A DNA stretch of 23,561 nucleotides. Source: a virus. Taxonomy: Duplodnaviria; Heunggongvirae; Uroviricota; Caudoviricetes. This document shows positions 1 to 23,561 of the stretch, one piece after another. Positions within the stretch are counted from its first letter, which is position 1. Every line of letters begins with the position of its first letter. Below the pieces are notes generated by a model. That model did not search any database. It saw only the letters and a program-made list of their open reading frames with translations, and was not told the DNA's origin. The stretch covers positions 1-23,561 of the IMG/VR virus record IMGVR_UViG_3300046779_000230; one strand, given 5' to 3'. Both the position numbers and the translations under genes were made by a program.

Positions 1-779
1 TACATTCTATCAGCAATCTGACTAGGCATGTTACGTTTTCTATTAGTTTGACCCATGTGCCATTTGCTATTGAGTTCAATGAACGCTTGAAACTCTGGTA
101 AGGTTTCAACCTTTAATGGATAATTATCTAGTATTTTCTCCATACAGTCAACTTGATCTGGTGTTAGACTGTCTCTCCAGTTCATTGTAAACTGCTCTTT
201 AGATAGCGTTTGAACTTTACCAAAAAGTTGATCACCAAGATACCCAGAAACAATGATACCAGAAGAAAACTCTGGATTATTCATAGGTGTGCTTAGACTA
301 TAACGAATACCACGACCTTTGATAAACTTGTCGAATACAGATCCAGACTCTATGATAGAGTAGTAATTGCAAGCCACCAAGATTTGTTTTGGGTCTGCGT
401 ATTGCATCAGAGAAAATAGTGCAGTTGTGCTATCAAGACCACCAGACCATGAAACAACAATCTGTTCGCCGTTGGCACGTTCAACTAGATCCTTGGCTGT
501 TTCTAAACAAATTTGTTTAAATGACTTGTTGAATGTAGGTTCAACTTTTGGTAGTGGTGTTACTCCACTAACTTTTAGATAATGTGGTATTGTTCCTGTA
601 CGGTCTACAAACAAACTCATATTACCAGCTGTGATTAGATTGTCCTTGGCGTTATAACGCTCAAGTTCTAATTTTTGGTACAGTGGATAAAGTTCGTCAA
701 ATCGTTCAGTTTTAAACTTGTCCATCTTTGGACTGTTAATAACTTCAGGTAGACGATGAATCAATAAATTAAGTATCAT
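1..779 (-). CDS. Asparagine-synthetase C-terminal-like / N-type ATP pyrophosphatase (PP-loop) protein, partial (runs off left edge)
   Basis: Not in ORF track; hand-translated from ATG at 779 (ATGA overlap with the upstream stop): MILNLLIHRLPEVINSPK...IVVSWSGGLDSTTALFSL...IIVSGYLGDQLFG...NMPSQIADRM, open to position 1 (259 codons). SGGLDS PP-loop and an SGxxGDQLFG motif resembling AsnB SGEGADELFG. Confidence 0.75.
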   Translation of the reverse strand, partial: MILNLLIHRLPEVINSPKMDKFKTERFDELYPLYQKLELERYNAKDNLITAGNMSLFVDRTGTIPHYLKVSGVTPLPKVEPTFNKSFKQICLETAKDLVERANGEQIVVSWSGGLDSTTALFSLMQYADPKQILVACNYYSIIESGSVFDKFIKGRGIRYSLSTPMNNPEFSSGIIVSGYLGDQLFGKVQTLSKEQFTMNWRDSLTPDQVDCMEKILDNYPLKVETLPEFQAFIELNSKWHMGQTNRKRNMPSQIADRM

Positions 780-1087
780 ATGCTTAAGAAACTATTAACA
801 ATAAGCGCATCTGGTAAAACCAATTGCCATGTATCACCTACTTGTCGAACAACTTGAATTTTGTTTTTCCAAATATAGTCAATGTTATTCCTAACAATAC
901 GTTTTTGTTCTGGTGTACCAATTATTGTAAACTCAGGCAAGACTATCTGATATTCTTCTGTGTGTTTGACGAATTCTAAATCATTAGAAGAATCGTACCA
1001 GAAAAAACTTTGTACTGTTCTATATTCATCAAATACGGGATAGAATGGGATATTCCAAACCCAACATTGTATTGTAGGAACTATCAT
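776..1087 (-). CDS. Hypothetical protein (103 aa)
   Basis: Start moved to MIVPTIQC at 1087, which gives an ATGA overlap with the upstream stop; its own stop overlaps the next ATG. Confidence 0.65.
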   Translation of the reverse strand: MIVPTIQCWVWNIPFYPVFDEYRTVQSFFWYDSSNDLEFVKHTEEYQIVLPEFTIIGTPEQKRIVRNNIDYIWKNKIQVVRQVGDTWQLVLPDALIVNSFLSI

Positions 1088-1434
1088 AGTAAGTGTTGAG
1101 CTAAAACCATGCAAGAGATCCAAGCCCAGATAACATTAAATCCAACTAAGGTTGGTAGCAGTTTCTTGTTACTTGCCCAGATAAGAGTTAGAGATGTAGC
1201 TAGAGTAAAGAAGTATAACCACCAAATTTGAATACCAAAGATAAGACCAGGAATTATAATCACAGCCTTTGCCGCCCAGCTGGCAAACTCAACCACGTTA
1301 TAATTAGTCCAGTACTCACGAGTAAACCACATGGCGAAACAATCACGGATTTTACCCCAGTTAGAGTGAGTGAATACTATGGAGCAAAGAACAACCCACA
1401 CTGAGGTTGCTGCTACAATTTGATCTAATGTCAT
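1084..1434 (-). CDS. Small integral membrane protein (3-4 TM)
   Basis: 116 aa with several hydrophobic, Trp-rich stretches; ATGA-coupled on both sides. Confidence 0.75.
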   Translation of the reverse strand: MTLDQIVAATSVWVVLCSIVFTHSNWGKIRDCFAMWFTREYWTNYNVVEFASWAAKAVIIIPGLIFGIQIWWLYFFTLATSLTLIWASNKKLLPTLVGFNVIWAWISCMVLAQHLL

Positions 1435-2306
1435 TTAGAAGCCTCAATTTTATCGCGATATTTTTCTTGTAAACGTCTAACGGTACCAATGGACTTTGTG
1501 TAGAATTGTTCTGGTGTAACAGCAGGAGTTTTCATACCAGAAACTTTAAAGATTTCATCGGCTCCAACCTTGGCTTGTGCATCATTAAGAATGATACTAA
1601 TTGCTTTACGACGAGTCTCATCCATAGACTTTGGAGCAACTGTGATGTTGAACACGTAAGGTGCATCAATACCAATTTCTTTTAACGTCTTGACATTTGG
1701 CGCAGTGGGAATACGTGTTGGACAAGAAGCAGCGAATGCTTGTAAGTTAGGATTCTTGGTCTTCATGGATTCATATGCTTCATGACGATCGATAACCATA
1801 AAAATACCATTGTTACCTGCCATATTCACCAGCGCATCATTGTTTGATTTAAATACAATGTACTTAACATCAAACTTGTACTTTTCTCCAAGAGCAAGAG
1901 CAGTCAAGTGTGCAGCGTTACCGAATCCAACACCACCAACGGTCAACTCTTTGTTGACATTGATTGGTCCATTAGTGATAACAGTCCAGCAAGCGTCGCC
2001 AAGAGCATGAACAGGAACATAATCTGACTCTTTGACCTTACCAGCAGCCACATTCTCTACGAATGCTGGAGCAATGATACCAAGACTGTTGGAATCCATA
2101 GACTTGAGAGCAATGATTTGATTGCCTCCAGGCTTGAACTCCAAAACAAAATTATAGATGTTTTGACTACGGTTTGCTGTCTCTATAATCTTGTACATTG
2201 CTGGTGTACCAGAATGTGTTGGGCTATATGGTGAGTAAATTTTAATAGTTTCTGTTGCATGGGCTGTACCAAAAGCAAACAGTAAAGCAATCAAGTAATT
2301 CTTCAA
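1431..2306 (-). CDS. tctC: Tripartite tricarboxylate transporter substrate-binding protein (Bug/TctC family), divergent
   Basis: Signal peptide (AHA-TE); IKIYSPYSP..., FKPGGNQ, GGVGFGNAAHL, YIVFKSNNDAL and LQAFAASCPTRIPTAPNVKTLKEIG align by eye with Bug/TctC blocks (VPFxxGG, NKPGAGG, GxGSxxHL, HVPYKG, LRALAVTxxxRxPxLPDVPTxxExG). Confidence 0.8.
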   Translation of the reverse strand: MKNYLIALLFAFGTAHATETIKIYSPYSPTHSGTPAMYKIIETANRSQNIYNFVLEFKPGGNQIIALKSMDSNSLGIIAPAFVENVAAGKVKESDYVPVHALGDACWTVITNGPINVNKELTVGGVGFGNAAHLTALALGEKYKFDVKYIVFKSNNDALVNMAGNNGIFMVIDRHEAYESMKTKNPNLQAFAASCPTRIPTAPNVKTLKEIGIDAPYVFNITVAPKSMDETRRKAISIILNDAQAKVGADEIFKVSGMKTPAVTPEQFYTKSIGTVRRLQEKYRDKIEASK

Positions 2307-2731
2307 ACTTTCTCCGTTTCAATATTACATTTAGATAAAAAATCTAACCCATCATCATTACGATATGAGTTACGGTAGTAGACATGCTTGATGCCAGCAC
2401 CGTATATTAATTTAGCGCACTCAACGCATGGGGCATGAGTGATAAAAATAGTAGAGCCAGCACCAGACTCAGATGATTTAGCCAACTTAGAAATAGCGTT
2501 GGCTTCTGCGTGGATCACTTCTGGTTTAGTTTTAAGAATAGGTTCTTCAGCGATTCGGTGAACAAGTTCTTCACAGTTGTTGTCCCAACCAGCAGGTGTG
2601 CCATTATAACCAATTGATGTGATGCGTTCGTCTTTGACGACAACAGCACCAACTTGTAATCGCTTTGCAGAACTCAACTGAGCGAATCGTTCAGCCGTGT
2701 CCATGAATGCGTTAATCCACTTTTGTTTCAT
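2303..2731 (-). CDS. cd: dCMP deaminase
   Basis: HAEANAI and PCVECAKLI Zn-deaminase motifs; VGAVVVKDERITSIGYNGTPAG N-terminal block. Confidence 0.95.
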   Translation of the reverse strand: MKQKWINAFMDTAERFAQLSSAKRLQVGAVVVKDERITSIGYNGTPAGWDNNCEELVHRIAEEPILKTKPEVIHAEANAISKLAKSSESGAGSTIFITHAPCVECAKLIYGAGIKHVYYRNSYRNDDGLDFLSKCNIETEKV

Positions 2732-3510
2732 TTCTTACCAAACCCAAAAGGACATTTTGATTCTTTACGATCCATTTCATTAGACTTTTCTAAATCTTTA
2801 TAATAAGAGCCTAATCTATTAAATGAAGTTTGGTGGTAATCATTAGGAATAGCATCCAGCTTTACCCATTCATCAATACAAACTAAATGATTTTTAATCA
2901 CTACTTCTGCATCAGAAACAGGCACAACATGTACCATTGGTGTTCCAGCATGGATGGTAAAATCTTCGGCTTTCTTATTGATAAACATATTAATGTTTGT
3001 GGTTGATTGCGTATCAAACCACAAAACACCTGGATTTATAATAAAATTATTTGCGTGTTCTTGATGATTCCAAGAAGCAGCATTCCAAGTAAACTTGGCG
3101 CCAGTAGTTTCTTTAAATCTCCAAGGAGATACTAACTTCACGTGCATATGATCTCGATAGAGACCTTCATACTGTTCAATGGGATGAGATTCAAAGAAAT
3201 AATGTCTAGACATGACACCAAGAGCAGATTGTCCAGCAGCTGCTGTCTTTGGATTAGCAATAAAGTCAGCCCACATTGGAATGATGAACCCAACTTTATA
3301 CAACTCTGTTAATCCATTACAGATCTTTAGTGTAGAAATCTTTTGTTTGACATTACCATTTTGAGTTTTAACTTCTATGTATGTTGGCAGCGCCTTGATC
3401 TGTTCTGGAAAATATGTAATAGCCTTTCTAATCTTATACAGATTATACACAGACTCCATGGCAGTAAAGCAGTCTACTACAATTTTCTTTTTCTTAAAGA
3501 AGAATAACAT
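2728..3510 (-). CDS. Hypothetical protein, possibly dUTPase-like beta fold (DUF6065-like)
   Basis: Blocks KICNGLTELYKVGFIIPMW, KLVSPW, PGVLWFD and FTIHAGTPMVHVVP recall a common environmental T4-like family; C-terminal KCPF. Confidence 0.45.
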   Translation of the reverse strand: MLFFFKKKKIVVDCFTAMESVYNLYKIRKAITYFPEQIKALPTYIEVKTQNGNVKQKISTLKICNGLTELYKVGFIIPMWADFIANPKTAAAGQSALGVMSRHYFFESHPIEQYEGLYRDHMHVKLVSPWRFKETTGAKFTWNAASWNHQEHANNFIINPGVLWFDTQSTTNINMFINKKAEDFTIHAGTPMVHVVPVSDAEVVIKNHLVCIDEWVKLDAIPNDYHQTSFNRLGSYYKDLEKSNEMDRKESKCPFGFGKK

Positions 3511-3513
3511 TTA

Positions 3514-4200
3514 TTAGTCCATAAATTTCTTAAACAAGGCGATAACATCTCCAATAGAATCACAGTAGATGGCGATCTTTTGTACCTTGCCATCAGAGTG
3601 AGTGTCTTCATATCCATTCTCACTTAACCAAACCTTCAACTTTGTTTTCATATCAGAAAGATCAGAACCTTCTGGGATATTAAACTCGAAAGTCACCTTA
3701 ATTTGGTCGTCGGATGGAGTCCACCACCACATCATGTACATTTTATTTCTGGCGTTGCTTAGAAAGAATGCAGTAGATGCGTTTAGTTTTACTTCGCGCA
3801 GACAGTTACGGAAAATATCGTAATTTGCGATATACCAGTCTGGCATTGACTCGAACATGTCGTGCTGTTCGGATTGATACTTACCAAAGATTGAGGACAA
3901 AGACGTCATAGTAAAACACTCCTTATAGTGACCAGACACAGAGTTTTTATCTGGAGTTTCAGTTGCAATTAAAAAAGATTCTAGACAAAACGATGGTCCA
4001 TCTTTCTTGTCTTCAAATTTCTCTAAATTTCTAGCCACGATGTAGCAGTCATACGGATTGAAACCTTTTTCAACTACGTGACACCAACATCTATCACCAT
4101 TGCCTTTACCAACATAAAGGATTTCATTAGTCTCAGAGTCAACATATTTGTATACATACTGACCAAGACTATTAAAGAATTCTATAGAAGGTTTTTTCAT
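3514..4200 (-). CDS. GIY-YIG (LEM-3-like) nuclease domain protein with unknown C-terminal domain
   Basis: YVYKYVDSETNEILYVGKGNGDRCWCH and LESFLI match the LEM-3-type GIY-YIG pattern; start placed at MKKPS (4200), at the predicted +1 of the promoter. Confidence 0.7.
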   Translation of the reverse strand: MKKPSIEFFNSLGQYVYKYVDSETNEILYVGKGNGDRCWCHVVEKGFNPYDCYIVARNLEKFEDKKDGPSFCLESFLIATETPDKNSVSGHYKECFTMTSLSSIFGKYQSEQHDMFESMPDWYIANYDIFRNCLREVKLNASTAFFLSNARNKMYMMWWWTPSDDQIKVTFEFNIPEGSDLSDMKTKLKVWLSENGYEDTHSDGKVQKIAIYCDSIGDVIALFKKFMD

Positions 4201-4206
4201 ACTATA

Positions 4207-4235
4207 ATTATACATCATATATTGATAAAAGTCAA
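4207..4235 (-). promoter_or_regulatory. Sigma70-type early promoter, leaderless transcript
   Basis: TTGACT (4235-4230), 17 nt, TATAAT (4212-4207), 6 nt, then ATG at 4200. Confidence 0.85.
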
Positions 4236-4447
4236 TACATTATTTTAGCCAGAATGTCTCTGGCTTCGGGCATCCCATTTTTCTCCATATGATCGTCAAA
4301 CAACTCGTCTTTAGCTTGTTGAATCATGACTAACACTCTCATCGCATCTTGTTGTGTCATGGCATTCAACATCATGGCAAACTCGTCGTGCTCTAAACCC
4401 AACAAGAAAAGTAAAAAGTCTCTGTCTTCATCCTCAAGATGTTGCAC
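4232..4447 (-). CDS. Hypothetical protein (71 aa, GTG start)
   Basis: The track ORF's 5' part overlaps the upstream gene; GTG CAA CAT at 4447 after an A/G-rich stretch is the more plausible start. Confidence 0.6.
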   Translation of the reverse strand: MQHLEDEDRDFLLFLLGLEHDEFAMMLNAMTQQDAMRVLVMIQQAKDELFDDHMEKNGMPEARDILAKIMY

Positions 4448-4877
4448 TTTCTTTTTCTTTCTTAGGTAAAGCAGGAATAAAGCCACAAGATTCTACTAGC
4501 TTTCTAGTAATCTTGGGATACTTTTTATGTAGTGTTTGATCTTTAACAGCAATCAACACTTCAGCTTCACTTGGGTGTACACCCTCTAACAAAGAAATAA
4601 ACAACGACTCACGTTTGACTGCATGTAAGTCTGCTCTGGTAAACACATACAAACGACGCATCTCGCCGTACAAATTACTTGGCGTCATACCAAGTGGTTC
4701 AGCAGCAGGTTTGAATGGTGGCTCGCCTTCTGGCAAGATCCACTTTTTAGCAGGATCAAAAGCATTCTCAAACAAGACCTTGAGTGTGTTACTATACACT
4801 TGGTCTTTTGCATATTGTTCCAGCTTTTTGGGATCATCATTGATGTCCTCTAACAACTGGGTGATATATTTTCTCAT
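4434..4877 (-). CDS. Conserved T4-like hypothetical protein (DUF6433-like)
   Basis: LPEGEPPFKP and RESLFISLLEGVHPSEAEVLIAVKD motifs recalled from the ORF that follows rnh in cyanophage-type genomes. Confidence 0.6.
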   Translation of the reverse strand: MRKYITQLLEDINDDPKKLEQYAKDQVYSNTLKVLFENAFDPAKKWILPEGEPPFKPAAEPLGMTPSNLYGEMRRLYVFTRADLHAVKRESLFISLLEGVHPSEAEVLIAVKDQTLHKKYPKITRKLVESCGFIPALPKKEKESATS

Positions 4878-5771
4878 TTAAAATTCCTCAATCTCGTCCA
4901 AAAGCAGACGACAACGGTTATCCATTAGGTATGTCATAATAGCCATTCTATCCTTAGAAGGCTTACTATTTAGATAAGCGTTTACGATATCTTTCTTAAC
5001 ATCTTCGGGAATGTAAGAGAAATCAACCAAGCGTTTGTTGCGATCCCAGTTAGTTCGTTCTTGGTCTGTGCGACAAGCATCAACACCCTTTTCCAAGAAC
5101 TCGTCTAAGCGTTTGGCTGATACAGTCTTTTGACGCTCACCTTTAACAAACACATCGTCTTCAGAAAGAATGTTTGGAATACCATCACCAGAGTCACCCT
5201 TGACGATGTGCTCGATCATCCAGTGCTGAATCTCAGTTTTGCTGGCAGTGATAAACTTCTTGACCATTGGTGACCACTGCTTGACATCCATCTTTAACTG
5301 CAGCTGTTTAAAGTCTTTGTCTGACGACAGGATCAAAACCTTTTGTGGTTCTTCCATCAAACCTTGCTGGATCAATTCGTTTTCTTGAACCCAGTTTGTC
5401 ATCACAGCAATAACATCATCAGCTTCGGCGCGATCTACGTGAATGACTTTGTAAGGAAAATACTTGACCAAGTCTTCGCGCATCTCACTAAGTGTATCGA
5501 AGATAAGTTTCCAATCAAGATCAGAAGCATCGCGGTTTTTCTTACGGCTGGCTTTGTAGTGAGCGAACACTTCTTTACGCCAGTACTGACGTCCATCGCA
5601 GCAAATAACAACATCACCGTATTCTTTGCCGTACTTTTTCTTGTACGACTTAATGGTGGACAAAGTCACGTGACGAATAAGGTTTTTAATCTCAGACTCA
5701 GTACCCTTTAGCTCTCGCTTGAATGTTAGGATAGTCGCCAGAGATACTTGGGAATAATCAATTAGAATCAT
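4878..5771 (-). CDS. rnh: T4-type RNase H (5'-3' exonuclease, FEN/PIN fold)
   Basis: MILIDYSQ start, YWRKEVFAHYKASRKK, EADDVIA, SSDKDFKQL, GDSGDGIPNI. Confidence 0.95.
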   Translation of the reverse strand: MILIDYSQVSLATILTFKRELKGTESEIKNLIRHVTLSTIKSYKKKYGKEYGDVVICCDGRQYWRKEVFAHYKASRKKNRDASDLDWKLIFDTLSEMREDLVKYFPYKVIHVDRAEADDVIAVMTNWVQENELIQQGLMEEPQKVLILSSDKDFKQLQLKMDVKQWSPMVKKFITASKTEIQHWMIEHIVKGDSGDGIPNILSEDDVFVKGERQKTVSAKRLDEFLEKGVDACRTDQERTNWDRNKRLVDFSYIPEDVKKDIVNAYLNSKPSKDRMAIMTYLMDNRCRLLLDEIEEF

Positions 5772-6408
5772 TTTGAATTTGCCTTTGGTCAATATATGTC
5801 AAGAAAATAGCATTACAATATCTACCATCACCACTATATGTATTGTTAAGTTGCGATTTTAGTTCTTTAACTTCGTGTAATGTACATGAAGCAATTATAA
5901 CAATCCTGTTGTTAACAGGTTCAATAGTAGCTTCTTTTGTAGAGTTATGAGACTTAAGAACTATCTCACCACCAGAGAATTGTTTTGGTTCTGTGTTAAA
6001 ATAATTCAACACAGTATAAAAAGAAGAATCTGTATGTGGTTTATAGTAGTCGCAATTCTCATAATATGAGAGCAAGTGTGAACGACTATTACAATAAAAT
6101 ATAGTTTTAAATAAAGAGTTGTATGATAACACACGCTCCATAAACTGCGGATCAGACATCTGATGCATTGAGTGGGAGATCAATGCAGAATGTTTCCAAT
6201 TACGAAAAACATCCTCAAGAAACACACCACGTTTAGATGTAAGTGAAACACCATTAACAGAAGCTGGAACAAGCTCACTTTCACCTGAAAAGATTGATTG
6301 TTTGGTCAACCAATTCAATTCAGTCTTTATCTCTGCCAGTTGATCTGGTGTGTAGAAGTTATCAACAACGATGGCGTCAATACCATCTTCGATATAAGTA
6401 AACTCCAT
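5758..6408 (-). CDS. 2OG-Fe(II) oxygenase (prolyl-4-hydroxylase-like)
   Basis: YYKPHTD (HxD), FSGGEIVL, NRIVII, LHEVKE (distal His), GRYC (2OG-binding Arg); start MEFTY at 6408 overlaps the upstream TGA. Confidence 0.85.
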   Translation of the reverse strand: MEFTYIEDGIDAIVVDNFYTPDQLAEIKTELNWLTKQSIFSGESELVPASVNGVSLTSKRGVFLEDVFRNWKHSALISHSMHQMSDPQFMERVLSYNSLFKTIFYCNSRSHLLSYYENCDYYKPHTDSSFYTVLNYFNTEPKQFSGGEIVLKSHNSTKEATIEPVNNRIVIIASCTLHEVKELKSQLNNTYSGDGRYCNAIFLTYIDQRQIQNDSN

Positions 6409-7511
6409 CAAAACGCTCCAAGCAAGATGCACTCTTCATTGATGCGTCCATTGGGCACAGTCGGCTTGGTAGTCAATTTCTTCAATGCACCATTCAGAGC
6501 ACGTTTGCCCATAGAAAGACCCTTGAAGAATTCTTCTGGTTTACGTAAGGTCATAGACTTGGATTCTTTGATATCGAATCCAATGATTGTAGTACCCTTG
6601 ACAGCCAGAGCACCATCGGCTTTATACACTTGAACCTTACGGTACTTGGTATTATACACCCACAGTTCGCTGGAGCCAATAATTTCTTCTGGCTTGCACG
6701 ACTTTAGATTCAGTTCAGGGAACTCACGCATGTACTTGATGCGAGCAACTTGCTTGGTTGGCGATGTTGGCTTGCGTTTACGTGGAGCACGATTAGCCTT
6801 GGCAGTTTGTACTTGCTGATTGCAGTCACCGATGATAGTTTCCATAAACTCGGCAAACTTCTTCAACTCGCGTTTAGTGAAGTTGGAATAACCTTCAACA
6901 AGTTGCTTGTCGTCACCTTCAAGGGCTTCGCGCAACTCTTGTGCACGACCAACGAAAAAGTCACCAATACGTTTGGCAATGGGTGCAGAAACTTCTTTGG
7001 ACAACAGATAGTTCTTTGTCGAAAAGTCAGTAGATTTATTTGTGGTAAAGTCATCGATGGCACCTTCGATCTCACCAGCCAGTTCGTGTGCCTTTTCGTC
7101 CATTCGTTCTTGAATAGATGGTTGGGTTACAACTGGACTTTCTTTTTCTGTAGTCTTGACCTTGACAGGACGACCAGCCTTACGGACAATGTCTGCCACC
7201 ATAGTTTCGATACGCTGCATGTGTTGATCACTCAGAGTATTACCATTGGTAACAAGGCGACACAGAATACCAAGTTGGCGCACATCGTAATCACTTGCTT
7301 TGTCGATGGCAACAACTTCAGCTTTCTTGCCTAGTTTTGCAAAGTATTCGATAGCATACTTGCGATGGCGTTTTTCATCAACATTTAGCGAGTACCATTG
7401 CAGTGCTTGCGTAATGGAAACGACATATTTTTCTTGGTCGAGCATTGGCTCATCAACTGTTTTGTTAAGAGTCGCATGAGCCTTTGCACGCTTTTTTGCA
7501 TTAATAGCCAT
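6408..7511 (-). CDS. Conserved T4-like hypothetical protein (367 aa)
   Basis: Start MAINAKK at 7511 with GAGGA SD; basic C-terminal blocks LWVYNTKYRK, VKGTTIIGFD and TLRKPEE; has its own promoter. Confidence 0.75.
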   Translation of the reverse strand: MAINAKKRAKAHATLNKTVDEPMLDQEKYVVSITQALQWYSLNVDEKRHRKYAIEYFAKLGKKAEVVAIDKASDYDVRQLGILCRLVTNGNTLSDQHMQRIETMVADIVRKAGRPVKVKTTEKESPVVTQPSIQERMDEKAHELAGEIEGAIDDFTTNKSTDFSTKNYLLSKEVSAPIAKRIGDFFVGRAQELREALEGDDKQLVEGYSNFTKRELKKFAEFMETIIGDCNQQVQTAKANRAPRKRKPTSPTKQVARIKYMREFPELNLKSCKPEEIIGSSELWVYNTKYRKVQVYKADGALAVKGTTIIGFDIKESKSMTLRKPEEFFKGLSMGKRALNGALKKLTTKPTVPNGRINEECILLGAF

Positions 7512-7536
7512 AGGATTATTCCTCAAATAATAACAT

Positions 7537-7565
7537 ATTATACACCAAATAGCCGCAAAAGACAA
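7537..7565 (-). promoter_or_regulatory. Sigma70-type promoter
   Basis: TTGTCT (7565-7560), 17 nt, TATAAT (7542-7537). Confidence 0.8.
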
Positions 7566-7578
7566 GAACTATTTGTAA

Positions 7579-7601
7579 TAACCCTACGGAATTAAGGGTT
7601 A
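7579..7601. repeat. Inverted repeat TAACCCT-N9-AGGGTTA
   Basis: Perfect 7-bp arms at 7579-7585 and 7595-7601, overlapping the dsbA stop, 13 nt upstream of a -35 box; no U-tract. Confidence 0.65.
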
Positions 7602-7853
7602 CTTAGTGACTGTATCGTACAGGTCTACAAAGTCCTCGTGGTCTGCAACTTCTTGAGTCAGGTTCTGCTTGTGGAAAGTCTTGGCAATTTTTGCAAGAAT
7701 CTTCTTGGGAATCTGATGCTCAGCAGAAACTTCTTTTACGATCTCTTTAATTAGATCACGTTCAGCTTCCATACGTAGCATTGAATTGCTAATCTCTTGA
7801 ATAGCGTCTTTGATCTTTTTACGATCGGCTGGATTGGAAATAGTAATAGCCAT
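7599..7853 (-). CDS. dsbA: Double-stranded DNA-binding protein (T4 DsbA-like)
   Basis: 84 aa; KIKDAIQEISNSMLRMEAERDLIKE...IAKTFHKQN pattern of DsbA; near rnh as in T4. Confidence 0.8.
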   Translation of the reverse strand: MAITISNPADRKKIKDAIQEISNSMLRMEAERDLIKEIVKEVSAEHQIPKKILAKIAKTFHKQNLTQEVADHEDFVDLYDTVTK

Positions 7854-8068
7854 TATTTATCCTTGTTGGTTGTGATAGCTGTTTTAAAGAATGATTGAAT
7901 CAAAATAACAGCCAACCAAGTATCAAAAGTATATTGAATTGCAAGGACGGGGAATAGTGTATTCAATGCCCAAATAAACAGGAATGGAAATACTACAATT
8001 AAGAAAATCGCCAGAGCGATAAACAATGTAATATTAAGTGGAGTTGGTTTAAAGTTAAACATAGTCAT
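7853..8068 (-). CDS. Small membrane protein
   Basis: 71 aa with two hydrophobic segments; stop overlaps the dsbA ATG. Confidence 0.65.
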   Translation of the reverse strand: MTMFNFKPTPLNITLFIALAIFLIVVFPFLFIWALNTLFPVLAIQYTFDTWLAVILIQSFFKTAITTNKDK

Positions 8069-8069
8069 A

Positions 8070-8378
8070 TTAAATTGTAAAGTTTACGTCTTTGATTGAG
8101 TCCCAGCGGAATGATCGCCATGCATTTGCTTCGGTGTCAAACACGCGAATTGCGGATCCACTAGTCGGGCTATTTGTCGCTTCCTCCACCCCTGACTTTG
8201 GTTGCTTGTCAACGGGGATTCTGCTTTCTGAGAGAGTGCAGAACATTTTTCGCTCTGTCCCATCTTTCTTGGTGAAAGTAATGCACAAATCTTTGATTCC
8301 ATCATCGTGTAAGACTCCTTTAAGCCATGTTTGAAATTCTGGGTTGGTTGGACTAACTTCAGTTTGAATGTTGTTCAT
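8070..8378 (-). CDS. SH3 beta-barrel / WYL_2 (DUF2693-like) protein
   Basis: ITFTKKDGTERKMFCTL and RVFDTEANAWRSFRWDSI motifs. Confidence 0.75.
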   Translation of the reverse strand: MNNIQTEVSPTNPEFQTWLKGVLHDDGIKDLCITFTKKDGTERKMFCTLSESRIPVDKQPKSGVEEATNSPTSGSAIRVFDTEANAWRSFRWDSIKDVNFTI

Positions 8379-8565
8379 TCTTCAATCTCTCATAATGTTG
8401 TACAACAGGTTTAAAAAACTCTAGGAATTCTTCTGTTGTACAAAAGTATTCAGAGTATGATGTATGTGTGCCGTAGTCTGTTTCAAATGCAACTCGAACA
8501 GAATCAGGCGGCACAGGGATATCATTGATTAAAATTTTATGTGGGTACATATCACTCCTTTGCAT
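8359..8565 (-). CDS. Hypothetical protein (63-68 aa; two in-frame starts)
   Basis: ATG at 8565 lies at the promoter +1; ATG at 8550 follows an AAGGAG SD. Confidence 0.6.
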   Translation of the reverse strand: MQRSDMYPHKILINDIPVPPDSVRVAFETDYGTHTSYSEYFCTTEEFLEFFKPVVQHYERLKNEQHSN

Positions 8566-8571
8566 ACACCA

Positions 8572-8600
8572 ATTATACAGCAGGTATTATTGCAAGGCAA
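8572..8600 (-). promoter_or_regulatory. Sigma70-type promoter
   Basis: TTGCCT (8600-8595), 17 nt, TATAAT (8577-8572). Confidence 0.8.
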
Positions 8601-8602
8601 CT

Positions 8603-9076
8603 TTATTGTTCCCAAGCCAACTTCATGTTTCTCCATGAATCAGCTTGAGGCTTTTCGTCTGCATCGTAAGTCCATCCAAGAGCCTTCATCATCTTGTGCT
8701 TGACTCGCAAGTTAGGTTGACGGAAACGCTCTGTGGCAGTAAATCCCATCATAGACCCAACTTCAACAACAGCACCACTACGACAGATACCTGCATGGCA
8801 GTGTACCAATACATTCATATGATTGTCAAGTGCACGTTGCAACAAACTTGTGATTGTGCTTGCTTGCTCATCGCTGATCTTGCATTCATCAGGAAATCCA
8901 TCCTCATCCTCAGCGTCAAGGAATTCAAACTGGTGAACTTCCTTAAATGCATGCTTTGTTGGACAAAACTCAGTGGCTGGATCTTGAATGCGAATGAGCA
9001 TGCAGTTCTCTCCAAGGTCACTGTGATGACCAAGATGAACATCGCTCATACTGACATTTTCAATCCAACGAATCAT
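8603..9076 (-). CDS. Protein-tyrosine/dual-specificity phosphatase-like protein
   Basis: VLVHCHAGICRSGAV = HCX5R P-loop. Confidence 0.85.
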   Translation of the reverse strand: MIRWIENVSMSDVHLGHHSDLGENCMLIRIQDPATEFCPTKHAFKEVHQFEFLDAEDEDGFPDECKISDEQASTITSLLQRALDNHMNVLVHCHAGICRSGAVVEVGSMMGFTATERFRQPNLRVKHKMMKALGWTYDADEKPQADSWRNMKLAWEQ

Positions 9077-9342
9077 AATATATTACTCCAAGTTCTTAAC
9101 TTTTCACGTTTCTTTTCAGAGGCTTCAATCACGTTCTCCCAACGGATCAATCCCTTTTCGCGCATCAAGTCAAACATGCAAACCAAGTCACCAATTTCTT
9201 CTTCAAGGTGCTCACGGTTAGTCTTTGGTTTTCCTGGTTTGTAGTTGTCGATACCGAAACGGTGAATCTTGCTAATTGCTACAACTACTTCTGCACATTC
9301 TTCTTGTGCGATATCCAAAATTTCTTCTTCAACCGAATTCAT
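9073..9342 (-). CDS. MazG-like NTP pyrophosphohydrolase
   Basis: QEECAEV...LEEEIGDL acidic motifs; start MNSVEEE at 9342 with GGAG SD. Confidence 0.8.
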   Translation of the reverse strand: MNSVEEEILDIAQEECAEVVVAISKIHRFGIDNYKPGKPKTNREHLEEEIGDLVCMFDLMREKGLIRWENVIEASEKKREKLRTWSNIL

Positions 9343-9487
9343 AAAACTCCATATCTCTTTCCCACTGCTCACATTCTAACAGGTAATGCATCTCATGCAT
9401 GAATTCATCGTAAAGGGCATCGATGTATTCTTGTTGAGACAGATCTGCAATCAGCTGCAATTCTTTGTTAATAGTATCAAGATTCAT
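9329..9487 (-). CDS. Small acidic hypothetical protein (52 aa), first gene after an early promoter
   Basis: Not in track; hand-translated MNLDTINKELQLIADLSQQEYIDALYDEFMHEMHYLLECEQWERDMEFYEFG*, with AAGGA SD. Confidence 0.7.
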   Translation of the reverse strand: MNLDTINKELQLIADLSQQEYIDALYDEFMHEMHYLLECEQWERDMEFYEFG

Positions 9488-9517
9488 AATATATCCTTAA
9501 TCAACCCTAACACCGTT

Positions 9518-9546
9518 ATTATGGCATAAAGTCAAATGCAAGACAA
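9518..9546 (-). promoter_or_regulatory. Sigma70-type promoter with extended -10
   Basis: TTGTCT (9546-9541), 17 nt, CATAAT (9523-9518) preceded by TGC. Confidence 0.7.
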
Positions 9547-9556
9547 ATTTAAATGA

Positions 9557-9583
9557 CAAAACCCCACACTAGGTGGGGTCTTT
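9557..9583 (-). terminator. Rho-independent terminator after the holin
   Basis: Minus strand GACCCCAC-CTAGT-GTGGGGTT followed by TTGTCATTT. Confidence 0.85.
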
Positions 9584-9599
9584 CCAGAAAACTAAAGTT

Positions 9600-10067
9600 T
9601 TAGTCGTTGCGTGTATTACGTACTGGTGGGTCACCAGCTTCTAGTTCAACTACTGGCGTTGCTGCAACTTTGGGCACTGGTCTTGCGACTGGTGTTGTGG
9701 TTGCAACTGGCGCAGGTACGCTAGGTGCTGTTGGCAAAATTGATGGTTGGGAGATTGCTGCTGCACCGCCATTGTTTGCTCCTGCAAGTTTTTCTTGTGT
9801 ACGACCCATTGCAGCGATACCAAGAACAGCACCCATTGCGATGTGGTATAAACCAGCACCTTGCAATGTTAGTGGTTGCCATTGTGTAACTGGCTGTTTT
9901 AATACAGCTTGCAACAAGCTCCATAGAATAGGGAATAGAACAAAGTCGGCAATACATGTACCCATGTAGATCCAACCCATGGCTGGACGCCACTTACTAT
10001 TCATCCAATCTTCTTTTTTCTTTTCACTCTCACTCATTACATTATTATTTTTATCTTGAGAGTCCAT
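9600..10067 (-). CDS. Holin-like protein (GTA_holin_3TM family)
   Basis: WMNSKWRPAMGW...WQPLTLQGAGLYHIAMGAVLGIAAMGRTQEK signature; Ala/Pro/Thr-rich tail. Confidence 0.75.
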   Translation of the reverse strand: MDSQDKNNNVMSESEKKKEDWMNSKWRPAMGWIYMGTCIADFVLFPILWSLLQAVLKQPVTQWQPLTLQGAGLYHIAMGAVLGIAAMGRTQEKLAGANNGGAAAISQPSILPTAPSVPAPVATTTPVARPVPKVAATPVVELEAGDPPVRNTRND

Positions 10068-10619
10068 TGTAATTCCTTAGACGATTAAAAATATACCTTG
10101 CGTCATTAGCAATAATGCCAAGACACCTACACCCCACGAACCCCAATACATACGCATATCAACTGCGATGATAGAAGCAGATAGCAACACGATAGCCAAT
10201 TGGAATAACATACCAGAGAATGTCAACCAAGGGCTGTGCTTCTTGGCGTCATCACGTTCAGCTTCATAAGCACGTGCCTTTGCAAGAAGTTCTTTCTTAC
10301 CTTCTTTCTTTACAGGGTCACTTTCGTATCGATCAATCTTTGCTTGTAGCTCAGCCTTACGCTTAGGATCTTTCGTTTCTTCTAGCTGACCCTCAGCAAT
10401 TGACTGCTTGATCGACTTTGCTTGAAAGAATGCATAGGTATCTGACGCTTTGATAAGATTAGTCATTGCAGCACCACTAAACGAGTTAGCGAAGTAAGTA
10501 TTAAGTGCTAGGAACAATGCCATAACAACGATAACTAAACCTGCTTTATCTTTAATTGCTGCTTCGCGTTCACTTCGAGTGGGCGCTTTCTTTACTTCTT
10601 CTGCCATTGTAATTCCTTA
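10064..10619 (-). repeat. Identical 16-nt direct repeats TAAGGAATTACAATGG flanking the DUF4337 gene
   Basis: Plus-strand ccattgtaattcctta at 10064-10079 and 10604-10619, 540 nt apart. Confidence 0.85.
10077..10607 (-). CDS. DUF4337-family membrane protein
   Basis: N-terminal TM, ASDTYAFFQAKSIKQ, coiled coil, LFQLAIVLLSASII and further C-terminal TMs. Confidence 0.75.
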   Translation of the reverse strand: MAEEVKKAPTRSEREAAIKDKAGLVIVVMALFLALNTYFANSFSGAAMTNLIKASDTYAFFQAKSIKQSIAEGQLEETKDPKRKAELQAKIDRYESDPVKKEGKKELLAKARAYEAERDDAKKHSPWLTFSGMLFQLAIVLLSASIIAVDMRMYWGSWGVGVLALLLMTQGIFLIV

Positions 10620-10631
10620 TATAAACAATGA

Positions 10632-11162
10632 TTATTTAGCCAATGGGTTGTCTAAAGCCTTTTGAATCTTACGATCAACATCGCGCTCTATATTTTTTAG
10701 AGTACCATCAACTTCTCTTCTGGTGTCACGAACTTCATTACGAACTTCTTTGACTGCTTGCTCGACTTCACGTTGTGATTGTTTGGATGAACGCTCTACA
10801 TTTTCAGCAACACCTTCAACGCGACGGATGTCATTCTTTAGATCATTCTTGATGTCTTGTGTGTATTGCATAGACTTTTCAGATTGAACTTGAACAACAT
10901 CAAGTTTCTTGTAGATCTCAGTCAAGTCTGGTGACACGTACTTGGCAATCTTTTCTTTCATGCTTTGATAGTCTTTGTAAACTTCAAATGCGCCATACAA
11001 ACCACCAAGTGTAGATGATACCAATGTGAATGCAACCATAAGTTTAGCAGGTGTGAACTCGTAGCCACCAATGCTGATGACTGTGTCCTTGCTGGCATAC
11101 TTTTTCATTGCTGCTTCTGCGTCATCAATCTTAGCGTTGACGTCTTTAATTTCTTCAGTCAT
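10632..11162 (-). CDS. Single-TM coiled-coil protein (176 aa)
   Basis: Start MTEEIK at 11162 with AGGAG SD; hydrophobic LMVAFTLVSSTLGGLYGAF followed by a heptad-rich C-terminus. Confidence 0.7.
   Translation of the reverse strand: MTEEIKDVNAKIDDAEAAMKKYASKDTVISIGGYEFTPAKLMVAFTLVSSTLGGLYGAFEVYKDYQSMKEKIAKYVSPDLTEIYKKLDVVQVQSEKSMQYTQDIKNDLKNDIRRVEGVAENVERSSKQSQREVEQAVKEVRNEVRDTRREVDGTLKNIERDVDRKIQKALDNPLAK
10633..10639 (-). promoter_or_regulatory. T4-type late promoter-like CTAAATA
   Basis: TAAATA core at a gene end, upstream of the DUF4337 RBS. Confidence 0.5.
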
Positions 11163-13509
11163 TTCTTTTCTCCTTGTATTGTGAATCGACCATTTCATTG
11201 TGTAGTCTATCTGTACCAGTCCACATTCTTAAGTTGGCACGATTGTCAATATTCTTTTGATTGTTATAGACACTCACTGGCTTATAGAATGTTGTGTCTG
11301 GAATAACAGTTTTATTGTAAGTATCAAAGCCTGGAGTAAACCCCATAGCTTGAATAACTACACTTTGTACTGCCTTTTGACTTTCCATATCAGCAGCTTT
11401 ACCCATATCATTTGCTAAGTTCTTACCTTTTTCAACAGCATCTTTTCTAGCTGCTTCGGCTCTACGTTCGGCTAGTGCTTGACGAGCAGTAGGTTGAGCT
11501 GGCTTATCACCGCTAGGTGCTTGAGCCATTTGCGGCTGTCCACCTGCAGGTTTATCACCAGCAGGTTCTGCTTTCTTGGGTTCAGGTGCTGGCGCAGCTG
11601 GCGCTGGTGGGGGTGCTACCAGTGGAACAGTAGCAGTCGCTGCTTGTGCAGGGCTAGCAGAAGTAGCAGTAGTAGTTAAAACTGTATTTACTTTCTCGTC
11701 TGCAACAACAGCAACTTTAACCTCACCAGATGAATCAGTAGTTGCCGTTGTTGCCACTGGAGCAGTTGCGGCAATAACACCAGCAGTAGCTACAGTAGAA
11801 GCAATACCTTGTTTTTCAAGAAGCATTTTCTTAGCATATGCTTCAGAATAGTTTGGGCAAGTTCTGTCGTATAACCCATTCAATGAACACTGTTGTTCAA
11901 GGTATGCGGAAGCATAGCCAGTACAAGTCGTTGAATATAGTGGATTGACTGAACACTGTTGTGAATGATACGCTGCTGCATATCCAGTACAAGTAGTTGC
12001 GTAAAGAGGATTGATTGAGCACTGTCTGTCATGGTACGCATTTGTATATCCTAAGCATGTAGTAGCATAAAGAGGATTAAGATTACATTGCTGATCGTGA
12101 TAAGCAGCACGGTAGCCACTGCAGGATTGACTATACAGCGGCGAAATTCCGCATTGTTGATCAAGATAAGCCTGTTCATAACCTGCGCAAGTTGTTGAGT
12201 ATAGTGGGTTAGCATTGCATTGATAATTTAGGTATGCTGCAGCGTATCCTGGGCAGCTTGGTGAATACAATTGATTAGCATTACACTGCTGAGTGAAGAA
12301 CGCTTGTTGATAACCAACGCAGCTAGTTGAATACAGTGGGTTAGCGGTACACTGCTGTTCAGTATATGCTTGCTGGTAACCAGAGCAGCTAGTTGATGAA
12401 AGTGGATTAACTGTACATGGATCTGGAGTGTACATAGCTTTACTCCACATATCACCAATATAGGCAACATCATTAGTTGTGGCAGTAAAGTTGAATCTAC
12501 CAAGAGTAGAAAGATTTCTACTTGTAGGAAACACGTACTGATAGTTTGTGGTGTTGTAGCTGTTTTGATAATTACGAGCAACAGAATACAATACGTTGTT
12601 ACTGCTATCAGTAATGCTTACGTTTGTAGAGACGCTTGGTGTTCTGTAATCCCAGCATCCAAGCCAACCCATGTCCCAAGAGTTACAATATGGTCCATTT
12701 GCGTTTGCTTGATAACCCCACTGGAAACCGTGGATCATAACACCAGCACCAGATAGCGCTAACGCTTGATTGATGGCATAGCTTTGATCAATTGTGTTGG
12801 AGTAGACCGAGTAACTATTTGGGTTTGGAACAAGGTTATTACTTAGATTTACAGTGTTGTAGTTAGCACAGCTTGGAGAGTAAGCAGGATTGGTTGCACA
12901 AGGGTCTACCGTGTAATTCAAACTCATGTTTACATTACGAATCTGTGGACCAAAGTAACCACCCCAGTATCCATTATCACCACCTTGAATACCAATTTGT
13001 AGATAGCTAACATCCGCCATGTTATATGGTGTTGTGGCAGTCTTTGTACCACTATAAGCAGTCCATTCAAATTTGGTATTGAAGTATTTGTTGTCTGATA
13101 GTAAGACGGAGTTAGCTGGACCACGTAGAGCAGTAGAAACAGTGAATGTGTCTATACCACCCTGACGATTATCACCGTTCATGTTACGAACTTCGTATGC
13201 GTAGTTGTAACCGTTGATCTTTATACCTGCACCAGCGTTAGATAAAGCATTGTTGATGGCTATAGTTTGCCCAACGTATGCGTTAGAATTGTAGCTGAAA
13301 CTAATACTGTTTGTGCTTGGATCGTAGATTGGAGATGGACCACCTGGACATGGTCCAGCGGTAGCACACCCTGCAGGAATTGCACCTGTTGTTACTCCCG
13401 TCCAAGTATGTGTAGTACCTGACGTGATTAAGTTAGGTGTAGTTTGAACAGTTTGAGAGTTTGCTAAACTGGTAAAACCTAACAAAATAATTGCTAGGTA
13501 TTTAAGCAT
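11155..13509 (-). CDS. Large exported Cys-repeat protein (784 aa)
   Basis: Signal peptide (SLANS); two related beta-rich domains; nine tandem 22-aa Cys2 repeats; Ala/Pro/Thr linker; helical C-terminus. Confidence 0.8.
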   Translation of the reverse strand: MLKYLAIILLGFTSLANSQTVQTTPNLITSGTTHTWTGVTTGAIPAGCATAGPCPGGPSPIYDPSTNSISFSYNSNAYVGQTIAINNALSNAGAGIKINGYNYAYEVRNMNGDNRQGGIDTFTVSTALRGPANSVLLSDNKYFNTKFEWTAYSGTKTATTPYNMADVSYLQIGIQGGDNGYWGGYFGPQIRNVNMSLNYTVDPCATNPAYSPSCANYNTVNLSNNLVPNPNSYSVYSNTIDQSYAINQALALSGAGVMIHGFQWGYQANANGPYCNSWDMGWLGCWDYRTPSVSTNVSITDSSNNVLYSVARNYQNSYNTTNYQYVFPTSRNLSTLGRFNFTATTNDVAYIGDMWSKAMYTPDPCTVNPLSSTSCSGYQQAYTEQQCTANPLYSTSCVGYQQAFFTQQCNANQLYSPSCPGYAAAYLNYQCNANPLYSTTCAGYEQAYLDQQCGISPLYSQSCSGYRAAYHDQQCNLNPLYATTCLGYTNAYHDRQCSINPLYATTCTGYAAAYHSQQCSVNPLYSTTCTGYASAYLEQQCSLNGLYDRTCPNYSEAYAKKMLLEKQGIASTVATAGVIAATAPVATTATTDSSGEVKVAVVADEKVNTVLTTTATSASPAQAATATVPLVAPPPAPAAPAPEPKKAEPAGDKPAGGQPQMAQAPSGDKPAQPTARQALAERRAEAARKDAVEKGKNLANDMGKAADMESQKAVQSVVIQAMGFTPGFDTYNKTVIPDTTFYKPVSVYNNQKNIDNRANLRMWTGTDRLHNEMVDSQYKEKRND
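11836..12432 (-). repeat. Nine tandem 66-nt (22-aa) coding repeats, consensus xxQQCxxNPLYSxxCxGYxxAY
   Basis: Read directly from the translation, YTPDPC through NYSEAY. Confidence 0.9.
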
Positions 13510-13985
13510 TAGTCTTTACTCTTGACTGCTTTTGGTTTGCGTTCTGGTTGCTCTTCCCAGATAGCTTTTGCGGACTCACCGATTTTTCCGTCCACTGGAC
13601 ATGGAGTGCCAGCGTTCATCATGGCAGTGAACACACGTTCATCTTGACACATGATAGAAACGGCTGCAACTTTCATACCCATGTCGTAGATACCACGGGC
13701 AAGTTTTAGACGTTCGCAGTTTTTGTCAGTCATAGTACCACCCATGGAGATACCAAGAATCTGAGTTTGCACTGCTGCTGATGCGCCGACTGCGCAAACG
13801 TCTGAGTTAATTACAGTGATTGCAGGAGCAACTGCAGTTGGAGGAGGTGATTTAACAGTCGTTGTGCTTGTGCTGTTAGAATCTGTGGTGCTTCTAGAAG
13901 TCGAGTCAGTTACGATGGGATCGATAGCCATCGCTGTTGATGTAGCCATAACAAAAAGCACCGCTGTAGCGATCTTTTTGTACAT
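13509..13985 (-). CDS. Exported Cys-containing protein (158 aa)
   Basis: Signal peptide (AMA-ID), Ser/Thr-rich linker, four Cys (VCAVG, NCERL, MCQDE, TPCP). Confidence 0.8.
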   Translation of the reverse strand: MYKKIATAVLFVMATSTAMAIDPIVTDSTSRSTTDSNSTSTTTVKSPPPTAVAPAITVINSDVCAVGASAAVQTQILGISMGGTMTDKNCERLKLARGIYDMGMKVAAVSIMCQDERVFTAMMNAGTPCPVDGKIGESAKAIWEEQPERKPKAVKSKD

Positions 13986-14023
13986 GATAATCCTTGTTGT
14001 TATAATTGTAGGGAACTACATTG

Positions 14024-15082
14024 TTATTTAGATTTCTGCAGATCTTCCACTTCTGATTCAATAGTCTTTGAATTGAATACTTCACGCACCTTTGATAAGA
14101 AAGATTGAGCCTTTGGAGTCCAATGCATCTTTGGTTCTGTTCTTTGATATAGTTTAGGATCCCAATCTTTGGTTTCATCAACCACAATATCTAAAGGCTC
14201 TTCAGAAATGTATTCTTGTGGCTGTGGTACAAAATCCTCGATAGATTTCTTTTCTTGTTCAGTTGGTGGTTCACCAACATCAGCAACCCATGCATCTGGC
14301 TTATACGTTTCTTCTTGTGGTGGCTGTACCACCACTTGTTCTCTACGCATTTGCCAGTTGGCAGCAATCAACAACAGAACTGCCAGTGGATCAAATACAG
14401 CAACAATCAACATGGTTACTGCACGTACTGCCTTTTCTAAAATATCATCACCTATCTGATCGCCGTAGATAACAGCAGCAATGTATTTTATTGGACCAAC
14501 CTCTGCTTCCACCTTACGTACTTCAGTGGCGATGGGTGCCCTTTCCTCATTAAGTTTGGCAACAGTTTTCTGTTCGGCTTCAATATCTTGAAGTAATCTA
14601 GTGCGTTCTTTGGTCTGCCCACGACGAATCGCAACCGCTTTTTCGGCACCCTTTTCGTCTTGACTTCTACCCATAACTTGGTCCACAGCCTCATCAAGCT
14701 GCTTGAGTGCTCGGCGATTCGCATCAATATTATCCTTTGCGGTTTTAATCTTATCATCAACAATGCTTAGCTTTGCCACAATATCACCAGATGGCACAGC
14801 TTGGTCCAAGTGAGCCTTAGACAAGAATCCAAAGATACCCATTGATGTCAAGAACATCAATATGATCAAGGATGCAGTAAAGTATGTCTTCATTAACACT
14901 GGAATTTCTTTCCAGTTGCGATACAACCATGAAGCAATAACAAGTTTAGCAGCGCCTAATAATACGCCCATAATGGCAATTGGTATAGGTGCTGCAGCAA
15001 AGATAGCCATTAAACCAACGATGGCATACCACTCAGCTACTGTTGATAATCCTAATGCAATTGCAAATAGTAGATATTTCAT
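14024..15082 (-). CDS. Multi-TM coiled-coil membrane protein (352 aa)
   Basis: Three N-terminal TMs, long coiled coil, C-proximal TM (FDPLAVLLLIAAN), acidic tail; ATGA-coupled to the GIY-YIG gene. Confidence 0.75.
   Translation of the reverse strand: MKYLLFAIALGLSTVAEWYAIVGLMAIFAAAPIPIAIMGVLLGAAKLVIASWLYRNWKEIPVLMKTYFTASLIILMFLTSMGIFGFLSKAHLDQAVPSGDIVAKLSIVDDKIKTAKDNIDANRRALKQLDEAVDQVMGRSQDEKGAEKAVAIRRGQTKERTRLLQDIEAEQKTVAKLNEERAPIATEVRKVEAEVGPIKYIAAVIYGDQIGDDILEKAVRAVTMLIVAVFDPLAVLLLIAANWQMRREQVVVQPPQEETYKPDAWVADVGEPPTEQEKKSIEDFVPQPQEYISEEPLDIVVDETKDWDPKLYQRTEPKMHWTPKAQSFLSKVREVFNSKTIESEVEDLQKSK
14025..14031 (-). promoter_or_regulatory. T4-type late promoter-like CTAAATA
   Basis: CTAAATA-ACA-ATGTAG plus a short hairpin, upstream of the AAGGA SD of the 158-aa gene. 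Confidence 0.55.
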
Positions 15083-15504
15083 ATCTTTCCTTTGATGTGT
15101 GACCCGTGAACACGGACAGATATCTGTCCATTATAGTAGTCATCGGATTCGAGCACTTTCCTTGTAAACTGCTCCCTAGCTTCTATGTAAGAACATTCTG
15201 CTTTTGATTTGCAGAAAAACAAAATCTCTCGAGTAAAGTTGCCCTTACCGAGAGATTCTACATCTTTGTTTAGCTCAATAGATGAGCCATAATAATCTAA
15301 CCAATCAGAGTCAATCTTTGATTTAATCTTTTTCTTTTTCTTGGTACCATTCTTTAGAACGACTGTTTTAGTAGTAGTTCTTGAGAACTTTGCAAGTTTT
15401 TTACCAATGTACTTCCTACCGTTGGTATTATTTGTAATAAGATATACAAAACCAATACAATCGGAAGGAAGTTCATTTATCTGTTCGTTTTCGTAAAGCC
15501 ACAT
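15079..15504 (-). CDS. Single-domain GIY-YIG endonuclease (Seg-like)
   Basis: GFVYLITNNTNGRKYIGKK, YYGSS, catalytic-type E in YIEAREQF, YYNGQI. Confidence 0.85.
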   Translation of the reverse strand: MWLYENEQINELPSDCIGFVYLITNNTNGRKYIGKKLAKFSRTTTKTVVLKNGTKKKKKIKSKIDSDWLDYYGSSIELNKDVESLGKGNFTREILFFCKSKAECSYIEAREQFTRKVLESDDYYNGQISVRVHGSHIKGKI

Positions 15505-15506
15505 TA

Positions 15507-15538
15507 TGGATAATAGTCATAAAAGAACTATTTATCCA
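15507..15538 (-). promoter_or_regulatory. Late promoter (ATAAATA) inside an 11-bp hairpin covering the initiation region of the GIY-YIG gene
   Basis: Minus strand TGGATAA(A)TAGT, 9-nt loop, ACTATTATCCA, then TA-ATG. Confidence 0.7.
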
Positions 15539-15544
15539 GTGGTG

Positions 15545-15694
15545 TTATTCTTCTTCGTCGAACTCTTCTTCTTCATAAATGTCTGCAGAGCAGACTGGAC
15601 AGTAGACAATATCTTCCAGTCTGTGGTCATCACCTTTGACGATGATCTTACCACGCGCTTCACATTCTGTGCATTCAAAATGTCTTGTTGGCAT
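15545..15694 (-). CDS. Zn-ribbon / rubredoxin-like small protein (49 aa) with acidic tail
   Basis: Not in track; MPTRHFECTECEARGKIIVKGDDHRLEDIVYCPVCSADIYEEEEFDEEE*; ATG directly follows the nrdB TAA. Confidence 0.8.
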   Translation of the reverse strand: MPTRHFECTECEARGKIIVKGDDHRLEDIVYCPVCSADIYEEEEFDEEE

Positions 15695-16687
15695 TTACGC
15701 TTTCCCCCATACGTCGTCCCAAGTGCCAGACAACGCACCCTTTGCGTAATCTGTTACACGGTTCTCAAAGAAGTTACCGTGTACTGGGGCATTAATCATC
15801 TCCTCTACCCAAGGTAGAGGATTCTTTTTCACTTTAAAGATACCCTTTAATCCCATACTGATCAATCGGCGATCTGCAATATAACGGATGTATTGTTTTA
15901 CATCTGCTTTATCTAGATCACGCATAGAACCGCCAGTTGTGACATAAGCCAAATCAATAAACTTGTCTTCTAGTTCAACCATACGTTCAGCAATAGTGTA
16001 GATACGGCTCTTAAGTTCATCATTCCAGATTTCTGGATGCTCTTTGATATATGTCTTGAACAATTTGATCATGTTCTCGGCATGCATTGTTTCATCAACA
16101 ATAGACCAAGTAACAATCTGTCCCATACCCTTCATCATACCATGACGTGGGAAGTTCAGTAACATGATGAATGAAGAGAACAACTGCATACCTTCAGTGA
16201 AGGCAGAGAACACAGCAATGTGTGTGGCAGTATCAGTAACATTACCACTCTTAGAAGCGATCTCTAATACGTAGTCGTGTTTGTCTCTCATCTCTTGATA
16301 TTCCAAGAACTGACTATAAGTCACTTCTGGTAGTCCGAGTGTTTCAATTAAGTGAGAGTAAGCAGCAATGTGCAAGGCTTCACGAGCAGCAAACCCCAAT
16401 AGCATCATACGAACTTCAGGTTGCTTAAAATGTGGAAGATAGTTGTTAACATAACCACCAGCAACGTCGATGTCACCTTGTGTGAAGAAACGGAAGATGT
16501 TTGTCAAAAACTCTTTTTCTTCTTTTGTTAATTTCTTTTTCCAATCTTTAACATCCTCAAGCATTGGCACTTCAGTGTGTAGCCAGTGTGCTTGTTCGTG
16601 TCTGAGCCATGCATCATATGCCCATGGGTAGTTGAACGGTTTAAAGTACGTTCTTTCGTCTGTTAAGTTATGTTGTTTCTTTACCAT
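15695..16687 (-). CDS. nrdB: Ribonucleotide reductase class Ia beta subunit
   Basis: TQGDIDV, REALHIAAY (ExxH plus radical Tyr), TEGMQLF, DETMH, NFFE. Confidence 0.97.
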   Translation of the reverse strand: MVKKQHNLTDERTYFKPFNYPWAYDAWLRHEQAHWLHTEVPMLEDVKDWKKKLTKEEKEFLTNIFRFFTQGDIDVAGGYVNNYLPHFKQPEVRMMLLGFAAREALHIAAYSHLIETLGLPEVTYSQFLEYQEMRDKHDYVLEIASKSGNVTDTATHIAVFSAFTEGMQLFSSFIMLLNFPRHGMMKGMGQIVTWSIVDETMHAENMIKLFKTYIKEHPEIWNDELKSRIYTIAERMVELEDKFIDLAYVTTGGSMRDLDKADVKQYIRYIADRRLISMGLKGIFKVKKNPLPWVEEMINAPVHGNFFENRVTDYAKGALSGTWDDVWGKA

Positions 16688-16875
16688 TATTCGTTGTCCA
16701 GTATTAGTTCTATACGTCCTTCGTTTATCACGACACCGCGAACTTCGCGATACCCATCATCAGTTAACACAATTACCTTTATAGGTTCTTTAGATTTTGG
16801 TAACTCACCGCTGTTCTTTGGAACAAGCGCCATCCAATATTTTTGGATTTTATGACAGATATCGTATGCGTCCAT
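16687..16875 (-). CDS. Hypothetical protein (62 aa)
   Basis: GAGG SD; stop overlaps the nrdB start. Confidence 0.65.
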   Translation of the reverse strand: MDAYDICHKIQKYWMALVPKNSGELPKSKEPIKVIVLTDDGYREVRGVVINEGRIELILDNE

Positions 16876-16877
16876 GA

Positions 16878-17417
16878 TTACCTCTTTATTTTCATTTTAT
16901 GGGCTAATGTTATGCGCATAGTGTTACAGTGTATTGTTGGTTCTAACCCAACATGTTCTAATCTAGAATTAAACACTACAGCGCTGTTTGGTTTTGGATA
17001 TACTATATGCATTCTATTCATGTCATCATTGATCACAGTAAACCCACCAAGCTGTGCGTTCCATTCTTTATTCATATAATACACAAGGGTGATATAATCA
17101 GAAGAGTCCCATGTAGGTTTTTCGTCAGAATGAAATCTTCCACATTGACCATGAGTCTGACCATTTAGATAAAGTTCAACTGTTTCAACTTCTATATTGA
17201 ATATAGATTGAACTTTTTCTCTAAATGTATTTTCTATAATATGAGAAGTGTCTATATCATTCTCACCCCACAGCTGTTTGAACCAAAAAAATCTACTATC
17301 ATCATAGCTACTATTTTTAAGTTCCCACTTAAAGTGGTCAGTTATAATTAGTAAATTTTCGAATTCTTTCTCGTTGAGAAGATCATTCGTGATGTATATT
17401 TGTTTTGGGTCAAACAT
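16878..17417 (-). CDS. 2OG-Fe(II) oxygenase
   Basis: YLNGQTHGQCGRFHSD (HxD), LVYYMNKEW, GGFT, NSAVVF, LEHVG, RITLA; start MFDPK just after the nrdA stop. Confidence 0.85.
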   Translation of the reverse strand: MFDPKQIYITNDLLNEKEFENLLIITDHFKWELKNSSYDDSRFFWFKQLWGENDIDTSHIIENTFREKVQSIFNIEVETVELYLNGQTHGQCGRFHSDEKPTWDSSDYITLVYYMNKEWNAQLGGFTVINDDMNRMHIVYPKPNSAVVFNSRLEHVGLEPTIHCNTMRITLAHKMKIKR

Positions 17418-17418
17418 A

Positions 17419-19218
17419 TTAACCTTCGCACGCCAAGCATACAGACTCATCACCAGTCATAGCAGTCAAGTCAATTTCTTTAATCACTTCACGTTCGATG
17501 CGCTTGGAAACCTTGTCTGCTTTAGCGATCTTATCGCTACGGCAGTAGTACATAGTCTTTAATTTCAACTTCCATGCCATAAAGTGCACAGCGTGAATGT
17601 ATTTGATATGACTATCAGGTCTAAAGAACACGTTCAAAGACTGCGCTTGGTCTATATGTACTTGCCTGTCTGCGGCATGTTGGACGACCCAACGCTGGTC
17701 AATTTCCATAGACGTCTTGAAAACATCTTTGTTCCAGTCGTCCATCCAATCCAAGTGCTGAACTGAACCATCATTCGCAATAATCGAACGCCAAACTTCG
17801 TTGTACCATTCTTCATCATGTTTCTTAGCCTCTTCCTTAATAACGATATCGAGGAATCGGTTTTTATTTAGGTGAGAACCCGATAGAGTGTCTTGGCGAT
17901 AAGCGTTGGCACGATAAGGTTCAATAGAAGGAGAAGTATTCCCCATGAGAATGGAAGAAGAAGCATTGGGAGCAATAGCCATAAGATGACTAAAGCGATT
18001 GCCAGTACCAACTGCATCAGGAGCCTCACCTCGCTCGGCACCAAGTTCTTTATTCGCAACATCTAACTTACCTCTTACACTCGCGAAGATTTGTTTGTTC
18101 TTACCAACGGCTAGGCTTGATTCCCAAGGGATACTGTTCTTTTGCAAGAAGGCATGGAAACCCAGCGCACCGATGCCGATTGATCGCTCACGCATGGCGG
18201 AGAATTTTGCACGTTCGATTTGGGTAGGTGCATTATCAATAAAATGCTGAAGCACATTATCAAGCATTTCTGCAACATCACGAAGGAAAGTAGGATCGTT
18301 TTTCCACTCATCATAATATTCAAGGTTCAGTGACGACAAGCAACAAACAGCGGTGCGCTTTTCGTTTGTGGGTAGAATGATTTCAGAACACAAGTTTGAT
18401 TGATGAACACGTAGACCTTTTTCATACAACCACTGTGGTAGTCTACGGTTAGACTCATCAATAAAGTGAAGGTATGGTTCACCAGTTTGCATGCGCATTT
18501 CTAAGATACGCTGCCACAGTTCTTTGGCAGAAACTGTTTCACGAACTTCTTTAGAAGCTGGATCAACCAATTCCCAAGAATCGTCTGCTTCTGGATCAAG
18601 CATACAACGCTCAATGATTTCCATGAAAGCATCTGGAATGTTAATACCGTGGTGGAGATTCAAACAACGCATGTTTTGATCACCAGTTGGCTTACGCATT
18701 TCCAAGAAGCTAATGATATCAGGGTGAGAGATATCTAGGTAAGCAGCATAACTACCACGACGGGTACTGCCTTGTTTGTACGCCAGAGATGACGCATCGT
18801 AAGTCTTCAAGTGAGGCATAACACCTGTTGACTTGTCGCTGGCGGAGCGAATACCAAAACCGATACCAACGCCACCACCCATCATAGACAACCAGCTTGT
18901 TTCGCTGTAGTTATCAACTAGACCTTCAGCTGTGTCTTCGATAAAGTTGAGGAAACATGAGATAGGTAAACCACGCTTGCTGCGACCGAATGAAAGGATA
19001 GGAGTAGAGTATGAAAGCCAATGCTTGCTGCTGTGCTCATACAAGCGTTGAGCGTGTTCTGGGTTGCTTCCAAACTTACTTGATACATATGCGAATCTTT
19101 CTTGTGGAGAGACTTCATCATCTCTCATATAACTTTCTTTTAATCTAATCTTTCCTAGTTCATCAAATAGACTATCGCGGGAATAGTCTACCTTGATGCC
19201 ATGCACGACATCTTGCAT
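17419..19218 (-). CDS. nrdA: Ribonucleotide reductase class Ia alpha subunit (no ATP cone)
   Basis: PISCFL, SNLCSEI, AIAPNASSS, TMYYCR, C-terminal CLACEG. Confidence 0.97.
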   Translation of the reverse strand: MQDVVHGIKVDYSRDSLFDELGKIRLKESYMRDDEVSPQERFAYVSSKFGSNPEHAQRLYEHSSKHWLSYSTPILSFGRSKRGLPISCFLNFIEDTAEGLVDNYSETSWLSMMGGGVGIGFGIRSASDKSTGVMPHLKTYDASSLAYKQGSTRRGSYAAYLDISHPDIISFLEMRKPTGDQNMRCLNLHHGINIPDAFMEIIERCMLDPEADDSWELVDPASKEVRETVSAKELWQRILEMRMQTGEPYLHFIDESNRRLPQWLYEKGLRVHQSNLCSEIILPTNEKRTAVCCLSSLNLEYYDEWKNDPTFLRDVAEMLDNVLQHFIDNAPTQIERAKFSAMRERSIGIGALGFHAFLQKNSIPWESSLAVGKNKQIFASVRGKLDVANKELGAERGEAPDAVGTGNRFSHLMAIAPNASSSILMGNTSPSIEPYRANAYRQDTLSGSHLNKNRFLDIVIKEEAKKHDEEWYNEVWRSIIANDGSVQHLDWMDDWNKDVFKTSMEIDQRWVVQHAADRQVHIDQAQSLNVFFRPDSHIKYIHAVHFMAWKLKLKTMYYCRSDKIAKADKVSKRIEREVIKEIDLTAMTGDESVCLACEG

Positions 19219-19236
19219 ATTTTGTTGCCTCTTGTT

Positions 19237-19929
19237 TTAATTATTGTTGATAAAGTCAGTCGCCATTGGGAATGCTTCAGCGATTACTCGAGCACATTCA
19301 CGCGCAACTTCCATATGTTCTTTTTGTGTACCATTACTAGAGCGCAGATCAATAAAGTGGATCCAGCTGCGGAGAGTACCATTCATGTATAAGCGAGAAA
19401 CAGTCAGTCCTTCTGGCAGTACTGCTCGCGCTTGTTCTTTGGCGATGCCGTTTTCAATAGCCCACTTATATTCTTTTTCAACTGCATAGAGAACACGCTT
19501 TTGTGCACGTTCCCATTCAATCGCCAAAAGACGTTGGGCTTCATCTGTTTGATCAAATTCTACGCTGTTCTGACGATTCTTGGTATCTTGAAATCTTGCT
19601 TCGCGAAGCACAAAGGCTTTACCGATTTCTTGTGTTGGGTCAGCATATCTTTGGCTGAACTCTTGGAATGAGAAAGAACGATGACGTAAAATTTGTCTAG
19701 CGATATCACGAGTAGTTTCAATTTCAAGACAAGCACTAACCATCTCTAGAGGTGACCAGTGTTTGTGTTTGATCAAATATTTGATCAGCTTTTCTGCCGT
19801 TTCCATATTAAATTGGTTGGATGGATTTGACACTCGGGCACAAAACGCAATTAGCTCTTGTGCGTCTACCAATCCTTGGTCATACATCTCTCGCGAGGGC
19901 TTTGAATAACTAATCAACTTTACTTTCAT
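19237..19929 (-). CDS. thyX: FAD-dependent thymidylate synthase
   Basis: RHRSFSFQEFSQRY ThyX motif, HWSPLE, EQARAVLP, GTLRSWIHF. Confidence 0.97.
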   Translation of the reverse strand: MKVKLISYSKPSREMYDQGLVDAQELIAFCARVSNPSNQFNMETAEKLIKYLIKHKHWSPLEMVSACLEIETTRDIARQILRHRSFSFQEFSQRYADPTQEIGKAFVLREARFQDTKNRQNSVEFDQTDEAQRLLAIEWERAQKRVLYAVEKEYKWAIENGIAKEQARAVLPEGLTVSRLYMNGTLRSWIHFIDLRSSNGTQKEHMEVARECARVIAEAFPMATDFINNN

Positions 19930-20945
19930 ATTTTCTTCCATGTACTAAATCTAAGGGTTGCTTCAATTCCTTGGTAGGTGTTTTTATTTATGGTATCCAA
20001 AATCTCTTCTGGAGTCATACCACCAAGAATCATCTCATTTATATCTTTTTGTTCAATTGTATCTGGAAACATACAGACACTATAACCAAGTTTAATATAT
20101 TTGTTTAACTGTTTAACGATATCTTTATTTCTGGGCTCATTGTCCATCACAATAGTTGCGTTAGTAAGAAGACTCCTAATAGTAGGGGTGTCAAAACTGG
20201 CTCCAGAAACGGCAATGGTGTTTGGTAAGAACAACGAATCAATTGGTCCTTCAACCACGTAGATCCGTTTACTATAGTCGATCCGATCAAGTCCATAAAT
20301 TTTCTCCTGTTGTTCATCAATCTTGATGGCATAATACTTAGGCTCTTCATTTCCATACGCTCTAGCAGAATAAGCAAAACATTTACCTGCTGGAGTAAAG
20401 TAAGGAATGATCATCCTTGGATGGTCTTCTTTAATTGGCTCTTCAAATTTTGGGGTAACAGTGTTTGTGTACTTTTTAAATTTTGGAGCAAAGTACAGTA
20501 GATTCCAATGCTTCATCGGAATCTTTCTTGATAGAAGATACTTGACTGCTGGATGCGAACTATCCAGCTTATCTATACGCTTGAGCGATGATAGAATGTC
20601 GTCTTCTAGTAATTCTTCTTTGGGGGTTGGTAGCATGGGCGCTACCTCTTTGTGATCATTGTATCTTGTTGCGCCACCTTTGTAGCGTTCCAAGACATAC
20701 TCATCATAAAGTTGTGTGTCAACGTACTTGATTAAGTTACCAATGTTGGTACCATAACCACAGTTGTGACATTTGACGAACAAGTCGGTTTTCTGGCGGT
20801 AGATGTAACCACGAGCTTTTAACTTGTTCTTTGAACTATCTCCGCAAACTGGACAAGAGTAGTTCCAGAGATACTGATCTTTTTGTTTGAAATTTCTTAG
20901 ACGACTGCCTAAGATGTTTGCATATTTTGCATCAATGTATAACAT
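19926..20945 (-). CDS. 61: DNA primase (T4 gp61-like)
   Basis: CPVCGDS...CHNCG Zn finger; TOPRIM VVEGPIDS, MDNEPRN, KDINEM. Confidence 0.95.
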   Translation of the reverse strand: MLYIDAKYANILGSRLRNFKQKDQYLWNYSCPVCGDSSKNKLKARGYIYRQKTDLFVKCHNCGYGTNIGNLIKYVDTQLYDEYVLERYKGGATRYNDHKEVAPMLPTPKEELLEDDILSSLKRIDKLDSSHPAVKYLLSRKIPMKHWNLLYFAPKFKKYTNTVTPKFEEPIKEDHPRMIIPYFTPAGKCFAYSARAYGNEEPKYYAIKIDEQQEKIYGLDRIDYSKRIYVVEGPIDSLFLPNTIAVSGASFDTPTIRSLLTNATIVMDNEPRNKDIVKQLNKYIKLGYSVCMFPDTIEQKDINEMILGGMTPEEILDTINKNTYQGIEATLRFSTWKKI

Positions 20946-20968
20946 GACAACTCCACGTGTAGAGTCAT
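20944..20968 (-). promoter_or_regulatory. Hairpin sequestering the primase SD, overlapping the predicted +1
   Basis: ACTCTA-CACG-TGGAGT stem (contains GGAG); ATGAC can also pair with GTCAT, which contains the first two bases of the start codon. Confidence 0.55.
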
Positions 20969-20997
20969 ATTATACATCATGTAATCTTGCAACACAA
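20969..20997 (-). promoter_or_regulatory. Sigma70-type promoter for the primase-thyX-nrd operon
   Basis: TTGTGT (20997-20992), 17 nt, TATAAT (20974-20969). Confidence 0.75.
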
Positions 20998-20999
20998 AT

Positions 21000-21356
21000 T
21001 TATTTGCCAATTACCTTAGAGAATAGTTCTAGGTGGCTAATTAAATAACCAATAACAATTGCACCACCAACAATCATCCAACGCCATCTTTCAAGAACAT
21101 CAACACGTTCTGTGATTTTTTTGATGTCTTGTTTTATCTCGGTTTGAATTTGTTCATGTTGCGTCTTTGACGCTTCTGAATTTGCACCCATCTTATATTC
21201 AAGACGAACTTCCATCTGGTCAATCTTGTCTAAGATTTCACGATTACCAGTTGTGATTCTAGAGTGCACCTCTTTGACGTCGGCTTTAAGGTCTTTGACG
21301 TCGTCTTTGATACCTTCGACTTGTGCTTCCAATTTTGCGATTCTTTCTGTGTCCAT
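21000..21356 (-). CDS. Coiled-coil protein with C-terminal TM (XhlA-like; lysis-associated candidate)
   Basis: Heptad N-terminus, LERWRWMIVGGAIVIGYLI TM; TGATG-coupled to the o-spanin. Confidence 0.6.
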   Translation of the reverse strand: MDTERIAKLEAQVEGIKDDVKDLKADVKEVHSRITTGNREILDKIDQMEVRLEYKMGANSEASKTQHEQIQTEIKQDIKKITERVDVLERWRWMIVGGAIVIGYLISHLELFSKVIGK

Positions 21357-21640
21357 CAATTTATATTCTCGTAAATGTGTTTCTGAACATTATACCATTC
21401 AATCCATGCGTCAGACTTTATAGCACATTCATAATATGTGGTATAGTTCAAAGTAACAGTTCGCGCCACATCACTTAACTTGGCGTCTTCTTGTAACTTT
21501 TGAAGGTTGGGGCATTTTTCTAGAGACATCTTTCCAGGTGGCTCAGGAAACTTAGATTTTACTGGCACAACAGTCGTACATCCAGCAAGGATGAAAGACA
21601 GAAGTAATAGTGTTGCAACAAGTAGAGACGTAATTCTCAT
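21356..21640 (-). CDS. Outer-membrane spanin (Rz1-like lipoprotein)
   Basis: Lipobox LAGC, Pro-rich segment FPEPPG, two further Cys. Confidence 0.75.
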   Translation of the reverse strand: MRITSLLVATLLLLSFILAGCTTVVPVKSKFPEPPGKMSLEKCPNLQKLQEDAKLSDVARTVTLNYTTYYECAIKSDAWIEWYNVQKHIYENIN

Positions 21641-22065
21641 TTCAATGCCTCTGCTGCGTCATTATGAACTTTAACAAATTCTTTTGGAATTTTACACTGG
21701 TCATCATATTTAATCAATTCTTTGTCAACATACTTAATAATGTCGTCACCGCGAACTCTAACAACTTCTAGTTGTTTAACGACTTTTTCAACAATCTTAG
21801 TATTCTCTTTAGCAGACTCGGCTTCAGCCTTGGCTACTTTAGCTTCCATTTCTTTGACTCTTAGTTCCCACTTTTCTTGATTGGCAATACCACCTTCAAT
21901 GTACAAACCAGCAACCAACAAAACAGCAGATATAACCTGCAGCGGTAGCTTGTATGCTGATATCATTGGAACAAATGTCAACACCTTAGATGCTAACAGT
22001 CCACCGATTCCAGCAATCAGTACTAGGTGAAATACCCAAGTAGGTAAGAAATCAAGAATCCACAT
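21637..22065 (-). CDS. Inner-membrane spanin (Rz-like)
   Basis: N-terminal TMs, periplasmic coiled coil, C-terminal CKIPKEF..HNDAA; ATGA overlap with the lipoprotein gene. Confidence 0.7.
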   Translation of the reverse strand: MWILDFLPTWVFHLVLIAGIGGLLASKVLTFVPMISAYKLPLQVISAVLLVAGLYIEGGIANQEKWELRVKEMEAKVAKAEAESAKENTKIVEKVVKQLEVVRVRGDDIIKYVDKELIKYDDQCKIPKEFVKVHNDAAEALK

Positions 22066-22564
22066 TTAATGGCTTTCTTTTAAACAGTGACTTCTTATAT
22101 TTATTAACATCAGTCTTTTTGATTGCTGCTTGATCTGTTGATGTAGCAGCACCCGTGGCATTCACAGGAGTATCTTCAAAAAACTTTCTAACAGCTAATT
22201 CTTCTTCAACAAGAACAACATTGTTGTTAACAGCTTCTAAGATTCTAATGTATCTGTCTTCCATCAATGAAAGAGATCTGTCTTTTGTTTCGTAGTACTC
22301 TTTGACCAACCAAAGAGAAGCAACAATACTTTTTAGTTTGCTTTCACCACCAACTTTGTTGATGATTTTCTTCATGTTGAAAACAAGACGATGTAAGTAT
22401 GTGTACGCTTCTTTTTCTTCTGATGTAGAAAGTGAGCTAGTCTTCTTTAAGTTGTTGCCTTTTTCATCGACAATACCTAGCTTATACGCCTTAGTCTCCT
22501 TGACAGGAGTTACTAGCATAGAAAGGATTCTATATGCGATAAGATTGTCTACTATTCTACTCAT
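22052..22564 (-). CDS. Conserved T4-like hypothetical (late) protein
   Basis: AYKLGIVDEKG, YTYLHRLVFNMKKII and EDTPVN motifs recalled from cyanophage-type genomes. Confidence 0.7.
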   Translation of the reverse strand: MSRIVDNLIAYRILSMLVTPVKETKAYKLGIVDEKGNNLKKTSSLSTSEEKEAYTYLHRLVFNMKKIINKVGGESKLKSIVASLWLVKEYYETKDRSLSLMEDRYIRILEAVNNNVVLVEEELAVRKFFEDTPVNATGAATSTDQAAIKKTDVNKYKKSLFKRKPLNVDS

Positions 22565-22950
22565 TAAATTTTCCTTAAGATGGAAATAACATTTTCATCT
22601 AATTTTATATCAGAAAGAACTATTCCATATTCTGGTAACGCTTCTGGCATTCTATCCAAGTACACCAAAAAGGTTACAAGAATATCCCAATTAGACTTAT
22701 CTATTTTATAAAACAACATCTTGGTAGTTGTTGCTCCAAAAATATTGTACAGCACAATTATATGATTTAAGATTAGTCGCTCTCTTAATTCACCATTGGC
22801 TCTGTACCTAGAAATAAGTTTCTTGAGATAAAGAAATCGTTTAAGATCTTCTTCAAACTCTTCGAGTGAATGACATTGTGTGTTGTCATAGTGATGCATG
22901 GCGAACAATAAAAAATTGTTCTCATTTAGTTTTTCGTTTGTCATTCCCAT
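22564..22950 (-). CDS. Conserved T4-like hypothetical protein
   Basis: LNENNFLLFAMHHYDN..C...EEFEEDLKRF..LKKL...LRERLILNHIIVLYNIFG family pattern; start at 22950 or 22944. Confidence 0.7.
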   Translation of the reverse strand: MGMTNEKLNENNFLLFAMHHYDNTQCHSLEEFEEDLKRFLYLKKLISRYRANGELRERLILNHIIVLYNIFGATTTKMLFYKIDKSNWDILVTFLVYLDRMPEALPEYGIVLSDIKLDENVISILRKI

Positions 22951-22962
22951 TACTATCAAAAT

Positions 22963-22985
22963 GAAGGGGAGTATATCTCCCCTTC
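22963..22985 (-). terminator. 9-bp GC-rich hairpin, probable terminator or 5' stabiliser
   Basis: GAAGGGGAG-ATATA-CTCCCCTTC followed by ATTTTG; ATAAATA motif just upstream (22994-23000). Confidence 0.6.
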
Positions 22986-22999
22986 TACATAATTATTTA

Positions 23000-23269
23000 T
23001 TAAGCGTCTGCAACAGTGGAATCGTCACCTGATCCAGTATCGCCAGTCATAGAACCAGAAGCAACAAGCACTTCAGATTTGTGACGTGTAGTTCCTTGAG
23101 CATCAGTATAAGTTGTATACTTTACCCAACCTGGAGTATTGATACCCTTGGCACGGTTTGCTGTTACTGCTGCTTCTGTAGCATCAACACCAAATGTTAC
23201 CGCTGCGTCAGCAGTAGAAAGGTTTTTTGGCTTTCCAGCTGCTTCGTCTGTCATTGTCCATAGAGACAT
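23000..23269 (-). CDS. Probable small virion structural protein
   Basis: MSLW...PGWVKYTTYTDAQGTTRHKSEVLVA pattern recalled from T4-like virion proteins; late-promoter motif and GGGG SD upstream. Confidence 0.6.
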   Translation of the reverse strand: MSLWTMTDEAAGKPKNLSTADAAVTFGVDATEAAVTANRAKGINTPGWVKYTTYTDAQGTTRHKSEVLVASGSMTGDTGSGDDSTVADA

Positions 23270-23292
23270 AGTTTTCCCCTTTAAAAGATTTT

Positions 23293-23303
23293 TATTTATT
23301 TAT
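23293..23303 (-). promoter_or_regulatory. Tandem late promoter-like ATAAATA motifs
   Basis: AATAAATAAATAAAA upstream of the 89-aa gene. Confidence 0.55.
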
Positions 23304-23561
23304 TTGTTCTTGCACCAGACTTAGATCCAGCTGGACGTCCACGACCACGCTTTTCTGTCTTCTCGTGTTTTTCGCTTTCACCACTTTCATCATCTGAGTC
23401 ATTATATCTTGCTGTGGCTCTTACGCCAGTTCCAGTGTCAACGATATCATGGCGAGAACCACGCCCTGTAACACGTTTTGGAAACTTCTTTTCATACTCT
23501 GGAGTACCTGGCCATGCTTCTTCTAGGCTTTGCATAAAGTCAGAGAATGATAATTTTTCTT
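23296..23561 (-). CDS. C-terminal part of a basic, probably head-internal protein (partial, runs off right edge)
   Basis: Frame is open to the window end (EKLSFSDFMQSLEEAW...); RGRGRP AT-hook-like motif near the C-terminus. Confidence 0.6.
   Translation of the reverse strand, partial: EKLSFSDFMQSLEEAWPGTPEYEKKFPKRVTGRGSRHDIVDTGTGVRATARYNDSDDESGESEKHEKTEKRGRGRPAGSKSGARTNK

Follow-up and report, generated by a model that had tools for sequence, protein, structure and literature searches.

Organization of the gene block

Seven back-to-back ORFs, all on the minus strand, fill a 4.2-kb block at one end of the window, by which we mean the whole 23,561-nucleotide stretch of DNA analyzed (Table 1). 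The window starts at contig base 1, and the truncation of the PP-loop gene is therefore a matter of assembly and not of biology. The block is part of a long co-directional gene array in the genome of an uncultured T4-like myovirus; on crude ORF calls, 142 of the 158 ORFs of the genome share a strand and about half of the same-strand junctions overlap. Four-nucleotide overlaps account for ~11% of junctions genome-wide on the same crude calls, and because a run of five in a row is unusual for this genome, the tight packing of the block is real. Nevertheless, the seven genes are not set apart from their neighbors. The observations of an initial annotation, made from the sequence, were confirmed in part: the seven genes behind one promoter-like site exist as ORFs, and the TAA-TAA-ATG junction between the GIY-YIG gene and p260 is real, but of five reported ATGA overlaps four have that sequence and the fifth, at 2303, is TTGA.

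Table 1. Genes and promoter-like site of the 4.2-kb block, in window coordinates
Feature	Position	Strand	Basis or remark
Putative PP-loop synthetase	3..779	-	cut by contig end
orf103	776..1087	-	small conserved partner, predicted subunit of PP-loop enzyme
TM116, 116-aa membrane protein	1084..1434	-	hydropathy profile
TctC-1, putative secreted TctC/Bug-family binding protein	1431..2306	-	Pfam TctC
dCMP deaminase, 142 aa	2303..2731	-	Pfam, phrog_174 and zinc motifs
p260, dUTPase/dCTP-deaminase-like fold	2731..3510	-	phrog_7084, AF2 model and Foldseek
GIY-YIG gene	3517..4218; more likely 3517-4200	-	GIY-YIG-type motif
Sigma-70-like promoter site, TTGACT-17-TATAAT	4207..4235	-	11 of 12 positions match; candidate

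The candidate promoter outranks every other sigma-70-like site of the window, where promoter-like sites occur at chance level (18 found, 18.5 expected). The upstream gene (4232-4486) has its stop codon inside the -35 hexamer of this candidate, and since a scan of the window found no terminator-like site between the block and the upstream genes, read-through from the latter is possible.

A GIY-YIG gene inserted ahead of p260

The GIY-YIG product is 234 aa long if translated from the ATG at 4218 or, more likely, 228 aa from the ATG at 4200, and the latter start lies inside an inserted segment. Comparison by blastn with a 94-96% identical relative, L040, revealed that window positions 4203-3528 (676 nt) are missing there, with 5 nt in their place. 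This is a clean insertion of the GIY gene body between the promoter-like site and the ribosome site of p260. The promoter-like site itself lies in a stretch 96% shared with L040, where it directly precedes p260, and the putative promoter thus appears ancestral to p260 and not to the GIY gene. At its N-terminus the protein has a motif of the GIY-YIG type, and this region matches a solved protein with a GIY-YIG domain (E 0.006). The gene is absent from all 20 or more related loci compared, and its homologues (38-68% identity) are sporadic, mostly at the same hot spot, with some at other loci in other phages. We liken it to the free-standing Seg-type GIY-YIG endonucleases of T4, which resemble it in the N-terminal motif, intergenic insertion just behind a promoter, presence or absence between near-identical phages, a highly diverged adjoining gene and a sporadic distribution. 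It differs in that Pfam, including its GIY-YIG model, gives no match and in that the C-terminal two-thirds contain no recognised DNA-binding domain. The initial annotation had placed this gene in a shared pathway; its absence from a near-identical phage and its occurrence at other sites argue against that, and it seems to behave as a free-standing homing endonuclease gene, a mobile insertion outside any pathway.

The next gene, p260, belongs to phrog_7084 (2.9e-20), is pointed to DUF6065 by the Atlas and ends in an invariant C-terminal tail, KCPFGFGK. Its suggested likeness to dUTPases held at the level of fold: for the AF2 model (pLDDT 85), the top 50 Foldseek matches in the PDB were all trimeric dUTPases or dCTP deaminase (E from 1.6e-3, TM by target 0.5-0.74). 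The p260 allele is 44% identical to that of L040, a relative otherwise 94-99% identical, and, with flanks at 99%, it has been swapped beside the GIY insertion. The dCMP deaminase matches Pfam dCMP_cyt_deam_1 (4e-22) and phrog_174 (6e-53), and its translation shows HAE and PCxxC zinc motifs. Both genes are best read as nucleotide metabolism genes that appear to adjoin the ligase island in this clade only.

TctC-1 and TM116

The designation of TctC-1 as a solute-binding protein is well supported by a Pfam TctC match (2.7e-7, 30.8 bits against a cut-off of 27) and by an N-terminus that, by inspection, looks like a Sec-type signal peptide ending in AHA; translation starts at a TTG behind GGAG. The protein has homologues at 38 viral loci but a single match among 185,579 species genomes, and 50,697 GenBank phages yielded none; the subfamily appears to be divergent and nearly virus-only. 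Homologues adjoin genuine TctB and TctA genes in L022-25 and L033, and an unrelated carboxylate-adenylating enzyme (AMP-binding) in L036/37. In all, TctC-1 occurs in some 25 different settings, the majority of which lack a PP-loop gene within 8 kb. TM116 is a small integral membrane protein with three to four hydrophobic segments; it has no match in Pfam, PHROG or NCBIfam, no relation to TctB or DUF2061 by hhalign, and only viral hypothetical clusters in the Atlas.

TM116 is present in 6 of 23 close loci and DUF2061 in 16 of 23, such that most close relatives carry a DUF2061 protein in place of TctC-1 and TM116. In other relatives, dCMP deaminase and TctC are followed by a 2OG oxygenase, NifU and IscA. 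TctC-1 and TM116 therefore look like a variable, swappable insert of the island and, with a TctC subfamily often found without the ligase, are not tied to it as had been proposed. The likeness to the Bug/TctC binding proteins of tripartite tricarboxylate transporters extends from the score above the Pfam gathering threshold and the Sec signal to the TctB and TctA neighbors of some viral homologues. However, no TctA or TctB gene is encoded here, and a phage island has up to three paralogues, two of them paired with di-iron proteins. We presume a logic shared with cyanophage PstS, namely a phage-supplied high-affinity receptor for a host permease.

A PP-loop protein and its small partner

The window encodes the first 259 of about 339 residues of the PP-loop protein, and the full-length form was taken from the 98% identical L040 (8001-9017). 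It carries WSGGLDST, a SGGxDS PP-loop motif. No Pfam family, Asn_synthase included, matches the protein. Its assignment as AsnB-like is borne out by the AF2 model (pLDDT 92), whose best structural matches are the synthetase domains of TsnB9 (VIA Z 13.3), beta-lactam synthetase (13.2), human ASNS (12.5), the carbapenam synthetase CarA (11.8) and AsnB (10.5); the PP-loop domains of GMP synthases match it as well (10.8-11.0). In AFDB the model matches "asparagine synthetase domain" clusters (TM 0.67-0.74, 20-23% identity). These fold matches are the only cellular look-alikes. Sequence searches gave nothing but metagenomic hypothetical proteins as relatives, and the family has no match among GenBank phage isolates. 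With the synthetase domains of the class-II amidotransferases (AsnB, beta-lactam synthetase, carbapenam synthetase and TsnB9) the protein shares motif and fold, and by analogy it would be expected to adenylate a carboxylate that is then attacked by a nitrogen nucleophile. Unlike them, it is only 339 aa long and has no N-terminal Ntn glutaminase domain, belongs to an essentially phage-only family, and travels with a partner of ~100 aa and no known family that it perhaps needs.

That partner, orf103, is conserved over its full length, and a homologue adjoins the PP-loop gene in 18 of the 21 PP-loop lineages, defined as clusters at 60% identity. The pair is present a second time in the same genome, at 81.7-84.0 kb. 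Complex prediction gave a median score of 0.63, compared with 0.01 for the best of three controls; the mark applied to this score is one that 58 of 80 solved complexes and 2 of 110 mismatched pairs attain. At least 85% of contacts are common to the three runs, with a partner pLDDT of at least 80, and the invariant residues of each protein fall in the predicted interface (positions 139-155 and 304-321 of the PP-loop protein; S34, P52 and W88 of orf103). We know of no comparable complex. The model supports orf103 as a binding subunit of the PP-loop enzyme. End-to-end conservation is that of a folded subunit and unlike that of a RiPP precursor, which speaks against the RiPP-like product suggested initially.

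Genomic context of the putative ligase family

Gene neighborhoods were surveyed at the 80 loci most similar to the query out of at least 477 viral loci, a biased sample in which co-inheritance inside a close clade is vertical and not independent. Among the 21 lineages, dCMP deaminase lies near the PP-loop gene in two, p260 in one and TM116 in one, so that the proposed tie of p260 and dCMP deaminase to the ligase is not supported. The commonest context of the family is a cassette of radical SAM, orf103, leaderless DctP and PP-loop genes in a tail module. A radical SAM gene is nearby in 12 of the 21 lineages, and the cassette occupies tail-fibre or baseplate modules in L081, L045 and this genome (81.7-85 kb), where the DctP-like partner has no signal peptide. 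This context may point to a protein substrate. PP-loop genes adjoin binding proteins from both TctC and DctP, two carboxylate-binding families that are unrelated, and in L039 two TctC and two DctP genes accompany three PP-loop paralogues. The suggestion that phages carry an undescribed module of carboxylate-binding proteins and a ligase of this family is upheld by such recurrence.

In a near-identical relative the island runs on past the point at which the contig of the window ends, and its downstream half is inferred from relatives. There, the PP-loop gene is followed by one or two TctC/di-iron pairs, a class-I glutamine amidotransferase and a tRNA array, and all TctC paralogues carry Sec signal peptides. 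The di-iron protein is cytoplasmic and ferritin-like, with an invariant E, ExxH, E, ExxH pattern; three of seven members match the AurF model weakly (best E 0.0065), and none matches solved AurF or CmlI chains by sequence. The amidotransferase (Pfam Peptidase_C26 and GATase) has an intact Cys-His-Glu triad, and its best solved relative is GuaAA, a subunit A of GMP synthase that stands alone and in nature pairs with a PP-loop subunit. In a lineage ~33% identical (L122), the same parts appear in another order: di-iron, di-iron, orf103, PP-loop, amidotransferase, TctC. Amidotransferase and di-iron protein lie beside the PP-loop gene in only 2 of the 21 lineages, and most family members must therefore work without either.

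Two further known systems offer comparisons. Archaeal two-subunit GMP synthetase likewise combines a stand-alone class-I amidotransferase (GuaAA) with a stand-alone PP-loop enzyme (GuaAB, an ATP pyrophosphatase); in the phage, the corresponding genes share an island. However, XMP need not be the substrate, the PP-loop protein resembles the AsnB class more closely, TctC/di-iron pairs separate the two phage genes, and most family members have no amidotransferase nearby. The hydroxylamine-transfer systems TsnB6/7/9 and DnfA/B/C, in which DnfC is a type-1 glutamine amidotransferase, have similar parts: an AsnB-like ligase (TsnB9 being the top match), a ferritin-like di-iron protein and a DnfC-like amidotransferase (PMC13418202, PMC11160463). 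They differ in that the phage ligase has no counterpart of the glutaminase domain that TsnB9 uses, the phage di-iron protein is only weakly AurF-like, and no reductase or accessory subunit homologue is present (PMC13418202, PMC11160463).

Interpretation

The 4.2-kb block is best viewed as a mosaic of four separately evolving units and not as one pathway. A GIY-YIG gene of homing endonuclease type has entered the space separating p260 from a promoter-like site that was already there, p260 and dCMP deaminase would serve nucleotide metabolism, the secreted TctC and the small membrane protein form a swappable insert, and orf103 and the PP-loop gene, as its conserved part, open an accessory island that continues beyond the contig end. 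The interpretation in the initial annotation, which reads the seven genes as a single pathway for taking up a small acid or amino acid and joining it to a nucleotide, to DNA as a base hypermodification or to a RiPP, is supported in part only, and as a whole we consider it highly improbable. Tight packing behind one strong promoter-like site and the pyrimidine enzymes next door speak for it, yet homologues of five of the seven genes scatter independently, the GIY gene is apparently mobile, p260 and dCMP deaminase accompany the ligase in only one or two of 21 lineages, and orf103 is predicted to dock as a subunit. Furthermore, nothing links the module to DNA bases, and the parts expected for base hypermodification (DNA-binding, glycosylase, kinase or transferase) are missing from the island.

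Our preferred reading, to which we give a probability of roughly 55%, sees in the island a split amidotransferase: binding proteins would capture a small carboxylic acid, which the enzyme would adenylate and amidate. The secreted TctC proteins would bind one or more such acids in the host periplasm, to be taken in by a TTT permease; orf103 would combine with the PP-loop protein in a heteromeric AsnB-type synthetase that adenylates the carboxylate; a separate amidotransferase would supply ammonia to convert the acyl-adenylate to an amide, an arrangement split as in the archaeal GMP synthetase; and the di-iron proteins may oxidise substrate or product. Counting against this reading, TctC is exported and the ligase cytoplasmic, so that the link needs a permease, which the phage does not visibly encode.

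It is rather unlikely, in our judgment, that binding protein and ligase have no link at all, with the region from dCMP deaminase to the tRNA array being a hypervariable dumping ground for unrelated auxiliary genes, TctC alone boosting host uptake of organic acids or metal-citrate, and the PP-loop pair unrelated. In relatives, the same site does hold other genes (2OG oxygenase, NifU and IscA, or DUF2061), most of the TctC-1 contexts are without a PP-loop gene, and overlapping junctions are common throughout the genome. Set against this are the two unrelated carboxylate-binding families that adjoin PP-loop genes, the reordered recurrence of di-iron protein, amidotransferase and TctC with the PP-loop gene in the ~33% identical lineage (L099 and L122), and the joining of paralogues of all three families in L039. 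Modification of a protein (virion, fibre or binding proteins) by the PP-loop/orf103 pair, with partners of binding-protein fold as specificity or chaperone subunits, is an unlikely alternative that draws on the tail-fibre and baseplate context most common in the family and on the DctP-like partner, which in the absence of a signal peptide cannot be a periplasmic receptor. AsnB homologues also include peptide-modifying enzymes, such as lasso cyclases. Nevertheless, this island has neither a radical SAM nor a fibre gene, every TctC paralogue has a Sec signal peptide, a dedicated glutaminase and di-iron oxygenases suit small-molecule chemistry better, and orf103, whose invariant residues lie at the predicted interface, has the look of a folded subunit and not of a substrate.

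The conserved unit of the island is the pair of orf103 and the PP-loop protein, which would constitute an undescribed, apparently phage-only, two-protein ATP-using ligase. Hundreds of uncultured T4-like phages carry this predicted ligase, in many cases next to acid-binding proteins.

Results

The PP-loop gene, which lies at the left end of the window, is cut by the contig end, and its full length of 339 amino acids is known from a 98% identical copy at 8001-9017 of L040, a close relative of this phage. A WSGG(L/I)DST motif of the SGGxDS type is invariant across 33 aligned members of the family and is present in the window copy. The initial annotation described the product as an AsnB-like amide ligase, and structural comparison bears this out at the level of fold: the AF2 model (pLDDT 92) has VIA matches with Z of 10.5-13.3 over 188-239 aligned residues, the best being the synthetase domains of TsnB9, beta-lactam synthetase, human asparagine synthetase, carbapenam synthetase and AsnB, and AFDB clusters named 'asparagine synthetase domain' match it with TM of 0.67-0.74. 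It should be pointed out that the AsnB class ranked first only in the exhaustive VIA search; Foldseek of the same model against the PDB returned weak, low-TM matches, with LarE leading. No Pfam family, Asn_synthase (PF00733) included, matches the protein at E <= 0.01, and the family profile matches PDB sequences only over a PP-loop stretch of ~30 residues. QueC-like, PAPS reductase and PRK08576 assignments (NCBIfam, PHROGs) were rejected, as these matches span the motif only. The model aligns to AsnB-class chains only from about residue 143 onward (VIA), and an N-terminal Ntn (Cys1) glutaminase domain is absent from the 339-residue protein. A protein search of GenBank phages with both PP-loop paralogues of this genome gave no match.

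In order to map the window genes onto other genomes, we fetched 38 loci with a TctC gene and 6, then 80, with a PP-loop gene. The neighbour survey covered 94 PP-loop genes in 21 lineages at 60% identity, a sample biased toward close relatives. The small gene orf103 lies beside the PP-loop gene in 18 of the 21 lineages, a radical SAM gene is found nearby in 12, DUF2061 in eight, DctP and TctC in five each, the di-iron protein, the amidotransferase and dCMP deaminase in two each, and p260 and the membrane protein TM116 in one each. Co-occurrence of TctC, the membrane protein and the ligase had been put forward as a check on the proposed operon; the TctC association recurs in five lineages, and that of TM116 does not extend beyond one. 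Distant PP-loop homologues from other T4-like phages (28-35% identity) lack a nearby TctC, and an orf103 homologue adjoins each of them. Two loci of other T4-like phages carry tandem PP-loop paralogues after a single orf103 homologue, and this genome carries a second set outside the window, within the tail/baseplate module (see the table). In addition, the 16.9-kb viral contig L039 holds three PP-loop paralogues, two TctC, two leaderless DctP and a DUF2061 gene, together with a Rieske-like and a His-box desaturase-like ORF that were recognized from motifs read by eye only.

The orf103 product is conserved over its full length. When its complex with the PP-loop protein was predicted from both alignments, the median score was 0.63 versus 0.01 for the best of three controls; of 80 solved complexes 58 score this high, and of 110 mismatched pairs 2 do. 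Contact agreement between runs was at least 85%, partner pLDDT was at least 80, and the predicted interface contains invariant residues of both proteins. The modelling thus supports binding of orf103 to the PP-loop protein. A Rosetta-stone test found no fusion of orf103 to the longer PP-loop members, the N-terminal extensions of these members contain no Pfam domain, and orf103 had no usable match in the Atlas.

Both genes belong to an island of accessory genes that runs off the contig end. Relatives including L040 show what comes next. Behind the PP-loop gene stand one or two pairs of genes, each encoding a secreted TctC paralogue (Pfam E 1.8e-25) and a cytoplasmic ferritin-like protein whose di-iron motif, E, ExxH, E, ExxH, is invariant. 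A class-I glutamine amidotransferase comes after them; its Cys-His-Glu triad is intact, and among solved proteins it is closest to the subunit A of archaeal GMP synthase, a stand-alone protein. In L040 a tRNA array follows, which places the island between this array and dCMP deaminase. In L122 and L099, two loci with PP-loop proteins ~33% identical to ours, the order is di-iron, di-iron, orf103, PP-loop, amidotransferase, TctC. Recovery of the same parts, reordered, in so divergent a lineage is the best evidence that they may be functionally linked. Comparison of the di-iron protein with PDB sequences was uninformative, with no solved AurF-type chain matched, and the search for its homologues gave 35 metagenomic proteins, a few of which carry the name 'rubrerythrin'. 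The AurF model matched three of seven di-iron members (best E 0.0065, below threshold) and the DUF455 model four of seven; the literature searched on DUF455 offered nothing informative.

The call of the first solute-binding gene, TctC-1, as TctC holds, with 30.8 bits to PF03401 against a cut-off of 27 (E 2.7e-7), over residues 118-230 only; for the downstream paralogue in L040 the score is 90.4 bits. Its N-terminus, MKNYLIALLFAFGTAHA/TE, reads by eye as a classical Sec leader, and all paralogues have similar leaders. Neither the window nor the island of this genome contains a TctA or TctB permease gene. TctC-1 homologues of 54-58% identity adjoin full-length TctB and TctA in six viral loci (L022-L025, L027 and L033), and therefore some viral contigs encode a whole tripartite tricarboxylate transporter. 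Overall the subfamily occupies ~25 viral contexts, including TctB/TctA, DctP, radical-SAM/SPASM arrays and an AMP-binding enzyme, and no TctC-1 match was found in a protein search of GenBank phages. It is nearly missing from cellular genomes, with one match in 185,579 species genomes. That match, L130, is a 148-kb contig binned as a Haliscomenobacter MAG and is either cellular or a binned phage; it has no gene in common with this phage besides TctC-1 and carries the same radical-SAM array as the viral loci L017 and L035. In L017, L035-L037 and L130 the TctC-1 homologues lie within arrays of four to six radical-SAM/SPASM paralogues, and L036/37 also encode the AMP-binding enzyme.

Most close relatives carry a DUF2061 membrane protein in place of TM116 and the TctC upstream of the PP-loop gene. 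A further group has, at the site behind dCMP deaminase, TctC and then a 2OG-Fe(II) oxygenase, NifU and one or two IscA; loci with this cargo (L004, L005, L010, L013-L016 and L031) share an iron/Fe-S theme. TM116 itself has 116 residues and three to four hydrophobic segments, and its only Atlas matches are viral hypothetical clusters. Relationship of TM116 to TctB or DUF2061 was ruled out by hhalign (probability <1%).

The window covers the leading 23.5 kb of an IMG/VR viral contig that is 126 kb long and has an estimated completeness of 79%; on this contig, 142 of 158 ORFs (crude calls) lie on the minus strand. The source phage is a T4-like myovirus, as judged from RNase H, primase, ribonucleotide reductase, thymidylate synthase and a 2OG-Fe(II) oxygenase. 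In the initial annotation the seven genes at the left end of the window were read as one promoter-driven operon and possibly one functional module. All seven ORFs exist on inspection, the junction of the GIY-YIG gene with p260, given as TAA-TAA-ATG, reads TAATAAATG, and four of the five ATGA overlaps are present, the fifth being TTGA; TctC-1 starts with TTG, with GGAG eight bases before it. The sigma-70-like site ahead of the block is the top such site of the whole window, where the overall frequency of these sites is no higher than chance. Its -35 hexamer contains the stop codon of the upstream gene, no terminator-like site was found in the window between the block and the upstream genes, and the array continues without a gap. 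The tight packing of the seven genes is real; the single-promoter operon is a candidate only. The window contains no copy of the T4-type late promoter motif TATAAATA, and a nucleotide search of GenBank phages with window positions 1-4300 gave no match.

Alignment of the window to L040 (blastn, 94-96% nucleotide identity) holds through base 4204, with the promoter in the aligned part. L040 then has 5 nt in place of a 676-nt segment whose flanks are 96-97% identical, matches again over the 65 nt that surround the p260 start, loses similarity across the p260 body, and resumes at 2765 up to the contig end. Since L040 lacks the 676 nt and keeps the promoter and the p260 start, the GIY-YIG gene is a clean insertion. 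It separates the p260 ribosome site from the putative ancestral promoter, and comes with what appears to be a swapped p260 allele. This p260 body is 44% identical in amino acids to that of L040, between flanks at 94-99%, and abuts the insertion, a pattern that looks like an allele swap or homing-linked co-conversion. The GIY-YIG gene is missing from all loci of the first mapping of window genes. The distribution of its homologues is sporadic: most occupy the same hot spot, behind the RNase H/g147 genes, some lie at other loci, and p260 usually does not accompany them. By this distribution, the gene appears to behave as a free-standing homing endonuclease. At the N-terminus, the motif YVYKYV...ILYVGKGNGDR can be aligned with a GIY-YIG domain protein of solved structure (E 0.006), phrog_5356 matches the same 37 residues as the GIY-YIG motif, and no Pfam model hits the protein. 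With the last base of the -10 hexamer at 4207 and the earliest ATG of the inserted segment at 4200 (window 4198-4218), the GIY-YIG mRNA may be leaderless or almost so; a longer ORF, from 4218, begins within the promoter spacer.

The guess of a dUTPase fold for p260 is borne out at fold level. Its AF2 model (pLDDT 85) has trimeric dUTPases or dCTP deaminases as all of its top 50 Foldseek matches in the PDB (probability ~1.0, E 1.6e-3 to 1.2e-2, TM by target 0.44-0.74), a weak and uniform signal. Pfam gave no dUTPase or other match, and of the five dUTPase motifs there was a candidate for one only, an invariant C-terminal CPFGFG tail resembling motif V. The dCMP deaminase call is unambiguous (PF00383, 78.5 bits versus a cut-off of 25), and the translation shows the zinc-binding HAE and PCxxC motifs. 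With the nuclease gene mobile and the two pyrimidine genes rarely near the ligase, their placement in one module with it does not stand.

Coordinates of features in the window, in L040, in other viral loci and elsewhere in this genome
Feature	Sequence	Position	Strand	Remarks
Sigma-70-like site TTGACT-17-TATAAT	window	4235-4207	-	11/12 positions
Second sigma-70-like site TTGACT-17-GATAAT	window	123-151	-	10/12; within PP-loop gene, directed at missing downstream genes
Segment with GIY-YIG gene	window	4203-3528		insertion relative to L040
p260 body	window	2766-3462		
p260 body	L040	5294-6011		
ATGA overlaps	window	2728, 1431, 1084, 776	-	
TTGA overlap	window	2303	-	start of TctC-1
tRNA array	L040	12106-16742		25 tRNA genes
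Tandem PP-loop genes	L048	5610-9138		one orf103 homologue, then three PP-loop paralogues, 53-76% mutual identity
Tandem PP-loop genes	L120	4412-7936		as in L048
Second set	G000:C1 (L128, this genome)	81679-84042	-	radical SAM, 100-aa orf103', 315-aa leaderless DctP-like protein, 345-aa PP-loop'

Discussion

By analogy with known enzymes, the island may join an AsnB-type adenylating amidotransferase to phage-borne solute-binding auxiliary genes. In the mechanism that we propose, orf103 and the PP-loop protein would form a heteromeric AsnB-type enzyme that adenylates a carboxylate, with nitrogen supplied by a separate glutaminase as in two-subunit GMP synthetase; the carboxylate would be captured by the secreted receptors and tailored by the di-iron enzymes. 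What these parts share is the carboxylate: it is the kind of ligand bound by both TctC and DctP, two families with no relationship to each other, and it is also what the PP-loop enzyme would activate, as would the AMP-binding enzyme that adjoins TctC-1 in other loci. Against this mechanism, the majority of the PP-loop family is without the amidotransferase and the di-iron protein, and the permease is not encoded here. A protein as substrate of the PP-loop/orf103 enzyme is also in play, as suggested by the commonest context of the family across phages, a tail-module cassette of radical SAM enzyme, orf103, leaderless DctP and PP-loop.

Hydroxylamine transfer operates in the biosynthesis of trichostatin and benzohydroxamate (TsnB systems) and in the Dnf system of Alcaligenes (PMC13418202, PMC11160463). 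TsnB9 as top structural match of the ligase, the weak AurF-model hits and the DnfC-like amidotransferase suggested to us that the island could be a phage version of this chemistry, split into new parts and yielding a hydroxamic acid, a reading that we consider a long shot. The di-iron protein would N-hydroxylate the amide of glutamine, the class-I amidotransferase would release hydroxylamine, and orf103/PP-loop would couple it to a carboxylic acid delivered by the TctC proteins; the product, made during infection, would be a metal chelator or metalloenzyme inhibitor.

In the literature searched, including for TctC with phage and asparagine synthetase, we found no paper on the pairing of PP-loop and binding proteins. 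New here are the orf103 subunit, the complement of di-iron protein and amidotransferase, the split-amidotransferase analogy and the position of the nuclease and pyrimidine genes outside the ligase module. For annotation, this means that a tightly packed, ATGA-coupled gene string of a T4-like phage may be a mosaic of mobile and unrelated units, and that packing alone does not make a pathway. The PP-loop/orf103 pair defines a large enzyme family, with at least 226 clusters at 50% identity (E <= 1e-10) and at least 477 viral contigs, often in two or more copies per phage genome; it has no Pfam model, and no cultured representative was found among GenBank phages. If the pair traps imported organic acids as amides, this would be a new auxiliary metabolism in abundant aquatic T4-like phages, and it would account for the TctC- and DctP-type receptors that phages carry.

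What the first reader, a model, noticed from the sequence alone, without database searches (positions are those of the whole stretch)
10632..13985. Three-gene exported, disulfide-rich envelope module of unknown function
Seen: a late-promoter motif, then a 158-aa signal-peptide protein (4 Cys), a TAATG overlap to a 784-aa signal-peptide protein with many paired Cys, and an 8-nt overlap to a TM-anchored coiled coil, followed by DUF4337 and a holin. Known: tailed virions assemble in the reducing cytoplasm, whereas Sec export and disulfide formation place proteins in the periplasm or on the surface. Inference: a phage-built envelope or surface complex (anchor, stalked adhesin-like protein, small partner) for superinfection exclusion, lysis control, cell-surface remodelling, or attachment to virions at lysis. 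It matches no system I can name.
Basis: partly seen in the sequence, partly recalled or inferred. Interest (0 to 1): 0.78.

Follow-up and report, generated by a model that had tools for sequence, protein, structure and literature searches.

The report
Conserved exported phage envelope trio
A T4-like aquatic phage has three tightly coupled genes for proteins sent into the host's periplasm: a small four-cysteine protein, a sugar-binding head on a disulfide-stapled stalk, and a membrane-anchored coiled coil. The set recurs in hundreds of uncultured phages and in cultured SAR11 and Roseobacter phages, matches no described system, and is separate from the phage's ordinary cell-bursting genes.

Summary
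On the minus strand, 13985..13509 (158 aa), 13509..11155 (784 aa) and 11162..10632 (176 aa) are coupled by TAATG and 8-nt overlaps. The first two have Sec/SPase-I signal peptides. The third is a bitopic membrane protein with a coiled coil.

The trio keeps this order in nearly all of 79 related viral loci examined, out of 338 found. Remote versions occur in cultured Pelagibacter phages (Mosig, HTVC023P, HTVC033P, HTVC115P, HTVC202P, Baldr) and Roseobacter phages (CRP-207, CRP-810). No protein of the trio belongs to a described family.

New here: the phage has a complete canonical lysis set elsewhere. This is an i-spanin/lipoprotein o-spanin pair at 22065..21356, a GH19 endolysin, and DUF4337 plus holin. 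In complete relatives these genes form one cassette 8-100 kb from the trio. So the trio is not the phage's spanin, and the DUF4337/holin neighbours belong to that other cassette.

The trio still lies within four genes of a verified holin or endolysin in four independent phage lineages. Several podophages that carry it show no lipoprotein o-spanin.

Best reading (about 0.4): a late, periplasmic, inner-membrane-anchored accessory of the lysis programme. Superinfection exclusion or receptor masking is the main rival. Function remains untested. This scan has found the same module before on other DNA.

The parts
14025..14031 (-). CTAAATA, a marine-T4-type late-promoter-like motif 40 nt upstream of the first gene
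   Evidence: One search gives the position and shows it is not enriched in the window. One search finds TAAATA within 70 nt upstream in 34 of 57 related loci. That it works as a promoter is inferred.
13509..13985 (-). Gene 1: 158-aa exported protein. It has a signal peptide (1-20), a conserved DPIVTDSTS start and Ser/Thr-rich segment, SPPPTAVAP, then an approximately 95-residue domain with 4 invariant Cys.
   Evidence: PHROG 20531 (unknown function), E 2e-17. The domain family has 1552 cluster representatives. The AF2 model has pLDDT 52 and is uninformative.
13456..13509 (-). Gene 2: signal peptide (residues 1-18, cleavage predicted after A-N-S)
   Evidence: K/R plus a hydrophobic core in 36 of 36 relatives. 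Identity in this segment is 0.41, against 0.58-0.64 in the mature domains.
12907..13455 (-). Gene 2: first jelly-roll beta-sandwich head (residues 19-201), followed by a C-x9-C loop
   Evidence: AF2 pLDDT is mostly 85-93. Foldseek matches tandem CBM22, Cry domain III, SGBP-B and the Fbs2 sugar-binding domain.
12427..12807 (-). Gene 2: second jelly-roll head (residues 235-361), an internal duplicate of the first
   Evidence: Both copies share the motifs AIN-AL--GAG and a hydrophobic strand.
11812..12426 (-). Gene 2: stalk of nine 22-residue units, C-x9-C-x-G-Y-x2-A-Y-x3-Q-Q, each modelled as a loop plus a 12-residue helix
   Evidence: The Cys residues are invariant or nearly so in 36 relatives. 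Unit number varies from 5 to 14 among relatives.
11485..11811 (-). Gene 2: disordered Thr/Ala/Pro-rich spacer (residues 567-675)
   Evidence: pLDDT is below 50. It is the least conserved region, at 0.32 identity.
11155..11484 (-). Gene 2: conserved helical C-terminal domain (residues 676-784, motif G-F-T-P-G-F-D-x-Y, ending ..E-M-V-D-S-Q-Y) and stop codon
   Evidence: One search gives the invariant columns. The same C-terminal signature is seen in HTVC115P gp53, although its head differs.
10632..11162 (-). Gene 3: 176-aa bitopic membrane protein. It has a 38-residue N-terminal part, one membrane segment (about 39-62), a coiled coil of variable length, and an invariant C-terminal D-N-P-L-A.
   Evidence: The homologues in pelagiphages have the membrane segment at the extreme N-terminus and end in N-P-L.
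14024..15082 (-). Frequent upstream neighbour, not core: a 352-aa protein with four membrane segments and a coiled-coil loop (DUF4407-like)
   Evidence: It lies directly upstream in roughly half of the 79 loci. The Atlas cluster is named DUF4407-like, score 0.96.
10077..10607 (-). Context, not part of the module: DUF4337 membrane protein, preceded by a second CTAAATA at 10633-10639
   Evidence: Pfam E 6e-32. It lies between the o-spanin and the holin in a complete relative (L090).
9600..10067 (-). Context: holin (GTA_holin_3TM)
   Evidence: Pfam E 5e-8 and PHROG 3427 holin.
21356..22065 (-). Context that decides the reading: a canonical spanin-like pair. It comprises a 142-aa membrane-anchored coiled coil (22065..21637) and a 94-aa lipoprotein with lipobox L-A-G-C (21640..21356), overlapping by 4 nt.
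   Evidence: Pfam LysC (Rz1-like), E 1.2e-3, below the cut-off. The pair is contiguous with a GH19 endolysin and a holin in complete relatives.

Best explanation
The three genes encode a late-made assembly in the host periplasm.

Gene 3 gives an inner-membrane protein, N-terminus inside, whose coiled coil of variable length projects into the periplasm and ends in an invariant DNPLA tip. Gene 2 gives a Sec-exported protein with five parts: two lectin-like jelly-roll heads, a rod of nine disulfide-closed helix-loop units, a Pro/Ala-rich spacer, and a conserved helical tail. The heads are swapped for other heads in distant phages; the tail is kept. Gene 1 gives a small exported protein with two probable disulfides.

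I infer that the tail of gene 2 docks on gene 3, gene 1 or both. This would tie the inner membrane to a glycan of the wall or outer-membrane layer. I also infer that this tether acts within the lysis programme at the end of infection, as a helper or timer of envelope breakdown. It is not the core machinery, because the phage has its own holin, endolysin and spanin pair.

Shown: the genes, the couplings, the export signals, the conservation, the fold of the heads, and the separate lysis set. Inferred: complex formation, glycan binding, timing and role.
For: Export and module:
- The signal peptides are conserved in kind in 36 of 36 and 24 of 24 relatives.
- The Cys pairs are invariant.
- 338 viral contigs encode gene 2, and the order 1-2-3 is kept in nearly all of the 79 loci examined.
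- The genes are translationally coupled.
- A late-type motif is conserved upstream.

Link to lysis, verified by Pfam:
- A holin lies two genes downstream in the window.
- A holin lies directly upstream in phage Mosig.
- An Amidase_2 endolysin lies four genes upstream in HTVC033P, and a Peptidase_M15_3 endolysin lies directly after the gene-3 homologue in HTVC023P.
- A Peptidase_M15_3 lies five genes away in a metagenomic contig.
- Holin or DUF4337 lies beside the trio in about a quarter of the T4-like loci.
- The neighbouring wall hydrolases belong to unrelated families, so the module is not tied to one enzyme.

Topology: gene 3 has i-spanin topology.

Missing spanins: no credible lipoprotein o-spanin is found in the podophages HTVC023P, HTVC033P and HTVC115P, which carry the trio.

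Heads: they resemble carbohydrate-binding modules.
Against: - The phage already has a full lysis set: the spanin-like pair at 22065..21356, a GH19 endolysin at 120196-120810 of its record, and the holin.
- In three complete relatives that cassette lies 8, 10 and about 100 kb from the trio, so the linkage is loose.
- In HTVC202P and Baldr the trio lies next to the terminase gene, and no lysis gene is recognised near it in HTVC115P, CRP-207 or CRP-810.
- Related loci share ancestry, so the neighbourhood counts are not independent.
- The number of stalk units and the coiled-coil length do not co-vary (rho 0.04).
- No experiment bears on any step.
Confidence: 0.4

Rival explanations
1. Superinfection exclusion, receptor masking or protection of progeny. 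The exported lectin-headed protein, held by the membrane anchor or released at lysis, would bind a host envelope glycan. This would block entry of competing phages, or keep new virions from sticking to debris. T4 Sp/Imm and T5 Llp do this by other means.
For: The heads have a carbohydrate-binding fold. They are replaced by unrelated or CenC-like heads in distant phages while the tail, gene 1 and gene 3 are kept, as expected for a part that tracks variable host surfaces. The module is independent of the complete lysis set. It is found only on phage contigs, never in isolate genomes.
Against: The late-type motif and the position among late or lysis genes fit poorly with exclusion functions, which known phages express early. 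Within the T4-like group the heads are no more variable than the tail (0.52-0.58 against 0.52 identity). Sec export alone leaves the heads in the periplasm, away from surface receptors. There is no match in PADLOC beyond coiled-coil noise.
Confidence: 0.22
2. Host-surface or periplasm remodelling with no role in lysis or exclusion. Examples are cell aggregation ('sibling capture', as proposed for the curli genes of pelagimyophages), glycan or nutrient capture, or stabilising the envelope of the infected cell until assembly is complete.
For: Aquatic T4-like phages carry other exported host-like functions. This window has a TctC-type solute-binding protein gene. Pelagimyophages carry CsgG/CsgF genes of unclear role (PMC7029224). 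The heads are lectin-like. The long Pro/Ala spacer and the rod could span the periplasm.
Against: No CsgG or other outer-membrane channel gene was found in this phage or four complete relatives, so there is no evident route to the surface. No host homologue exists, as there would be for a captured metabolic gene. The repeated position beside holin or endolysin genes is left unexplained.
Confidence: 0.13
3. Virion parts such as fibres or decoration. The N-terminal hydrophobic segments would not act as export signals, or the proteins would join particles only after lysis.
For: Transcription appears to be of the late type. In the podophages HTVC115P and HTVC023P the trio lies inside or just after the structural genes. 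Foldseek against viral models also lists tail-fibre and receptor-binding proteins with similar jelly-roll domains (E 1e-8 to 1e-9, low TM).
Against: Both proteins have textbook SPase-I signals, conserved in kind across all relatives. Twelve invariant Cys pairs plus two more are improbable for proteins that fold in the reducing cytoplasm. Gene 3 is an integral membrane protein. There is no match to any structural PHROG or Pfam family. In the T4-like phages the trio lies among nucleotide-metabolism and lysis genes, not in the structural module.
Confidence: 0.07

Closest known systems
Two-component spanins (lambda Rz/Rz1, P2 LysB/LysC, T4 PseT.3/PseT.2)
   Same: Gene 3 has the i-spanin build: an N-terminal membrane segment, then a periplasmic coiled coil of about 100-150 residues. 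The genes are coupled, late, often beside a holin or endolysin, and their products act in the periplasm. Disulfides are present in the partner proteins.
   Different: No lipoprotein is involved: both partners have SPase-I sites and no lipobox Cys. The partners come before, not within or after, the anchor gene. One partner is a 784-aa lectin-headed rod. The phage has a separate canonical pair of this kind at 22065..21356.
T4 lysis-inhibition set (periplasmic antiholin RI acting on holin T)
   Same: Both involve an exported small protein encoded near lysis genes of a T4-like phage, which could act in the periplasm on the timing of lysis.
   Different: There is no sequence or profile similarity. 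The holin here is of the GTA 3TM type, not T. Three proteins are involved, including a large glycan-binding one. RI uses a signal-anchor-release segment, not a cleaved signal.
T4 Sp and Imm, T5 Llp (exclusion and receptor-blocking envelope proteins)
   Same: These are phage-made proteins placed in the envelope of the infected cell that act on other phages or protect progeny.
   Different: Those are single small proteins made early. None has lectin heads, a stalk or a coiled-coil anchor. There is no similarity.
TolA/TonB-type periplasm-spanning anchors
   Same: Both combine an inner-membrane anchor with an extended helical or Pro-rich spacer that can cross the periplasm. One GenBank record labels a relative's spacer region 'tonB'.
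   Different: There is no TonB or TolA C-terminal domain and no ExbBD/TolQR partner. The spacer and the anchor are on two different proteins.
Carbohydrate-binding jelly rolls (tandem CBM22 of Xyn10C, CBM4_9/CenC, Fbs2 sugar-binding domain)
   Same: The heads share the beta-sandwich fold and come as a tandem pair (Foldseek E 3e-7). Pelagiphage versions begin with the N-L-I-T-N-G-N-F-E motif typical of CenC-type modules, and one is annotated as carbohydrate-binding.
   Different: Pfam gives no match for the window's protein. TM-scores are low because only part of the model aligns. No ligand is known.

Membership tests
Two-component spanin | i-spanin: type II inner-membrane protein with an N-terminal membrane segment and a periplasmic coiled coil | tested here: met
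   Gene 3 has one hydrophobic segment (about 39-62) followed by a coiled coil. The homologues in HTVC115P, Mosig, HTVC033P and HTVC023P have it at residues about 10-35. Topology is predicted, not measured.
Two-component spanin | o-spanin: small outer-membrane lipoprotein with a lipobox and Cys at +1 | tested here: not met
   Genes 1 and 2 have A-x-A type SPase-I sites and no Cys near the cleavage site, in the window and in 24 and 36 relatives.
Two-component spanin | o-spanin gene embedded in, overlapping or directly after the i-spanin gene | tested here: not met
   The order is partner, partner, anchor in all loci. No ORF with a lipobox overlaps gene 3.
Two-component spanin | It supplies the phage's only outer-membrane disruption step | tested here: not met
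   A separate pair lies at 22065..21356: a 142-aa anchor and a 94-aa lipoprotein with a weak LysC match. It is contiguous with the endolysin and holin in complete relatives. For podophages with the trio, no lipoprotein was found, so the question stays open there.
Sec/SPase-I exported proteins | Basic n-region, hydrophobic core of 10 or more residues, small residues at -3 and -1 | tested here: met
   Met in 36 of 36 and 24 of 24 family members. The mean Kyte-Doolittle score of the best 10-residue window is at least 2.24. SignalP itself was not available. Cleavage was not measured.
T4 RI-type antiholin | Sequence or profile similarity to RI, and partnership with a T-type holin | tested here: not met
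   There are no Pfam, PHROG or NCBIfam matches. The neighbouring holin is GTA_holin_3TM.
Carbohydrate-binding module (jelly roll) | Beta-sandwich fold with a sugar-binding site | tested here: inconclusive
   The fold match to tandem CBM22 and others has E 3e-7 but low TM. No Pfam CBM match was found. The binding residues were not examined.
Anti-phage defence or exclusion systems in PADLOC | Profile match to a known defence protein | tested here: not met
   Only weak coiled-coil matches to ZorA tails were found (E 1.6e-4 and worse).
Virion structural proteins | Match to a structural family, or presence in purified particles | tested here: not met
   There is no structural PHROG or Pfam family. 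Particle proteomics cannot be done with these tools.

The most novel reading that the evidence does not exclude
The trio is a new, lipoprotein-free class of periplasm-spanning lysis device. An inner-membrane coiled coil is joined through a conserved tail to a disulfide-stapled rod. The rod's exchangeable lectin heads grip a wall or outer-membrane glycan. In SAR11 and Roseobacter podophages that lack any lipoprotein o-spanin, this device would carry out, or time, the last step of lysis. In T4-like phages it would work beside the ordinary spanin.
Probability: 0.22. Interest if true: 0.8.

Novelty: categorically new. Interest (0 to 1): 0.62.

Why it matters
The module is widespread. More than 2,200 relatives of the large protein passed E 0.001 among 8,000 candidates scored. 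The four-cysteine domain has 1,552 clusters at 50% identity. [quoted passage not shown]

How these phages open the envelope of their hosts is largely unknown, and several carriers show no recognisable spanin. A conserved exported complex with an exchangeable sugar-binding head is a concrete candidate for an undescribed envelope step, whether in lysis, its timing, or exclusion. Cultured phage-host pairs exist in which to test it.

It also corrects annotation. The 'lysozyme' genes of CRP-207 and CRP-810 are anchor-protein homologues, and DUF4337 emerges as a likely member of lysis cassettes.

Tried and rejected
- Complex prediction for the periplasmic part of gene 3, the Cys domain of gene 1 and the tail of gene 2 gave no verdict. 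Scores were under the mark and the partner's fold was uncertain. It says nothing either way.
- AF2 of gene 1 with 24 sequences gave pLDDT 52, so no fold search was made with it.
- A profile of gene 1 against PDB sequences found nothing.
- Atlas searches gave only unnamed viral clusters.
- A Pfam scan of 28 longer relatives of the four-cysteine protein showed no informative fused domain. The extra length is low-complexity sequence.
- I tested whether the number of stalk units or the spacer length of gene 2 tracks the coiled-coil length of gene 3 across 51 loci. It does not (rho 0.04 and -0.16).
- I looked for a phage-encoded CsgG channel that could carry the proteins to the surface. None was found in this phage or four complete relatives.
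- PADLOC gave coiled-coil noise only.
- tblastn of gene 2 against 50,697 phage records gave no match. The cultured relatives were found only through genes 1 and 3.
- A genome scan of 185,579 species gave 27 hits, all on MAG contigs of mutually inconsistent taxonomy, from Bifidobacterium to Methanobacteriota. These are most likely phage contigs binned by mistake, so no host could be named.
- The 'lysozyme' next to the module in CRP-207 and CRP-810 first looked like a lysis link. It has no lysozyme domain and is the gene-3 homologue.
- The published HTVC027P transcriptome could not be used because that phage did not appear among the carriers.
- The T4 late consensus TATAAATA is absent from the window.
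- Sigma-70 promoter and terminator scans of 9300-15300 were at chance level.
Full report
WHAT IS THERE

The window is the first 23.5 kb of a 126-kb viral record (CheckV 79% complete). Its genes all lie on the minus strand and are those of a T4-like myophage. They include RNase H, a SegE-type homing endonuclease, NrdA/NrdB, ThyX, dCMP deaminase, MazG and 2OG-Fe(II) oxygenases.

The finding's three genes are real:
- Gene 1 (13985..13509, 158 aa) begins with a basic, then hydrophobic segment ending A-M-A. It has four Cys.
- Gene 2 (13509..11155, 784 aa) starts at the ATG that shares an A with gene 1's stop, giving TAATG. Its N-terminus ends A-N-S.
- Gene 3 starts at 11162, inside the last codons of gene 2, an 8-nt overlap, behind an AAGGAG.

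Sixty-three relatives of gene 3 begin at the same M-[AT]-E-E-I-K-D. The product is therefore 176 aa, not the 188 aa of the longest frame.

Pfam confirms DUF4337 (E 6e-32) and a GTA-type three-helix holin (E 5e-8) downstream.

The 'late promoter' is the weakest part of the observation. TATAAATA does not occur in the window. CTAAATA lies 40 nt before gene 1 and again before DUF4337, but four copies in the window is what chance gives. Its support comes from relatives: TAAATA lies within 70 nt upstream of gene 1 in 34 of 57 loci. That CTAAATA-like motifs serve as late promoters in marine T4-like phages is my recollection of the cyanophage literature, not something tested here.

ANATOMY

Gene 2 was modelled with 36 sequences (mean pLDDT 70.5). 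Its parts are:
- Two jelly-roll beta sandwiches (19-201 and 235-361), an internal duplication. Each is followed by a C-x9-C loop.
- Nine 22-residue units, each a disulfide-sized loop plus a 12-residue helix (362-566).
- A disordered Thr/Ala/Pro spacer (567-675).
- A helical C-terminal domain with the invariant G-F-T-P-G-F-D-x-Y.

All 24 Cys fall into 12 pairs at i/i+10 (one at i/i+6), and they are invariant or nearly so. Foldseek places the heads with tandem CBM22, Cry domain III, a Bacteroides surface glycan-binding protein and the Fbs2 sugar-binding domain.

Gene 1 has a variable signal peptide, a conserved DPIVTDSTS start, a Ser/Thr-rich stretch, SPPPTAVAP, and a domain of about 95 residues with four invariant Cys. 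Its model was too poor to use.

Gene 3 has a conserved G-G-Y-x-F-T-P-A-K-L-M before its single membrane segment, then a coiled coil with insertions and deletions of whole repeats, then an invariant D-N-P-L-A end.

Signal-peptide features hold in every relative checked, while the peptide sequence itself diverges faster than the mature protein. This is the expected signature of a working export signal. SignalP was not available, and cleavage is inferred.

CONSERVATION

Gene 2 has more than 2,200 relatives at E 0.001 among 8,000 scored candidates. All are unnamed, and they lie on contigs of up to 340 kb.

In IMG/VR, 338 contigs encode it. In the 79 loci fetched, genes 1, 2 and 3 stand in that order wherever the flanks are present. 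The neighbourhoods around them differ.

Gene 2 has no tblastn match in 50,697 phage records, but genes 1 and 3 do. Reading those loci shows the same three-gene plan in eight cultured phages: Mosig, HTVC023P, HTVC033P, HTVC115P, HTVC202P, Baldr, CRP-207 and CRP-810. The plan is:
- a signal-peptide protein with the four-Cys domain;
- a signal-peptide protein with a different head (often CenC-like), an acidic spacer in place of the Cys rod, and a related C-terminal domain;
- a small N-terminally anchored coiled coil ending N-P-L.

Ralstonia phage RSP15 has the four-Cys protein alone. The four-Cys domain family has 1,552 clusters at 50% identity.

A scan of one genome from each of 185,579 prokaryote species found the domain only on MAG contigs of mutually incompatible taxonomy.

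THE DECISIVE CONTEXT

A lipobox scan of the whole record gave one credible lipoprotein. It is a 94-aa ORF at 21640..21356 (L-A-G-C) with a weak match to the Rz1-like LysC family (E 1.2e-3, below the cut-off).

This ORF overlaps by 4 nt the end of a 142-aa protein that has N-terminal membrane segments and a coiled coil (22065..21637). It is followed by a tail-anchored coiled coil of family DUF7201.

Homologues of the lipoprotein are present in four of five complete relatives that carry the trio. In those relatives the gene order is explicit:
- anchor, lipoprotein, GH19-type endolysin, holin in two genomes;
- endolysin, anchor, lipoprotein, DUF4337, holin in a third.

These cassettes lie about 8, 10 and 100 kb from the trio. 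The window's own record has the GH19 endolysin at 120196-120810.

So this phage has a complete conventional lysis set for a diderm host. The DUF4337 and holin that follow the trio here are a displaced part of that set. The trio is not the phage's spanin.

IS THE TRIO STILL LINKED TO LYSIS?

Partly. Verified lysis genes lie within four genes of the module in four lineages:
- the window (holin);
- Mosig (holin directly upstream, E 1.6e-5);
- HTVC033P (Amidase_2);
- HTVC023P (Peptidase_M15_3 directly after the gene-3 homologue).

A further Peptidase_M15_3 lies five genes away in a metagenomic contig.

About a quarter of the T4-like loci have DUF4337 or holin beside the trio. On the other side, HTVC202P and Baldr have the trio next to the terminase gene. 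No lysis gene is recognised near it in HTVC115P, CRP-207 or CRP-810.

The 'lysozyme' annotated there is in fact the gene-3 homologue, with no lysozyme domain.

The wall hydrolases nearby belong to unrelated families, so the module is not a partner of one enzyme.

Lipobox scans found no credible lipoprotein in HTVC023P, HTVC033P or HTVC115P. Mosig has one, far from the trio. Profile and sequence searches for the LysC family and for the window's anchor protein found nothing in five cultured carriers. This is weak evidence, because spanins diverge fast.

MECHANISM

Most likely (about 0.4): a late periplasmic assembly in which gene 3 anchors the conserved tail of gene 2, with gene 1 as a third member. 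The rod and spacer would carry the lectin heads to a glycan of the wall or outer-membrane layer. The assembly would help or time envelope breakdown.

Complex formation, ligand and role are all inferred.

The main rival (about 0.22) is exclusion or receptor masking. It is favoured by the exchangeable heads but disfavoured by late expression and periplasmic confinement. Envelope remodelling with no role in lysis (0.13) and a virion role (0.07) follow.

COMPARISON AND NOVELTY

The nearest known kind is the two-component spanin. Gene 3 meets the i-spanin description. The lipoprotein partner, the gene order and the 'only such system in the phage' criteria were tested and not met. I therefore do not file the trio as a spanin, though it may work in a related way.

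No similarity exists to T4 RI, Sp or Imm, or to PADLOC systems. I found no paper that describes the module. The pelagimyophage survey discusses curli genes, not this set (PMC7029224).

This scan has noted the same module on other DNA before. Those notes lean toward a lysis helper with spanins as the nearest kind, and I reached the same general picture independently. I add the separate canonical lysis cassette, the reassignment of DUF4337 and the holin, the misannotated 'lysozymes', and the lipoprotein scans.

LIMITS

- Complex prediction gave no verdict.
- The host is unknown.
- The neighbourhood counts are not phylogenetically independent.

Noticed in passing
window 21000-22065 (minus strand): A canonical-looking spanin pair: a 142-aa membrane-anchored coiled coil and an overlapping 94-aa lipoprotein (L-A-G-C, weak LysC match). 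It is followed by a tail-anchored coiled coil of family DUF7201. In complete relatives the pair is contiguous with a GH19 endolysin and the holin.
   Followed up: yes
window 10077-10607; L090:940-1494: DUF4337, a family with no known function, lies directly before the holin in the window. In a complete 374-kb relative it lies between the o-spanin and the holin. It is probably a lysis-cassette membrane protein, perhaps a holin partner or antiholin.
   Followed up: partly
L104:3292-3873 (CRP-207 gp73); L088:5165-5587 (CRP-810 gp51): Both are annotated 'lysozyme' in GenBank. They have no lysozyme domain in Pfam and show the gene-3 signature: G-G-Y/F, one membrane segment, a coiled coil, and a C-terminal N-P-L. 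This is a likely misannotation.
   Followed up: yes
L102:5838-5993 and 6828-6968 (HTVC023P gp47, gp50); L086:9410-9547 (HTVC115P gp50): Very basic 45-51-residue proteins flank the gene-3 homologue and the endolysin in pelagiphages that lack a lipoprotein o-spanin. They could be cationic membrane-disrupting peptides. This was not tested.
   Followed up: no
window 1431-2306 (minus strand): A phage gene matches the TctC family of periplasmic tricarboxylate-binding receptors (Pfam E 2.7e-7). It is a possible exported auxiliary metabolic gene.
   Followed up: no
window 8603-9076 (minus strand): A 157-aa protein with a dual-specificity or polymorphic-toxin-type protein phosphatase motif. The Pfam matches (E 3e-6 to 6e-4) are below or near the cut-offs.
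   Followed up: no
window 15079-15504 (minus strand): A SegE-type GIY-YIG homing endonuclease gene (Pfam E 3e-33) lies between nrdB and the multi-pass membrane protein gene upstream of the trio. It is also present at the same place in the syntenic 234-kb contig L001.
   Followed up: no
L086:12249-12698 (HTVC115P gp46): An HlyC-type RTX-toxin acyltransferase homologue (Pfam E 1e-15) lies next to a 685-aa protein of no family, a few genes after the trio in a SAR11 podophage.
   Followed up: no
L107-L133 (genome-contig hits): All 27 prokaryote-genome hits to the four-Cys domain lie on MAG contigs labelled with incompatible taxa, such as Bifidobacterium, Melainabacteria, Methanobacteriota and Rhodobacteraceae. 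These are most likely phage contigs binned into MAGs.
   Followed up: partly
Mosig record 90539-90742 (minus strand; L147): A 67-aa ORF with a good lipobox (L-A-S-G-C) is the only credible lipoprotein in pelagimyophage Mosig. It is a candidate o-spanin, far from the trio.
   Followed up: no
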